Shown piece by piece: positions 1-64,000 of a DNA stretch of 64,000 nucleotides (position 1 is the first letter of the stretch; each line of letters opens with the position of its first letter). Below the pieces are notes generated by a model. It did not search any database and had not been told where the DNA came from. It was given only the letters and a program-made list of their open reading frames with translations. The stretch is from an uncultured Gemmatimonadales bacterium. Its GTDB lineage: Bacteria > Gemmatimonadota > Gemmatimonadetes > Gemmatimonadales > GWC2-71-9. Location of the stretch: assembly GCA_963730185.1 (NCBI GenBank), contig CAVSQW010000001.1:1-64000 (forward strand). The letters are read 5' to 3'. A program made the translations under genes and the position numbers.

Positions 1-465
1 GCCGTGGCCGATCTGGAGCAGCGCGCCGACGACGATGATCCCCGAGATCGCATTGGTCACCGACATCAGCGGGGTGTGCAGAGCGTGATGCACGTTGCCG
101 ATCACGTAGTAGCCGATCACGATCGCCAGCGCGAAGACCGTCAGGTGCACCTGGAGGGCGGCCGGCGAGAGTGCGATGAGAGCGAACAGCACCGCGGCGG
201 CGGTGAACGTGATGCCCAGCCGGCGTCCGGTCGTCATCGGGGTCCTGGCGTGCTTGTGCTCGGTGTCTGCCGGGGATGCGGCCGCGCTGGCGGTGGGTGC
301 CGCGGACACCTGCACCGGCGGTGGCGGCCAGGTGGTTTCGCCATTGCGGACCACGGTCACCGACCGCTGGACGACGTCGTCGAAGTCCAGGGTGAGCTGC
401 CCGTCCTTCTCCGGCGTGAGCAGCTTGAGCAGGTTGACCAGGTTGGTGCTGTAGAGCTGCGAGGC
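1..465 (-). CDS. pntA: NAD(P) transhydrogenase alpha subunit, internal/C-terminal fragment only (N-terminal part absent, runs off window start)
   Basis: Manual minus-strand translation gives [55 protein letters not shown]...[29 protein letters not shown], the hallmark of single-chain PntA. Not in the ORF track. Similarity stops abruptly at about 465. Confidence 0.88.
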
Positions 466-478
466 AGTCGTCCGCGCG

Positions 479-1396
479 ATGGATGTCTCGCCCCAGGGGC
501 GGATCGCGTTGGTCGCCACGACCGACCACGAGCCCGGCGAGGTGGCGGCGTTCGACGGAGGAAGCATCCGGCGCCTGTCGCACCACAACGACTCCTTGGC
601 CGCGGCGCTCGCGCTCGGTGACGTGCAGGAGCTGACCTCCCGGAGCAAGGACGGGGCGGAGGTCCACAGCCTGCTCTACCTTCCGCCGGGTTACCGGGCC
701 GGCCAACGCTATCCGCTGGCCCTTCACATCCATGGCGGCCCCTTCGGGCAGGATCAGCACGGGTTCGACCTGATGCGGCAGTCCTTCGCCGCGCAGGGCT
801 ATGTGGTGTTGACGGTGAACTACCGAGGCAGCTCGGGGCGGGGCGAGGCCTACAGCAAGGCGATCTACGCCGACTGGGGCAACAAGGAGGTGCTCGACCT
901 CCTCGGTGCGGTCGATGCGGTCGTCGCCAAGGGAATCGCCGATCCGGACCGGATGGTTCTCGGTGGCTGGAGCTACGGCGGCATTCTCACCGACTACACG
1001 ATCGCCTCGGATCGGCGATTCAAGGCGGGGGTCGCGGGGGCGGGCAGCGCGCTCCAGTTCACCATGTACGGAACCGACCAGTACATCTACCAGTGGGAGA
1101 ACGAGGTCGGACTGCCGTGGAAGCATCCCGACGTCTGGATGAAGCTGTCGTACGCGTTCTTCAAGGCCGACCGGATCACCACCCCAACGCTCTTCATGGG
1201 TGGCCAGCGCGACTTCAACGTCCCGATCATGGGCAGCGAGCAGATGTACCAGGCGCTCAGGACGCTGGGCGTTCCGACGGAGCTGGTGGTCTTTCCTGGA
1301 ATGTTCCACGGTCCCAGCGCGCCCAGTCAGCAGGTGGAGCGGGTGAGTCGGTTCATCGACTGGTGGGAGCGCTACGTGAAGCCGGTCCTGCCGTAA
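479..1396 (+). CDS. S9 family prolyl oligopeptidase/acylaminoacyl peptidase, C-terminal part (5' truncated)
   Basis: [20 protein letters not shown] nucleophile motif, DFNVP and FHG triad residues. Most of the beta-propeller is missing and the frame is closed by TAG at 452-454. Confidence 0.85.
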
Positions 1397-1414
1397 GGGG
1401 CCGGGCGCTCGACG

Positions 1415-1816
1415 CTACGCCGGCGACGGCGTGAGTTCGACCACGTCGTCGGTTCGAATCTCGGCCCAGGCGGTCTCGGGGGCGAGGTAGATGGGCACCG
1501 GGCGATAGCCGAGCTCCCGGGCTACCAGGCTCCCGAGGGCCAGGATGGCGTCCGGCCGCGCGAGGACGATCCCAGCCGGCGCCCGTCCGCTCCGGATCAG
1601 CTCGAGCAGGATGGCGCTCGACGAGCTCGAGCCGACGGTCGAGCTCAACAGCACGATGCGGTCCCGGAGCGAGACGCCGAATTGCGGATGGCGCGGGTCG
1701 GAGACGGTGGCGGTGACCGGGTCGACCCCGCCCCAGAAGCTCAGCGGCGGCTCGAGGCGGAGGGCCGGACCGCGGGCCGGGCCGGCCACCCACGCGGTCC
1801 CCTCCAGCCGGATCAC
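1415..1816 (-). CDS. Aconitase X small (swiveling) subunit, DUF126
   Basis: PLSFWGGVDP..G...D.RHP and GSSSSS motifs. Its GTG start overlaps the TGA of the large subunit. Confidence 0.85.
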   Translation of the reverse strand: MIRLEGTAWVAGPARGPALRLEPPLSFWGGVDPVTATVSDPRHPQFGVSLRDRIVLLSSTVGSSSSSAILLELIRSGRAPAGIVLARPDAILALGSLVARELGYRPVPIYLAPETAWAEIRTDDVVELTPSPA

Positions 1817-3069
1817 GTCCAGACCCGTTCGTCGCGTACCACCACGCCCTCTCGGGCCGATGCGACGCAATCGTCCAGGCTACCGAAGACGGTGTCGTAG
1901 CCCGTGAGGGCCGGCCCGTAGTGCGCGAACTTGCCGGAGTTCGTCATCAGCACTCCGCCGCCCGGGGGGAGGATCGGCGTCACCACCACGCAGGTGTCGA
2001 CGATCACCCGGACGTTGAGCCGTTCGAGTGCGGCCAGCCGGCCGTTGGCCTCGAGCCCCTTCCGGACGTGACGCCCGGTACAGGCGTGAATCGGAATGCG
2101 GGCGGGGCGACCGTCCAGGGCCCGCGCCAGGGCCGTGAACTCGTCGAGGGAGAAGTGGGGGCTTCCGAGGGCGACGGCATCGATCCGATCGCCGCTGGTG
2201 GTCGAGAGCCGGTCCCGCTCGTCCCGGATGAGATCGGGGGTAACCCGGAGGACGGCGGCGGGCCGGGTTCCGCCGCCGGCGTCGGCCACCGTGGCAGCTT
2301 CCGGGGTCACGCCGGCGACATGCAGCAGTCCGACCGCCCCGGTCGAGGCGGCGGCCGCGCCGAGGGCCTTGAGCTGGTCCTCGGTGACGCCGGGAAAGAG
2401 CCCCTCGATCACGCCGACCGCATCGCCGATGGCGCGCCCATACCAGGACCCCAGCACCGGAAAGAGCACGTCGGCGCGGCGGAGCGTCGGGGACAGGGCG
2501 GTGACGTCGACGACGACGGTCGCACGCCGTTCCTCCGGGCGGTGAAGGCCGACGTAGGGCACCCGGCCGACCAGGGCGCAGCAGATATCGAGGAAATCGC
2601 CGTAGCGGTTGGTCCGGGCGCCCAGGACGGAGTTGCAGAAGACCACGGCGTTGCTCTCGCCCCAGGCGACGTCGGTGCCGAGACCGGGCCGGTGGCCGGC
2701 CTGGTAGGGAGCGCAGGTCCAGGTCGGGCGGCACCCCATCGCTTCGTAGGCTTTGACCATCCGCTCGGCCATCATCCGCCGATGGGGGTCCAGCCGGATC
2801 CGCTCCGGATGGAAGGGGTCGAGTGCGCCCACGTTGAGGGTGGTCGGTACCGCGACCCGGGCGGCGCCCTCGAGCAGCCGCTCGGCAAACTCCACCCCAC
2901 CGTCGCCGTGATAAAGGGCGCCGTCGATGTGGGCGGAGACGATCGGGACCAGTCGATCGGCCCCGAGGCGAACGGCCATCTCCGCCACCAGCCGCATGGC
3001 CATGGCGGCCGCCCGGCCGGCCGCACCGGCGGCGAGCGACTGTTCCGAGTCGGTCAGGTGAAGGGGCAT
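1813..3069 (-). CDS. Aconitase X catalytic (large) subunit, DUF521
   Basis: AHIDG, TWTCAPY, AWGESNAVVFCNSVLGARTNRY, LGSPH, DTC and MTNSGKFAHY motifs. Start taken at MPLHLT. Confidence 0.88.
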   Translation of the reverse strand: MPLHLTDSEQSLAAGAAGRAAAMAMRLVAEMAVRLGADRLVPIVSAHIDGALYHGDGGVEFAERLLEGAARVAVPTTLNVGALDPFHPERIRLDPHRRMMAERMVKAYEAMGCRPTWTCAPYQAGHRPGLGTDVAWGESNAVVFCNSVLGARTNRYGDFLDICCALVGRVPYVGLHRPEERRATVVVDVTALSPTLRRADVLFPVLGSWYGRAIGDAVGVIEGLFPGVTEDQLKALGAAAASTGAVGLLHVAGVTPEAATVADAGGGTRPAAVLRVTPDLIRDERDRLSTTSGDRIDAVALGSPHFSLDEFTALARALDGRPARIPIHACTGRHVRKGLEANGRLAALERLNVRVIVDTCVVVTPILPPGGGVLMTNSGKFAHYGPALTGYDTVFGSLDDCVASAREGVVVRDERVWT

Positions 3070-3192
3070 GGAGGTCGAGTCGGAAGAAAGCGCCCGGGAT
3101 CGGGCCGGCGCAAGCCGGGCTGGACGAGCGTCCGACGCGGCGGCATCTTGGCCGGGCGCTCGTTCCTCCGCCCCGATCGATCCGAGGTACCG

Positions 3193-3870
3193 ATGACTCC
3201 CCGAGCCCGCGGTGACGCCACACTCGACATCGAAGTCGAAGACCGCAACGGCGTGGCGGTCGTGTGGTTCAACCGCCCCAAGGTGCTCAACGCCTTCCGA
3301 CTGGCGACGTTCGCCCGGCTGACGGAGGTGCTGGACCAACTGGCGGAGGCGCCGGATCTGGCCGCGGTGGTGCTGACCGGTCGGGGCCGGGCCTTCTGCG
3401 CGGGGGAGGACCTCGCGGAGATGAACGACGCGGCGGAGACCGGCTTTGCCTTGGCCGAGGCGCTCACGGACCTGAACCGACTTCAGGCGCTGACCCGGAG
3501 GCTGGTGGCCTATCCGAAGCCGGTCATCGCGGCGATCAACGGACCGGCCGTGGGGCTCGGGGCCGAGCTCACGCTCGCCGCCGATCTCCGGATCGCGTCG
3601 CCCGACGCCTACTTCCTCTATCCCGAGGCGCGCCGGGGCATGTTGGAAACCAACGGCACCTTCCGTCTCCTGCCCGACGTCGTCGGGGTGGGGCGGGCCG
3701 CGGAGTGGCTGCTCAGCGCGCGCAAGGTGCCGGTCGACGAGGCCCTTCGGGCGGGCCTGGTGAGCGAGGTGGTGGACCCAACGCGGCTGGTGGACCGGGC
3801 TGTGGCACTGGCCCGACAGGCCGCCGGCGGCGCGGCGGCCGACGACAGTCGGCCTGCCCGCGAGGCGTGA
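3193..3870 (+). CDS. Enoyl-CoA hydratase/isomerase family protein
   Basis: NRPKVLNA, GRAFCAGEDL, KPVIAAINGPAVGLG and PEARRG crotonase motifs. The upstream part of ORF 1921..3870 is antisense shadow. Confidence 0.85.
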   Translation: MTPRARGDATLDIEVEDRNGVAVVWFNRPKVLNAFRLATFARLTEVLDQLAEAPDLAAVVLTGRGRAFCAGEDLAEMNDAAETGFALAEALTDLNRLQALTRRLVAYPKPVIAAINGPAVGLGAELTLAADLRIASPDAYFLYPEARRGMLETNGTFRLLPDVVGVGRAAEWLLSARKVPVDEALRAGLVSEVVDPTRLVDRAVALARQAAGGAAADDSRPAREA

Positions 3871-3943
3871 TCGGGCCCAGAGGGAACGGGGCGCTGGCTC
3901 TCGACCGGTAGGCCGGTCGGGTTGGACCGGTTGACCACTCGCC

Positions 3944-4867
3944 TCAGCTGGAGACCGGAGTCAGCCGATCGGCCAGGGCCGAGAAGTTGGGTAGGAAGGT
4001 GAGACCGAGTCGATCGAGGAGCGCTCGGCGTTCGGCCGCCGCCGGACCCCCGACGAAGATCGGAATGCGACCGCCGGCGGCACTGGCCAGCGTGCGGAGG
4101 TCAGCGTCGACCGCCTGGTCGTCGACGGGGTAGACCAGGCTGAGTCCCACGGCGCCGGCCTGGCTTCGTTCCACCGCGACGGCGATCTCCTCACCGGCCA
4201 GGTCGGGCCCCAGGTAGACCGGTCTCCATCCGCATGAGGCGGCGATCAGCGCCGCCAGCATGGCGCCCACCTCGTGATGTTGGCCGGTCGGGGTCGCGGT
4301 CACGATGACCGGTGCCCGGCTCGACGCCCGCCCGAAGCTCAACAGGCTGTCGACCACCTGCCGCAGGACCCCCGTCGCGAGGTGCTCCTGGACGATGCGG
4401 AGCTCACCCGCGTGCCAGCGGTCGCCGATCGTCTTGACCAGCGGCGACACGACCGCCTCGGCGAACTGGACCGGCCCCAGGCCGAGGGCCGCCCGCCGAA
4501 GGGTCGTATCCAGTCCGGCACCATCCATCCATTCGATCGACTCGAGGCATTGCGCCACGATGGCGCTGCCCTCGCCGGCGTCGTGGGCGGCGGGGAGGTC
4601 GGGGCTCGCTTCCGCGACCAGCCGCTCGATCGCCTCGTTGTCGAGCTCGGCCAGTTGACTGATGGCGTGGCCGTAGTAGGTGGCTCGCCGGAGCAGGGTC
4701 AGGCGCTCGACGTCGGCTTCGGAATAGAGACGCTGCCCGCCGGCGGTCCGGCCTGGTGAGACCACGCCGTACCGGCGCTCCCAGGCTCGGAGGAGATCGG
4801 GCGACAGCCCGGTGCGGCGGAGCACCACCCGCATCGGGTAAATGGGTCGATCGTGAACGATGGCCAT
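3944..4867 (-). CDS. MerR-family cobalamin-binding regulator, CarH/LitR-like
   Basis: N-terminal LRAWERRYG..P.RT.GGQRLY winged HTH, W-x9-EH (WHAGELRIVQEH), B12 motif QHHEVG, YLGPD, GLS and VGG. Confidence 0.85.
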   Translation of the reverse strand: MAIVHDRPIYPMRVVLRRTGLSPDLLRAWERRYGVVSPGRTAGGQRLYSEADVERLTLLRRATYYGHAISQLAELDNEAIERLVAEASPDLPAAHDAGEGSAIVAQCLESIEWMDGAGLDTTLRRAALGLGPVQFAEAVVSPLVKTIGDRWHAGELRIVQEHLATGVLRQVVDSLLSFGRASSRAPVIVTATPTGQHHEVGAMLAALIAASCGWRPVYLGPDLAGEEIAVAVERSQAGAVGLSLVYPVDDQAVDADLRTLASAAGGRIPIFVGGPAAAERRALLDRLGLTFLPNFSALADRLTPVSS

Positions 4868-4874
4868 CGGATCA

Positions 4875-4971
4875 AGAATACCATCTGTAATGGTATTGTC
4901 AATGTAATACCTTGACAAAAGACCGCCACGGTGAGATAATGGTGGCAGGAAAGCTGGACAAAAGCAGTACA
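4875..4971. promoter_or_regulatory. Back-to-back sigma70-type promoters with candidate operator repeats
   Basis: Plus strand: TTGACA(4912-4917)-17 bp-GATAAT(4935-4940). Minus strand: TTGACA(4902-4897)-16 bp-TATTCT(4880-4875). Inverted repeat AATACCAT-N5-ATGGTATT at 4877-4897. TGGACA/AGTACA hexamers 11 bp apart at 4955 and 4966. Confidence 0.7.
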
Positions 4972-4995
4972 ACCATCCATCCGAAGGAGCCTAGC

Positions 4996-5499
4996 ATGTT
5001 GGATCGCACCATCACCCTGGCTGCCGCCGCGTCGCTGCTCGTTGCCGCCCCGGCCGTGGCCCAGGGCCACCAGGCGTCTTCGCCGCCGCCCCCGCACGCC
5101 AACACCATCGTCGACGTCGCGGTCGCGGCCGGCAACTTCAAGACCCTGGTCAAGGCGGTGCAGGCCGCCGGGTTGGCGGAGACGCTGAGTGGACCGGGGC
5201 CGTTCACGGTCTTCGCTCCCACCGACGCGGCATTCGCGAAGCTGCCGGCTGGAACCCTCGACGCGCTGCTGAAGGACAAGCAGAAGCTCGCGGCGATCCT
5301 GACCTACCACGTCGTGCCGGGCATGGTGACGGCCGATCAGGTGGTCAAGCTCCACTCGGCCAAGACCGTCAACGGCACGTCGCTCGAGATCAAGGTGGTC
5401 GACGGCAAGGTCATGGTCGACGGCGCGCACGTCGTGGCGACCGACATCAAGGCCTCGAACGGCGTGATTCACGTGATCGACGCCGTCGTGCTGCCCTGA
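4996..5499 (+). CDS. Secreted fasciclin (FAS1) domain protein
   Basis: Signal peptide, [44 protein letters not shown]. Confidence 0.92.
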
Positions 5500-5574
5500 G
5501 GTCGCGGTCGTCGTCGCGGGTGAAGTTTGGGGAGCGGAGGGTGTCCTGGCGGACGTCCTCCGCTCCGTCGTTGA

Positions 5575-6945
5575 TCAGGTCGCGCTGAAGGGGGAGTCGG
5601 GAAAGTGGAGGTGCCGAGCGGTCCCGCGCTCCATGGCGTCGAGCCGGAGGAAGAACGAGCCGACCCCGGCGGCGCCCTGCATGTAGCCGGTCTGGGCGAT
5701 GACCTTTTCGGGTTCGATTCGATTCTCGGCTTGGACCCAGCGGAGGCCGCCGGCGGCGTCCTCGCTCCGGCGTCGCTGGGTATCGGCGATGACCCGCTCC
5801 AGGAACTTGCGGCTGCCGATGGCGGGCTCGGCACCGGCCAGGTCGATCATGAACTCGCCCACGCCCACGTTGCCGCAGCACTGGCTGATGTTGTTCCAGA
5901 ACCCGGCGGTCCGCTGCTCGGGGACCCCGGTGGCGTAGAGGCCGCGGGTCAGACGGCCGATCCACTCGACCCACTGCGAGTCGCCGGTGAGCTCGTGCAG
6001 CCGGTAGAAGAGGCGCGACGTGCCGGCGGGGCCGTGGCACCAGCTGAGGTAGTAGCGGGTCAGGCCGTCGTCGGTGTCGTTGTGGAAGATCAGGGCGCCG
6101 TCGCCGTTCGGGGTAGCGACCGCTTGCAGGTAGCGGGCGCCGGCCAAGGCCGCGCTGAGAAACTCCGGCTCGCGGGTTTGCCGGTACAGGGAGGCCAGGA
6201 AGTAGCTCACCCCGGCGGTCCCGTGCGAAAAGTTGGGGTAGTTCCTCCGGAAGTCCTTCGCCGGGTACCACATCGTCCCGCCCTCGGCCGGCTCGCCGGC
6301 CGCGAGGAGCCGACGCCCCGCCTGCCGCGCCAACTCCAGGACCTGACGATCGCGGTTCCGCTCGTCGGCCCGAAGGAGGAGGAGGCCGATGCCGGCATTG
6401 CCGCTGATGATGTCCCAAGATCCGCCCCAGTCGGCGCCGTGATCGTCGCGCCGAGCCCGAGCGGCCAGTCGGTCGAGCGCCCGGTCGGCCACCTGGCCGG
6501 CTCGTTCCTCGCCGCCGAGATCGGCGACTGTCTGGAAGGTGAAGGCGAAGCCGGCGAGTCCCGTATAGAGACCGCCGTCGAGGTGCTCGTCGTCCGCGTC
6601 GAGCGCCGCGGCGAGGTGCTCGACCCCCTGGCGCGCCGCGGACCGCCAGCGCTCGTCATGGGTGGCCCGATAGAGCTCGGTGTAGAAGAGAATCACACCC
6701 GGCATACCGTTGTAGAGGTCGAGCTCCACCGAGTCCGGTTCGAGCGGATTGGCTGGCCAGGCGATGCCGTGATCGGTCTCCTGACGGCTGGTCTCGATCC
6801 AGCGGGCGCAGCGAAGGGCGAGGTCGAGGTACGGCCGATCGCTCCGGCGCGTGCCGACCGGTAAGGCCGATCGCCAGCTCGTGGGCACCCCGACGAACGC
6901 CGCCGCCGCCGCCACCTGTTCGAGCCACTCCCGTCGTGTCGTCAC
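5575..6945 (-). CDS. LanC-like (lanthionine synthetase C-like) protein with a Tat-type signal
   Basis: Repeated GxxG motifs (LYNGMPG, LYTGLAG, IISGNAG, FSHGTAG), Zn-ligand motifs WCHG and QCCG. N-terminus TTRREWL plus a hydrophobic stretch. GAGGAGG RBS before GTG. Confidence 0.8.
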   Translation of the reverse strand: MTTRREWLEQVAAAAAFVGVPTSWRSALPVGTRRSDRPYLDLALRCARWIETSRQETDHGIAWPANPLEPDSVELDLYNGMPGVILFYTELYRATHDERWRSAARQGVEHLAAALDADDEHLDGGLYTGLAGFAFTFQTVADLGGEERAGQVADRALDRLAARARRDDHGADWGGSWDIISGNAGIGLLLLRADERNRDRQVLELARQAGRRLLAAGEPAEGGTMWYPAKDFRRNYPNFSHGTAGVSYFLASLYRQTREPEFLSAALAGARYLQAVATPNGDGALIFHNDTDDGLTRYYLSWCHGPAGTSRLFYRLHELTGDSQWVEWIGRLTRGLYATGVPEQRTAGFWNNISQCCGNVGVGEFMIDLAGAEPAIGSRKFLERVIADTQRRRSEDAAGGLRWVQAENRIEPEKVIAQTGYMQGAAGVGSFFLRLDAMERGTARHLHFPDSPFSAT

Positions 6946-6949
6946 CGTC

Positions 6950-7059
6950 TCCCTCCTCGGCCCTCCGAGCCCACCTGTTCCATTCCCTCCCCGTCCCACC
7001 CCGTCCCACCCCTCTCCCCCTCCACCCCGTCCCACCCCCCCCCCTCGTCCCCTCCTCCC
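6950..7059. repeat. C-rich low-complexity tract with CCCCGTCCCA repeats (G-rich on the minus strand)
   Basis: ccccgtcccaccccgtcccacccctctccccctccaccccgtcccacccccccccctc, seen directly. Confidence 0.8.
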
Positions 7060-8702
7060 TACGGCCGATACCCCGGCCCCCGAAGCACCTTCCCCGGCTT
7101 GGCCCCGGTGTACCGCCCGCCTTCGAGCACCACCACGCCGTTGACGAGCACGTACTCGATTCCCTCGGACGGGAGCGACGGCTCGGCGAAGGTGGCGCGA
7201 TCCCGCACGTGGACCGGGTCGAAGACCACGATGTCGGCCGCGAGGCCGGGCGCGAGCTTGCCGCGATCGTAGGTCATGACTTCGTTGGCGGCGACGGCGC
7301 TCATCCGGTGGATGGCCTGCTCCAGGGTGAGGGCACCCATCTCGCGAACGTATCGACCCAGGATCCGGGGGAAGGCCCCGTAGCCGCGGGGGTGGACCGC
7401 CCAGCCGAAGGCGGCGGGGCCGGCGTCGGTATCGAAGGAGGTGAACTCCTCCCGCATCGCCTTGACCTTGTTGCCCTCCCACATGCTCTGGGGCATCGCG
7501 GCCACGTCACCGCTCCGGCAGAGCTCGAAGAAGAGGTCCCAGGGGTCGCGGTCGAGTTGCCGGGCGATGGCGCCGATGCTCTGACCGTTGTACTTGGCGT
7601 ACTGGTCGGGCAGACGAGCCACCACGATCCGGTCCCAGTCGTGGCCGGCGTGGGCGTACCAGTTCTCCCAACCGCCCAGGGTCTCCATCTCGCGCCGCAT
7701 CTCGGCCCGGGTGGTCGAATCGGCCAGCCGGATGAAGAGCGAGTCCTGACCCGCGGCCGAGTGACGGGGGTGGAGCAGCGAGCGGATGCCGAGTCCGTTG
7801 TTGACGTAGGGGTAGATGTCGACGCCGACTTCCTGGCCTTCGTAGCGGGCGGCCTTCACCCGCGCCAGCGCCTGGTCCATCTTGCCCCAGTTGGCCTGAC
7901 CCGCCGCCTTCAAGTGGTAGATGTGGACCGGGGTGCCCGCCGCGCGCCCGATCCGGAGGGCTTCGTCGATCGCCTCGAGCAACCGGTCGCCTTCGTTCCG
8001 CATGTGGGTGAAGTAGCGACCGCCGTACTGCCCGGCCACCTTGGCGAGCTGGGTGATCTCGTCTTCGGAGGCGTAGATGGCGGGCGGGTAGATCAGCGAG
8101 GTGGAGAGCCCGATCGCGCCGGCCTCCATCGCTTCCCGCACCATGCCGCGCATCCGGTCCAACTCGGCCGGGGTGGCCTGGCGATCGCGATCGCCGATGA
8201 CGATCTGGCGAATCTGGGTGTGCCCCACGGTCTGGACCACGTTCATCGGCAGGCCGGCGCTCTCGAGCCGAGCGAAGAATTGTCGCATGGTCTGCCAGCC
8301 GGCCTTCTGGGCGTCCGCTTCGCTCAGCGGGGCATCACTCTCGCCTTCGCCGGCGTTGATGGTGGTGATGCCCTGCGACAGCAGATTGAAGGCCGCGCCC
8401 GGATCGGTGATGAAGGGCCGTCCGGTCTGGCCCATCATGTCGAAGAAGCCGGGGGACACGACTTTGCCGCGGGCGTCGATGACCCGGGCCGCGGTCGCGT
8501 CGGTAAGCTTGCCGATCGCGGCGATCTTGCCGTTGGCGATGGCCAGGTCGGCTTCGAACCAGGGGGCTCCGGTGCCGTCGACGATCCGACCGCCTCGGAT
8601 GAGGACGTCGTAGCGAGCCTGGGCCCCAGCCGGAGCGGGGCTCAGGAAGAGGAACGCCGCCGCGCCGACGATGAAGGCGCCCCGCCGGTGGAGTGCGGCC
8701 AT
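7059..8702 (-). CDS. N-acyl-D-amino-acid deacylase family amidohydrolase, secreted
   Basis: GGRIVDGTG, SPGFFD, GAIGLSTSLIY, HMRNEG, HPRGYGAFPR, ADIVVFD. Signal peptide. ATG overlaps the upstream TGA. Confidence 0.85.
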   Translation of the reverse strand: MAALHRRGAFIVGAAAFLFLSPAPAGAQARYDVLIRGGRIVDGTGAPWFEADLAIANGKIAAIGKLTDATAARVIDARGKVVSPGFFDMMGQTGRPFITDPGAAFNLLSQGITTINAGEGESDAPLSEADAQKAGWQTMRQFFARLESAGLPMNVVQTVGHTQIRQIVIGDRDRQATPAELDRMRGMVREAMEAGAIGLSTSLIYPPAIYASEDEITQLAKVAGQYGGRYFTHMRNEGDRLLEAIDEALRIGRAAGTPVHIYHLKAAGQANWGKMDQALARVKAARYEGQEVGVDIYPYVNNGLGIRSLLHPRHSAAGQDSLFIRLADSTTRAEMRREMETLGGWENWYAHAGHDWDRIVVARLPDQYAKYNGQSIGAIARQLDRDPWDLFFELCRSGDVAAMPQSMWEGNKVKAMREEFTSFDTDAGPAAFGWAVHPRGYGAFPRILGRYVREMGALTLEQAIHRMSAVAANEVMTYDRGKLAPGLAADIVVFDPVHVRDRATFAEPSLPSEGIEYVLVNGVVVLEGGRYTGAKPGKVLRGPGYRP

Positions 8703-9661
8703 CAATTCCATGTCAGCCCTCGGAGTTGATCGAGGTTGAGGTTGCCGCCGGAGAGCACCGCGGCCACCCGGGCGCCGGCGGGCAGCTTGACCAGGCCATG
8801 GAGGAGCGCGGCGACGGGCGCCGCCGCGGCGCCTTCGACCACCAGCTTGCAGCGCTCCATGATCCAGAGCATGGCGTCGAAGATCTCCCGATCGGGCAGG
8901 GTCACCACCTCGTCGACGAACCGTTGGGCCACAGAGAAGGTGTTCTCGCCGACCCGCTTGACCCGGAGGCCGTCGATGATGGTGCGGCAGTCGATGGTCA
9001 CCAGCTTGCCCGCTTCGAGGCTTCGCTTCATGGCGGGGCCGTCGGACGACTCGACCCCGATGACCTTGATGTCGGGGTTGTGGCTCTTGGCGACCATCGA
9101 CACGCCCGAGATCAGCCCGCCGCCGCCGATCGGGACGACGATGGCGTCCACCTCCGGCCAGTCCATCACGATCTCGAGGCCAAGGGTGCCTTGGCCGGCG
9201 ATGAGCTGGGGGTCGTTGAAGGGATGGATATAGGTCAGCCCCTCGGTCCGGACCAGCTCCTCGGCCTTCTCGTTGGCTTCGTCCCAGATCTGGCCGTAGA
9301 GCACCACCTCCGCGCCGTACGCCTTGGTGGCGGCGATCTTCCCGGGTGTGGCATTCTCGGCCATACAGACCACGGCCCGGACTCCGTGGATCTTGGCGGC
9401 CAGAGCCACGCCCTGGGCGTGGTTGCCGGCGGACGAGCACACGATGCCGCGCCGTTTTTCCTCCTCGGTCAGATAGGTCAGCTTGTTGAGCGGGCCGCGG
9501 ATCTTGTAGGCCCCGACCTTCTGGAAGAGCTCGGCCTTGAGGCGGACCTCGTAGCCCGTGGCCTGCGAGAGCTGCTGGGTGCCGAGGAGGGGGGTGTGTC
9601 GGATGTGGGCGGCGATCCGTTCGCGGGCCTGTTCGAAGTCGGTGCGTGTGAGCGTGAGCAT
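8702..9661 (-). CDS. PLP-dependent threonine/serine dehydratase family protein
   Basis: KAELFQKVGAYKIRG, SAGNHAQG, PIGGGGLISG, LSGGN. No regulatory ACT domain. Confidence 0.9.
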   Translation of the reverse strand: MLTLTRTDFEQARERIAAHIRHTPLLGTQQLSQATGYEVRLKAELFQKVGAYKIRGPLNKLTYLTEEEKRRGIVCSSAGNHAQGVALAAKIHGVRAVVCMAENATPGKIAATKAYGAEVVLYGQIWDEANEKAEELVRTEGLTYIHPFNDPQLIAGQGTLGLEIVMDWPEVDAIVVPIGGGGLISGVSMVAKSHNPDIKVIGVESSDGPAMKRSLEAGKLVTIDCRTIIDGLRVKRVGENTFSVAQRFVDEVVTLPDREIFDAMLWIMERCKLVVEGAAAAPVAALLHGLVKLPAGARVAAVLSGGNLNLDQLRGLTWN

Positions 9662-9742
9662 GAGCCGGGGGTCGGGGAAGCGGGAGAGACGGCCGGGGTC
9701 GCACCCTATGTTACTGACCCCGCCGCCTCGCCAACAGGGACC

Positions 9743-11101
9743 TCAGCACTCCTCGAACCGCGCCGTGAAGTGACGAAGGGCGGTGGGAGCCTCGACGATC
9801 CGGAGGCCACGGAGCGAGTCGCGCCGGGCATGCAGCTCCTCGACCGCCTCGGCCACGTAATCGATGTGGCTCTGGGTGTAGACGCGCCGCGGAATCGCGA
9901 GGCGGACCAGCTCCATCGGCGGCGGGGGGCGGTTCGGCCCGCCGAACATCACGCTCCCGATCTCGACCGACCGGATCCCGGCCTGGCGGTAGAGGCCGCA
10001 GAGCACCGCCTGTCCTGGGAATCGTTCCTGCGGGATGTGGGGGCAGAAGGCCCGGGCGTCGAGGTAGATGGCGTGTCCGCCCGGCGGCTCCACGATCGGG
10101 ACGCCGCTCTTGACCAGCCGCTCCCCCAGGTACTCGATGCTCCGGATCCGGTAGGCGAGATAGTCCTCGTCCAGCACCTCCTCGAAGCCCTGGGCCATGG
10201 CCTCGAGGTCGCGACCGGCCAGGCCGCCGTAGGTGACGTAGCCCTCGGTCAGGATCAGGAGGTCGCTGGCTCGCCGGAAGAGGCTCTCGTCGCGGAGCAG
10301 CAGCACGCCGCCGATGTTGACCAGGCCGTCCTTCTTGGCCGAGATGGTGGCGCCGTCGGCGAGGTCGAACATCTCCCGGGCGATCTCGGCCACCGGCCGG
10401 TCGTGCTGGCCGGCTTCGCGGAGCTTGATGAACCAGGCGTTCTCGGCGAAGCGGCAGGCGTCGAGGAAGAGGGGGAGCCCGTGCCGGTCGCAGACCGCTC
10501 GCACGGCCCGCAGGTTCTCGAGGCTCACCGGCTGGCCGCCGCCGCTGTTGTTGGTGATCGTCACCATGACCAAGGGGATCCGCTCGGGGCCGACTCGCTG
10601 GATCAGCGCCTCGAGTCGGGCGACGTCCAGGTTGCCCTTGAAGGGGTGCCGGTTCCGCGGATCGCCGGCTTCTTCGATCGGCAGGTCGATCGCCTCCGCG
10701 CCGCTGTGCTCGATGTTGGCGCGGGTGGTATCGAAGTGGGTGTTGTTGGGGACGACCTTGTCGGGGCCGCCGACCAGCTCGAACAGGATCCGCTCGCTGG
10801 CCCGCCCCTGGTGGGTGGGGAGGATGTGCTCGAAGCCGGTCACCTTCCGGAGCTGGTCTTCGAAGCGGAAGAAGGACCGGGCCCCGGCGTAGGACTCGTC
10901 GGCCCGCATGATCCCGGCCCATTGCTCGCTGCTCATCGCGCCGGTGCCGGAGTCGGTGAGCAGGTCGATGAGGACGTGTTCGGCCCGGATCAGGAAGGCG
11001 TTGAACCAGGCGTCGCGCAGGATCCGTTCGCGCTCGTCGGCGTTGGTCAGACGGATCGGCTCCACCGTCTTGATCCGGAAGGGCTCGATGATGGTCTTCA
11101 T
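9743..11101 (-). CDS. tnaA: Tryptophanase / tyrosine phenol-lyase family beta-eliminating lyase
   Basis: EPFRIKTVE, IDLLTDSGT, HQGRASE, HFDTT, SAKKDG (PLP Lys), RLAIPRRVYT, LRHFTARF. TnaA versus Tpl is not resolved. Confidence 0.8.
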   Translation of the reverse strand: MKTIIEPFRIKTVEPIRLTNADERERILRDAWFNAFLIRAEHVLIDLLTDSGTGAMSSEQWAGIMRADESYAGARSFFRFEDQLRKVTGFEHILPTHQGRASERILFELVGGPDKVVPNNTHFDTTRANIEHSGAEAIDLPIEEAGDPRNRHPFKGNLDVARLEALIQRVGPERIPLVMVTITNNSGGGQPVSLENLRAVRAVCDRHGLPLFLDACRFAENAWFIKLREAGQHDRPVAEIAREMFDLADGATISAKKDGLVNIGGVLLLRDESLFRRASDLLILTEGYVTYGGLAGRDLEAMAQGFEEVLDEDYLAYRIRSIEYLGERLVKSGVPIVEPPGGHAIYLDARAFCPHIPQERFPGQAVLCGLYRQAGIRSVEIGSVMFGGPNRPPPPMELVRLAIPRRVYTQSHIDYVAEAVEELHARRDSLRGLRIVEAPTALRHFTARFEEC

Positions 11102-11272
11102 GGCGTGGCCGGCGGCTGAAGGGTGGGACGTCGCCGAAATGGAGGGCGGCGAGCGCCTCCGGGCAAGGGGCGGCGTGCTCGCCGGCCGCCCCCGACGATT
11201 GCGCCGGCTCCCGGGCGCGACGTAGTATCCGGGACGTTCCCGACTCCGACCCCGTCCCGAGGTGAGTGACGC

Positions 11273-12043
11273 ATGGATCTTGGCACGCCGGCCCTGTTCC
11301 GCTGGGACGACCTTCCCCGCGAGGCGGTCACGCCGACCCTCGGCCGGAAGATCGTGACCGGCGAGCGAGTGATGATGGCGCACGTGTGGCTCGATCAGGG
11401 TTGCGTCGTGCCGGAGCACTCCCACGAGTCGGAGCAGCTGAGCTGGGTCTTCTCCGGCGCCCTCAAGTTCGTGATTGGCGGCGAGACGATCGTGGTCCGG
11501 GCCGGCGAGATCCTGGTGATCCCGTCCTGGGTCAAACACGAGGCGGTGGCGCTCGAGCCCACCTACGAGATGGACGTCTTCAACCCGATCCGCCGGGATT
11601 GGCTGGATGGGAGCGACTCCTACTTCAAGAAGCCGCCGACCCGGCCGGCCGATTTCACCAATCCGGCCAGCGGCGGCAATCCGGCCACCCTCCGGCGCTG
11701 GAGCGAGGTGACCGTCGAGCCGATGAACCCGATGATCGACCGGGCCTTCGCGACCGGCGAGCTCGCCACCGTCGCCAGGCTGGTGCTCAAGAAAGGCTGT
11801 GTGGTGCCGACCCACGCCCACGAGAGCGAACAGCTCACCTGGGTCCGCTCCGGTACCCTGCAGCTCGATCTGGGCGAGCAGCGGTTCGTGATCCCGGCTG
11901 GCTCGGTGCTCCGGATCCCGTCGCAGGTCCCCCACATGGCCACCGCGCTCGAGGCTTGCGAGGTGGTCGACGTGTTCGGTCCCCGGCGCGACGATTGGCT
12001 GTCCCAGTCCGATCAGTATCTCCGCCAGCCACCGGCGAAATAG
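11273..12043 (+). CDS. Tandem (double) cupin domain protein
   Basis: Two homologous halves, each with GCVVPxHxHESEQL and a downstream His. Confidence 0.85.
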   Translation: MDLGTPALFRWDDLPREAVTPTLGRKIVTGERVMMAHVWLDQGCVVPEHSHESEQLSWVFSGALKFVIGGETIVVRAGEILVIPSWVKHEAVALEPTYEMDVFNPIRRDWLDGSDSYFKKPPTRPADFTNPASGGNPATLRRWSEVTVEPMNPMIDRAFATGELATVARLVLKKGCVVPTHAHESEQLTWVRSGTLQLDLGEQRFVIPAGSVLRIPSQVPHMATALEACEVVDVFGPRRDDWLSQSDQYLRQPPAK

Positions 12044-12045
12044 TC

Positions 12046-13020
12046 ATGCGTGCCATCCGGGTGCATCAGTTCGGTGATCCCTCGGTCCTCACGCTCGACG
12101 AGGTACCGACGCCCGAGCCGGGGCCGGGGCAGGTGCAGGTCCGGATTCACGCGGCGGGCGTCAATCCGGTCGAGACCTACATCAGGAGCGGGCGCTACGC
12201 GAACCTGCCCACGCCGCCCTTCATTCCCGGGTCGGACGCCGCCGGCGTGGTCTCGGCCCTCGGCCGGGGCGTGACCCAATGGTCCACGGGCGATCGGGTC
12301 TTCTTCTTCGGGACCTCGGCGGGACGCTCGCTCGGCGCCTACGCCGAATACACGGTGTGCGATGCCAAGCTGGTGTTCCGGCTTCCGGACAGCGCGAGCT
12401 TCGCGCAGGGGGCGGCGCTCGGGGTGCCCTACGCCACCGCCCACCGAGCCCTGTTCGCCCGGGGCGGCGCGAAGGCGGGCGAAACGGTGATGGTCCACGG
12501 GGCCAGCGGCGGGGTGGGGCTCGCGGCGGTGCAGTTCGCCCGATGGGTCGGCCTGAACGTGGCGGGCACGGCCGGGACGGAAGAAGGTCTGGCCCTGGTC
12601 CGCGCCAGCGGCGCCCATGTGGCGGTGAGCCATCGCGCGCCGCTCTACCTCGATCAGATTCGCGCCGCCACCAGTGGCCGAGGCCCGGACCTGATCCTGG
12701 AGATGCTGGCCAACGTCAACCTGGATCACGACCTGGATCTGATTGCCCAGCAGGGACGGATCGTGATCATCGGCAATCGGGGTCGGGTTGAAATCGATCC
12801 GCGGAAGGTCATGTCGCGCGAGGCCGAGATCATCGGCGTGTTGCTCTGGCACGCGACGGACCAGGAGCTGGTGGAGAGCTACGCCGACGTGGTGGCGGGG
12901 CTCGAGAAGGGGGCGCTCCGGCCGGTCGTGGGTCGGGAGCTGCCGCTGGCGGATGCCGCCAAGGCGCACGATGCGGTCATGGCGCCGGGCTCGAAGGGGA
13001 AGGTCGTGCTGATTCCCTGA
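12046..13020 (+). CDS. NADPH:quinone reductase (zeta-crystallin/MDR family)
   Basis: AAGVNPVETYIRSG, PGSDAAG, HGASGGVG, GKVVL. Confidence 0.9.
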   Translation: MRAIRVHQFGDPSVLTLDEVPTPEPGPGQVQVRIHAAGVNPVETYIRSGRYANLPTPPFIPGSDAAGVVSALGRGVTQWSTGDRVFFFGTSAGRSLGAYAEYTVCDAKLVFRLPDSASFAQGAALGVPYATAHRALFARGGAKAGETVMVHGASGGVGLAAVQFARWVGLNVAGTAGTEEGLALVRASGAHVAVSHRAPLYLDQIRAATSGRGPDLILEMLANVNLDHDLDLIAQQGRIVIIGNRGRVEIDPRKVMSREAEIIGVLLWHATDQELVESYADVVAGLEKGALRPVVGRELPLADAAKAHDAVMAPGSKGKVVLIP

Positions 13021-13024
13021 GCTC

Positions 13025-13063
13025 AAAAGCGAAGACGCCGGACCGGGGGGATCCGACGTCTTC
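13025..13063 (-). terminator. Intrinsic terminator hairpin (may also stop the convergent quinone reductase mRNA)
   Basis: 12-bp stem GAAGACGTCGGA/TCCGGCGTCTTC followed by GCTTTT on the minus strand. Confidence 0.75.
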
Positions 13064-13142
13064 GGGGGGTTGATTCGAGCCCTGGGGGGAATCAGGTCAC
13101 GAACCGGGGGATTTTTGCGAGCCGACTCTCGCCGTCTCGCGC
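13025..13142 (-). ncRNA. Candidate novel small RNA with four C-rich motifs
   Basis: Lies between a sigma54-type promoter and an intrinsic terminator. Three hairpins, with G-U pairs that only work on the minus strand. No ORF with a convincing start. Confidence 0.6.
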
Positions 13143-13153
13143 CTCCCTAAGGG

Positions 13154-13168
13154 GCAAGGGGTGTGCCG
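13154..13168 (-). promoter_or_regulatory. Sigma54 (-24/-12) promoter
   Basis: CGGCAC-ACCCC-TTGC, exact GG-N10-GC spacing. Confidence 0.65.
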
Positions 13169-13343
13169 GGTTCCCGGCTGCCGAGACGACCCGGGCCTGG
13201 AGCCTCCAACTCCGTCAGGCACATAAGCTTAGTGCCATCCTTCCCGATCGTGACCGCGGTGCCGGCCCTCCCCTGCGGCCCCACCGACGCGACACCGGGT
13301 GTGGCTCCCCAGCCACGCTCCCACGCTCCCGAGAGGCTCGTTC

Positions 13344-14489
13344 ATGCGCCCCGCCCTGCTGATCGTCGTCTCCGCGCTCCTCGCCGCCCCGGCGCTGCTC
13401 GCCCAGGCGCCCCGGCCTCGAGCCCGCGACCTGGGCGTCGCGCCCGGCGTCTTCCCGACGGGCCGGTGGAACGCCATCACCGATGTCGCCGGGGTGAAGG
13501 TCGGTCAGACGACCGTGATCGAGGGCGACTCGATCCGAACCGGGGTCACGGCGATTCTCCCGCATCCCGGCAACCTGTTCTTCGATCGAGTGCCAGCCGC
13601 CATCGTGGTCGGAAACGGATTCGGCAAGCTGCTCGGGGTGACGCAGGTCGGAGAGCTTGGGGAGTTGGAGACGCCGATTCTCCTCACCTGCACGCTCTGT
13701 GTGTGGCGGGCCGCGGACGCGATGGTGGAATGGCTGCTGGCCCAACCCGGCATGGAGGACGTCCGGTCGATCAACCCGGTGGTGGGCGAAACCAACGACG
13801 GTGGGTTGAACGCGATTCGAGACCGCCCGATCACGCCGGCCGACGTCCGGGCCGCGCTCACGGGCGCGACGTCGGGGCCCGTGGAGGAGGGCACCGTGGG
13901 CGCCGGCACCGGCACCATCGCGTTCGGCTGGAAGGGAGGAATCGGCACCAGCTCGCGCCACCTGCCGGCCTCGCTCGGCGGGTGGACCGTGGGGGTGCTG
14001 GTCCAGACCAACTACGGCGGGATCCTGCAGATCCTCGGGGTCCCGGTTGGGAAAGCCCTGGGCCAGTATGCGTTCCGCCGTCAAGCAGAGAAGAACCCCG
14101 GCGCCGGGTCGATCATGATGGTGGTGGCGACCGACGCGCCGCTCAGCGACCGGAATCTGCGACGGATCGCGAACCGGGCCCTGATCGGGCTGGGACGTAC
14201 CGGCTCGTCGATGGGGAACGGTTCGGGCGACTACGTGATCGCGTTCTCGACCCATCCGGACGTCCGGCGCCCGGCCGCGGGCGGCGATACCCTCGGAACC
14301 GTCCGACGCGAGATCCTGAATCCGGACATGTCGGGCCTGTTCGAGGCGACCATCGAGGCCACCGAGGAGGCGATCTACAACTCGCTCTTCCGGGCCACGA
14401 CCGTCACCAGCCGGTACGGGACCGTGCCGGCGCTCCCGATCGACAAAGTGAGGGAGCTGCTCCGCGCCTATCGCGCGGCCGATCGTTAG
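13344..14489 (+). CDS. DmpA-like (P1/S58) aminopeptidase, secreted
   Basis: NAITDVAGVKVG, TGVTAILPH, NGFGK, VGAGTG, KGGIGTSSR, NGSGD autoproteolysis site. Signal peptide. Confidence 0.9.
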   Translation: MRPALLIVVSALLAAPALLAQAPRPRARDLGVAPGVFPTGRWNAITDVAGVKVGQTTVIEGDSIRTGVTAILPHPGNLFFDRVPAAIVVGNGFGKLLGVTQVGELGELETPILLTCTLCVWRAADAMVEWLLAQPGMEDVRSINPVVGETNDGGLNAIRDRPITPADVRAALTGATSGPVEEGTVGAGTGTIAFGWKGGIGTSSRHLPASLGGWTVGVLVQTNYGGILQILGVPVGKALGQYAFRRQAEKNPGAGSIMMVVATDAPLSDRNLRRIANRALIGLGRTGSSMGNGSGDYVIAFSTHPDVRRPAAGGDTLGTVRREILNPDMSGLFEATIEATEEAIYNSLFRATTVTSRYGTVPALPIDKVRELLRAYRAADR

Positions 14490-14492
14490 GCG

Positions 14493-14999
14493 TCAGCGCT
14501 CGAGATCGGGTGGATCGGCGGCCAGCACGGCGTGGATCGCCGCCACGACCTCGGCGTCGTCGCTCAGGAGCACCAGCTCTCCGCCCCGAGTCAGGGTTCG
14601 ATAGGTGCACCGAACCCGGTCACGGTTCTCGGCGATCACCCGAGCCGCCGGGCTGTTTCCGCGGACCAGCCGCACCCGGCGAAGGTCGCCGCGCCGGATG
14701 GCCGCCGCCGCCTCCAGCAGCTCCAACCGGACCGCCTCCACCGCCGCCGAATCGACGCCCCGGCTCTGGAGCGCGATGCTGCCGCCGCTCTCGTTGGCCA
14801 GGTAATGAATCCGCGGTGCAGCTCCGAGCGACCCGAGTGCAGAACTCTGCGCCGCTGCCCGGGTGGTCAGGAGGCAAACTGCGGTGACCACCAGCCACGC
14901 CACGACGCTCGGCCGCCACACCCGGCGTGAAACGCCGGGGCCGGGACGGAGCGAGCTAACTGGTGTCAGGTCGAGCGCTCTGGTCTGCTGGTCGGACAA
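14493..14999 (-). CDS. Hypothetical secreted protein (start uncertain)
   Basis: Signal-like hydrophobic segment ending AAA-Q, GG.I.LQ and RGGELVL segments, and an upstream sigma54 promoter. Confidence 0.55.
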   Translation of the reverse strand: MSDQQTRALDLTPVSSLRPGPGVSRRVWRPSVVAWLVVTAVCLLTTRAAAQSSALGSLGAAPRIHYLANESGGSIALQSRGVDSAAVEAVRLELLEAAAAIRRGDLRRVRLVRGNSPAARVIAENRDRVRCTYRTLTRGGELVLLSDDAEVVAAIHAVLAADPPDLER

Positions 15000-15038
15000 G
15001 CCCGCCTCGATGCCGATGTGGATTCAAGGGCCGAGGGG

Positions 15039-15053
15039 GCAAGGAGGGTGCCA
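15039..15053 (-). promoter_or_regulatory. Sigma54 (-24/-12) promoter
   Basis: TGGCAC-CCTCC-TTGC, near-perfect consensus, in intergenic DNA pointing at ORF 14493-14999. Confidence 0.7.
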
Positions 15054-15076
15054 CCGGCGGGGGCCGAAGGTCGGAC

Positions 15077-15838
15077 TCAGCGGCCCCGGAAGCGACGGGC
15101 GGCGTCGATGAACTCGACGAAGAGCTGCCGGGTCTTCGGGTCGGTCGCCTCGAGCATCTCGGGGTGCCACTGTACCCCGACCGCGAAGGCGTCGCCGGGC
15201 CGTTCCACGGCCTCGATCAGGCCGTCGGGGGCGTGCGCCGACGCCACCAGAGAGCGCCCCAGCTCGCGAATCCCCTGGTGGTGCATGCTGTTCACCATCA
15301 CCCGCGGTCCTCCGAGCACCGCGGCGAGCCGGGTCCCGTCGGTCAGGGTCACGTCGTGGGCCAGGTAGTCGCGCGCGAACCCGGCGGTCGGGAAGTAGTC
15401 GTGCTTGATGGCCTCGGGGCACTCGGCCTCGAGGTCCTGGAACAGGGTGCCGCCCTGGGCCACGTTGATCACCTGGAGGCCGCGGCAGAGTCCGAAGAGC
15501 GGTTTGCCGTCGTCGAGCGCCCATCGGGCGAGGGTGAGCTCGACTTCGTCGCGGTCGGCGTCGGTGTTGCCGAGCTTGGGGTGCGACTCGGCGCCGAAGG
15601 TGCGCGGGTGCATGTCGACGCCGCCGGCCAGGAGCACGCCGTCCAGGCGGTCGTAGACCAGCCGGAGGGTCTCCGGATCGTGGGCTAGCAGCGGGACCAT
15701 CCAGGGGACGCCACCGGCCTCGGTCGCGGCGTAGTAATAGCGCTGGTTCATGACCCAGGAGGCCGGCAGCCCTTCGGGAATGCCGTCGATCGCCTGGAGG
15801 GTCTGGGTCGGGATGCCGATGGTCGGACGGTAGCTCAT
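15077..15838 (-). CDS. Gamma-glutamyl-gamma-aminobutyrate hydrolase-like (peptidase C26) glutamine amidotransferase
   Basis: LAGGVD, GLCRGLQVINVAQGGTL, VNSMHHQG, GVQWHPE. Confidence 0.9.
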   Translation of the reverse strand: MSYRPTIGIPTQTLQAIDGIPEGLPASWVMNQRYYYAATEAGGVPWMVPLLAHDPETLRLVYDRLDGVLLAGGVDMHPRTFGAESHPKLGNTDADRDEVELTLARWALDDGKPLFGLCRGLQVINVAQGGTLFQDLEAECPEAIKHDYFPTAGFARDYLAHDVTLTDGTRLAAVLGGPRVMVNSMHHQGIRELGRSLVASAHAPDGLIEAVERPGDAFAVGVQWHPEMLEATDPKTRQLFVEFIDAARRFRGR

Positions 15839-15867
15839 GGGGGGACAAGAATAACGGGTCGCCGCCG

Positions 15868-16977
15868 TCAGAGGACCCCTTCGGCCGTCTCCCGAATCAA
15901 CTGGTCGACCACGGCCTTGAGGTCGCCGCCGGTCCGGTCGTAGGTGGCGATCTGGCGGTCGGCGCTGGTGCCGTCGGCAAGGATCCGGAAGGCGTACTCG
16001 CACTCGGCCCGGCTCCCCAGGTCGTCCACCACGTCGGCGATGAACCACTCCACCAGCTCCCGGATCAGCTGACGGGCCGGAAGCTCCTGACGCTTGCCGA
16101 AGTCGATCAGTTTGCCGTCGAGGCCATACCGGCAGGCCCGCCACTTGTTCTCCTCGATCAGGGCGGTCGAGTACTGGCGCCAGTCGAGGTTGTCCTGCCG
16201 GAGCTTCCAGAGCTTGGCGATGATGGCCTGAAACAGCGCCCCGATGCAAACGGCTTCGTCGACCCGGGTGCAGACGTCGCAGATCCGGAACTCCAAGGTC
16301 GGGTAGCTCCAGCTGGGGCGGACGTCCCACCAGATCTTGGAGGCGTTGGGGATGCTTCCGGTGGCCACCAGCGTGTTGACCAGCGACTCGAACTCACCCC
16401 ACGACGCCAGGGTCCGGGGGATCCCGGTCCGCGGGAAGCTCCGAAACACGATGCTCCGGTACGACTTGAGCCCGGTCTTCCGGCCCAGCCAGAACGGTGA
16501 GCTGGTGGAGAGCGCCAGGACGTGGGGCATCATGTACCGGCACGCGTTCATCGCGTCGATCAGGAACTCGCGGTCCTCGATCCCGATGTGCACGTGGGTG
16601 CCGAAGACGAGGAGGCGCTGGGCCAGGTCCTGCAGGTCCTCGCGGACCCCGATGTACCGTTCCAGGGGGGTGATCTCCTGCTCCATCCAACTGGAGAACG
16701 GATGGCTCGCGGCCGCCACGACCCGGAGCCCTTTCTTGGCCGCCAGGTCCATCACCAGCCGCCTGAGCCGGACCAGCTCGCTGCGAGCCTCGGCGGGGGT
16801 CCGGCACACCTTGGTGCCGACCTCGACCATCGACTGATGGAGCTCGGGCTTCACTTCGCCCAGCACCACCGAGTCCTCCTTGAGGATCTCCGTGATGTAG
16901 GATCGGAGCGCGCCCGTGGCCGGGTCGACGATCTGATACTCCTCCTCGATGCCGAGCGTCAGGCTGGGGCCGTTCAT
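15868..16977 (-). CDS. Carboxylate-amine ligase, YbdK/GCS2 family
   Basis: [49 protein letters not shown]. Confidence 0.92.
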
Positions 16978-16995
16978 GGAGAGATCCGGTGAAGG

Positions 16996-18345
16996 TCAGG
17001 GGTCGCGAGGCTCGACGACGAAGGTTGGGATGGTGGAGCCGCCGCCGGCGGTGACGTTGACGAGCGTGGCGGTCGAGATCCGGGTCAGGCAGCCGTCGAC
17101 GAAACCGCCGTCGAACACGAAGGGGGCAGTATCGACGATTCGGTCGGCGAACTCCACCTTCCCGTCGACTAGACTCGGGAACGACTCGACCGGGAGGCCG
17201 ACCCGCCGCTGCACGATGGTGGGGCGCTCCAGGGCCTCGGCCACCGCCTGCCGCCAGCGCTCGGGGTCCACTTCCCAACCCAGGACGATCCCGGCGCCGC
17301 CGTAGTCGTCGTTGGGCTTGAGGACCAGCTGGTCGCGGTGGTCCGCCAGGTAGGGCAGGAGGTCCACCCGGCGCCCCTCGACCATGGTGGCACGGTCCTC
17401 GACCACTCGGGTCCACGGAATGTGGGCCTCGATGAGCGCCCGCTCGTCAGCGGTGAACAACCCGGCGTTCCGCTCGTCGCTCAGCACCGCGAAGCTGGCC
17501 TTCTTGTGGAGCACCTTGCAGCGGAACGGGTTGGCCATGGTCACCGCGCCGTCGCGGACCGCCCGGACCATGGGCTGCTCGAGGCCGCCCTCCTGGTAGA
17601 GCTCGCTGATCAGCACCCGCTTGTAGATCAGGTCGATCGCCTGGCCGTTGGCCCAGAGCCGACCATCGCGGTACTCGGTCTCGCGCGGATCGGCGATCAC
17701 GCAGGGATACCCGAGCCGCCGGAAATAGTCCTGAAAGAGGAGGAACTCGCTCCGGGTCGGAACGTCGTGCCAATCCAGGATCCCGATCACCGGCGCCCGG
17801 GAGGTGCCCTGGTGCCGGGCGAACGCGCCGACGAGCGAGTGGAGCACATGGTGTCGGACCGGAAGCGGACGGACCTGCCATCGGGTCCGGAACTCCCGCA
17901 TCACCGGCAGGCCGAGAAAGAGCTCGGTGAGGGCGTCGTTGTAGCCGGCGCCGGCCGGCGTCTCGGCGTTGTACTCGGTGTAGTAGAGCTCGCCGTCGTC
18001 GGGCGAGAAGAAGGCGTCGAGCCGGGAGAAGGGAGACGCCTCGATGCCAGGGTCTTCCAGCACCAGGGTACGCTCCCAGTCTTCCAGGCGGAACTGCTCG
18101 AGCACGTCGGGTCGGGCGATCGCCGCCTCGAGGGCGGTCCGGAAGGCGCCCAGCAGGACCCGGATCTGACGGCGGACCGTCTGATACTGATCCGGCGTGA
18201 GGAAGCGGGGCCGGAGGACCGTGCAGAGGGGCCGTTCGCCAAACATCAGCCCCCGTTCCGCCAACCGGGCGGTGAGCCAGCCGGCGGACTCGCCGGCCCG
18301 GGCGCTGGTGAGGAGCTCGTGCCAGGCGTCGACGGCCGGTGTCAT
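16996..18345 (-). CDS. Circularly permuted ATP-grasp / glutathionylspermidine-synthase-like ligase
   Basis: SRLDAF, EYNAETPAG, DLIYKR, HKKASFA, LVLKPNDDYGGAGI, LVNVTAGGG. Confidence 0.8.
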   Translation of the reverse strand: MTPAVDAWHELLTSARAGESAGWLTARLAERGLMFGERPLCTVLRPRFLTPDQYQTVRRQIRVLLGAFRTALEAAIARPDVLEQFRLEDWERTLVLEDPGIEASPFSRLDAFFSPDDGELYYTEYNAETPAGAGYNDALTELFLGLPVMREFRTRWQVRPLPVRHHVLHSLVGAFARHQGTSRAPVIGILDWHDVPTRSEFLLFQDYFRRLGYPCVIADPRETEYRDGRLWANGQAIDLIYKRVLISELYQEGGLEQPMVRAVRDGAVTMANPFRCKVLHKKASFAVLSDERNAGLFTADERALIEAHIPWTRVVEDRATMVEGRRVDLLPYLADHRDQLVLKPNDDYGGAGIVLGWEVDPERWRQAVAEALERPTIVQRRVGLPVESFPSLVDGKVEFADRIVDTAPFVFDGGFVDGCLTRISTATLVNVTAGGGSTIPTFVVEPRDP

Positions 18346-19292
18346 CCGCGCTTCCGCTTCGGCGCCGGACGGCCCTTGAGGAACTGCTCCCAGCTGGGCT
18401 TGGCCCGGCTGGGGGCCGCCTTGGCCAGCCGGATCGCCATGTCGGCCATCGTCTTGACCACCCACTCGAAATGCCCCGGCGTCAGTGAGTAGATGTCCAT
18501 GTCGGGTGCCGGGTTCATGAAGTCGATGGCGTAGGGGATCCCGTCCCGGATCGCCCACTCCATCGAGTTCATGTCATAGCCCAGGGCCCGGACCAGGGTC
18601 AGGGAGTCGGCGACGATCCGCTGGTGCAGCTCCGGCGAAAGGAAATCGAGGTTCTCGTGGTACTTCCGCGACTTGGGATCGTACTTGATGGGGCGCACGA
18701 CCTCCCGGCCGATCGCCAGGCAGCGCACGAACTCGTCCCACTCGATGAACTCCTGCACGATCATCGTGAGGAGACCCGAGTGGTCGTAGTGGTGGAGCAG
18801 CTCATCGAGCGAGTGGCAGACGTAGACCTCTTTCCATCCGCCACCGTACGCGTCCTTGAGGATGCAGGGCAATCCCACGTGATCGACCACGGCTTGCCAG
18901 TCGAGCGGGAAGGCCAGGTTCCGAAGGCTCTCGGTGTGCACGATGCCGGGCACATACTCCTTGTTCGGGAGGAGCACCGTCTTGGGACTCGCCACGCCGA
19001 GCGAGGTCGCGAGCGTGGCCTCGAAGAACTTGTCGTCGGCCGACCACATGAAGGGGTTGTTGACGACCGTCACCCCCTGGAGCGCCGCATGCTTGAGGTA
19101 GGTCCGGTAGAACGGCACCTCGTGCGAGATCCGATCGATGATCACCCGATAATTCGCCGGATCGTCCATCCGGGGCGCGCCGAGCGCCACGAATTCGGCC
19201 GTGACCCCTTCGTTCCGCTGGTTGACTTCCTCGATGAAGGCCGGCGGCCAGCTCCACTCCCGACCCACGATCAACCCAATCTTGTTCGCCAT
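18342..19292 (-). CDS. RimK-like ATP-grasp ligase
   Basis: IIDRISH, VNNPF..ADDKF, ILKDAYGGGWK, QEFIEW, AIDFMNPAPD. Confidence 0.82.
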   Translation of the reverse strand: MANKIGLIVGREWSWPPAFIEEVNQRNEGVTAEFVALGAPRMDDPANYRVIIDRISHEVPFYRTYLKHAALQGVTVVNNPFMWSADDKFFEATLATSLGVASPKTVLLPNKEYVPGIVHTESLRNLAFPLDWQAVVDHVGLPCILKDAYGGGWKEVYVCHSLDELLHHYDHSGLLTMIVQEFIEWDEFVRCLAIGREVVRPIKYDPKSRKYHENLDFLSPELHQRIVADSLTLVRALGYDMNSMEWAIRDGIPYAIDFMNPAPDMDIYSLTPGHFEWVVKTMADMAIRLAKAAPSRAKPSWEQFLKGRPAPKRKRG

Positions 19293-19325
19293 GGCCCCCC
19301 ACCCGTTGGTTACCAATCCCCTGCG

Positions 19326-19423
19326 CCCGAGTCACTCCCTACTCCCGATCCACTCCCTACTCCCGAATCACTCCCTACTCCCGACTCACTCCCTACTCCC
19401 GACTCCCTACTCCCTAGTCCCTA
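19326..19423. repeat. Intergenic tandem repeat, 18-bp unit CCCGA-NN-CACTCCCTACT (4 copies plus degenerate partial copies)
   Basis: Read directly. The variable dinucleotide is GT, TC, AT, CT. No spacers. Confidence 0.9.
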
Positions 19424-20140
19424 ATCATGCCCCCCGAGATATAACCGAACCATCTTCTCCCAGTACGGCCAGTCGTGGGCCCAGCCGTCCCAGGCGCGGA
19501 GCGCGTTGCCCACGCCCCGGCCCCAGAGCACTCCCGAGAACTCGGCGTTGTTGTCGTACGACGGGTCGTCGCGGCCGATGGCCAGGATCAGGTCCTGGGC
19601 CCGAAGCGCCGCCAGCCGAGCGGGGTCGTGCTCGTGCCGCATGAAGTCGAACGGGTTGCAGGCATAGACGTTGTCGTCCGAGTAGCCGTCGGTGAGCTGC
19701 TTCACGTCGTAGAGGCCGCTCATTCCCAGGATCCGGTGGACCCTGCTGGGGTGGCGGAGGCCGAAGCAGAAGGCGTGGTACGCCCCGAAGCTTGCCCCGG
19801 TCGCGATCACGAACGGATTCCGGTTCTTGGACTCGGTAAACGGGAGCACTTCCTCGAGGAGGTAGCGGTCGTACTGCAGGTGCCGCCAGGCCCGCGCCCC
19901 CGGGTGGATCCCCTTGTGATACCAGCTGTCCTCGTGGACGTGATCGAGGCAGAAGAGCTGGATCCACCCCGCCTCCAAATGGTCGCCCAGCACCAGGTGC
20001 ATCGACCGGTCCCGCCATTCGTAGCAACTTCCCATCGACGTTGGGAAGACCAGGACCCTGGCCCCGGCGTGTCCGAAGACCTCGATCGGCATGTCGCGGC
20101 CCAGGGCCGGGCTCAGCCAGCTGGCGTGCTCGTGGTGCAT
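19421..20140 (-). CDS. Putative esterase (alpha/beta hydrolase)
   Basis: FGHAG..VLVFPTSMG, GASFG nucleophile elbow, HDWPYW. Confidence 0.85.
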   Translation of the reverse strand: MHHEHASWLSPALGRDMPIEVFGHAGARVLVFPTSMGSCYEWRDRSMHLVLGDHLEAGWIQLFCLDHVHEDSWYHKGIHPGARAWRHLQYDRYLLEEVLPFTESKNRNPFVIATGASFGAYHAFCFGLRHPSRVHRILGMSGLYDVKQLTDGYSDDNVYACNPFDFMRHEHDPARLAALRAQDLILAIGRDDPSYDNNAEFSGVLWGRGVGNALRAWDGWAHDWPYWEKMVRLYLGGHD

Positions 20141-20985
20141 CAGGGTCCAGGGGTCGCGGTCGGTGGGCGGGTTCGGCCCAGGAGGAAGGGGAGCGCGTCG
20201 CCGAAGCGGCGTCCCCAGGCGGCTTCGGCGTGAGCGGCGCCCTTCTCCTCGACGTAGTGAAGGTCGCGCCCCCGCCGGTAACCGGCTCGCTCCAGAATAT
20301 CCCGCATGGCCCGCACGTCCGCTACCACCTCGGTGCCCTCGCCCGTGCCGACGTCGAGGTGGATGCGTCCTCGAGGGACCCGCACGCCCCAGCGGCCGAC
20401 CCAGGCCAGCATCGCGCGGTTGGCGAACCAGAGCGACGGGCTCAACACCCCGGCGGCCCCGAAATGCTCTCGGAACCGAAGCAGGGTGTACAGGCTGATC
20501 AGGCCTCCGAGCGAGGAGCCGGCGACCGCTGCATGCTGGGGGCCGGGCCGGGCGCGGAGGGTTCGCAGCACCAACGGCCGGACCGTCTCCGCGAGGAACG
20601 TGGCGTACCGGTCTCCCCCGCCTCCGCCGTGGCGGCTGTCCCGGAAGGGGCCGTACTCGTAGACCCGCTCCTCACCCTGGTTGGGGACTCCGACCACGAT
20701 CGCCTCGATCCCGCGGCCCGCCAGCGCGGCCAGGCGGGCGGGCAGGCCCCAGTCGCCCGCGTGACTGGTCGCCGGGTCGAACAGGTTCTGGGCATCCTGC
20801 ATGTAGACCACCGGATAGGTCCGCTCCGGAGTCGTGAAGTACGAGGGAGGCAGGGCGGCGATCAGGTCGCGGAAGTTCCGGAGCTCAGGGCTCATGACCC
20901 GCCGCCGGACGACGAGCGGGACGTCGTCCGGCGCGGATCCGTCGTAGGGGATCCAACTCGGGTCGAGCAGAGGCGGGGCGGGCAT
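20140..20985 (-). CDS. Putative esterase (Fes/IroE-like alpha/beta hydrolase)
   Basis: YPVVYMQDAQNLFD, GSSLGG, SPSLW, H.EAAW..R. Confidence 0.85.
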   Translation of the reverse strand: MPAPPLLDPSWIPYDGSAPDDVPLVVRRRVMSPELRNFRDLIAALPPSYFTTPERTYPVVYMQDAQNLFDPATSHAGDWGLPARLAALAGRGIEAIVVGVPNQGEERVYEYGPFRDSRHGGGGGDRYATFLAETVRPLVLRTLRARPGPQHAAVAGSSLGGLISLYTLLRFREHFGAAGVLSPSLWFANRAMLAWVGRWGVRVPRGRIHLDVGTGEGTEVVADVRAMRDILERAGYRRGRDLHYVEEKGAAHAEAAWGRRFGDALPFLLGRTRPPTATPGP

Positions 20986-21080
20986 CGGGTCGGAGCGGGG
21001 TAATCTAGTTGGAGCGGACCGTCGTGACCGCCCGGACCGGGCTATACTATCAGCCGCTCCCTCACTCCTCCGAGGCAATC

Positions 21081-21725
21081 ATGACCCGCGCGCGTGGTCT
21101 TCTGATTGGCGGTTTGCTGGCCCTGGCAACACCGCTCCCGGCCGTGGCTCAGTGGCGAGGGGTCGCGGTCACGCCGTACCTGGGCGTCTTCGTGCCCGCC
21201 AAGGACTTCCTGACTCCGCCGTCGGCGACCATTCCCGAGGCCTCCACCCAGAAGATCGACGTGTCGATCGGGTACGGCGCCCGCCTCTCCGTCGGCGTCG
21301 CGCCGCACTGGGGAGTGGAGGGCGACCTGGGGGTGGCCTCGGGTCACCTGGTGGTCAGCAGCATCGGGTCGGTGGCCGGCAACGACGTGAAGACCGTGGC
21401 CGGGAGCGGGCGGGTGTACTACCGGACCCGACCGGCCTCGGAGCCCTTCTCGGCCACCGCGCTGGCCGGACTGGCGGTGGTCAGCCACCGGTTCTCCCGA
21501 ACCAGCGAGGTCGGATCGCCGGTCGTGGGCGACAAGACCAGCCTCGGCGGAGTGGTCGGCGGGACGATTGCCTTCCGGTTGGAGGAGCGGGCGGCGCTCA
21601 TGTTCGGGCTCGACGGGTTCGTCTACTCCGCCCAGGTCGACTACAACGGGCAGCCGACGGCCGCCCGGATGCAAGTCGACGTCCGGCTCATCGCCGGGCT
21701 CCGGATCGCCATCGCGGGGTACTGA
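21081..21725 (+). CDS. Outer-membrane beta-barrel protein (hypothetical)
   Basis: Signal peptide ending AVA-Q, alternating beta-strand pattern, aromatic C-terminus. Confidence 0.6.
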   Translation: MTRARGLLIGGLLALATPLPAVAQWRGVAVTPYLGVFVPAKDFLTPPSATIPEASTQKIDVSIGYGARLSVGVAPHWGVEGDLGVASGHLVVSSIGSVAGNDVKTVAGSGRVYYRTRPASEPFSATALAGLAVVSHRFSRTSEVGSPVVGDKTSLGGVVGGTIAFRLEERAALMFGLDGFVYSAQVDYNGQPTAARMQVDVRLIAGLRIAIAGY

Positions 21726-21727
21726 CG

Positions 21728-22894
21728 CTACCGACGCTCCACTCGATAGACCATTACCCGTCCCGGCCGCTCCGGCTCGGCCCAGGTTACGAAGAGATCG
21801 TCGCCGAGCATCGCGGTCCGGGCAAAGCCGGCGCCGCGGCCGCGCTCGGTGGTCCCGAGGACCCGGGCGGGACCCGGCCGCCCACTGGCGTCCAGCGTCC
21901 GCATTCGCCACTCGGCCCCCCGCCGGGTGGCCTCGAGCCACACCACGACGGCCCGCCCGCTCCGGTCGAGCCGGATCTGGACCCGGCCGACCGGGTTGCC
22001 GTCATCGATCGGGATCGGACCCCCGAAGCGCCCGCCGCCGTCGTGCGAGAGTGCCGCGCTGACCCGGGCCCGCCCCTGAGCCAGGGTGAACCAGGCCACG
22101 GCGACCGTCTGACCGGAAGCGTCGATCGACGGGCCGTTGACGGGGCAAGCCCGAATCTCCCAGCCGTCGTGGCTGACCAGCGCCGGTGCGGACCACCGGC
22201 CGCCCAGCTCCCGCACCACCGCGATGTCCCGCACCTCCTGGTCCGACCGATCGCGGTACACCGCCACCAACCCAGCGTCCGTCCGGGCCATGGCCACCTG
22301 GCAACAGTCGCAGGTCCGCGGATCGACCAGCCGTTCGCCGGCGACCCGCCCGTCGGGTTGGATGGTTGCCGCTCGGAGCGACATGCTCCCGCCCCCGTTG
22401 GCGGTCTCCCGGCCGTCGAGCCAGGCGATCCCGACGCCGCCCGACGAGTCGGGCACCATCGCGACGAAGCCGTGCTCCGTCGGTGAGCGATCGGAGTGCA
22501 CCGTCTCCGGGGTGCTCCAGGTCAGACCTTGATCGAGGGAGCGGCTGAACCGGACGTGGTAGGCATAGGGCTTGGCCTCGGTCTTCTCGAGCCAGTGCAC
22601 CACCCAGACACCGGTCGTGGTCTCGACCACCGAGGGGAAGTCGGCCCAGTTGACGAAGAAGCGGTCGCCGGAGGCGACCGTCCGGGGAGCGCTCCACCGA
22701 CCGCCGTCACGGGCGGCCAGTCGCAGGGTATACCGGCCCGCCGCTCCCCGCTCGAACCAGGTGAGGAGCAGGCGGCTCGACGGGGTCGCCGTCAGAAAGG
22801 GGGTGCTGCTCCCGAGTGGACCGGCGAAGTCCACCCGGGCTTGCCCGAGCGCCGGTCGGGGAAGGGTGGCGGCGATCAGGGCCAGGGTGACCAC
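21728..22894 (-). CDS. Secreted BNR/sialidase-like beta-propeller protein
   Basis: FVNWADFPS, Asp-box SLDQGLTW and SHDGGGRF, EHGFV, WLDGR, TCDCC, CPVNGP. Start uncertain. Confidence 0.75.
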   Translation of the reverse strand: MVTLALIAATLPRPALGQARVDFAGPLGSSTPFLTATPSSRLLLTWFERGAAGRYTLRLAARDGGRWSAPRTVASGDRFFVNWADFPSVVETTTGVWVVHWLEKTEAKPYAYHVRFSRSLDQGLTWSTPETVHSDRSPTEHGFVAMVPDSSGGVGIAWLDGRETANGGGSMSLRAATIQPDGRVAGERLVDPRTCDCCQVAMARTDAGLVAVYRDRSDQEVRDIAVVRELGGRWSAPALVSHDGWEIRACPVNGPSIDASGQTVAVAWFTLAQGRARVSAALSHDGGGRFGGPIPIDDGNPVGRVQIRLDRSGRAVVVWLEATRRGAEWRMRTLDASGRPGPARVLGTTERGRGAGFARTAMLGDDLFVTWAEPERPGRVMVYRVERR

Positions 22895-22919
22895 CCCCCA
22901 GGCCCAGCCCGCGGGTGAA

Positions 22920-23375
22920 TCAGGCCGAGGCGGCGGTGGCCCGGCGAGGCGCGACGATGGCGGCGAGGCTCTCATGGCCCTTCACGATATCGGCCACCGT
23001 CGTGTTTCGGAAGAACAGCGCCATGGTTTCGGCCACGTCCTTCCAGGAGGCGTGGGCGGTGCAGGCGGTCCGGTCGCTGCACACCGAGCGGCCCAGCAGG
23101 CAGTGCCGCCGGCCGACGTCTTCGAAGGGCTCGACGATCTCGTCGAGGTGGATCCGCGCGGGCGGTCGCGCCAGCCGGAATCCACCCCGCTTGCCCCGGG
23201 TCGAGGTCAGGACCCCCGCCCGGGCGAGCTGAGACAGTGTCTTGGACAGATAATTCGCCGGAATCGCGAGCCGGGCAGCCAGGACGTTGACCCGGGCCGG
23301 CTCGGGGTCGTCCTGCGCGGCGAGCAGGAGCACGGCGCGGAGGGCGTATTCGGCGGTCTGGGAGAGGACAGGCAT
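22920..23375 (-). CDS. Rrf2-family transcriptional regulator
   Basis: SQTAEYALRA, YLSKTL, S.RGKRGGF and a Cys/His cluster CLLGRSVCSDRTACTAH. Confidence 0.92.
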   Translation of the reverse strand: MPVLSQTAEYALRAVLLLAAQDDPEPARVNVLAARLAIPANYLSKTLSQLARAGVLTSTRGKRGGFRLARPPARIHLDEIVEPFEDVGRRHCLLGRSVCSDRTACTAHASWKDVAETMALFFRNTTVADIVKGHESLAAIVAPRRATAASA

Positions 23376-23388
23376 GGCTGAATATATA

Positions 23389-23418
23389 ATTCGGATATTA
23401 AGATGGCAATATCCTAAT
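23389..23418. promoter_or_regulatory. AT-rich inverted repeat, candidate Rrf2 operator
   Basis: GGATATT-N8-AATATCC (23393-23414) with ATT/AAT flanks, between divergent rrf2 and the nos operon. Confidence 0.55.
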
Positions 23419-23518
23419 ATGTGAATCCACCTTCACGGCTTCTTCACCCTGGCCCAATGACCCGGTCTCTAGGTTGGCCCCGAAGTCATCGGATTCCCGA
23501 ACCGGTTGGAGTGGAACC

Positions 23519-23998
23519 ATGTCGCGACGCATCGCTCTCCTGGCGATCCTGGCCTTGGCCTCCGCCTGCTCCTCGAAGCCCGACTCGGCCGGCGCGCCGC
23601 CGGCGGCGGCTTCGGACCAGGACGCGTCGGGCCTCAGTGCGTTCGAGCTCGAGAACGGGATCGGGCCGGTGACGGACCGGGTGGTGCTGGGCGCTCTCGA
23701 CGCCGGGCTGGCCGCCAAGGGGAAAGAGGCGTTCGAGGCCAAATGCACCGCCTGCCACAAGCTGGGCGAGAAGTACATCGGTCCGGCCTTGGCCGAAGTG
23801 ACGACCCGCCGGACACCCGCCTACATCATGAACATGATCCTCAACCCGATGGAGATGGTTCAGCGCCATCCGGTCGCGAAGAAGCTGTTGGCGGAGCACA
23901 TGACCTTCATGGCCAATCAGGGGCTCACGGTCGACGAGGCTCGGTCGGTCGTCGAGTACCTCCGCACCCAGGCTCAGGGAACCGTCATCACGCAGTGA
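23519..23998 (+). CDS. Monoheme c-type cytochrome lipoprotein of the nos cluster
   Basis: Lipobox LASAC, CTACH heme motif, GPAL, distal Met. Confidence 0.9.
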   Translation: MSRRIALLAILALASACSSKPDSAGAPPAAASDQDASGLSAFELENGIGPVTDRVVLGALDAGLAAKGKEAFEAKCTACHKLGEKYIGPALAEVTTRRTPAYIMNMILNPMEMVQRHPVAKKLLAEHMTFMANQGLTVDEARSVVEYLRTQAQGTVITQ

Positions 23999-24012
23999 CA
24001 CCGGAGGAAACC

Positions 24013-25965
24013 ATGCACGGGGCGAACAGGATTCATCGACTTTCGGGGGCGGCGCTGCTGCTGGTCGGGGTAACCTTGGCCGGCTGCGCGCCGAAGAGCG
24101 GGGCACCCATCGGGGCGACCGACGCGGCGTCGCGAGTCTACGTGCCGCCCGGGCAGTACGACGAGCTCTACGCCTTCCTCTCGGGCGGCTTCAGTGGCAA
24201 CGTGACGGTCTACGGGCTGCCCTCGGGCCGTCTCCTCCAGCAGATCCCGGTCTTCTCCCAGTACCCCGAGAAGGGGTACGGCTACTCGGAGGAGACCAAG
24301 GCGATGCTCAACACCAGCTGGGGCTTCATTCCTTGGGACGACTCGCACCACCCGCAGCTCTCCATGCGGGACGGGATGCACGATGGGCGCTGGCTCTTCA
24401 TCAACGCCAACAACACGCCCCGGATCGCTCGGCTCGATCTGACCAAGTTCGACACCGACGAGATCATCGAGATCCCCAACTCCGCCGGTGGGCACGCGTC
24501 GCCATTTCTGACCGAGAACACCGAGTACGTGGTCAGTGCCACTCGGTTTTCGGTGCCGACGCCCCAGGCCGACGTGCCGATCGCCGACGGTCACTTCGGC
24601 GGCATGCTGAGCTACGTGAAGGTCGATTCGGTGACTGGTCACATGCGGCTGGCGTTCCAGATCCACGTTCCCGGGTACGACTACGATCTGGCCCGGGCCG
24701 GGAAGGGCCCGTCGCACGGGTGGTCGTTCTTCTCGTCGTACAACACCGAGGAGGCCAAGACCCTGCTGGAGCGGAATGCCTCGCAGAACGACAAGGACTT
24801 CATCGCGGCGGTCAATTGGAAGCAGGCGGAACGCTGCGTGGCCGACGGCAAGGCCACGACCTGGCCGGCCCGCTACGCTCACAATCTGATGGGTGAGGAC
24901 GGGATCGCCCACACGGAAATGATGAGCGGCGCGCTGGTGCTCGAGCCCAAGGACTGCCCGGGACTCGTCTACTTCCTCCCCACGCCCAAGTCGCCCCACG
25001 GAGTCGGGGTCGACCCGACCGGCGAGTACATCGTCGGCGGGGGCAAGCTGGCCACGGTGCTCCCGGTCCACTCGTTCAGCAAGCTCGAGAAGGCGATCGC
25101 CGACCAGGCGTTCGAGAAGGAGATCGACGGCATCCCGGTCGTGAAGTACGAGGCCGTGAACTATTGCGAGCTCCAGAACCCGGGGCTCGGGCCACTGCAC
25201 ACCGAGTTCGACGCCAACGGCTTCGCCTACACCTCGGTCTTCATCTCGTCGGAGATCGTCAAGTGGGACGTCAAGAAGTGCGAGGTGGTGGATCGGACCC
25301 CGACCTATTACTCGATCGGCCACCTGATGGTACCCGGAGGCGACACCCGGAAGCCCTACGGCAAGTACGTCGTCGCCCTCAACAAGATCACCAAGGACCG
25401 CTACCTCCCGACCGGCCCGGAGCTGACTCAGTCGGCCCAGCTCTACGACATCACGGGCGACAAGATGCAGCTCCTGCTCGACTTCCCCACGACGGGCGAG
25501 CCGCATTCGGCCGAGGCGATCGAGGCCAAGGTGATCCGGGACCAGCAGCTCAAGACCTACGCGCTGGCCCAGAGCCACCATCCCGCCGTGACCCGGTCGG
25601 AGAAGGAAGCCCGGGTGGAGCGCCAGGGCCACACCGTCCACGTGTACATGACCGCGATCCGGAGCCACTTCATGCCCGACATGATCGAGGGCATCGAGGT
25701 CGGTGACAGCGTGTTCTTCCACGTGACCAATCTCGAGCAGGATTGGGACGTGCCACACGGCTTCGCGATGATCGGAAACCGGAACTCGGAGCTCCTGATC
25801 ATGCCGGGTCAGACCCTGACCTTGACCTGGGTGCCGGAGCGAGTGGGCGTCTACCCCTTCTACTGCACCGATTTCTGCTCCGCGCTCCACCAGGAGATGC
25901 AGGGATACGTCCGGGTCTCGCCCCGGGGATCGAACCCCAAGATCGTCTTCAACTCCGGTCAATGA
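24013..25965 (+). CDS. nosZ: Nitrous-oxide reductase, clade II (Sec-dependent, lipoprotein signal)
   Basis: CuZ His motifs DSHH, GGH, PHG, GPLH, IGH, EPH. CuA motif PHGF...CTDFCSALHQEM. LAGC lipobox. GGAGG RBS. Confidence 0.97.
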   Translation: MHGANRIHRLSGAALLLVGVTLAGCAPKSGAPIGATDAASRVYVPPGQYDELYAFLSGGFSGNVTVYGLPSGRLLQQIPVFSQYPEKGYGYSEETKAMLNTSWGFIPWDDSHHPQLSMRDGMHDGRWLFINANNTPRIARLDLTKFDTDEIIEIPNSAGGHASPFLTENTEYVVSATRFSVPTPQADVPIADGHFGGMLSYVKVDSVTGHMRLAFQIHVPGYDYDLARAGKGPSHGWSFFSSYNTEEAKTLLERNASQNDKDFIAAVNWKQAERCVADGKATTWPARYAHNLMGEDGIAHTEMMSGALVLEPKDCPGLVYFLPTPKSPHGVGVDPTGEYIVGGGKLATVLPVHSFSKLEKAIADQAFEKEIDGIPVVKYEAVNYCELQNPGLGPLHTEFDANGFAYTSVFISSEIVKWDVKKCEVVDRTPTYYSIGHLMVPGGDTRKPYGKYVVALNKITKDRYLPTGPELTQSAQLYDITGDKMQLLLDFPTTGEPHSAEAIEAKVIRDQQLKTYALAQSHHPAVTRSEKEARVERQGHTVHVYMTAIRSHFMPDMIEGIEVGDSVFFHVTNLEQDWDVPHGFAMIGNRNSELLIMPGQTLTLTWVPERVGVYPFYCTDFCSALHQEMQGYVRVSPRGSNPKIVFNSGQ

Positions 25966-26639
25966 GAGTCATGACCGCCAGCCTCGCGGCGCCCCCTCGG
26001 GGCGCCGCCGAGGCGCCGGCCCGACTCCGGGAGCTGGATCTCATGCGTCGCCCCGCCCGATGGCTCCTCGCGCTCGCCGCGCTGCTCTTGCTCGTCACCT
26101 ACGTGGCGCCGCTCTGGCACATCGCGCTCCAGGCCCCGCAGTACCCGGAGGGGCTCGGGATGTACATCTGGTCCAACCGGATCACCGGCGAGAAGCCGCA
26201 GGACCTGAACAGCATCAACGGGCTGAACCACTACATCGGGATGAAGCCGATCGTGCCCGAGGCGATTCCCGAGCTCCGGCTGATGCCGATGGTGGTGGCG
26301 GGTCTGGTGGTCGCGGGACTGGGCGCGGCCGCCTGGGGGCGGCGAGCCGGTCTGGTCGTCTGGACTGGCGCCTTCCTGGCCGGCGCTGCCGTCGGTCTGG
26401 TCGACTTCTGGCGCTGGGGGTACGACTACGGGCACCACCTCAATCCTGAGGCCGCGATCAAGATTCCGGGGATGACCTACCAGCCGCCCCTGATCGGGGC
26501 CAAGCAGCTACTGAACTTCCGAGCCACCTCGCTCCCCGCCCTGGGTGGGTGGGCCGCCATCCTGGCGCTCGGGCTGGCCGTCGGCCTGGTGGTATACGAG
26601 TGGCGGCGCCGCCGGCGGCCCGCGGCGGTCGCGGCGTGA
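25962..26639 (+). CDS. nosB: NosB-like membrane protein of clade II nos clusters
   Basis: PLW.I.LQAPQYPEGL, INGLNHYIGMK, YGHHLNP, YQPPLIG. Overlaps the nosZ stop. Confidence 0.85.
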   Translation: MRVMTASLAAPPRGAAEAPARLRELDLMRRPARWLLALAALLLLVTYVAPLWHIALQAPQYPEGLGMYIWSNRITGEKPQDLNSINGLNHYIGMKPIVPEAIPELRLMPMVVAGLVVAGLGAAAWGRRAGLVVWTGAFLAGAAVGLVDFWRWGYDYGHHLNPEAAIKIPGMTYQPPLIGAKQLLNFRATSLPALGGWAAILALGLAVGLVVYEWRRRRRPAAVAA

Positions 26640-27094
26640 GCCTCCTGGCGCGGTGGATCGTTACCCTCGGCGGCGTGGCCGCCCTGGGCTGCGCCGCCCC
26701 GGCGCCCCGAGCGCTGGTGCTGGACGGCGACGTGTGTCGCCACTGTCACATGACCGTCGCCGACCCGCGGTTCGGCGGCGAGATCGTGCTCGGCACCGGC
26801 AAGGTCTACACCTTCGACGACGCCGGCTGTCTGGCGGCCTATCTGGACGACGGCCCCGTGCCCGCGGATCGGATCCACTCGCTCTGGGTGGTGGACTATC
26901 TGCATCCCGAGTCGTTGGTGCCGGCCGCCGATGCGGTCTACCTCCGTAGCTCCCAGGTCCAGACCCCGATGCGGTACGACGTGATCGCCACCCGGCCGGG
27001 GGCTGCGGCCGACAGCCTGGCCACGGCGCTCGGGGCCGCTCGGCTCAGCTGGCCGGCGCTCCGCGCCCTGACCCGGGCGCCCGCGGGGGTCTGA
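26636..27094 (+). CDS. nosL: NosL copper chaperone lipoprotein
   Basis: Lipobox ALGC, CRHCHM, FDDAGC, TPM. Confidence 0.9.
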   Translation: MSLLARWIVTLGGVAALGCAAPAPRALVLDGDVCRHCHMTVADPRFGGEIVLGTGKVYTFDDAGCLAAYLDDGPVPADRIHSLWVVDYLHPESLVPAADAVYLRSSQVQTPMRYDVIATRPGAAADSLATALGAARLSWPALRALTRAPAGV

Positions 27095-28290
27095 TGCTCG
27101 CCCTCTTGGCCCTGGTCCGATTGGTAGTGGGGCCGGGCGCCACCTACTCGACCATCGATCAAGCGCTGGCCGAGGCCCGCCCGGGAGACACCATCGAGGT
27201 CAGGGGTGGCGAGTACCGGGCCGCGGCCTACCTGATCGACCGGCCCCTGACCCTGATCGGGCGGATGAAGCCGGTCCTGATCGGACCGGGCGACCGGAGC
27301 ATTATCCACGTCACCGCCGACGACGTCACCATCGCGGGGTTCGTTCTCCGTCACGTGGAGTCCAGCGGGACCGAGGACCGGGCCGCGATCTTTCTGGACG
27401 GCGTCCGCGGTTGCCGGATCGCCGACAACGAGATCCGGGACAGCTTCTTCGGGATCCGCGCGGCCAAGGTGGCCGATTGCGCCGTGGTCGGAAACCGGAT
27501 CGTCGGGTCGCGGTTGAGCGACCAGCGAAGCGGCAACGCGATTCACCTCTGGTCGTCCGATCGATTGCTGATCAAGGGCAACGACGTGACCGGGCATCGC
27601 GACGGGCTCTATCTCGAGTTCGTGCATTCGAGCCGGCTCGTGGACAACGACAGCCATGAGAACCTCCGCTATGGGATGCACTTCATGTTCTCGGACAGCT
27701 GCCTCTACCAGCGCAACCGGTTCCGCCGGAACGGCGTGGGCGTCGCGGTGATGTATACCAATCACGTGACGATGGTGGACAACCGGTTCGAGGACAACCA
27801 GGGGCCGGCCGCCTACGGCCTCCTGCTCAAGGACATCAACGACAGCCGTTTGCGCGGCAACCTCTTCGTCCGAAACACGGTGGGTCTCTATCTCGAGGGC
27901 TCCAACCGCCAGCGGGTGACGGGCAATCGGTTTTCCGGCAATGGGGCGGCGGTGCGGGTGCTGGCCAACGCCATCGACAACGTGTTCGCCGACAACGTCT
28001 TCGTCGGCAACGCCTTCGACGTCACGACCAACAGCCGGTCGGCCACGAGCCGGTTCGAAGGGAACTACTGGGATCACTACCGCGGATTCGACCTCGACCA
28101 CGACGGGTGGGGCGACGTGCCCTATCGGCCGGTCCGATTGTTCGCCCTGGTGGTCGAGCAGAACGAGCCCGCCTTGATCCTGCTCCGAAGCGTGTTCGTG
28201 GAGCTGCTCGATCAGGCCGAGCGGGTCCTGCCCGTCCTCACGCCGGAGCTCCTGGTCGACGCCCGGCCCCGCATGGAACCGCCGCGATGA
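27094..28290 (+). CDS. nosD: NosD periplasmic maturation protein
   Basis: Beta-helix repeats, GNAIHLW, RDGLY, RYGMHFMFS, GVAVMY, GNYW. Confidence 0.93.
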   Translation: MLALLALVRLVVGPGATYSTIDQALAEARPGDTIEVRGGEYRAAAYLIDRPLTLIGRMKPVLIGPGDRSIIHVTADDVTIAGFVLRHVESSGTEDRAAIFLDGVRGCRIADNEIRDSFFGIRAAKVADCAVVGNRIVGSRLSDQRSGNAIHLWSSDRLLIKGNDVTGHRDGLYLEFVHSSRLVDNDSHENLRYGMHFMFSDSCLYQRNRFRRNGVGVAVMYTNHVTMVDNRFEDNQGPAAYGLLLKDINDSRLRGNLFVRNTVGLYLEGSNRQRVTGNRFSGNGAAVRVLANAIDNVFADNVFVGNAFDVTTNSRSATSRFEGNYWDHYRGFDLDHDGWGDVPYRPVRLFALVVEQNEPALILLRSVFVELLDQAERVLPVLTPELLVDARPRMEPPR

Positions 28291-29027
28291 CGGGCCCGGC
28301 CCGGGTACCCTCGGAGGTGCGGGTCGAGCGGCTGTCGAAGCGTTTCGGTCGGGTGGCTGTCCTCCGCGATCTCGACCTCGTCCTCGCCCCGGGGCGGATC
28401 ACGGCCGTCGTCGGACCGAACGCGGCCGGGAAGTCGACCTTGATCAAATCGATCGTCGGCCTGGTGCGTCCCGATGCCGGCGCTGGCCGGATCCTGATCG
28501 ACGGCCAGGTCGTCGGATCCGATCACCGCTATCGGGAGCGAGTCGGGTACATGCCTCAGGCGGCCCGTTTTCCGGACCACCTGACCGGCCGGGAGGTATT
28601 GGCCCTGCTCCTCGGCCTCCGTGGTAACCCGGCCAACGCCGATCTCGAGTTGATTGACCGGTTCGCGCTCGAGCCCTCGCTGGACCAGCCGATCCGAACC
28701 CTCTCGGGCGGTACCCGCCAGAAGCTCAACGCGGCGGTGGCGTTCCTGTTCCGGCCTAGCCTGGTGATCCTGGACGAGCCGACCGCGGGGCTGGACCCGC
28801 TGGCCAGCGCGATCCTCAAGGACAAGGTGCTGGCCACCCCGGCCGCGGGTGGAACGGTGCTCCTCACCTCCCACATCATGAGCGAGATCGAGGAGCTGGC
28901 CCAGGACGTGGTGTTCCTGGTGGAGGGCCGGGTCGCCTACCAGGGCTCGATCGGCAACCTGGTGGCCAGCACCGGCGAGTCCCGGCTCGAACGGGCGATC
29001 GCTCGACTGATGGGCGGGGGTCGATGA
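28287..29027 (+). CDS. nosF: NosF ABC ATPase
   Basis: GPNAAGKST, LSGG, ILDEPTAGLD, between nosD and nosY. Confidence 0.9.
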   Translation: MTGPARVPSEVRVERLSKRFGRVAVLRDLDLVLAPGRITAVVGPNAAGKSTLIKSIVGLVRPDAGAGRILIDGQVVGSDHRYRERVGYMPQAARFPDHLTGREVLALLLGLRGNPANADLELIDRFALEPSLDQPIRTLSGGTRQKLNAAVAFLFRPSLVILDEPTAGLDPLASAILKDKVLATPAAGGTVLLTSHIMSEIEELAQDVVFLVEGRVAYQGSIGNLVASTGESRLERAIARLMGGGR

Positions 29028-29815
29028 GCACCTTCCGTACGGTCCTGGGCTCGCAGCTCAAGAACGTGGCTCGGAGCCGCTGGCTGCTGGCCTACACCGT
29101 GAGCCTCTTCGGGATCACAGGGCTCCTGCTCCGCTTCGGCGGCAGCGGGGAACGCGCCCTCCTGAGCCTGCTCAACGTGGTGCTGCTGTTGCTGCCCCTG
29201 GTTGCCGCCATCTTCGGGACGCTCTACCTCTACAACGCGCGGGAGTTCATCGAGCTCCTGCTGGCCCAGCCCGTCGGCCGGAGCGCCCTCTATCTCGGAC
29301 TCTTCGGCGGCCTGGCGGGGCCGCTGAGCGCGGCCTTCGTGCTCGGGGTCGGCGTCCCGCTCGCGGTCCAGGCCGGGCGCGAGCCGGCGATTCTCGGGCC
29401 GCTCGCCATGCTGCTGGTGGTCGGTGTTCTGCTGACGCTGGTCTTCACGGCGTTCGCGCTCTGGGTGGCGGTGCGGGTCGAGGACCGCGCCTGGGGTCTG
29501 GGGGCGGTCCTCCTCGTCTGGCTTGGCTGCACGGTTCTCTACGACGGCCTGATTCTCCTGGTCCTGACCGTGTTCCGCGACTATCCGCTCGAGGGGCCGG
29601 TCCTGGTGCTCACCCTGTTCAATCCGGTGGATCTGGGTCGGGTGCTGCTGCTGCTCACCTTCGACATCGCCGCGTTGATGGGGTACACCGGCACGATCTA
29701 CGCTCGCGCCTTCGGCAGTGCCCTCGGCGTCGCGGCCGGGCTGACGATGCTCGTTCTCTGCGCCCTGGTGCCGCTCGGTCTCGGCGTGCGCCGGTTCCAG
29801 CGGAAGGATTTCTAG
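29024..29815 (+). CDS. nosY: NosY ABC permease
   Basis: Multiple TM helices, ELLLAQP, NPVDLGR, ALMGYTG. Confidence 0.9.
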   Translation: MSTFRTVLGSQLKNVARSRWLLAYTVSLFGITGLLLRFGGSGERALLSLLNVVLLLLPLVAAIFGTLYLYNAREFIELLLAQPVGRSALYLGLFGGLAGPLSAAFVLGVGVPLAVQAGREPAILGPLAMLLVVGVLLTLVFTAFALWVAVRVEDRAWGLGAVLLVWLGCTVLYDGLILLVLTVFRDYPLEGPVLVLTLFNPVDLGRVLLLLTFDIAALMGYTGTIYARAFGSALGVAAGLTMLVLCALVPLGLGVRRFQRKDF

Positions 29816-30225
29816 CGGCTTCGGGCGGCCCCGAAGGCCTTGATCCGGGGCGCGACTCCCGCCGCGAAGACGAGCGCGCCGACCAAGGCCAGCCCCAGGC
29901 CCAGAAGGACGGCCCACCGCCCCGCCACCGGGCCGCCGGCCAGGGAGACGATGCCGAGGTTGAAGAGGATCAGGGTGGTCCAGGGAATCCACTCCGGTCC
30001 TCGAACGGGCTCGGCCGGCATCCGCGGCAGGATCCACCAGGCCACGCCGACCGTGCCTTGCACCAGCCAGCCGATCACCATGACGGCCGCATGTCCGCCC
30101 AGCACGGGAGTGGGCGGAACCGGCAGCGCGCCACCCTTGGCCCCCAGGAGCCAGGTGCCGAGGGCGGCTCCCAGCACGAGATGAACGAGCGCGGCCCGGA
30201 CGAGCCAGATGGACGCCCGTGGCAT
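29812..30225 (-). CDS. Small 4-TM membrane protein with conserved His (paralogue B)
   Basis: MPRASIWLVRAAL...GHAAVMVIGWLVQGTVGVAWWILPR...FNLG. Confidence 0.7.
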   Translation of the reverse strand: MPRASIWLVRAALVHLVLGAALGTWLLGAKGGALPVPPTPVLGGHAAVMVIGWLVQGTVGVAWWILPRMPAEPVRGPEWIPWTTLILFNLGIVSLAGGPVAGRWAVLLGLGLALVGALVFAAGVAPRIKAFGAARSR

Positions 30226-30620
30226 CAGGGCCGCTCCCGAATCCGGGGCCAGGTGTTGAGCACGAAGCCGGCGGCGGCGGCGGTCTGGAGCAGTCCCGAG
30301 GCGAGGAGGAGCGCGCCCCGCCCGGCCAGCGTCGGCGCCGGCTCGGCGATCAGGCGGGCCAGGAGACCGAGGTTCAGGGCTCCGAAGGTGAGCCAGCCGA
30401 GCCAGACGCGGCCCCTGGGCCGCTCGGGCGAATGACGGGGAAAGAGCCAGAAGGCGACGCCGAACACCATCTGGGTGAGCCACCCGACGACCAGCAGGTG
30501 GAGCACGGTTGGGTCGAGGAGCGGGGCTCGGCCGGTGGCAGCGTCCCAGGCGGCGAAGCCGAGTCCCGAGAGGAGGGCCAGGAGGGCGGCCCGAACGAAC
30601 CAGCGGGTCAGACGGGGCAT
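30225..30620 (-). CDS. Small 4-TM membrane protein with conserved His (paralogue A)
   Basis: MPRLTRWFVRAAL...HLLVVGWLTQMVFGVAFWLFPR...LNLG...WPRIR. Confidence 0.72.
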   Translation of the reverse strand: MPRLTRWFVRAALLALLSGLGFAAWDAATGRAPLLDPTVLHLLVVGWLTQMVFGVAFWLFPRHSPERPRGRVWLGWLTFGALNLGLLARLIAEPAPTLAGRGALLLASGLLQTAAAAGFVLNTWPRIRERP

Positions 30621-30736
30621 CTGGCCGCAAGGTCTCCGGTCGCCCGCTCCAGGTCAACGCGGTGCCGCCGATCGCGGCGCGGGTCCGGGGTCGGTCGACC
30701 GCCGGCGTCGAGGAGGCTAAGCGGGCTGAGCCGGGA

Positions 30737-31732
30737 TCAGGCTTCCCGCGCCGCGCGGGCGAAGCGGGTTATGATCTCTGCTACCGGCTCGATCGCGTGG
30801 ATCGTGGCCACGCTCTTGCCGGCCTGCCAGACCGCGGTCTCGGGATCCTCGGCGCCGGCGCCCCCGGTGATCGACGTCCGTTTCAGCTGGCGGACCGTCC
30901 GGAGCGCGTAGAACGCCCGAATCCACTTCTTGGTCCGGCGGCCCTGGAACAGCCATCGAGCCAGTGGCCCGATCGTCGTGCCCACCTTCTCGACGTAGGG
31001 GGTCCGGATCACGGCCAGCGGTACCCCGCTCATTCGCTCGGTGTGGACGATGTCGGCCTCGCCGGCGTCGACGATGGCCCGTTTGTAGGCCTCGCTCGCG
31101 GTGCACTCCGTCGTGGCGATGAACCGGGTGCCCAACTGGGCGCCGGCGTATCCCAGCCGGAGGACCTCGACGAACTCGGCCTCGTCGCCAATCCCGCCGG
31201 CGGCGACCACCGGAAGGCCGAGGTCGCCTACTTCCTCCAGGAGCGCGGCGGGAGTGCGGCTACCGGAGTGTCCGCCGGCTCGCCGGTTGACCGCGATCAG
31301 CCCGTGGACGCCGTCGTCCCGACCCTTGAGCGCCCACTTCCGCTCGGTCACGTCGTGATAGACCACGCCCCCGACCGCCGCGACCCGGTCCACGACCCAC
31401 CGGGGCTTGCCCAACGACGTCACGAAGAAGCGGACCCCCTCCTCCAGGGCGATCTCGATCCAGCGGACCATCCGTTCGTGGTAGGTCTTCGACGACGCCT
31501 CGATCAGGGCATTCATCCCGATCGGGCGCGGGGTCAGCCGACGAATGAACCGGAGGCCTTCGCGGAAATCGTAGTCGTGGACGTAGGTGAGGGAGACGGG
31601 CTGGACGATCCCGATAGCGCCGGCGTCCGAGATCGCGGCGACCAGCTCGGGGTTGCTGCACGGGTACATCGCCCCGCCGATCAACGGGAGGGCAATCCCG
31701 GCCTGGCGGGTGAGCGGGGTCTCGAGATTCAT
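30737..31732 (-). CDS. Nitronate monooxygenase / FabK-like flavoprotein
   Basis: PLIGGAM, AGGHSG, PVVAAGGIGD, GAQLGTRFIAT.E, WQAGKS. Confidence 0.88.
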   Translation of the reverse strand: MNLETPLTRQAGIALPLIGGAMYPCSNPELVAAISDAGAIGIVQPVSLTYVHDYDFREGLRFIRRLTPRPIGMNALIEASSKTYHERMVRWIEIALEEGVRFFVTSLGKPRWVVDRVAAVGGVVYHDVTERKWALKGRDDGVHGLIAVNRRAGGHSGSRTPAALLEEVGDLGLPVVAAGGIGDEAEFVEVLRLGYAGAQLGTRFIATTECTASEAYKRAIVDAGEADIVHTERMSGVPLAVIRTPYVEKVGTTIGPLARWLFQGRRTKKWIRAFYALRTVRQLKRTSITGGAGAEDPETAVWQAGKSVATIHAIEPVAEIITRFARAAREA

Positions 31733-31790
31733 CTCGCGGTCTGTGCCCAATCCGTGATCACCGCAAGGCTCCGGACGGTAAGCGTCTCGT

Positions 31791-32258
31791 TCATCGTCGG
31801 GCCAGTCTCCACGTCGTGTGGACGCGACAGACCTCCGCGCCGGAGCGGTCCGTGATGACGGTCTCGACCTGGGTATCGACGGGCTCGGTCACCTCCGGCA
31901 CCACGACCCGCGCTTCGGCCGTCAGGCGCCCGCGGGCCTTGGACCGATACTCGGCCCCAATGGCCGTGACGATGCCCCGGATCCCGGGATCGAGCGCCAT
32001 CGTCATGGCGAGCCCGCTGGTGAGCTCGCCCAAGTTCACCAGCGCCACGGCGTGAATCGAATCCAAGTGGTTTCGGACCCGGCGGCGGTCGCGGAGTGTC
32101 GTCCGGCAATAGCCTGGGTCGAGCACCTCGATCCGGGCGCCGATGCTGGCACTGTAGGGGACGAACCAGCCGAACACCCGACTGAACAGCCATCGCCCGC
32201 CGGGCCAGCGTGAGAGTCGCCGCCAGAGCCCCGCCAACGTTTGTGCCTGAGACGCCAT
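31791..32258 (-). CDS. Hotdog-fold thioesterase (PaaI/DUF4442)
   Basis: PYSASIG, VRNHLDSIHAVAL, KARG. Confidence 0.85.
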   Translation of the reverse strand: MASQAQTLAGLWRRLSRWPGGRWLFSRVFGWFVPYSASIGARIEVLDPGYCRTTLRDRRRVRNHLDSIHAVALVNLGELTSGLAMTMALDPGIRGIVTAIGAEYRSKARGRLTAEARVVVPEVTEPVDTQVETVITDRSGAEVCRVHTTWRLARR

Positions 32259-32311
32259 GGGCAGGGAAGCTCGGCAGCGGGTCGAGGCCCGTCAATGGCC
32301 GCGAGCCCGCC

Positions 32312-33076
32312 TCAGAGCTCCTGACGTCGAAAGAGTAGCACGGCGAGGGCGGCGAGGAGGATCATGGCGATCCCAGCGGTCGCAATCGGCCAGGCGACCG
32401 GCACGGGCTTCGACGCGAGGGCTCGCCCTCCGGCCCCCATCAGTCCGGCGAACGAGTATCGCTCCGCCGGTGGCCAGATGGTCGCGACGAGGCTTAGGAA
32501 CAGGAAGCCGAGCCCGGCACCCGCCGCGCCACCGCGGGAGTGGAAGACGACGGAGAAGAGGGTCATGACCACGACCAGCAAACCGGCGTACACCAGCCAG
32601 AGGAGCGTCGCGACGATCAAGGGAGCGACGGGTGCCGGCGGGAAGACGGCCCGGGTCACCGCCAGGCAGACCCCCAAGGCCAGCGTGGTGGCGCCGGCGA
32701 GCAGGGCCAGCTGGGCGGCGAGCTTGGCCAACACGAAGGCGGTCCGGGAGAGCGGCTTGCTCAGCATCAGGATCGCGGTGCCCGAGGAGCGCTCGCCGGA
32801 TACCACGCCGGCGCCGGCGATGATCACGGCGATGATCACCAGCTGCGACAGGTTCCTGAAGAACTGACCATAGGCGTCGAGCGCGGTCGGTTCCGGGAGC
32901 CGAATCACCAGGCCCGAGTCCGGCCCCGCCAGGGAACTCACCAGCTTCGGCGCGACCAGGGCGAGGAACGGGCTAGTCGCCGCGAAGAAGAGCAGCATGC
33001 CGGGAATCACCCAGATCCGCCAGGTACGGCGAATCTCGGCCAGTTCCTTCCCGAAGAACGGGCCGAACCCGCTCAT
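32312..33076 (-). CDS. ABC-2 type transporter permease
   Basis: KELAEIRRT, GERSSGT..MLSKPLSR, six TM segments. Confidence 0.85.
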   Translation of the reverse strand: MSGFGPFFGKELAEIRRTWRIWVIPGMLLFFAATSPFLALVAPKLVSSLAGPDSGLVIRLPEPTALDAYGQFFRNLSQLVIIAVIIAGAGVVSGERSSGTAILMLSKPLSRTAFVLAKLAAQLALLAGATTLALGVCLAVTRAVFPPAPVAPLIVATLLWLVYAGLLVVVMTLFSVVFHSRGGAAGAGLGFLFLSLVATIWPPAERYSFAGLMGAGGRALASKPVPVAWPIATAGIAMILLAALAVLLFRRQEL

Positions 33077-34005
33077 CGTGACGCCTCGCCGACCAAGCGG
33101 ACGAAGACTTCCTCGAGGCTCACCTCGCCGGTCTCGAGCCGGCGCAGTCCGAGACCGAGGGCGGCCACCGCCTCGGGCACGGCGCGCTGGGCCCGAGCGA
33201 CATCCGAGACCGTGAGCTGGAGCTTGGAGCCGTCGCGCTGCACTCCGCTCAGCCAAGCCGCTCCGGCCAGTCGTTCGGCGAGCGCGGCCGCGTCGCCGTC
33301 GACGTCGACCATGAGGCGTTCCGCAGCAGCCCGGCGCTTGAGCTCCGCCACCGGCGCGCTGGCCACCACCCGGCCCCGGTCCAGGATCGCGGCGGTGTCG
33401 CAGACCCGCTCGACGTCGGCCAGGATGTGGGTGGAGAAGAAGACCGTGGTCCGCTCCCGCAGCGACGCGATCATGTCGAGCACCTCGCGCCGCCCGATCG
33501 GATCGAGCGCGCTGGTCGGTTCGTCGAGGAGCAGGAGGCTGGGAGCGTTGACCAGGGCTTGGGCCACTCCCAGGCGCTGCTTCATTCCCCGTGAGAAGCC
33601 TCCAATCCGGGTGGTGACCCCGGAGAGGCCCGCCAGGTCGAGCAAGGTGTCCACTCGCTCACCGAGCTCGCGCCCGGCCAGACCGAACAGTCGGCCGGCC
33701 AAGTGGAGGAATTCGGCGGCGGTCATCCATTGGTAGAAGGCCGGCACGTCGGGCAGGAACCCGATTTCTCGTCGGACCTGACCGCCCAGGGCGGTGAGGT
33801 CGTGACCCAGGACTCGGGCCGATCCGCTCGTCGGCCGCGCCAGACCGGTCAGGATCCGGATGGTCGTAGTCTTGCCGGCCCCGTTCGGACCGAGGAACCC
33901 GAAGACGGATCCCCGCGGCACTTCGAACGTCACCGATTCCAGCGCCGTCGTTTCACCGAAACGCTTCCGGAGGGCATGGGCCTCGATGGCCAGCGGCGTG
34001 ATCAC
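33073..34005 (-). CDS. ABC transporter ATP-binding protein
   Basis: GPNGAGKTT, FSRGMKQR, LLDEPTSALD. Confidence 0.92.
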   Translation of the reverse strand: MITPLAIEAHALRKRFGETTALESVTFEVPRGSVFGFLGPNGAGKTTTIRILTGLARPTSGSARVLGHDLTALGGQVRREIGFLPDVPAFYQWMTAAEFLHLAGRLFGLAGRELGERVDTLLDLAGLSGVTTRIGGFSRGMKQRLGVAQALVNAPSLLLLDEPTSALDPIGRREVLDMIASLRERTTVFFSTHILADVERVCDTAAILDRGRVVASAPVAELKRRAAAERLMVDVDGDAAALAERLAGAAWLSGVQRDGSKLQLTVSDVARAQRAVPEAVAALGLGLRRLETGEVSLEEVFVRLVGEASR

Positions 34006-34313
34006 CGGCGATCCCGGCCGCCGTAGAGGCGGTCCAGCGCCCGGTCGCGGGCCGCGCTGGAGGCGGAGCCGGTGACCCCACCGGCGGGTGGTGACGCACT
34101 CCGACCGACGGCGAGGTAGATCACCGCCCCGAGGAGGTTTCCCAGGACGATCACCACGGCCCAGATCCACTTCTGCCCGCCGGGAACCGCCGGGCGCCGG
34201 GCGAGATCGACCAGCGAGTAGACCTGGAGGACGAGTTGGATCAGGAGGAGCAGCCCGAGCGCGACGATCGCGATGAGCGGCAGGCCGGCGAGGAGCTCCG
34301 AGAGTCGGGTCAT
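34002..34313 (-). CDS. PLDc_N-domain small membrane protein
   Basis: SLVDL.RR...KWIWAVVIVLGNLLGAVIYL. First gene of the ABC operon. Confidence 0.8.
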   Translation of the reverse strand: MTRLSELLAGLPLIAIVALGLLLLIQLVLQVYSLVDLARRPAVPGGQKWIWAVVIVLGNLLGAVIYLAVGRSASPPAGGVTGSASSAARDRALDRLYGGRDRR

Positions 34314-34417
34314 GTCTCGAAGCTGGGGGCTGGACCCTCTTCGCGCCAGATCCGCCCTGGCGCTACTCGTCGCGGACCCTTCCGAGGCGATCTGGTGCCC
34401 TGCCGTCCGTCGCCGAA

Positions 34418-34610
34418 GTCCATCTCGGTTCCGAGGTGCGGCGAGCGCTCGAAACCGGACGCCCCCTGCTGGCGCTCGAGTCGCCCTGGCTGGCCCACCG
34501 GTCGCCTGGGCGACCGGCTTCTCGACCGGGGTGCTGGTGGCGGTCCCTTGTCCCGACGAGACGGCCTTTCCCGCCAAGAGAGGTCGCCGCGGCGCTCGGC
34601 GCCCTGGAGT
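34418..34610 (+). pseudogene. psuG: Remnant of pseudouridine-5'-phosphate glycosidase
   Basis: VHLGSEVRRALETGRPLLALES resembles the PsuG N-terminus and is followed in another frame by GFSTGVLVAVPCPDETAFP, resembling the PsuG C-terminal part. The middle is deleted. Confidence 0.5.
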
Positions 34611-35035
34611 CAGCTGGCGAGAACCCCGCAGGGACGGAAGACCGTGTCGTCAAGCGCGGGCGAGAACCGGTCCAGGTTGCCGGTGCCGGGAGGGATGAGG
34701 CGCGGGTCGAGCTCCGGCACGTCGTCACGGCGGAACCGGCGGCGGAGCGTGAAGCGGACCGTCCTTCCGTAGCCGAACTCGATCGGCGCGCCCTCGGCCG
34801 GTACCCGGTCGAAGTAGGCGCGCACGCTCTCCTCGTCCTCCGCGATTTCGATCCACCGGGCCCGGGTCCGGCCCACCCGAACGAAGGGGATCCCGTCCCG
34901 CCGGGGGAAGTAGCCCCAGACGAGGCGCAGGCGGAGCAGGAGGTGAGGCCGGCCGTCGAGGTCGCGCAGGATCTGGCGGCCTTCCCATTCGGGTTCCCGG
35001 TGGCCGAGCTCCGGCCCGATCGTTTCGTGCTGCAT
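34610..35035 (-). CDS. Hypothetical protein (141 aa)
   Basis: ATG with a purine-rich RBS and plausible composition. No motif recognised. Confidence 0.55.
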   Translation of the reverse strand: MQHETIGPELGHREPEWEGRQILRDLDGRPHLLLRLRLVWGYFPRRDGIPFVRVGRTRARWIEIAEDEESVRAYFDRVPAEGAPIEFGYGRTVRFTLRRRFRRDDVPELDPRLIPPGTGNLDRFSPALDDTVFRPCGVLAS

Positions 35036-35240
35036 CTCGTCTTCTCCCGGTCAGGGGGGCCCGCCGTCCGTCGTGACGCATCGGACGTTAGGATTCGGGC
35101 GGCGGGCCAACAAGTTGGGAAGAAGCCTGGCCTTTCCCCCTGGGAGTTTTCCTGGGTCCCCTGCCGCCGAAGGGGCCTAGGCACGGCCTGAAATCCGGCG
35201 GAGGTTGCTCACGGTGGTTCGGAGGCGATAGGATTCGAGT

Positions 35241-37042
<1,802 letters not shown>

Positions 37043-37111
37043 GGCCCGCCCCCGCTGAGCCGGGGAGCGGCCGCCTCGCATTCCGGGCATCGGCTGGCCA
37101 AATTCAGGTCG

Positions 37112-39415
37112 ATGCCCACCAACACCGCGGAGGCGTTGCCGCTGGTCGGGATTCTCGTCCAGCTCGGCACCTCGCTCCTGCTCACGGCCTTGGTGCTGAG
37201 CCTCCGGCGGGAGGCTCGCCGCCACGACTATTTCCGGCTCTGGACCTGGGCCTGGGTGGCGCTCACCGCGGCCATCGCCTTGGTGTCCCTTCGCTACAAC
37301 GTGGTGCCGTTCCTGTCTCCGTCCGCCCTCCGAGGCAACGGCCGCCCGCTCTACCTGACGCTGCACGCCCTGTACCAGTTCGGGAAGCTCCTCTTCGCGA
37401 CCCTGGTGCTGTTGGGGACCCTCCGATACGCGCGGAACCGGTCGCTGCCGGCGGCCTGGGCGCTGCCGGTGTACCTGGCCGTGTTCGTGTATGCCGTCTT
37501 GAGCGCGGTCCTGAGCCCGAACCTCACCGTCGTGGTGGCCTGGCAGGCGCTGATCGTCGCGCCGCTGTTCGGGGTGAGCGCCTGGCTCCTGGCCTCGGCC
37601 CCGGACGACCGCCGGGGGCTCGGCACCCGGGTGCTTACCATCACCTTGGCCCTCTCGGCGGTGCTCTGGGCGGTGTACTTCGTCGCCTTCGGCGCGGCCG
37701 GGTTGGGAGTCCAGACCTCCTGGTCGGACGTGATCTCGGTGCTGACCGGCTACAACTCCTACTTCGACGCCGTGCTCGCGTTCGTGCTGGGGTTGGGCAT
37801 GGTGGTGACGGTGGTGCAGCACGGCTACGAGGAAGCCGACGCTGCCCGCCGGGCCCAGCTGGCCGAGACTCGCGAGGCGGGCCAGCGACTGGCTGAGATC
37901 CTCCAGGCTGCCCACGAAGGCATTGTCACCATCGACGCCGACCGCACCGTCATGGTGATGAACCCCGCCGCCGAGTCGATCCTCGGTACCTCCGTCCCGG
38001 AAGCCATCGGCCGGTCGTTCGACCGGTTCCTCCTTCCGGAGCAACGCCGGGCCTTCTGGGACGGGCTGGCCGTGACCACCCGTCGGTCCGAGGCTCACCC
38101 CCCGATGGCCCTCCGTCGCGAGGCGACGGGCGTCCGGGGCGACGGGGGCGTCTTCCCGATGGAGCTCGCGATCTCGACTTTCGACGGCAGCGCCCGCCAC
38201 GGCTACGTGCTGGTGCTTCGTGACCTGACCCAGCGGGAGCGGGAGCGGGAAGAGCGGGAACGGCTCCAGCAGCAGGTCGCCCAGGCGGCTCGACTCGAGG
38301 CCGTGGGGCGGATGGTGTCGGGGGTCGCGCATGAGCTCAACAACCCGCTCACCGCGATCACGGCGTTTGCCCAGGATCTCCTGCTCGAGCCCCGCAACGA
38401 CGCTGATCGCGAGGCGCTGACCGTGGTTGTGCAACAGGCCCAGCGGTGCCGGGTCATCGTCGGTGACCTTCTCATCTTCGCGCGGAACCGTCGGGACGAA
38501 CGCCGCCGGCTGGCGCCGAGCGACATGGTCGCCCGGGTGCTCCGGGTGTTCGAGCGGGATTCGAGCCGGAACGGCGTGATCCTCGACGTCGATGTGGGAC
38601 GGGACCTTCCCCCGGCCGACGTCGATCCGGTCGGGATCGAACAGGTGCTCACCAACCTGCTGACCAACGCGTTCCAAGCCACGCCGCGGGGCGGCCGGGT
38701 TTCGCTCCGGGCCCGGGCCCGCGGCGAACTGCTCGAGTTCGTGGTCGAGGACTCGGGCCTGGGGATCCCCGCCGACGCGATGCCCCGCCTCTTCGAACCG
38801 TTTTTCACCACCAAAGAGCTGGGGCAAGGAACCGGGCTCGGACTCTCGGTCTCGCACACCATTGTGCAGCAGCACGGGGGAGAGATCCGGGTCGAGAACG
38901 TCGAGGGAGCGCGCACCGGGGCGCGCTTTTCCGTAAGCCTTCCCTTCGTGGACCGGCGGGCCACCCCCCGATCGGCGACCGGTGAGACCGAGCCGACCCC
39001 GGCGCCCGCGGTCGAGTCGGTCCCCCGCCGGGTGCTCGTCGTGGATGACGAAGAGGCGATCCGGTCCGCGATGCGGCGCTCGCTGGAGCGCCGGGGGTGG
39101 ACCGTCGACGAAGCGGCCGACGGTGGAGAAGCCTTGCTCCGACTCGAGGTCGGTGGGCGGGCGGTCCCCTACGACGCGGTGGTGACCGATCTCCGGATGC
39201 CGGGGATGTCCGGGATCGAGTTGTGTCGCGAACTCGCTGAGCGGCATTCCGAGGTTCTGGAGCGCACCATCGTCATCACCGGCGACACCGCGTCGCCTAC
39301 CGTGGCCGAGTTCCTGGGCCGCACCGATCGACCCTTCCTCCAGAAGCCGTTCGACATGCGGGCTCTGGTGGAGCTGATCGAACGGGTGGCCACCGCCAAG
39401 GCAGGTGACGCGTGA
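37112..39415 (+). CDS. Hybrid sensor histidine kinase (7TM-PAS-HisKA-HATPase-REC)
   Basis: About seven N-terminal TM helices, PAS, AHELNNPL, FEPFFTTK, GTGLGL, VLVVDD, TDLRMP, KPF. Confidence 0.92.
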   Translation: MPTNTAEALPLVGILVQLGTSLLLTALVLSLRREARRHDYFRLWTWAWVALTAAIALVSLRYNVVPFLSPSALRGNGRPLYLTLHALYQFGKLLFATLVLLGTLRYARNRSLPAAWALPVYLAVFVYAVLSAVLSPNLTVVVAWQALIVAPLFGVSAWLLASAPDDRRGLGTRVLTITLALSAVLWAVYFVAFGAAGLGVQTSWSDVISVLTGYNSYFDAVLAFVLGLGMVVTVVQHGYEEADAARRAQLAETREAGQRLAEILQAAHEGIVTIDADRTVMVMNPAAESILGTSVPEAIGRSFDRFLLPEQRRAFWDGLAVTTRRSEAHPPMALRREATGVRGDGGVFPMELAISTFDGSARHGYVLVLRDLTQREREREERERLQQQVAQAARLEAVGRMVSGVAHELNNPLTAITAFAQDLLLEPRNDADREALTVVVQQAQRCRVIVGDLLIFARNRRDERRRLAPSDMVARVLRVFERDSSRNGVILDVDVGRDLPPADVDPVGIEQVLTNLLTNAFQATPRGGRVSLRARARGELLEFVVEDSGLGIPADAMPRLFEPFFTTKELGQGTGLGLSVSHTIVQQHGGEIRVENVEGARTGARFSVSLPFVDRRATPRSATGETEPTPAPAVESVPRRVLVVDDEEAIRSAMRRSLERRGWTVDEAADGGEALLRLEVGGRAVPYDAVVTDLRMPGMSGIELCRELAERHSEVLERTIVITGDTASPTVAEFLGRTDRPFLQKPFDMRALVELIERVATAKAGDA

Positions 39416-40170
39416 CCGCGCTCGGATTCTCCCTGGCCCTGGTGATCGGCCTTTCGCTCGGGCTTCTGGGTGGCGGCGGCTCGATCCTGACGGTACCGGT
39501 GCTGGTCTACATCCTCCAGCTCTCCATGAAGCAGGCCGTTCCGATGAGCTTGGCGGTGGTCGGGACCACCAGCCTGTTCGGGGCCGTCAGCCATCATCGG
39601 GCTCACAACATCCGGTGGGATGCCGCGCTCGGCTTCGGGCCGGCGGCGATGGTCGGCGCTTTTCTCGGCGGCAAGGTCGGCCTGGCGGTATCGAGCCGTC
39701 TGCAGCTCACGATCTTTGCGATTCTGATGCTGGCGGCGGCGGTGTCGATGTACTTCGGCCCGGCGCTCTGGTCCGGTGAGGCTGCCGACGGCGAGGAGAC
39801 GCCCCGCCGGCGTCCGCTTCCCCTGATCGCGGCCCTGGGCGCCACCGTCGGATTGATTACCGGCCTGGTCGGGATCGGCGGTGGCTTTCTCTACGTCCCG
39901 GCTCTCGTCCTCCTCGGCGGAGTGACGATGCGCCAAGCCGTCGGGACCTCGCTCGTCCTGATCATCCTGAGCTGCGCCGCCGGGTTGGCGAGCTATCTCG
40001 GGCAGGTCGCCATCCCCTGGGCGGAGACGGCCGGCTTCACCGCCCTCGCGATCGTGGGCGTCCTCGTGGGAAGTGCGTTGGTCCGGCGGGTTTCCCAGCG
40101 AGCGCTGCGGCGCACCTTCGCCTTGATGTTGGTGGTCATGGGCGTGCTCGTGCTGTTCAAGCCACGGTGA
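39412..40170 (+). CDS. Sulfite exporter TauE/SafE family protein
   Basis: GLLGGGGSILTVP, GLVGIGGGFLYVP, AVGTSL. Confidence 0.9.
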   Translation: MTALGFSLALVIGLSLGLLGGGGSILTVPVLVYILQLSMKQAVPMSLAVVGTTSLFGAVSHHRAHNIRWDAALGFGPAAMVGAFLGGKVGLAVSSRLQLTIFAILMLAAAVSMYFGPALWSGEAADGEETPRRRPLPLIAALGATVGLITGLVGIGGGFLYVPALVLLGGVTMRQAVGTSLVLIILSCAAGLASYLGQVAIPWAETAGFTALAIVGVLVGSALVRRVSQRALRRTFALMLVVMGVLVLFKPR

Positions 40171-40181
40171 GGGGAGGAGTC

Positions 40182-41603
40182 ATGTATTTCGAGCGGTTCT
40201 ACGACCAGCGCCTGGCCCAGGCGAGCTACCTGATCGGCTGCGCGGCAACGGGCGAAGCGCTGGTCGTCGATCCCGCCCGCCTGGTCGACCCGTATCTGGC
40301 GGCGGCGGAGGCCGAAGGCCTTCGGATCACGGCGGTCACGGAGACCCACATCCACGCCGACTTCATGTCCGGGCTCCGCGAGCTCGCGGCCAGAACCGGC
40401 GCCCGGGCCTACGTGAGCGGCTGCGGTCCGGCCGATTGGCAGTACGAGTTCCGGCGCGACCCGGGCGTCGAGGTCCTCGCCGATCGCCAGGTGATCCGGA
40501 TCGGGAACATCGCGGTCGAAGCGGTCCACACGCCGGGCCACACGCCGGAGCACCTCTCGTTCCTGGTGACCGACGGGGCCGTCGCGGCCGATCCCATGGG
40601 CATCGTTACCGGTGACTTCGTCTTCGTGGGCGACGTCGGCCGGCCCGACCTGCTCGAGAAGGCCGCCCACGTCGCGGATACGAGTGATGCCGCGGCTCGC
40701 GACCTGTTCCGGAGCCTCCAATGGTTCCGGACGCTGCCGGACCACCTTCAGATCTGGCCGGGTCACGGAGCGGGGTCCGCCTGCGGGAAAGGACTCGGAG
40801 CCGTACCCCAGTCCACCGTCGGCTACGAGCGGCGCTACAACTGGGCTCTGAGCATCGATGACGTGGAGCGATTCGTGGCCCAGGTGCTCGCGGGCCAGCC
40901 GGAGCCGCCCCGCTACTTCGGGGTAATGAAGCGTATCAATCGCGAGGGGCCGCCCGTGCTCGGTAACCTTCCCCGGCCCGAACGGGTCGCCGCCGACCGG
41001 GTCGGCGCCCTGATCCGGGACGGAGCGGTGGTGGTCGACACTCGACCGACGGCCGAATTCGCGGCCGCCTTCATTCCCGGCTCGCTCAACGTCCCCTTCT
41101 CCCGAAGCTTCACGACCTACGCGGGCTCGATTCTGCCGTTCGATCGCGACCTCCACGTCCTCTTGGCGGACCCGCATCCCGAGGTCCTCGAGCGGGTGGT
41201 CGGCGCGTTGGTGTCGATCGGCCTCGACCGGGTCTCCGGGTACCTCGGTCCGGAGGCCATGGATCACTGGCCCATCAGCGAAGGCGAGCTGGCCACCATT
41301 CCCCAATGCCCGGCCGCCGACCTGGCCGCCCGCGGTCCCAACGGTCACCAGATCCTGGATGTCCGGAACCTGTCCGAATGGGAGACCGGCCACGTCCCCG
41401 GTGCCCGGCTTATTCCGCTGGCCGAGCTCGTTGACCGGATCGGCGAGCTCGGCCCCGGCCGTCCCCTGATGGTCATGTGCCAAACGGGATCCCGGTCGGC
41501 CATTGCCGCCAGCCTCCTCCGGTCGAGAGGTCATCGGGACGTCACCAACGTCGTCGGCGGGTACGTGACTTGGGTAGCCGCTGGAGGCGTCGCCGAACGG
41601 TAG
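40182..41603 (+). CDS. MBL-fold persulfide dioxygenase-like hydrolase fused to two rhodanese domains
   Basis: ETHIHADF, TPGHTPEH, GDVGRPDL, PGHGAGSACG, C-terminal CQTGSRS. Confidence 0.9.
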   Translation: MYFERFYDQRLAQASYLIGCAATGEALVVDPARLVDPYLAAAEAEGLRITAVTETHIHADFMSGLRELAARTGARAYVSGCGPADWQYEFRRDPGVEVLADRQVIRIGNIAVEAVHTPGHTPEHLSFLVTDGAVAADPMGIVTGDFVFVGDVGRPDLLEKAAHVADTSDAAARDLFRSLQWFRTLPDHLQIWPGHGAGSACGKGLGAVPQSTVGYERRYNWALSIDDVERFVAQVLAGQPEPPRYFGVMKRINREGPPVLGNLPRPERVAADRVGALIRDGAVVVDTRPTAEFAAAFIPGSLNVPFSRSFTTYAGSILPFDRDLHVLLADPHPEVLERVVGALVSIGLDRVSGYLGPEAMDHWPISEGELATIPQCPAADLAARGPNGHQILDVRNLSEWETGHVPGARLIPLAELVDRIGELGPGRPLMVMCQTGSRSAIAASLLRSRGHRDVTNVVGGYVTWVAAGGVAER

Positions 41604-41682
41604 TCGCCCAGCTCGGCAAGTCATTTTGACGCACCCGGCCACGGTTTTCGACTGTGGCTGTGCCTTTTTGGCCTACTTCAAC

Positions 41683-41698
41683 GGGTACGGAGGCTGCT
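41683..41698 (+). promoter_or_regulatory. Possible sigma54 promoter of hsp20
   Basis: GGGTACGGAGGCTGCT with GG-N10-GC spacing. GTCATTTTGAC palindrome about 55 bp upstream. Confidence 0.4.
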
Positions 41699-41773
41699 CT
41701 CTGGCGCTGGCAGAGCCGGGGTCGCGGTGACCACGGCAAGCCATCAGAGAACTCGAAGACTTGGGAGGAAGCC

Positions 41774-42220
41774 ATGTTGGTGCGTTGGACGAATGCCGAG
41801 CCGACTCAGCGGACGATCGATGGGTGGGGGCGTCTCAATCGGATGTTCGACGACACGTTCGGCCTGCCGGCCGCGGGGTCCCACACCAGGGCCTGGGTAC
41901 CGGCGGTGGACGTGGCCGAAGACGAAAAGTCGTACACCTTGGCGCTGGAGCTGCCGGGGGTGAAGCCCTCGGACGTGTCGATTCAGATCGACGGGAAGCG
42001 CCTCCTGATCCAGGGTGAGAAGAAGCAGCAGCTCGAGGAGAAGACCGATCGGGTGCACCGCTTCGAGCGGACCTTCGGCAGCTTCCAGCGAGTGTTCATC
42101 CTCCCCGACACCGTGGACGTCGAGCGGATCGACGCCTCCGCGAACGACGGGGTGCTGACGATCAGCCTGCCCAAGACGGAGCGGGCCAAGGCCCGGGAGA
42201 TCCCGATCCGGGCCTCCTGA
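41774..42220 (+). CDS. Hsp20/alpha-crystallin small heat-shock protein
   Basis: PAVDVAE, ELPGV, ERTFGSFQR, DGVLTISLPK, IPI. GGGAGG RBS. Confidence 0.93.
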   Translation: MLVRWTNAEPTQRTIDGWGRLNRMFDDTFGLPAAGSHTRAWVPAVDVAEDEKSYTLALELPGVKPSDVSIQIDGKRLLIQGEKKQQLEEKTDRVHRFERTFGSFQRVFILPDTVDVERIDASANDGVLTISLPKTERAKAREIPIRAS

Positions 42221-42240
42221 TCCGGCTCGGGACGCCGACG

Positions 42241-42273
42241 AAAAGGCCGACGCGAGGGCGCGTCGGCCTTTTT
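42241..42273. terminator. Bidirectional intrinsic terminator
   Basis: AAAAGGCCGACGCG-loop-CGCGTCGGCCTTTTT between convergent genes. Confidence 0.88.
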
Positions 42274-42299
42274 CGTTGGGTCCGGCCGTCGGGGCCGGC

Positions 42300-42707
42300 T
42301 CAGAACAGGAAGCGGAGCAGCCGGAATCCCCAATCGAGGGTCGCGACCGCAATGGGGAGGAGCGCCAAGCCGACCGAGAACATGAGGCCCTGTCGGAAGA
42401 GAAACGGCCCCACGAGTGGTGGGTCGTCCCGCCAGGCCACTTTGCAGCCCCAGTCGATCAACGCTCCGACCGTGTAGCACACGTTGGCCAAGATCCCGAA
42501 CACGATGACCGCGCCGAGCGGGACTCCGGAGCCGTGGGATCCGGGCGGCAGGACGGCGAAGGCCTCGACCACGCCCAAGCTGAACAGGCCGGCCCCGCCG
42601 ACGATGAGGTTGTAGCGAAGCCGACGCCGCTCCCACCAGCGTACCACCGCGAGTGGGGAGGTGGAAGCCTCCGGCAGGGGGTACAGGAATCGGTCGAGTT
42701 GAGCCAA
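42300..42707 (-). CDS. Hypothetical membrane protein
   Basis: WWERRRLRYNL, ANVCYT, three TM segments. TTG start. Confidence 0.7.
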   Translation of the reverse strand: MAQLDRFLYPLPEASTSPLAVVRWWERRRLRYNLIVGGAGLFSLGVVEAFAVLPPGSHGSGVPLGAVIVFGILANVCYTVGALIDWGCKVAWRDDPPLVGPFLFRQGLMFSVGLALLPIAVATLDWGFRLLRFLF

Positions 42708-42736
42708 GGTCGCCTCTGGGAAGACCTGTTTCCTTA

Positions 42737-42784
42737 GGATACTCCTCGGCCCTCAGGCCGTCAAGTACTTTGCGACGACAAGTA
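42737..42784 (-). promoter_or_regulatory. Sigma70-type promoter with an adjacent palindrome
   Basis: TTGACG-17 bp-TATCCT on the minus strand. TACTT-N9-AAGTA palindrome (42766-42784) abuts the -35. Confidence 0.5.
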
Positions 42785-42846
42785 TGAATCTGATCAGGTT
42801 CCGGCCGCCAGGACGAACGCCATCGTGGGGTCGCCGCTGGGGTCGC

Positions 42847-44904
42847 TTACGGGATCGGCTTGTCCTTGGTGCGGTACTTCTCGAACCATTGTTGCCGCAG
42901 CGACAACACCCGCATGGTGTTGGACGGGCGGTTGAAGTAGGCGTGCCACTCGTCGGCGAGACGCACCATCACGGTCGGGACTTTGAGGATCTTGAGGGCC
43001 TGGTAGTACTCCTCGGTCTGCGCGATCGGCGTCCGGAGGTCCTTCTCACCGGTGATCAGCATGGTCGGCGTCTTGACGTGGCCGACGTACATCAGCGGCG
43101 AGCGCCGGAGGTGCTCCGACGGATCGTCCCAGGGAAGCTTGGCGAAATTCCGGTACCAGCCGGCCCCATCGGTGGTGCCCACAAACGAGAGCCAGTCGAT
43201 GACCGGGCACTCCGAGGAGGCTGCCGCGAACCGATCGGTGTGGCCGACGGTCCAGGCGGTGAGCACCCCGCCACCGCTGCAGCCGTAGACGAACATGTTC
43301 TTGGGGTCGACGTATCCGCGGCCGATCACGGTGTCGACGCCCGCCATCAGGTCGTCGAAGTCCTTGCCCGGGTAGGCGTTTTTGATCGCGTTCCCGAAGG
43401 CGCTCCCGTATCCGGAGCTGCCCCGCGGGTTGGTGTAGAGCACCACGTAGCCCTGGTCGGCGTAATACTGCCACTCGAACCACATGTAGAAGGTGGCGAC
43501 CGAGAACATCCCGTGGGGGCCGCCGTGGATCGAGAGGATCAAGGGATACTTCTTCCGGGGGTCGAAGTCGGGCGGCTTGATCACCCACCCTTGAATCTTG
43601 AGTCCGTCGGCGGAGGGATAGGTGATCTCCTCGGTCGTGCCCAGCGCCTTGCCGGCCAGGAGGTCGGCGTTGAGCTCGGTGAGCTGGGTGATCCGGCCCG
43701 TCTTGGGGTCGACCGTCACCACGTCGCCGGGATCGGTGGGGGTGGCCCGGACCCCGACGGCGACCCCATTGGCCGACAGGCCCATCACCGTGAGGTAGTG
43801 GTCTCCCCGGGTCACCTGGTGGACCTGACCGCCGAGCGTCGCGAAGAAGAGATCGCTCCGGCCTCCGTGGTCGGCGCTGAAGTAGACGCCGCTGCCGTCG
43901 GGCGCCCAGAGCAGGTTCTCCGGCGACCGATCGAGGCCGCCCGAAATCGCTTTTGGTCCCGAACCGTCGAGGCCCATCACGTAGAGCTGGTTGGCGAGGT
44001 AGGTGTCGTCGGTCCAGTCGTAGCCCAGGTATGCCACCTGCTTCCCGTCGGGCGAGACCACCGGGTCGAAGTCGGGGCCGTGACGCCGGGTCAGCTGCCG
44101 GACCGCCCCGCTCTGGACGTTCACCGCGTAGATCTCAGATTCCCGCCACTGATAGACGGCATCCGGCACCCGGAGGCTCGAGAAGAGGAGCTCGCGGCCG
44201 TCCGCACTCCAGGCCGGCGCCCCCGCGTTCCAGTCGCCGGTGGTGATCTGTCGGGGAGTGCCGCCGGTGGCCGGCACCACGAAGAGCTGGGTGTAACCGT
44301 CGTCGACGTAGCCGACGTGATCCTGGCGATAGTCGAGCCGGTCCACGATCTTGGGCTCCGCCACCCAGTCGGCGCCGGCCGGCCGGCCGGGGAGCTTGGC
44401 GCTCATCGGGGGAGCCGAAGGAACCCGCATGGTGAACGCGATGGACCGCCCGTCGGGCGACCAGGCCAGTGACCCCGGACCCCGCTCCCCGCGGGTGATC
44501 TGAGTCACGGCGCCCTCGTCGTCCATCCAGCGCACGAAGATCTGGCCACCGCTTGGCTCCCCTTTCGCGACGTAGGCGATTCGGGTGCCGTCGGGGGACC
44601 AGGCCGCGCTCCAGGCGTCGGCCAGCCATCGGTTCCGGGTGCCGTCGGCGTTCATCAGCCAGAGGGCGCCCGTCCACTCGTCGTGCATCTTGTCGACGCT
44701 GATCCGGGTGTAGACGATCCGGCGGCCGTCGGGTGAGACCACCGGCCCGCCACCTCGGAAGAAGTCGCGCGGCACCTCGTACTCCAGGAAATCGGCCAAG
44801 CCGAGCCGATCGGTGGCCGCGGGGGGGGACTGGCCGTGGGCGGGGGCGGTGACCAGTCCGAGGAGCACGGCGGCGAGACCGATCCGGGTCGAGCGGGGCA
44901 TCAT
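42847..44904 (-). CDS. Secreted S9 family peptidase (dipeptidyl/acylaminoacyl peptidase)
   Basis: Signal peptide, WSPDG propeller repeats, IHGGPH, NPRGSSGYG, GCSGGG, DLRTP, WH. Confidence 0.92.
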   Translation of the reverse strand: MMPRSTRIGLAAVLLGLVTAPAHGQSPPAATDRLGLADFLEYEVPRDFFRGGGPVVSPDGRRIVYTRISVDKMHDEWTGALWLMNADGTRNRWLADAWSAAWSPDGTRIAYVAKGEPSGGQIFVRWMDDEGAVTQITRGERGPGSLAWSPDGRSIAFTMRVPSAPPMSAKLPGRPAGADWVAEPKIVDRLDYRQDHVGYVDDGYTQLFVVPATGGTPRQITTGDWNAGAPAWSADGRELLFSSLRVPDAVYQWRESEIYAVNVQSGAVRQLTRRHGPDFDPVVSPDGKQVAYLGYDWTDDTYLANQLYVMGLDGSGPKAISGGLDRSPENLLWAPDGSGVYFSADHGGRSDLFFATLGGQVHQVTRGDHYLTVMGLSANGVAVGVRATPTDPGDVVTVDPKTGRITQLTELNADLLAGKALGTTEEITYPSADGLKIQGWVIKPPDFDPRKKYPLILSIHGGPHGMFSVATFYMWFEWQYYADQGYVVLYTNPRGSSGYGSAFGNAIKNAYPGKDFDDLMAGVDTVIGRGYVDPKNMFVYGCSGGGVLTAWTVGHTDRFAAASSECPVIDWLSFVGTTDGAGWYRNFAKLPWDDPSEHLRRSPLMYVGHVKTPTMLITGEKDLRTPIAQTEEYYQALKILKVPTVMVRLADEWHAYFNRPSNTMRVLSLRQQWFEKYRTKDKPIP

Positions 44905-44925
44905 GGGACCCTCTGGCGTTCGGGT

Positions 44926-44949
44926 TTCGTATCCAATATTGTATGCGAA
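44926..44949. promoter_or_regulatory. 24-bp imperfect palindrome between divergent hydrolase genes
   Basis: TTCGTATCCAAT/ATTGTATGCGAA, 10 of 12 positions symmetric. Confidence 0.5.
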
Positions 44950-45025
44950 TCTGGTGGGGCCGCCACTGTCGCCTGGCCGGCTGCCGGATTTCACTCGTTC
45001 GTCACTCCTGGCAAGGATGTGTGTT

Positions 45026-46555
45026 ATGAGACGTCGGTCCTGGCTGTTCGCTTCGACGCTCGCCCTCGTCGCCGTCGCCGCTCCCAGGCTAGGCCTGGCA
45101 CAGCGGCGCGGTGCCACCCCCGATCTTTCCAGCATCGACCCCGTCGTCACTTCGATGATGGCGGAATGGCACGTACCCGGCCTGGCATTGGGTGTCATCA
45201 AGGACGGGAAGGTCATCTACGCCAAAGGCTACGGCTATCGCGACGTGGAGCAGAAGCTCCCGGTGACCCCGCGGACGCTGATGGCGATCGGCTCGAACAG
45301 CAAGTCGTTCACCACGGTCATCCTGGGGATGCTGATCGACCAGAAGAAGCTGGCCTGGGACACCCCGGTGATCAGCTACCTGCCCGACTTCAAGCTGATG
45401 GACGACTACGCCACCAAGCACATGACGCCCCGCGATCTGGTGTCGCACCGCTCGGGGCTGCCCCGTCACGACCTGCTCTGGTACGGACGGCACTTCACCC
45501 GGAAGGAGCTCTACGACCGGCTCCGCTACCTCGAGCCGAGCGCCTCGTTCCGGGCCATCTGGCAGTATCAGAACCTGATGTTCATGACAGCCGGCTATCT
45601 CGAGGAGCAGCTCACCGGCCGGTCCTGGGACGATCTCGTGAAGAGCTGGATCTTCACGCCCCTCGGCATGACCCGGTCGCTGACGTCGATCAACGGGATG
45701 ACCAACGCCGACGACTTCGCCCGGGCCTACGGGTACAGCGACTCGGCCGTGGTCCGGATCCCCTACCGGAACATCGATCAGGTCGGGCCGGCCGGGTCGA
45801 TCAACTCGAGCGTGGAGGACATGCTCAAGTACGTGCAGTTCCGGCTCGATCTCGGGGAAGCGGGCGGCCACCAGCTGCTCTCCCAGACCGAGGCCCGGGA
45901 GATGCAGAAGCCGCAGATGGTGATCGGGGCCGCGGCCGATGCGCTCTGGGGCGGCTTCGACATGATCGACTACGGTCTTGGCGTGGCTACCGGCGTCTAT
46001 CGCGGTCATCACGCCGTGATCCACGGCGGTGGGATCGACGGGTTCATCTCTCAGATGTCCTGGCTGCCGGACGATCACATCGGTCTGGTGGTGCTCTCCA
46101 ATCAGGGCGCCAACAATCCGATCCCGACGCTGATCGCCAAGGCGTTGTACGACCGGGTGCTCGGTCTCACTCCGATCGACTGGGCCGCCCGGCAGCGGGA
46201 GATGGATCAGGCCAACGCCAAGCGGGCCGCGGCCCAGAAGGCCAAGCTTGCGGCCGAGCGGAAGCCCGGCACGTCGCCCAGCCACCCGCTGGCCGATTAC
46301 GCGGGTTCCTACGTCAATCAGGGTTACGGTACTTTGGTGATCCGCCTGACGGACGGCCATCTCGAGGCCCAGCTCGATGACGTCGGCGGGAGGTTGGAGC
46401 ACTATCACTACGACGTCTTCCAGCTGACCGGCACGGATGGCGGCCCCTCGCTCAGCGGCCTGGCCGAGTTCCGAACCAACACCCGGGGCGAGGTCGCCGA
46501 GATCGCCGTGCCGCTGGAGCCAAGCGTCGCGCCGATCGTCTTCGTCAAGCAGTAG
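45026..46555 (+). CDS. Secreted serine hydrolase, beta-lactamase/S12 family with C-terminal DUF3471-like domain
   Basis: GSNSK (SxxK), HRSGL, YQN (YxN), HGGGIDG, YAGSY. Confidence 0.9.
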   Translation: MRRRSWLFASTLALVAVAAPRLGLAQRRGATPDLSSIDPVVTSMMAEWHVPGLALGVIKDGKVIYAKGYGYRDVEQKLPVTPRTLMAIGSNSKSFTTVILGMLIDQKKLAWDTPVISYLPDFKLMDDYATKHMTPRDLVSHRSGLPRHDLLWYGRHFTRKELYDRLRYLEPSASFRAIWQYQNLMFMTAGYLEEQLTGRSWDDLVKSWIFTPLGMTRSLTSINGMTNADDFARAYGYSDSAVVRIPYRNIDQVGPAGSINSSVEDMLKYVQFRLDLGEAGGHQLLSQTEAREMQKPQMVIGAAADALWGGFDMIDYGLGVATGVYRGHHAVIHGGGIDGFISQMSWLPDDHIGLVVLSNQGANNPIPTLIAKALYDRVLGLTPIDWAARQREMDQANAKRAAAQKAKLAAERKPGTSPSHPLADYAGSYVNQGYGTLVIRLTDGHLEAQLDDVGGRLEHYHYDVFQLTGTDGGPSLSGLAEFRTNTRGEVAEIAVPLEPSVAPIVFVKQ

Positions 46556-46628
46556 CCGCCGCCGCTCGGGGGCCGGTCGGTTTACTTTTCGGGAAAGCCA
46601 ACTCTCTCTCGCCAACAGGAGGATCGAC

Positions 46629-46895
46629 ATGGCCACCCGAACCCGGAAGACGACCAAGGCCGTCGCCAAGCGCGCCAAGAAGGCGGTGGGCAAGGCCCGA
46701 AAGACCACCCGCAAGCTCGCCAAGTCCGCGCGAACGCGGGCGGGCAAGGCAGTGAAGAAGACCAAGGCCGCCGCCCGCAAGGTCGCCAAGAAGGTCAAGA
46801 GCTCTCGCAAGGCCAAGGTGGCCTTGGCGGCCACCGGAGTCGCCGCGGTGGCCGTTGCGGGTCTGGCGGCGCGGCGCGCTCGCAGGGGCAAGTAG
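46629..46895 (+). CDS. Lys/Ala/Arg-rich histone H1-like protein with a C-terminal hydrophobic anchor
   Basis: 88 aa with no Asp/Glu, AGGAGG RBS, biased AAG/GCC codon use, C-terminal VALAATGVAAVAVAGLAA-RRARRGK. Confidence 0.8.
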   Translation: MATRTRKTTKAVAKRAKKAVGKARKTTRKLAKSARTRAGKAVKKTKAAARKVAKKVKSSRKAKVALAATGVAAVAVAGLAARRARRGK

Positions 46896-47053
46896 CGGCT
46901 TTGGGGGAGCGGGCCGAGCCCGGCTCGCTCCGTCCCGAAGCGCCCATCCCCCCACTCCCCCAAACGGTCACCGTCGCGCGTCTCCGCCCCCCGTCGCCAT
47001 CGGCGGGTCGGGGGCGTACATTCGGGAAGACGGTCAATCGGCAGGGAGAGGCG

Positions 47054-47287
47054 ATGGCGCATCGCAAGTTCACCGACCGTGATGGTCGGGAGTGGGAGGT
47101 CCGGGCCGAGACCCGGCGGGAGTGGCTGCTCGAGCCGGTCGGGGAGAACACCGAGCGGCGCCGCAACGTGGCCGCTCCCGGGTACGAGAAGGATCCCTTC
47201 GAGCTGAGTCAGGAAGAGCTCCAGCACTTGCTGGACGGCGGGGACGCCGGGTCGCGCCGGGCGGTCAGGTCGCCGTTCAAGGACTGA
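47054..47287 (+). CDS. Small hypothetical protein
   Basis: MAHRKFTDRDGREWEV...LSQEELQHLLD. GGAGAGG RBS. Confidence 0.7.
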   Translation: MAHRKFTDRDGREWEVRAETRREWLLEPVGENTERRRNVAAPGYEKDPFELSQEELQHLLDGGDAGSRRAVRSPFKD

Positions 47288-47331
47288 GGCTGTTGAACGG
47301 GCCTCCGCACCGAGGCCACGAGGGTGCCAGA

Positions 47332-47535
47332 ATGGCCCGCATGCTATCTCCCTTTGTCGCGCTCTACCTGCTGATGCAGCTGGCGCTTCTGCCCCATGTG
47401 CTCACCGAGCGGGCCCGGGCCGCGCGGGCGCGAGCCGCGGCCGATTCGACCGCCGTCGCGGCGCGCGGGGACAGTCTCCGGGTGGCGCCGTTCCTCGCCG
47501 ACCCGGTTGAGCCGGCGGTCCCATCCCGGCGGTAG
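47332..47535 (+). CDS. Small hypothetical membrane/secreted protein
   Basis: N-terminal hydrophobic helix. GAGGG RBS. Confidence 0.4.
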   Translation: MARMLSPFVALYLLMQLALLPHVLTERARAARARAAADSTAVAARGDSLRVAPFLADPVEPAVPSRR

Positions 47536-47569
47536 CCCTGCCGGCCCTCAACCCGGAGCGACGTCCCGC

Positions 47570-48427
47570 GTGATCGGCATCATCGGCGGCAGCGGACTCT
47601 ATCAGATCGAAGGCCTCGAGCACCCCACCTGGACCCGGGTAGTGACCCCGTTCGGGGATCCCTCGGACGAGATCCTCCGAGGCGAGCTCGGGGGCGTGCC
47701 GGTGGCCTTTCTGCCCCGGCACGCCCGGGGGCATCGGGTCTCGCCGACCGAGATCAACTTCCGGGCGAACATTCACGCCCTCAAACAGCTCGGCGTCCGC
47801 GACGTGATCTCCCTCTCGGCGGTCGGGTCGCTCGAGGAGCGGCTCGCGCCGGGCACCTTCGTGATCGTCGACCAGTTCGTGGACCGGACCTTCGCTCGGG
47901 AGAAGACCTTCTTCGGCGATGGACTGGCGGCGCACGTATCGATGGCCGATCCGGTCTGTCGCCGCTTGGGCGCTGCGCTCGAGACGGCCGCGACCGAGCT
48001 CCGGCTCGACCACGTGCGAGGTGGCAGCTATCTGGTGATGGAAGGACCGCAGTTCTCGACCCGGGCCGAGTCGGAGCTCTACCGGACGTGGGGCCTCTCC
48101 GTCATCGGGATGACCAACATGCCCGAGGCCAAGCTGGCTCGCGAGGCCGAGCTCTGTTACGCCACCGTGGCGATGGTGACTGACTACGACTGCTGGCATC
48201 AGGCGCACGACCATGTGACGGTCGATCAGGTGATCGCGGTGCTGAACGGCAATGCCGCCCGGGCCCGCGACCTGGTCCGGCGGGTGGTGCCGATGCTGCG
48301 CGACCATCCCGCGGCCTGCCCGGCGGGCTGCGACCACGCGCTCGACGCCGCGATCATCACCCCACCGGCGGCTCGCGACCCGGCCGCCCTCGACCGCCTG
48401 CGGACCATCGCGGGCCGAGTGCTATGA
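47570..48427 (+). CDS. mtnP: S-methyl-5'-thioadenosine phosphorylase
   Basis: IGIIGGSGLY, TPFGDPS, LPRH..GH, EGPQFSTRAES, GMTNMPEAKLARE, TDYDCW. Confidence 0.93.
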   Translation: MIGIIGGSGLYQIEGLEHPTWTRVVTPFGDPSDEILRGELGGVPVAFLPRHARGHRVSPTEINFRANIHALKQLGVRDVISLSAVGSLEERLAPGTFVIVDQFVDRTFAREKTFFGDGLAAHVSMADPVCRRLGAALETAATELRLDHVRGGSYLVMEGPQFSTRAESELYRTWGLSVIGMTNMPEAKLAREAELCYATVAMVTDYDCWHQAHDHVTVDQVIAVLNGNAARARDLVRRVVPMLRDHPAACPAGCDHALDAAIITPPAARDPAALDRLRTIAGRVL

Positions 48428-48954
48428 CCGATCTCAAGCGCCTGATCCGGACCATCCCCGACTATCCCAAGCCCGGGATCCTGTTTCGCGACATCACGAC
48501 CTTGCTGGCGGACGGGCCGGGATTCCGGCGGGTGATCACCTCGTTCGCCGAGCGGTACGCCGATCGGAAGGTGGACAAAGTGGCCGGGATCGAGGCCCGC
48601 GGCTTCATCCTGGGCGGCGCCCTCGCGGAGCGACTCCACGTCGGGTTCATCCCGATCCGCAAGAAGGGCAAGCTGCCGTTCGAGGTCGTCGGGCACGACT
48701 ACCAGCTCGAGTACGGCACCGACCGGGTCGAGATCCATCGCGACGCGGTCCGCCCGGGTGAACGGGTGGTGCTGATTGACGATCTGGTGGCGACCGGCGG
48801 GACCGCGATGGCCGGAGCGACCTTGCTCCGCTCCCTTGGGGCCGACATCATCGAGGCGTGCTTCGTGATCGACTTGCCCGACCTAGGTGGTCGGACGAAG
48901 ATCGAGGCAGACGGGTGCCCCACGTTCGCGCTGGTCGCGTTCGAGGGACACTGA
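48424..48954 (+). CDS. apt: Adenine phosphoribosyltransferase
   Basis: PDYPKPGILFRDIT, EARGF, RKKGKLP, LEYG, IDDLVATGGT. Confidence 0.96.
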   Translation: MTDLKRLIRTIPDYPKPGILFRDITTLLADGPGFRRVITSFAERYADRKVDKVAGIEARGFILGGALAERLHVGFIPIRKKGKLPFEVVGHDYQLEYGTDRVEIHRDAVRPGERVVLIDDLVATGGTAMAGATLLRSLGADIIEACFVIDLPDLGGRTKIEADGCPTFALVAFEGH

Positions 48955-48993
48955 GACCATGACGGGCGGACGGGCCGACGGACGGACGGATCG

Positions 48994-50031
48994 ATGAAGG
49001 TCGGCGGTCGGTGGTATCGAACCATCTGGGTCGAGGATGACGGGTGGACCGTCGCGATCGTCGATCAGACCCGGTTGCCGGGGGCGTTCGAGGTGCTGCG
49101 GCTGACCACTCTGGACGAGGCGGCGCACGCGATCCGGTCGATGCAGGTCCGGGGAGCGCCCCTGATCGGGGTGGCCGCGGCGTACGGCCTGTGCCTCGCC
49201 CTTCGGGCGGACGGGTCCGACGGGGCCCTGGCCCGGGCGATCGGCACACTCGGCGCGACCCGCCCCACGGCGGTGAACCTTCGCTGGGCGCTCGAGCGGA
49301 TGCGGCGGGCGCTCCATCTGGTCCCGCCGGGCGAGCGGGTCGAGCGGGCGTACGCTCAGGCCGCGGCCATGGCCGATCAGGACGTGTCGACCTGCCGGCT
49401 GCTCGGAGAGTTGGGCCTCCGGCTGATCCGCGACCGGCAAGCGGCCCAGGGCGGGCGGGTGAACGTGCTGACCCACTGCAACGCGGGCTGGCTGGCGACG
49501 GTCGACTGGGGAACGGCGCTGGCGCCGGTCTACCTGGCGCACGAGGCGGGCGTGCCGGTCCACGTCTGGGTGGACGAGACCCGGCCCCGAAACCAGGGCC
49601 TCCTCACCGCCTGGGAGCTGGCCCAGCACGGGGTGCCCCACACCGTGATCGTCGACAACGCCGGCGGGCATCTGATGCAGCAGGGACGGGTCGACCTCTG
49701 CCTGGTCGGCACCGACCGGGTGGCGCGGAACGGCGACGTCGCCAACAAGGTCGGCACCTACCTCAAGGCGCTCGCGGCCCGGGAAAGCGGGGTGCCGTTT
49801 TACGTGGCGGCCCCGTCGTCGAGCATCGACTTCCGGCTGCCCGAGGGCGGGGCGATTCCGATCGAGGAGCGTGACGCGGCCGAGTTGGGCCTCGACCCGT
49901 CGGTCCCGGTCCTGAACGTGGCGTTCGACGTGACTCCGGCCCGCCTGGTGACCCGGCTCATTACCGAGCGCGGCGTGTGTCGGCCCACGGCGGCCGAGCT
50001 GGGCCGGCTCTTCCCCGACCGGCTCGACTGA
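48994..50031 (+). CDS. mtnA: S-methyl-5-thioribose-1-phosphate isomerase
   Basis: DQTRLP, VRGAPLIG, RPTAVNL, THCNAG, DETRP, NKVGT, FDVTP. Confidence 0.95.
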   Translation: MKVGGRWYRTIWVEDDGWTVAIVDQTRLPGAFEVLRLTTLDEAAHAIRSMQVRGAPLIGVAAAYGLCLALRADGSDGALARAIGTLGATRPTAVNLRWALERMRRALHLVPPGERVERAYAQAAAMADQDVSTCRLLGELGLRLIRDRQAAQGGRVNVLTHCNAGWLATVDWGTALAPVYLAHEAGVPVHVWVDETRPRNQGLLTAWELAQHGVPHTVIVDNAGGHLMQQGRVDLCLVGTDRVARNGDVANKVGTYLKALAARESGVPFYVAAPSSSIDFRLPEGGAIPIEERDAAELGLDPSVPVLNVAFDVTPARLVTRLITERGVCRPTAAELGRLFPDRLD

Positions 50032-50062
50032 CGCTCCGCCCGGCGACGGGTGCCGGGGTCGG

Positions 50063-52045
50063 TCAGATCACCCGGTCGCTGCCGCCGTCGATCGGGATCT
50101 GCGCGCCCGTGGTGCGGCCGAAGGTCGGGCCGGCCAGCGCGACCACCGCCCGGGCCACGTCGTCCGACGTGAGCTCCACCCTGAGCACGTTGTTGATCCG
50201 ATACTCCTCGGCCGTCAGGCCGTAGTGGCGGGCGCGCGCCTCGACCACGGCGTCCGACCAGGCGCCGGTATCGAACACGGCGTGGGGATGCACGACGTTG
50301 ACCCGGACGCCGTCGCCGCCCAGCTCGAGGGCGGCCACCCGGGCCAGCTGAGTCAGGCCGGCCTTGGCCACCGAGTAGGCGCCGGCGCCGGGCCCCGGCG
50401 CGGGCACGTTCTTGGAGGCGACCACCACGATGGCCGGGTCGAAGCCCAACCGGAGGAACGGCGCGGCGGCCCGGATCAGGTGGAGGTGGCTGGTGAGGTT
50501 GAGGTCGAGGCTCCGGTCCCAGATGTCCTGCGCCATCTCCTCCAACCGTTGGCTGGGTGGAAAGACCCCGGCGTTGGTCACGATGATGTCCAGGCCCCCG
50601 AAGCGACGGACCGTCTCGGCCACCGATCCCTCCACCGCGGCGCGATCGGTCGCGTCGACCGTGAGCCCGACCAGACCGGTCCCGCTCAGGCTCGAGCCGA
50701 CCGCCGGATCGATGTCGGTCCCGACCACCGCGGCGCCGGCCGCGGCGAGCGCCTGGGCCGTCGCCCGTCCGATCCCGCTGGCCGCGCCGGTGACGAGCGC
50801 CACCTTGCCGGTCAGCGGCGGCCGAGCCCCGGCTCGCTTGAGCTTGGCCTGCTCCAACTCCCAGTACTCCACCTCGAACAGGTCCTTGGGCGGGAGCGCC
50901 TGCCAGCCGCCCAGCCGCTCGGCCCATTCGATCGCCCGGACCGTGTGCCGAGCCAGGTCCACCACGATGCCGGCGTCCTTGGCGGTGTCGCCGATGCCGA
51001 TCGAGCCCCGGCCCTTCCACACGATCCAGCGCGGCGCGGGGTCGAGCGAGACGTGCTCCGCCCCGGCGTGGTCGCCGTAGTACCGCCGATACCGCTGGAC
51101 GTAGTCCTCGAGGGGCGGAGTCCAAGGGGCCGTGGCCACCAGCGCCAGCGGCTTGGTCCGGATCACGTGGTCGGGAGTGAGCGGGCCCCGGGTGGCGATC
51201 GCGTCGACGTCCGGCCGGGCGGCGAAGGCCCGAGGGCCAGCCGAGCCGTCGAACCGAGCCACCACCGGACGTCCCCGGGTTCGGCCCACCGCCCGGCGGA
51301 GCTCGGCCAGCTGGTGGAGGGCCGCCGGGTCGAGCGGGGCAGGATCGGCGTCGGGCGGGTTACCAACCGCGCCCTGCTCGGCCAGGTAGCGCTCCGCCCG
51401 GCTGACCAGGTCGATCATCCGCTCGTAGCTGGTCCGGGCGTCGGGACCGAAGCTGAACACTCCATGGTTGAGCAGGACGATGCCGTCGAGCGAGCTCCAG
51501 TCCAGGTCTCGGGTCAGCTCCCGGACCGCCCGAGCCAGGACGAAGCCCGGCATGACGTAGGGGACCAGGAGCACCCGGTCGCCGTAGATCGCTCGGATCC
51601 GTTCCGCGCCGGCGGCGGTGTTGCTCACCGCGACGACGGCGTCGGCGTGGGTGTGGTCGACGTAGGCGAAGGGAATGATGGCGTGAAGGATCGCCTCGAC
51701 CGACGGCGTGGGCGCGCCGGGGTCGGTCATCGCGGTGCGCTGGGCGCGGACCATGTCCCCGTCGGTCAGGGCGGGCAGGTCGGCCATCCGGCGGAGCGGC
51801 GCGAGGCGGACCGGGGCGAACCCGGCGGGCTCGATCGTCGCCAGATCCCAGCCGCTTCCCTTGACGTAAATGATCTCCTCGGTGTCACCGAAGAGGTCCG
51901 TGGCGGTGGTCTTGACCGAGGTGTTGCCGCCGCCGTGGAGCACCAGCGATGTCTCGCGGCCGAGCAGTCGGGAGGTGTAGACCCGGAGAGCGAGCGGGGT
52001 GGATCCGAAGGTGGCGGCTTCGGCGTCGCGCCAGAGAGATTTCAT
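50063..52045 (-). CDS. Bifunctional class II aldolase / short-chain dehydrogenase
   Basis: GGGNTSVK, KGSGWDL, PSVE, HTH, NHG, TPDH, EYWELEQAKL, then TGAASGIG and YSVAK. Confidence 0.9.
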   Translation of the reverse strand: MKSLWRDAEAATFGSTPLALRVYTSRLLGRETSLVLHGGGNTSVKTTATDLFGDTEEIIYVKGSGWDLATIEPAGFAPVRLAPLRRMADLPALTDGDMVRAQRTAMTDPGAPTPSVEAILHAIIPFAYVDHTHADAVVAVSNTAAGAERIRAIYGDRVLLVPYVMPGFVLARAVRELTRDLDWSSLDGIVLLNHGVFSFGPDARTSYERMIDLVSRAERYLAEQGAVGNPPDADPAPLDPAALHQLAELRRAVGRTRGRPVVARFDGSAGPRAFAARPDVDAIATRGPLTPDHVIRTKPLALVATAPWTPPLEDYVQRYRRYYGDHAGAEHVSLDPAPRWIVWKGRGSIGIGDTAKDAGIVVDLARHTVRAIEWAERLGGWQALPPKDLFEVEYWELEQAKLKRAGARPPLTGKVALVTGAASGIGRATAQALAAAGAAVVGTDIDPAVGSSLSGTGLVGLTVDATDRAAVEGSVAETVRRFGGLDIIVTNAGVFPPSQRLEEMAQDIWDRSLDLNLTSHLHLIRAAAPFLRLGFDPAIVVVASKNVPAPGPGAGAYSVAKAGLTQLARVAALELGGDGVRVNVVHPHAVFDTGAWSDAVVEARARHYGLTAEEYRINNVLRVELTSDDVARAVVALAGPTFGRTTGAQIPIDGGSDRVI

Positions 52046-52300
52046 AGTCGGTAACTTCGCCGCGGGAGCCGGATTTCTGCCAGTCCGCGCGGCCTCGACG
52101 TGCCCGCGGTCCGGAAGGGTCTCATCGTAGGAACAGCAGTTCCTGTCCCCGGCTCGGCTGCTCTTCCAGGGGACCGAAGGGCTCTTCTCGATCTGGAAGG
52201 TGCTGGGCGCGAATTCCCCCGCCCGGGGCCGACCGTCGGCCCGCCTGGCGTTCTCGCTCCCGCGGGATACCATTGGTCGTCCCGAACGGAGTCGCTCCGG

Positions 52301-53845
52301 TTGCGCCAGTCTCCTTGTCTTGCCCGCGTCGTCGGCGCCGGGCTGATCCCGTCGCTGGTCCTGGCCTGTGCTCGAGCGCCGGGGCCGTCGGCCGGTACGG
52401 TGATCAGCAACGTGGTGGTGATCGACGGCTCCGGCGCGCCGGGCCGGCCGGGCGCGGTCCGGATCGTGGGCGACACGATCGCCGCCGTCGGCGACTTGAC
52501 CCCGATGGCCGGCGACTCGATCGTCGATGGGGGCGGGCTGGTTCTCGCTCCCGGCTTCATCGACACCCATAGCCACCACGACGACGGTCTGCTTCGACAC
52601 CCCGAGGCGTTGGCCGCGGTGAGCCAGGGCGTGACCACGATCGTGGCGGGTCAGGACGGGGGCGAGCACCTGCCTCTTCGGGTCTGGCTCGACTCCCTCA
52701 CGGCCACGCCGGTGGCCATCAACGTCGCCACCTACGCCGGTCACAATACCATCCGCGCTCAGGTGATGGGCGCCGGGTTCCGCCGGGCCGCCACCCCGGC
52801 CGAGGTCGACAGCATGGCCTCGCTCCTCCGGGACGAGATGGGCGCCGGCGCGCTCGGCCTCTCGACCGGCCTGGAGTACGATCCCGGGATCTACTCGACC
52901 CGGGACGAGGTCCTGACGCTGGCCCGGGTGGCCGCCGACTCGGGCGGCCGCTACATCAGCCACATCCGGAGCGAGGACCGCTGGTTCTGGAGCGCGATCG
53001 ACGAGATCATCGCGATCGGCCGGACGGCAAGGCTACCGGTGCAGGTGAGCCACATGAAGCTCGCCATGACGTCGCTCTGGGGGCGGGCCGACAGCCTGCT
53101 TCGGGTGCTCGATCGGGCCCGGGCCGAGGGCGTCGACATCACCGCGGACGTGTATCCGTATCCCTACTGGCAGTCGACCCTCACGGTCCTTTTTCCGAAG
53201 CGAAACTTCGACGATCGAGCCGAGGCCGAGAAAGTGCTCGCCGAGATCGCGCCGCCGGACGGACTCCTGATCGGCAACTTCGCGGCCGACCCCAGCCTGG
53301 TTGGCAAGACCGTCGCCCAGATCGCCGGGCAGCGGGGCACTGATCCGGCGACCACCCTGATGGCGTTGATCCGGGAATCACAGGCGTGGGGCGCGGCCCA
53401 CGGGGGCGACGCCGGGGAGAGCGTCGTGGCGACCAGCATGACAGAGGCCGACGTGGCCGACCTCCTGGCCTGGGATCATACCAACGTGAGCTCGGACGGT
53501 GAGCTCGACGGCGCGCATCCGCGAGGCTTCGGGACGTTCCCTCGGGTGCTGGGACGGCTGGTCCGCGAGCAGCACCGGCTCTCGCTCGAGACCGCGATCC
53601 GGAAGATGACCGGGCTCTCGGCCGAGCACATGGGCATCGCCCGGCGGGGGGTGATCCGGCCGGGCGCCTACGCCGACCTGGTGCTCTTCGATCCCGCCAC
53701 CGTGATCGATCGAGCCACGCCGGAGGACCCCCATGCGCTGTCGGAGGGCATCCAGCGGGTCTGGGTCAACGGCCAGGTGGTGTTCGGCGAGGGGCGTCCG
53801 ACGGGCGCGCATCCGGGCCGGGTGATCCATCGATGGGATCGATAG
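52301..53845 (+). CDS. N-acyl-D-amino-acid deacylase family amidohydrolase, second paralogue (probable lipoprotein)
   Basis: PGFIDTHSH, GLSTGLEY, HIRSED, HPRGFGTFPR, ADLVLFD. VLAC lipobox. Start uncertain. Confidence 0.85.
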   Translation: MRQSPCLARVVGAGLIPSLVLACARAPGPSAGTVISNVVVIDGSGAPGRPGAVRIVGDTIAAVGDLTPMAGDSIVDGGGLVLAPGFIDTHSHHDDGLLRHPEALAAVSQGVTTIVAGQDGGEHLPLRVWLDSLTATPVAINVATYAGHNTIRAQVMGAGFRRAATPAEVDSMASLLRDEMGAGALGLSTGLEYDPGIYSTRDEVLTLARVAADSGGRYISHIRSEDRWFWSAIDEIIAIGRTARLPVQVSHMKLAMTSLWGRADSLLRVLDRARAEGVDITADVYPYPYWQSTLTVLFPKRNFDDRAEAEKVLAEIAPPDGLLIGNFAADPSLVGKTVAQIAGQRGTDPATTLMALIRESQAWGAAHGGDAGESVVATSMTEADVADLLAWDHTNVSSDGELDGAHPRGFGTFPRVLGRLVREQHRLSLETAIRKMTGLSAEHMGIARRGVIRPGAYADLVLFDPATVIDRATPEDPHALSEGIQRVWVNGQVVFGEGRPTGAHPGRVIHRWDR

Positions 53846-54813
53846 ACTTCCCAGCGGCGATCGAGGCCGCCGCGGACCGGATCGCTCCCCACGCCCGGTC
53901 CACGCCGCTGCTCCATTCGCTGTCGCTCTCCCGACTCACCGGCGCCGAGGTCTACCTCAAAGCCGAGAACCTCCAGTACACGGGATCGTTCAAGGTCCGG
54001 GGGGCGCTGAACAAGGTGCTCGGGCTCAGTCCGGACGAGCGGCGGCGCGGCATCGTCACGGCGTCGACCGGCAACCACGGCGCCGCGGTGGCCTACGCCC
54101 TCGGACGGGTGGGGCTCCAAGGCACGGTCTGGGTTCCGGAGACCGCCGATTCGAGCAAGCTCGCCCGGATCGAGGCGCTGGGCGGCCGGGTCGAGCGGTT
54201 CGGGACGGACTCGGCCGAGGCCGAGGCCCATGCCCGCGAGGTGGCCGAGGCCGAGGGGAAGGTGTTCATCTCGCCTTACAACGACCCGGAGATCGTCGCC
54301 GGCCAGGGTACGGTCGGACTCGAGATCACCCGCGAACTCCCGATGCCGGACGCGGTGTTCGTCGCGGTGGGAGGCGGGGGACTGATCTCGGGGATCGCCG
54401 GCTGGCTGGCGGCCCGGGCGCCCGGCGCCACCGTGGTGGGGAGCTCGCCGCGAAACTCGTGCGTCATGGCGGAGTCGGTTCGGGCCGGGCGGATCCTCGA
54501 ACTCGAGTCACGCCCGACCCTGTCGGACGGCACGGCGGGCGGGGTCGAGCCTGGCGCGATTACGTTCGAGTGGTGTCGCGATCTGGTCGACGAGTACCAC
54601 TTGGTCGACGAGCCGGACATCGCGGAGGCGATGCGGCTCGTCGCCGGGGAGGACCACCTGGTCGTCGAAGGGGCGGCCGGGGTTGCGGTCGCCGCGGTCC
54701 TGGCGCAGGCCGAGCGCTGGCGGGGCCGACGGGTGGTCGCTGTGCTCTGCGGCGGGAACGTCGGCTCCGATCGGCTGGCCCGGATCCTTACCCGGGCGGA
54801 ATCCGGAGGGTGA
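53833..54813 (+). CDS. PLP-dependent threonine/serine dehydratase family protein, second paralogue
   Basis: KAENLQYTGSFKVRG, STGNHG, VGGGGLISG, CGGN. Confidence 0.9.
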   Translation: MGSIDFPAAIEAAADRIAPHARSTPLLHSLSLSRLTGAEVYLKAENLQYTGSFKVRGALNKVLGLSPDERRRGIVTASTGNHGAAVAYALGRVGLQGTVWVPETADSSKLARIEALGGRVERFGTDSAEAEAHAREVAEAEGKVFISPYNDPEIVAGQGTVGLEITRELPMPDAVFVAVGGGGLISGIAGWLAARAPGATVVGSSPRNSCVMAESVRAGRILELESRPTLSDGTAGGVEPGAITFEWCRDLVDEYHLVDEPDIAEAMRLVAGEDHLVVEGAAGVAVAAVLAQAERWRGRRVVAVLCGGNVGSDRLARILTRAESGG

Positions 54814-55141
54814 CCTCCTCGCCTGGGTTCACGGTGATCTCGTTGGAGAACGAGCTTCGGTTGCCGCCGATCGGGTCGGCCTCGAAACGGAGCGAGGTGA
54901 TTGAGCGGACCAGGTACTTCGGCAGGGTGAATCGCTGTTCGGAATGGCCGGTGACGATCCCGAGGCGGATCCGGCGAGACCCCTCGTAGACGTAAATCGT
55001 CATATCCGGAAATCCCTGGTTGTCGACCATCAAGGTGGTCGGCGCGTCGAGGTCGACGCTCGTCTCCGCGCCCTGGTGCGAGCAGCCCGCCGCGACCAGG
55101 ATCGCGGCGGCGACCGCTACGTTCCGAAGGGACTTGTTCAT
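54788..55141 (-). CDS. Hypothetical lipoprotein
   Basis: MNKSLR...VAAGC lipobox. GAGGAG RBS. Confidence 0.75.
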   Translation of the reverse strand: MNKSLRNVAVAAAILVAAGCSHQGAETSVDLDAPTTLMVDNQGFPDMTIYVYEGSRRIRLGIVTGHSEQRFTLPKYLVRSITSLRFEADPIGGNRSSFSNEITVNPGEEVTLRIPPG

Positions 55142-55235
55142 ACGCTCCTCACCTTTGCCGTCGCTCCGACCCGACCGTATCTCCATGACACGGAATGGTA
55201 ATGGGGCCCCTGATCTCCTGACGCCTGAGCCACGC

Positions 55236-56249
55236 ATGCCCGACACGCCCCCGACCCTCGCCGCCATCGGCGCCGCCCAGAGCCGGCTGGCGCCCTTCAT
55301 CCGGCATACGCCCGTCTGGGAGTGGCGGGACGATCTTCTGGAGCGTCTGTTGCCCCGGGGCACTTCGGTGCTGCTCAAGCTCGAGCTCTTCCAGCGGGCG
55401 GGCAGCTTCAAGGCTCGGGGAGCCCTGATGAACATGCTGGCGCTCGGGCCGGACGAGCTCCGTCGAGGGGTGACGGCGGTGAGCGCCGGAAACCACGCTG
55501 CGGCGGTCGCCTACGCCGCCCACACCCTCGGGTCGCCGGCGAAGGTGGTGATGCCCCGGACGGCTAATCCGGCAAGGGTGGCGCTCTGTCGGGGGTACGG
55601 GGCGGAGGTGGTGCTGACCGGTGACGTCCACGAGGCGTTCTCGGTGGTCAAGCACATCGAGTCGACCGAAGGGCGGACCTTCGTGCATCCGTTCGAGGGG
55701 CTCAACGTGAGCACGGGGACCGGGACGCTGGGCCTCGAGCTGCTTCGCCAGCAGGACGATCTCGACGCGATCGTGGTGCCGGTGGGCGGGGGCGGTCTGA
55801 TCAGTGGCATCGCGGCGGCGGTCAAGCAGGCGCGGCCGGGGTGCCTGGTGCTGGGGGTGGAGCCGATGGGCAACGACGTGATCAAGCGGAGCATCGCGTC
55901 GGGCACGCCGGAAAAGGCCATCGGGGCGGTCACCATCGCCGACAGCCTCAATCCGCCGTTCGCGATGCCCTACAGCCTGGGCCTGATCCGGCAGTTCGTG
56001 GACGACGTCGTGCTGGTCAGCGACGAGGCCCTGGAGGAGGCGATCTACCTGCTGTTCAGCCGAGCCAAGCTGGCGGTGGAGCCGGCGGCCGCGGCGGCGA
56101 CGGCCGCGCTCCTCGGTCCGCTCCGGGAACGTTTGGCCGGGCGCCGGGTGGGCCTCGTGGTGTGCGGCACCAACATCGACCCTGCCAGCTTCGCCGAGTA
56201 CCTGGCTCGGGGCGAGGGGCTCTGGCGGACCCGGGGCGAAGGGGGCTGA
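55236..56249 (+). CDS. PLP-dependent threonine/serine dehydratase family protein, third paralogue
   Basis: KLELFQRAGSFKARG, SAGNHA, VGGGGLISG, CGTN. Confidence 0.9.
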   Translation: MPDTPPTLAAIGAAQSRLAPFIRHTPVWEWRDDLLERLLPRGTSVLLKLELFQRAGSFKARGALMNMLALGPDELRRGVTAVSAGNHAAAVAYAAHTLGSPAKVVMPRTANPARVALCRGYGAEVVLTGDVHEAFSVVKHIESTEGRTFVHPFEGLNVSTGTGTLGLELLRQQDDLDAIVVPVGGGGLISGIAAAVKQARPGCLVLGVEPMGNDVIKRSIASGTPEKAIGAVTIADSLNPPFAMPYSLGLIRQFVDDVVLVSDEALEEAIYLLFSRAKLAVEPAAAAATAALLGPLRERLAGRRVGLVVCGTNIDPASFAEYLARGEGLWRTRGEGG

Positions 56250-56251
56250 GA

Positions 56252-56992
56252 GTGCCCCGCGCGTTGGTAATCGCGGCCATCGCCTTCACCGGGACCATGT
56301 TGGGGTCGCTCAGCGGCGGCAGCACCTCGGTCCTCACCACGCCGTCGTGGGTGGCCCTCGGGTTCCCGCTGCCGGTGGCGATCGGGGCTGACAAGATCGC
56401 CGGCGCGTTCTGGACGCTGCTCGGCAGCCGGAACTACCTTCGCCGGAGCAGGCCCGATCGCCGCCTGGCGCTGGGGATGGTGATCTTCGGGTTGGGTGGG
56501 GTCGTCTTGGGTACCCTGGCCACCGCCAACCTCCCGCCGGGGCCGCTGCAGCGGGTCGTGGGGGGCATCATCGTCACGGTGGTGATCGTCGTGGCACTCC
56601 GGCCACGACTCGGGGTGGAGGCCGGGCCTCCGCGCCTCTCCCGCCGGGCGACCGTGGCCGCCTCGGTGCCCTTCGGATTCTACGAGGGCCTCCTAGGGTC
56701 GGGGAACAGCATCTTCGTCACCCTGCTCCTGGCCGGCGGGCGGGGCCTCGACCTGCCCCGGGCGCTCGGGCACTACTACCTGGTGGCCAGCGCGTGGTGC
56801 GCCTTGGCGGCGGTTTCCTATGCGGCCCAGGGCTACTTCGACCCTGGGCTCGCGGTTCCGGCGACCCTCGGCGCGATTGCCGGCGGGTACCTGGGATCCC
56901 GGATCGGGGCGCGGCGGGGGGCGCCGTTCGTGAAGGTGGTGTTCGTGTTGGCCGGGGTGATCCTCGGCGGCAAGCTGCTGCTGGGTCGATGA
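56252..56992 (+). CDS. TauE/SafE family membrane protein
   Basis: Eight-TM pattern, GSLSGG, GFYEGLLGSG, GGYLGS. Confidence 0.78.
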   Translation: MPRALVIAAIAFTGTMLGSLSGGSTSVLTTPSWVALGFPLPVAIGADKIAGAFWTLLGSRNYLRRSRPDRRLALGMVIFGLGGVVLGTLATANLPPGPLQRVVGGIIVTVVIVVALRPRLGVEAGPPRLSRRATVAASVPFGFYEGLLGSGNSIFVTLLLAGGRGLDLPRALGHYYLVASAWCALAAVSYAAQGYFDPGLAVPATLGAIAGGYLGSRIGARRGAPFVKVVFVLAGVILGGKLLLGR

Positions 56993-57171
56993 TCACGCTT
57001 CTGGTCATGGCGGCTTACGCAGTGCTGTTGGGCGCCCTGCTGGTGCTGATCGTGGCCAGTCTGGGGGCCCTTCGGGAGGGGATCCGCCAGCGAGGCCGGA
57101 TCCGCGGGCTGCTGATGACCCTTGGGGTCCTGGCCGCCTCGGTGATCGCGATCTGGGCCCTACTCGTGTAA
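56989..57171 (+). CDS. Small 2-TM hypothetical protein
   Basis: ATGA overlap with the upstream gene. Two hydrophobic helices. Confidence 0.55.
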   Translation: MITLLVMAAYAVLLGALLVLIVASLGALREGIRQRGRIRGLLMTLGVLAASVIAIWALLV

Positions 57172-57182
57172 CGGAGGGTGCC

Positions 57183-57650
57183 GTGAGTGACCTGATCATC
57201 CGGCGAGCGCTGATTGGCGACCTCGACGCACTGGTCCCGCTCTTCGACGCCTATCGCGTCTTCTATCGTCGGCCAGCCAACCCTCGGGAGGTCCGCGACT
57301 TCCTCGGTGAGCGCTTTCGCCGGGACGATTCGGTGATCTTCATCGGGTTCCTCCGGGCCGATGACGGGCCGGTCGGCTTCGCGCAGCTTTACCCGGTGCC
57401 GGCGTCGGTTTCGCTGGGCCGCGCCTGGATTCTGAACGACCTGTTCGTGGCGCCGTCGGCCCGGGGCCTGGGGCTGGGTCGGGCGTTGCTCGTTGCGGCC
57501 CGCGGCCACGGGTTGGAGACCTCCGCCCTCTACCTCGAGCTGATGACCGAGCTGAGCAACGCCGCCGCCCGGCACCTCTACGAGGCGGAGGGCTGGGTGC
57601 TCGACGAGACGTTCGCGCACTACGAGCTGGATCTCGGTCGGCGTGCCTGA
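57183..57650 (+). CDS. GNAT family N-acetyltransferase
   Basis: LFDAYRVFY, ILNDLFV.PSARGLGLG, N.AA..LYE. Confidence 0.9.
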   Translation: MSDLIIRRALIGDLDALVPLFDAYRVFYRRPANPREVRDFLGERFRRDDSVIFIGFLRADDGPVGFAQLYPVPASVSLGRAWILNDLFVAPSARGLGLGRALLVAARGHGLETSALYLELMTELSNAAARHLYEAEGWVLDETFAHYELDLGRRA

Positions 57651-58413
57651 CCCGGCCGGCTTCAAGGACCACTTCTCCGGTCGGGCGGCGGGGTATGCGG
57701 TCTATCGGCCGCGATATCCCGCCGCCTTGTTCGACTGGCTGGCGGACCAGAGTCCGGCCCGCGAGATGGCCTGGGACTGCGCCACCGGGAGCGGACAGGC
57801 GGCCGGGGAGCTGGCGGGCCGGTTTGCCCGGGTGGTGGCGACCGACGCGAGCGAGGCCCAGATTGGCCGAGCCGTGGCGGCACCGGGGGTGGGGTATCGG
57901 GTGGCCCGGGCCGAGTCCAGCGGCCTCGCCCCCGGGAGCGCCGATCTGGTCACCGTCGCCCAGGCGCTGCACTGGCTCGATCTGCCTCGCTTCTATGCCG
58001 AGGTACGCCGGGTGGCGCGGCCGGGGGCCTTGCTGGCGGTCTGGTGCTACACGGCTCTCCGGATAGATCCGGGGATCGACGAGCTGGTGCGGGAGTTCTA
58101 CGACGGCCCCGTCGGCCCCTACTGGCCCCCCGAGCGGAGCCACGTGGACCAGGGCTATCGGTCGCTCCCCTTTCCCTTCCCCGAGCTCACCGTCCCCCAG
58201 TTCCGGATGGTCTCCGAATGGACGCTGGCCGATCTCTCGGGCTACCTTCGTACCTGGTCGGCCGTCATCCGCTACGAGGCGGAGCACGGCACCGATCCCG
58301 TTGCGCCGGTCGAGGCGGCGCTGGCGCGCCGCTGGGGAGATCCGGCGACCGTGCGCCGGGTCGTATGGCCGCTCAGCTTCCGGGTCGGGCGGATCGGAGC
58401 CCCGGCGGCTTAG
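57643..58413 (+). CDS. Class I SAM-dependent methyltransferase
   Basis: FKDHFS, YRPRYP, WDCATGSGQ, VAQALHW. Confidence 0.9.
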   Translation: MPDPAGFKDHFSGRAAGYAVYRPRYPAALFDWLADQSPAREMAWDCATGSGQAAGELAGRFARVVATDASEAQIGRAVAAPGVGYRVARAESSGLAPGSADLVTVAQALHWLDLPRFYAEVRRVARPGALLAVWCYTALRIDPGIDELVREFYDGPVGPYWPPERSHVDQGYRSLPFPFPELTVPQFRMVSEWTLADLSGYLRTWSAVIRYEAEHGTDPVAPVEAALARRWGDPATVRRVVWPLSFRVGRIGAPAA

Positions 58414-58463
58414 GCCGCTGGGCCCGCCCGCCCGACATCGTTCCGCCGTCCGCAGAGGAAACC

Positions 58464-59051
58464 ATGCGCTCGTTGATCGCCCTCGCCTCGCTCTCGCTCG
58501 TCAGTGCGCCGCTTGCCGCCCAGGCGGGCCGTGCCGCCATTCCGCCGGCCGCTCGGCAGATCGAGTGGGCCGTCGAGGCGGCCCCGGAGCGGATGCGGGC
58601 CGATGCCACGGTGCTCGGTTACCTGCCGGATGGGAAGTTCGTCACCCTGCGGAAGGGGACGGGCGCCTTGGTCTGCCTGGCCGACGATCCCAACACGCCG
58701 AACCACCACGTGTCCTGCTACCACCGGGATCTCGACCCGTTCATGGCCCGGGGCCGTGAGCTCCGGGCGGAAGGCAAGGGAGCCAACGAGGTGCGGGCGG
58801 CCCGCCTCGCGGAGATCAAAGCCGGCCAGCTCAAGCTCCCCACCGCGCCGGCGGTCCTCTATCAGTTCATCGCACCGCCCGGCAGCGCGGATCCCAAGAC
58901 CGGCGCCGTCAAGAACGGCCAGTACATGTCGGTCGTCTACATCCCCTACGCCACCAGCGAGAGCACCGGCCTCTCGGTCCGGCCGGCCAAAGGGCAGCCC
59001 TGGCTGATGGACCCCGGCTTGCCCTGGGCGCACATCATGATCACCCCCTGA
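58464..59051 (+). CDS. Hypothetical secreted protein
   Basis: Signal peptide, LVCLAD, SCYH..L.PFM.RGREL, STGL, PWLM...AHIM. GAGG RBS. Confidence 0.75.
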   Translation: MRSLIALASLSLVSAPLAAQAGRAAIPPAARQIEWAVEAAPERMRADATVLGYLPDGKFVTLRKGTGALVCLADDPNTPNHHVSCYHRDLDPFMARGRELRAEGKGANEVRAARLAEIKAGQLKLPTAPAVLYQFIAPPGSADPKTGAVKNGQYMSVVYIPYATSESTGLSVRPAKGQPWLMDPGLPWAHIMITP

Positions 59052-59057
59052 GAACGG

Positions 59058-60422
59058 TCAGCGCGGCAGTCCCTCGTTGGCGACCACGTAGGCCATGACC
59101 GCCATCGCGGCGGCGTTCATGGCGACCTCGCGGGGATCGAGCTTGTCGACGTTGTCGGCCGGGGTGTGATGGTACCAGAAGTAGCGTGACTCGTCGACGT
59201 TGTGGCTCATGCCGGGTACGCCCTCGCCCATGATCGGGCCGATGTCGGCGCCCCCACCGGCCGGGAGGATGGAGTCAGCCCCGATCCGGTGGAGCATCCC
59301 CGCCACCTGACGGACGATCGCGCGGGCCGAGTCCGAGCCGGTGAAGCCGAACCCGATCGGACGGAACACGCCGCCGTCCGACTCGATGGCCAGCACGTGC
59401 TTGGGGAGCTCGTCGCGATGAGCGTCGCGATACGCCTGACCGCCCCGCCCACCGTTCTCCTCGTTGACCCACCCCACCACCCGCACGGTTCGCTTCGGGC
59501 GGAGACCCAGCTGGTGCATCAGCCGGACCGCTTCCCAGGCGATGATCACCCCGCCGCCGTCGTCCATGGCGCCGGTGCCCACGTCCCAGGAATCGATGTG
59601 CCCGCCAATCACCACGATCTCGTCCGGACGCTCACTGCCGCGAATCTCGGCCATCACGTTTCGGGACGGGGCATCCGGCAGAGTCGCCGCCTCCATCTGG
59701 ACTTTCACCACGATCCGGTCGCCCCGGTCCTGCATCCGGTGGAGCATGGCCGCGTCTTCCATGGTGATCGCGAAGCCGGGGATCTTCCGGACCGACTCGT
59801 CGTAGCGCATGGCGCCGGTGTGCGGGGTCCGCATGCTGAACGGTCCCACCGAGCGGATCATGCTGGCCACGGCCCCCAGCTTGGCCGCTTCGATCGCCCC
59901 GTTTCCCCGGTACTGGACCGTCTGGCCGTAGTTCGTGAAGGGCACGTCGAACAGCACGACCTTGCCGGGCACGTCGGCGGCATGTGACTGGAGATCGTCG
60001 AAGCTGGTGACCACCAGCACGGGGGCGGTGATCCCGCCCGGCGGCGTCCCGACGCTCCCGCCGAGCCCGAGCATCGGGAGGGCACCGAAGCGCGGCTGGA
60101 CCATCTCCGCCGACTCTCGGCCCCGCACCCAGTGGGGGACCATGACCGGCTCGGTCCGGACGTTCTCGAGGCCCTCGTCCTTCATCCGCTGGGCAACCCA
60201 GTCGATGGCCCGCTCCAGGGCGGCCGATCCGCTCAGCCGGGGCCCGAACCGGTCGGCCAGCTCGGCCAGCTTGTTCCAGGCGGCGCTGTCGGCCAGGGCC
60301 GCGTCGATCAGGCGGTCCGCGGCGGCCTGGTTGCGCCGCTGCAGGGCGGTGGGCCGGGCCTGTTGGGCGGCGGCGGGAGCGGCCAGCGCCAAGGCGAAAA
60401 GGAGCGATAGCGGTCGACGCAT
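59058..60422 (-). CDS. M28 family carboxypeptidase Q-like metallopeptidase, secreted
   Basis: GPRLSGS, GGHIDSWD, AMDDGGG, NEENG, ESDGG, YHHT.AD. Confidence 0.92.
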   Translation of the reverse strand: MRRPLSLLFALALAAPAAAQQARPTALQRRNQAAADRLIDAALADSAAWNKLAELADRFGPRLSGSAALERAIDWVAQRMKDEGLENVRTEPVMVPHWVRGRESAEMVQPRFGALPMLGLGGSVGTPPGGITAPVLVVTSFDDLQSHAADVPGKVVLFDVPFTNYGQTVQYRGNGAIEAAKLGAVASMIRSVGPFSMRTPHTGAMRYDESVRKIPGFAITMEDAAMLHRMQDRGDRIVVKVQMEAATLPDAPSRNVMAEIRGSERPDEIVVIGGHIDSWDVGTGAMDDGGGVIIAWEAVRLMHQLGLRPKRTVRVVGWVNEENGGRGGQAYRDAHRDELPKHVLAIESDGGVFRPIGFGFTGSDSARAIVRQVAGMLHRIGADSILPAGGGADIGPIMGEGVPGMSHNVDESRYFWYHHTPADNVDKLDPREVAMNAAAMAVMAYVVANEGLPR

Positions 60423-60538
60423 TTCGAGGATACCCTGGGTGAGGGGGAAGGCCTCAAAGGTAAACCCGGGCCTTTCGCCACCGCCCGGGCGGGCCGAGAT
60501 TGGGGGTGAAGACGCGGACCGATAACCCGGAGGTCGAC

Positions 60539-61051
60539 GTGATCGAAGTCCTGTTGCTGGCCGCTTCCCTGGGGTGCGGCGGTACCCCGATGACTCAGCA
60601 GCTCCCTCCGAGTCGCTACCGTGATCGGGCGCCCGAGATCGACACCCTCGGCGTGTCGAGCTTCGTCCGGCACCCGGCCGGCCGGGTGTGGGTGGTGCTC
60701 CCGGCCGTCTTCAAGGATCTCGGGCTCGACCTGAACTACCGGGTCCCCGAGGAGCACCGGACCGGCACCTGCTATCAGAAGGTCCGAAGCCGCCTCGGCC
60801 GGGCCGTGCTCTCCGACCTGATGGATTGCGGTGACACCCGGTCCCTGCCCAACGCCGATCGCTACGAGATCGCCCTCACCGTGATCGTCACCCTCGAAGC
60901 CCAGGGCGACGGGACGGCAGTGCACACCTTCGTGTTGGGGGTCGGTCTCGACGACTCGGGTGTCGCCAGCGGCAGGATCTGGTGCTATTCGAAGGGCGTC
61001 CTCGAACAGCGAGTCTCCGACATGATCCAGGCCCAGCTGGCCGCCGGCTAG
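60539..61051 (+). CDS. Hypothetical (lipo)protein
   Basis: LLLAASLGC lipobox-like segment, DCG and C.SKG.LE. GGAGG RBS before GTG. Confidence 0.65.
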   Translation: MIEVLLLAASLGCGGTPMTQQLPPSRYRDRAPEIDTLGVSSFVRHPAGRVWVVLPAVFKDLGLDLNYRVPEEHRTGTCYQKVRSRLGRAVLSDLMDCGDTRSLPNADRYEIALTVIVTLEAQGDGTAVHTFVLGVGLDDSGVASGRIWCYSKGVLEQRVSDMIQAQLAAG

Positions 61052-61540
61052 TCAGGGCTCGCGGCAATACCGCCCGCCGGCGCACCGCTCAGCGATGAAC
61101 GACTCGGCGGCCAGCCGCCACCGGCCGTCGAGTCGGCGCCATTGGGCGAGGTAGCGCCCGGTCACCCGGACCGGGCCGTCCGGGTCAGTCCAATCGCCCT
61201 GCCATTGGCCCGATTCCGTCGCCATGTCCCAGGCCGGCAGCACTGTCACGACTTCCGGGGTGCGACGATAGCGTTCGTCGGCGTGCTGTCGGATGCCCGC
61301 CTCGAAGAGGGCTCGATAGGCGGCACGCCCGACCGTGGCGGTGCCGCGCGAGGTGATCACCCGGATCGAGTCGGTCCAGTCGTCGCCCAGGTGGTCGAGA
61401 TCGTGCCGAGTGATCGCCAGGTTGAAGCGTTCTCGGGCAGCCCGGATCTGGGCTTCGTCGCCCGAGGCCTGAGCCCCGACCGAACCGGCGACGCACGCCG
61501 CCGTCAGGAGGAGCACGCCGACGGTCTTTCCCTGCGACAT
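61052..61540 (-). CDS. Secreted NTF2-like (DUF4440/SnoaL-like) protein
   Basis: Signal peptide, FN.AI..HD, E.G.W.G, GRYLAQWRR..GRW. Confidence 0.75.
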   Translation of the reverse strand: MSQGKTVGVLLLTAACVAGSVGAQASGDEAQIRAARERFNLAITRHDLDHLGDDWTDSIRVITSRGTATVGRAAYRALFEAGIRQHADERYRRTPEVVTVLPAWDMATESGQWQGDWTDPDGPVRVTGRYLAQWRRLDGRWRLAAESFIAERCAGGRYCREP

Positions 61541-61649
61541 CCCCGCCTCCTTTCCCCGTTTGCCGGGGTTCCGTTTTGACGCTACTCTCCCTCCACCTTC
61601 GTCCCCGTCACCCCGCATCGAACCATCCCCTCCGAGGAGACCGTTCCGG

Positions 61650-63495
61650 ATGCCGAACCTCGCTTCGTCGCGCGTCGGGATCGTCGTCGGCGTGCTGGTT
61701 GCCTTGGGCGCGACCGCGCTCCCCGGTCAAGCGGCCGGCGGTCCGATCGCGCCGCCGCCCGCCAAGTATGAGGTGACCGTCGACCGGGGCGTGATGATCC
61801 CGATGCGGGATGGGGTTCGGCTGGCGGCCAACATCTCTCGGCCCGTCGGCCTGACCGGCCGTCTCCCGGTGGTGCTGATGCGCACCCCGTACAACAAGGA
61901 AGTGTACGCCGGCTCGACCCGCCCCGCCGCCTTTTGGGCCGGGCAGGGATACATGGTCGTGAGCCAGGACGTGCGAGGTCAGTTCGCCTCGGAGGGTGAC
62001 TATCGCGTCCAGCTGATGGATGCCCGCGACGGGTACGACACCATCGACTGGATCGTGAAGCAGCCCTGGGCCACCGACAAGGTCGGCACCTACGGGTGCA
62101 GCTATCTCGGCGAAGTGCAGTATCTCCTTTCCCGGATGCACCACCCCAACCATGCCGCCATGATCGCCCAGGCCGCCAGCGGAGCAACTGGTCCGGCGGG
62201 CGGTTTCTATACTAATTTCGGGACCTACGAGGGCGGCGCGCTCACCCTCTCCACGATCTTCGGCTGGTTCGGGCTGGCCGGTCACAAGGTCCGGCATCCA
62301 CCCGACTATCAACTCGGCTCCACGCACTACGAGTTCGATTTCGCGACCATGCTCCGGTCGCTCCCGATCGTGACCATGGCCAAGCGGGCGGGCTATCCAC
62401 CGTCCGACTTCGAGGACTTCGTGTCGCACCCGCCGGCCGATCCCTATTGGCGGGCGGTGGGCTACCTCGAGTGACGAGGATCGGTTCGATACCCCGGCCC
62501 TCCACGTCAACTCATGGCTCGACGTGACCCCTGAGCAGACGATGTACGTCTTCAACCTGATGCGCCGGAACGCGCTCTCGGCCCGGGGCCGCGATCATCA
62601 GTACGCCATCATGTCGCCCACGACCCACTGCGCCTCGGAGGCGGCCACCGAGCACACCCGGATCGGCGACCTGGACGTGGGCGACGCCCGGTACGACTAC
62701 TGGGATGTCTACCTGGCGTGGTTCGATCACTGGCTCCGCGGAGCCGACAACCACGTCACCGACCGTCCCAAGGTGACCTACTACGTCATGCACGACGGCT
62801 GGCGCGAGGCGGCCGCCTGGCCGATTCCCGGGACGAAGGTCACACCGTACTACCTCTCCAGTGCCGGCCACGCCAACACCGGCACGGGCGACGGAATCCT
62901 GACGACGGCCCGGCCCGGCCGGTCCGCGAGCGATACCTACACCTACGACCCCGGCGACCCGTTTCCCTCGCGAGGCGGTACCATCTGCTGCACCGGTAAC
63001 CCCAACGACCAACCGGGCATCTTCGACCAATCCGACCTCGAGACCCGGTCCGACTTGCTGGTGTACACTTCGGCGCCGCTCGCGGACGGACTCACGATCG
63101 CGGGGCCCGTGCACCTGGTGCTCTCCGTGTCGTCGGACGCCCGGGACACGGACTTCACCGCCAAGCTGCTCGACGTTGACCCCGCCGGGCACGCGTGGAA
63201 CGTGTTGAACGGCGTCAAGCGGGCCCGGTATCGTGAGGGGATGGCGCACCCGGTCTGGATGCGCAAGGGCGAGAGCTACCGGGTGGAGGTGAGTCTCAAG
63301 GCCACCGCGTACCGGTTCGCGCCCGGCCACCGGGTCCGGCTCTGGATCTCGAGCAGCGACTTTCCGCTCTACGATCGGAATCTCAACACCGGCGGCAACA
63401 ACTACGGCGAGACCACCTGGGTGAAGGCGACCAATACGATCCACCTGGGTGGCGCGCGCGCCTCCCAACTGCTCCTGCCGGTCCAGCCCCGATGA
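61650..63495 (+). pseudogene. CocE/NonD (S15-like) hydrolase interrupted by a +1 frameshift near 62469
   Basis: PMRDGVRL, RTPY, DVRG, GCSYLG in frame 1. Removing one base joins GYL to SDEDRFDTPALHVNSWLD and the C-terminal PepX-like domain (RNLNTG). True lesion or sequencing error. Confidence 0.8.
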
Positions 63496-64000
63496 CGAAG
63501 ACCTGGCGCTCGCTTTGGCTGGTGGCCGCGGGGAGCGGCCTGACCGTGGCCGTCCTGAGCGGCCTGACCGTGGCCGCCCTGAGCGGCCTGACCGCCTCGT
63601 CCCTCGCTGCCCAGGCCCCGACCGATCGCTTCGCGCCGCCGCCGGCCGAGAACGAATACTCGATCCAGAAGAACGTCATGATTCCGATGCGGGACGGCGT
63701 TCTGCTGGCCGCCGACCTCTATCTGCCAAAGACGACCTCGGCCCGCCTTCCCGTGATCGTGCTCCGGACGCCGTACGACAAGGACACCTATCGGGGCTCG
63801 ACCCAGCCGGCCGACTTCTTTGCCAGGCGCGGCTTTGCCGTGGTCTCGGAGGACGTGCGGGGGAAGGGACACTCCGAGGGTGAATACCAGGTCGAGGCCA
63901 CCGACCGGCCCGACGGCTACGACACCATCGATTGGGCGGCGTCGCAACCGTGGTCGACCGGCAAGGTGGGCACCTACGGGTGCTCGTACCTGGGCGAGGT
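63492..64000 (+). CDS. Second CocE/NonD hydrolase, partial (runs off window)
   Basis: Manual translation: MTKTWRSL...IPMRDGVLLAADLY...RTPYDK...DVRG...GTYGCSYLGE. ATGA overlap. Confidence 0.88.
   Translation, partial: MTKTWRSLWLVAAGSGLTVAVLSGLTVAALSGLTASSLAAQAPTDRFAPPPAENEYSIQKNVMIPMRDGVLLAADLYLPKTTSARLPVIVLRTPYDKDTYRGSTQPADFFARRGFAVVSEDVRGKGHSEGEYQVEATDRPDGYDTIDWAASQPWSTGKVGTYGCSYLGE
63533..63594 (+). repeat. In-frame 24-bp tandem repeat (about 2.6 copies) in a signal peptide
   Basis: GAGCGGCCTGACCGTGGCCG(T/C)CCT repeated, encoding SGLTVA(V/A)L. Confidence 0.9.

Follow-up and report, generated by a model that had tools for sequence, protein, structure and literature searches.

Small RNAs that expose C-rich sequences have been described in several bacterial lineages. 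In M. tuberculosis, the conserved C-rich loops 2 and 3 of the 6C RNA are described as pairing with G-rich sites, for example with the AGGGGGG of the ribosome-binding site (RBS) of panD, and according to the same report this pairing requires neither Hfq nor ProQ (PMC6486639). The 6C promoter of C. glutamicum is assigned to SigA/SigB (PMC5014011). The cuckoo or alpha-r14 RNAs are described as consisting of two to four adjacent hairpins with variable stems and one exposed, conserved C-rich motif; among them, the ar14/NfeR1 RNAs have three hairpins, and NfeR1, which is linked to a nitrogen two-component system, is described as acting independently of Hfq (PMC4615179; PMC10746234). For the UCCC-loop RNAs of Firmicutes, such as RNAIII and the Rsa RNAs, C-rich loops have been proposed as a signature of RNAs that pair with the RBS (PMC4615179).

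Small RNAs driven by sigma-54 form a second point of comparison. Transcription of CrcZ is sigma-54-dependent, and Qrr and NrsZ act with Hfq. The activators named for these RNAs are LuxO for Qrr1-5 (bioRxiv 10.1101/2021.07.01.450815), NtrBC for NrsZ (PMC4253122) and CbrB for CrcZ (PMC6296734), and CrcZ is described as an RNA that regulates Hfq (PMC4063720). Like the predicted promoter of the RNA reported here, theirs are of the -24/-12 type, which depends on an enhancer-binding protein, so that a small RNA under such a promoter would report one specific signal. In sequence and structure there is no likeness between Qrr, NrsZ or CrcZ and the RNA reported here, which gave no match to them in Rfam; moreover, they act with or on Hfq, which was not found in the genomes searched here.

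The locus described here lies on the minus strand of a 64,000-nt stretch of DNA, referred to below as the window, from an uncultured member of the Gemmatimonadales, whose genome is designated G000. It is very probably a real gene for a small regulatory RNA, with a sigma-54 promoter and exposed runs of C, that is conserved within its genus. It represents a new RNA family of a familiar kind rather than a new principle; the function proposed for it is drawn entirely from analogy with the systems above. A literature search returned no description of a small RNA in the Gemmatimonadota, a widespread soil phylum, for which a covarying RNA family with a readable promoter would offer an entry point to post-transcriptional control and sigma-54 signalling.

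Comparison with described RNA families

A search against Rfam 15 placed the window's RNA in no family at gathering score, and the novelty claimed in a preliminary description of this DNA stands at the level of the family. That description had recognised no family for the RNA; it had, however, missed the closest analogue, the actinobacterial 6C, which came first in a permissive Rfam search (RF01066, 29.9 bits against a cut-off of 47 bits), followed by its Streptomyces form Scr3202 (RF02833, 28.7 against 52 bits). The RF01066 model aligns at full length over hairpins 2 and 3. Homologues of the RNA scored 24-39 bits with the 6C and Scr3202 models, and RF01066 reached 26.5-32.4 bits at the homologue loci. 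In a genus-wide search with RF01066, in which the C. glutamicum control was detected but likewise remained below the cut-off, 0 of 22 genomes exceeded it, and because the weak matches lay mostly at unrelated loci, a 6C-like score is the background level for these G+C-rich genomes.

What the two RNAs have in common is that both are small RNAs of a high-GC organism without Hfq and are built of three stem-loops, of which the first is variable and the last two are C-rich. The pair of adjacent hairpins with loops of about six C that is typical of 6C is present here as hairpins 2 and 3, with C6 runs in or at the loop, whereas the linkers of the Gemmatimonadota RNA carry further C-runs. The hosts differ as well, 6C being found in Actinobacteria (in Mycobacterium as the form B11) and the present RNA in Gemmatimonadota. 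Membership in 6C was rejected in view of the sub-threshold scores, the similar scores of unrelated loci, the other phylum and the sigma-54-type promoter, and the likeness is probably convergent.

With the cuckoo RNAs (NfeR1, CcsR/RSs0680), the RNA shares variable stems, an exposed C motif and a number of hairpins that differs among relatives. However, the motif CCUCCUCCC that defines the cuckoo RNAs is absent from the window's RNA, which has a plain run of 5-8 C instead, and cuckoo RNAs are present in multiple copies as opposed to one copy per genome for the Gemmatimonadota RNA. The promoter motif of NfeR1, judged by its tail (...N17-CTATAT), is not of the sigma-54 type that is found here. The alpha-r14 model (RF02344) gave 18.8-22.8 bits in 5 of 19 loci against a gathering score of 58.8 bits, and with scores so far below this value and CCUCCUCCC missing, membership in this family was rejected too. 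The UCCC-loop RNAs are unrelated in sequence, taxon and promoter, and their motif is shorter. The preliminary description had also drawn an analogy to sponges of the CsrB/RsmY type, which is not supported: these combine many GGA loops with CsrA/RsmA, whereas the loops here carry C-runs without GGA and CsrA (PF02599) was found in 0 of 6 genomes. Hfq-dependent small RNAs, finally, require Hfq in the host, and Hfq (PF17209) was found in 0 of the 22 genus genomes, a set that includes 14 with a completeness of 90% or more. After 6C and the cuckoo RNAs, the RNA would appear as a third, apparently independent case of variable hairpins displaying C-rich seeds, and this design in an organism in which Hfq was not detected would support the view that high-GC bacteria rely on G-C-rich seed pairing in place of chaperones.

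Locus, distribution and promoter

The RNA locus is situated in a 323-nt spacer that separates two plus-strand genes. On the 5' side of the spacer is the convergent neighbour of the RNA gene, a zinc-type alcohol dehydrogenase / quinone oxidoreductase-like gene (12037..13020, plus strand; Pfam ADH_N and ADH_zinc_N), and on the 3' side its divergent neighbour, a gene for a secreted, DmpA-like Peptidase_S58 (13344..14489, plus strand, ATG at 13344; Pfam E-value 4.9e-111). The predicted small RNA of about 118 nt extends on the minus strand from about 13142 to 13025, where the 5' end is placed by the promoter spacing and the 3' end by a hairpin followed by UUUU. A protein-coding transcript was rejected, as the RNA contains no ATG and its sole GTG meets a stop codon after one further codon; an overlapping minus-strand ORF of 337 aa was likewise dismissed as a shadow of the dehydrogenase gene.

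Related spacers were found by blastn in genomes of the same genus, and ten of them were used to build a covariance model (R1). With this model, one strong match per genome, of 36-116 bits, was obtained in 19 of the 22 genus genomes, and no match was found in G013 (97% complete), G019 (87%) and G020 (84%). When one genome of each prokaryote species was scanned for the exact pattern, 31 loci were obtained. R1 confirmed 13 of them, all from this genus; the other 18 gave at most 17 bits or nothing with R1, and one that was inspected is coding DNA. In metagenome contigs the exact pattern was found at 27 loci, seven of them real and six of these new, so that the 25 copies considered below, found with R1 and a second model (R2, see below), come from 19 genus genomes and six metagenome contigs. 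The hosts are uncultured Gemmatimonadales / Gemmatimonadota known as MAGs, which agrees with the phylum guessed in the preliminary description. Eight weak R1 matches in other genera, from an order-level sample of 151 genomes, were rejected, since the promoter is missing and they are terminators or coding DNA. In 28 other genera of the family, the DNA preceding the S58 orthologue contained no such element (0 cases); this tally includes two genomes marked as unpublished, G179 and G209, which enter no other result. Within G000 blastn detected no paralogue and R1 a single partial match of 23 bits. As far as searched, the RNA family appears to be limited to one uncultured genus of the Gemmatimonadales. 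Small shares of the 64,000-nt stretch are present in seven soil DNA runs.

All loci (25 of 25) have the convergent dehydrogenase gene, while among the 19 genus loci the S58 gene is the upstream neighbour of the RNA gene in 14 and another neighbour takes this position in the remaining five; the wider gene neighbourhood is syntenic across the genus. In the window, only 5 nt separate the dehydrogenase stop codon from the U run of the RNA, so the 3' UTR of the dehydrogenase mRNA must be antisense to hairpin 3, and in every copy the stop codon is 3-15 nt from this hairpin. The RNA might accordingly be a cis-antisense regulator of the dehydrogenase gene, the mRNA of which would cross the complement of hairpin 3 and possibly those of hairpins 2 and 1, with 3' UTR G-runs that are perfectly complementary to the RNA; upon induction of the sigma-54 RNA, loop-loop kissing and a duplex would then alter mRNA stability, or convergent transcription would interfere. 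Besides the close and constant spacing, this would account for the presence of the dehydrogenase gene at all loci although the upstream neighbour has changed in some, and the short forms of the RNA without a U run make read-through into the gene plausible. Although this reading carries some weight, we consider a cis-antisense role unlikely as the main function. Complementarity of this kind holds for any sequence and leaves the conserved, exposed C-runs within variable stems unexplained, the genus-wide synteny means that the linkage may reflect relatedness only, and G013 has the dehydrogenase gene without the RNA.

Promoters recognised by sigma-54 have a consensus of the TGGCAC-N5-TTGC type, with GG at -24 and GC at -12. 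A promoter of this type, cGGCAC-ACCCC-TTGC, is located on the minus strand at 13167..13154, where the preliminary description had placed a CGGCAC-N5-TTGC element upstream of a start near 13142, and its -24 GG and -12 GC put the predicted +1 at this position. In the window the pattern occurs twice against 0.72 expected, a number that 19 of 100 shuffles reach, and in the genome of 5.27 Mb and 69.5% G+C it occurs 50 times against about 93 expected from base composition. Clusters of at least four runs of five or more C are found 29 times genome-wide, mostly within simple repeats. Taken by itself in one sequence, neither the promoter motif nor the C-run cluster is beyond chance; it is because the feature is conserved and covarying in 24 other copies that it stands above chance. 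Neither GGCA nor TTGC varies in any of the copies (25 of 25), in which the sigma-54 spacing is kept as well (GGCA[CT]-N5-TTGC), and the distance from the promoter to hairpin 1 is 12 bases in the window and 12-16 nt across the copies.

An inverted repeat, GCCACA-N5-TGTCGC, at 13289..13305 is a candidate site for an enhancer-binding protein (bEBP), at a conserved position that precedes the -24 element by about 123-137 nt. Its consensus in the RNA family is CCACA-N4-7-TGTGG. Of 24 copies with enough upstream DNA, 18 have the repeat at -123 to -137, counted from the GG, and the other six keep its left half; by chance, such a repeat is expected at a rate of about 0.002 per 60-nt window. It is found at the same distance even where the upstream gene is not S58, as in G016 with crcB, and in a genus-wide scan the exact combination of repeat and promoter was confined to the small RNA loci (4 matches, 0 in the reversed control). 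A look-alike of repeat and promoter with two mismatches ahead of a bEBP operon, on contig 11 of G000, was set aside as too weak to use. In G013, which has neither the RNA nor its promoter nor S58, the repeat is still there, some 55 nt beyond the stop codon of the dehydrogenase gene, and thus may be a relic in that genome or have another role. The A+T profile further reveals an A/T-richer stretch (13201..13240, minus strand), which in G000 includes the palindrome GGCACTAAGCTTATGTGCC; across 24 copies, mean A+T has its maximum of 0.48-0.52 at -60 to -30, compared with 0.27-0.38 in the flanks. This may be a DNA-bending region, and an IHF-like role is possible. An upstream repeat, an A/T-rich stretch and a -24/-12 element make up the usual layout of an enhancer-dependent sigma-54 promoter, which the inverted repeat and the A/T-richer stretch seen here would fit. 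As for the proteins concerned, G000 has 22 matches to Sigma54_activat (PF00158), of which about 15 are full-length, and a search within 30 kb of the RNA gene in five genomes found no bEBP gene. The gene rpoN (PF04552) gave 0 matches in the G000 assembly, which is 81.8% complete, and was found in 40 of 40 relatives.

Fold, covariation and RNA strand

RNAfold predicts exactly three hairpins for the minus strand, with a free energy of -54.7 kcal/mol and a z-score of -3.35 against 200 shuffles. All elements are given here on the minus strand, as delimited by the fold and the sequence. Hairpin 1 (13140..13117; GCGAG-A-CGGC-GAGA-GUCG-G-CUCGC) consists of 5+4 bp with a GAGA loop and is joined by linker 1, AAAAAUCCCCC, which contains a C-run (13116..13106), to hairpin 2, with the loop AUUCCCCC and 6+4, at most 11, pairs (13105..13072). 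Linker 2, AACCCCCC (13071..13064), leads to the terminator-like hairpin 3 of 14 bp with a 5-nt loop CCCCC (13063..13031), after which follows GCUUUU (13030..13025, with the U run at 13028..13025). Four runs of five or six C, about 20 nt apart, lie in the loops and linkers (13110-13106, 13089-13084, 13069-13064 and 13050-13045), and their predicted unpaired probability of 0.81-0.99 compares with 0.39 for the whole RNA. The three hairpins and the largely unpaired C-runs had been reported in the preliminary description and were all found in place, and its G-U pairs in two stems correspond to one in hairpin 2 and two U-G pairs in hairpin 3. Its stem lengths of 13 bp for hairpin 2 and 12 bp for hairpin 3 had to be revised to the values above. 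Hairpin 3 was not flagged by a simple terminator scan that needs five T in eight positions, as only four U are present here; some homologues have longer U runs.

The family comprises three forms. The long one measures about 118-125 nt and has three hairpins, the mid form (G002, G009, G018) has different stem sequences, and the short form (G001, G008, G011, G012), of about 75 nt, has two hairpins, two C-runs and no U run. Three hairpins are formed in 20 of the 21 long and mid forms (G007 has four) and two in all four short forms. Nine homologues folded singly show the same architecture with z-scores of -3.98 to -8.77, and the 5' hairpin is formed by each homologue folded by itself. The C-runs in the loops of hairpins 2 and 3 have unpaired probabilities of mostly 0.7-1.0 in the 25 copies, as opposed to 0.31-0.46 overall; for hairpin 2 of the 21 long and mid forms the value is 0.80-0.84 in 20, with G017 at 0.5. 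The hairpin 2 motif YCCCCCAG is kept in all subtypes. Linker 2 of the long and mid forms has a run of 3 to 7 C at the same place, and the run in linker 1 is partly conserved, being shortened or missing in G016 and G017.

The long and mid forms were aligned by means of model R2, for which the window's RNA and its three hairpins were the sole input. Of the 21 loci given, 20 passed an E-value of 1e-5, G018 dropping out as a partial match, and the four short forms were excluded. In this alignment, which is fitted to the structure and so favours measures of pairing, 97.3% of 634 pair cells are standard pairs, and changes on both sides are seen in 23 of 33 pairs (118 cells). Any of the five measures was reached by 0 of 500 shuffles, and pairing fell to 24-49% when the partners were slid by 1-3 columns. 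Hairpin 1 is variable in sequence and kept in structure, with both-side changes in 9 of 9 pairs among the 20 sequences, and hairpin 2 has such changes in 8 of 10 pairs. Hairpin 3 is the most conserved part, since both-side changes affect 6 of its 14 stem pairs and seven never vary. With an independent MAFFT alignment and RNAalifold, hairpins 2 and 3 were recovered and 4 of 19 pairs were compensatory. The proposal of a minus-strand small RNA of sigma-54 type is supported by these data, namely by the invariant GGCA/TTGC at a fixed distance from hairpin 1, the covarying hairpins and the exposed C-runs.

The strand of the RNA is fixed by the G-U pairs together with the promoter: 62 of the 634 pair cells are G-U and would be A-C on the plus strand, for which the fold is no better than in shuffled sequences (z = +0.77). 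A plus-strand element or G-quadruplex was rejected on the grounds of fold and G-U pairs. This bears on a reading in which there is no separate RNA gene and the locus is a terminator, perhaps bidirectional, or a G-rich 3' UTR element or G-quadruplex of the dehydrogenase gene, with the promoter-like motif being a protein-binding site for the divergent peptidase gene. It is true that hairpin 3 immediately adjoins the stop codon of the dehydrogenase gene, that within a single genome the promoter motif by itself does not exceed chance, and that C-rich/G-rich simple repeats are common in the intergenic DNA of G000. Yet such a reading is very improbable, as it runs counter to the strand evidence, to the sigma-54 spacing that is invariant in all copies, including the five of 19 loci without the peptidase gene, and to three covarying hairpins that exceed the needs of a terminator.

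Possible targets and mode of action

The reading we favour is that of a sigma-54-gated, lineage-specific small RNA that would pair in trans through its exposed C-runs, independently of a chaperone; by analogy with the RNAs described above, it has in our judgement about an even chance of being right. Sigma-54 RNA polymerase would bind to GGCAC-N5-TTGC, and an enhancer-binding protein, probably sitting on the repeat near -130 and assisted by the A/T-rich bend region, would open the promoter upon some signal. The transcript of about 118 nt would fold into three hairpins, with hairpin 1 as a variable structural module and with single-stranded runs of 5-8 C displayed by hairpin 2, hairpin 3 and the linker that joins the two. 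These runs could act as seeds for G-rich stretches of mRNAs, typically RBSs, as in 6C, the cuckoo/ar14 RNAs and the UCCC-loop RNAs, and Hfq may be dispensable in a high-GC organism, where a small number of G-C pairs would suffice for binding. What speaks against this reading is that rpoN was not found in the 81.8%-complete assembly, that the U run is short, with a negative terminator scan and no U run in the four short forms, that the bEBP genes are unlinked, that G013 retains the repeat without the RNA and that the target search produced no target.

This search was conducted in G000 with gene starts from a crude home-made gene caller. GGAGG precedes the start in 462 genes compared with 142 in control windows, which reflects ordinary RBS use, whereas runs of six G are no more frequent ahead of the starts than in control windows (20 against 21-27). 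About 30 genes have such a run near a possible start, and no functional theme emerged among 21 annotated genes with a G6 run at the RBS. The example target named in the preliminary description, the gene at 19292, did not survive comparison with its orthologues: its G6 run is peculiar to G000, a run of at least five G is present in 0 of 18 orthologues, and the label ATP-grasp given to the gene was not matched by any Pfam call at an E-value of 1e-5. Two further candidates fared no better, with the G-run retained across the genus in 0 of 3 and in 3 of 18 cases. A ranking of RNA-mRNA duplexes was noise-like, with energies dominated by GC content. From RBS G-runs, duplex energies and three conservation tests, no base-pairing target was found in G000.

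The empty target search would be expected if the RNA did not pair with mRNAs but acted as a protein sponge, in which three or four C-runs bind several copies or subunits of a protein with a preference for C-rich single strands, of the KH, cold-shock, S1 or Rho type, and titrate it when the sigma-54 promoter fires. The repeated, exposed motifs at a regular spacing of about 20 nt point in the same direction, as does the sequence of hairpin 3, which is conserved beyond the needs of a terminator (7 of 12 core pairs never vary), and sigma-54-driven sponges are known elsewhere; CrcZ is described as an RNA that regulates Hfq (PMC4063720). On the other hand, no candidate protein was identified, Hfq and CsrA were not found in the genomes searched, the short forms keep only two C-runs, and the number of motifs is low beside that of known sponges, which makes a sponge, in our view, quite unlikely.

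A related suggestion, which we put forward with considerable doubt, is that of a sigma-54-gated decoy, in place of a classical seed-pairing regulator, whose spaced C-runs would capture a partner peculiar to these bacteria, either a protein with affinity for C-rich single strands or the G-rich-arm transcripts of intergenic repeat arrays. If true, it would represent a new regulatory circuit in a phylum without a characterised small RNA. The loop GUCUCCCCCC, which is found in most homologues, corresponds to one repeat unit of the C/G-rich intergenic arrays of G000.

Apparent decay or deletion at the locus in related genomes

In G013, the smallest genome in the genus, the inverted repeat, a candidate activator site, lies at positions 2535-2549 of locus L228 (contig C17), about 55 nt past the stop codon of the dehydrogenase gene. 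This locus contains neither the small RNA gene nor its promoter nor the S58 peptidase gene, and Peptidase_C26 comes directly next, an arrangement suggestive of a deletion. In G018, another genome of the same genus, the S58 gene is reduced to two short fragments upstream of the small RNA gene (locus L060, contig C313, 1902-2041); since these are all that remains, the peptidase gene has been decayed or deleted there. The A/T-richer region upstream of the small RNA promoter also contains the palindrome GGCACTAAGCTTATGTGCC (window 13218-13236), which was observed only in the source genome and in its closest metagenome relative, where it carries mismatches.

rpoN and further sigma-54-like sites

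The Sigma54_DBD domain of rpoN had zero matches in the whole source assembly, which is 81.8% complete, and was present in 40 of the 40 relatives. The source assembly retains about 15 full-length enhancer-binding proteins, and the missing rpoN is probably due to an assembly gap.

A pattern scan of the window gave a second sigma-54-like site, GGCACCCTCCTTGC, on the minus strand at 15039-15052. Just downstream of it starts an ORF of 168 aa (14493-14999, minus strand), which is located between the S58 and Peptidase_C26 genes and for which the Pfam search returned no family. Outside the window, a good sigma-54-like site, GGCACCAAGATTGC, is found on the plus strand of contig C11 of the source assembly (22638-22790), with an A/T-rich stretch upstream of it and a sequence that resembles the inverted repeat with two mismatches. 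The operon downstream encodes a secreted protein, a membrane protein, which is possibly a sensor, and, as its last gene, an enhancer-binding protein.

Rfam matches and C-rich repeat arrays

Within the window, a single Rfam family reached its gathering score: a TPP riboswitch (RF00059; 35237-35339, plus strand), with one match of 55.6 bits as opposed to a gathering score of 54.3.

On contigs of the source assembly outside the window, about 20 intergenic loci contain simple arrays whose units are C-rich and measure about 7 to 11 nt, such as CATCTCCCCCC, CGTCCCTCCCC and similar sequences (for example C15:451309-451388, C7:480014-480123, C7:514968-515124 and C15:581612-581772). The C-rich arm is often opposite a G-rich arm, which makes long hairpins possible. 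The array unit GUCUCCCCCC is identical to the loop of hairpin 2 in most homologues of the small RNA. One of the arrays is flanked by convergent genes.
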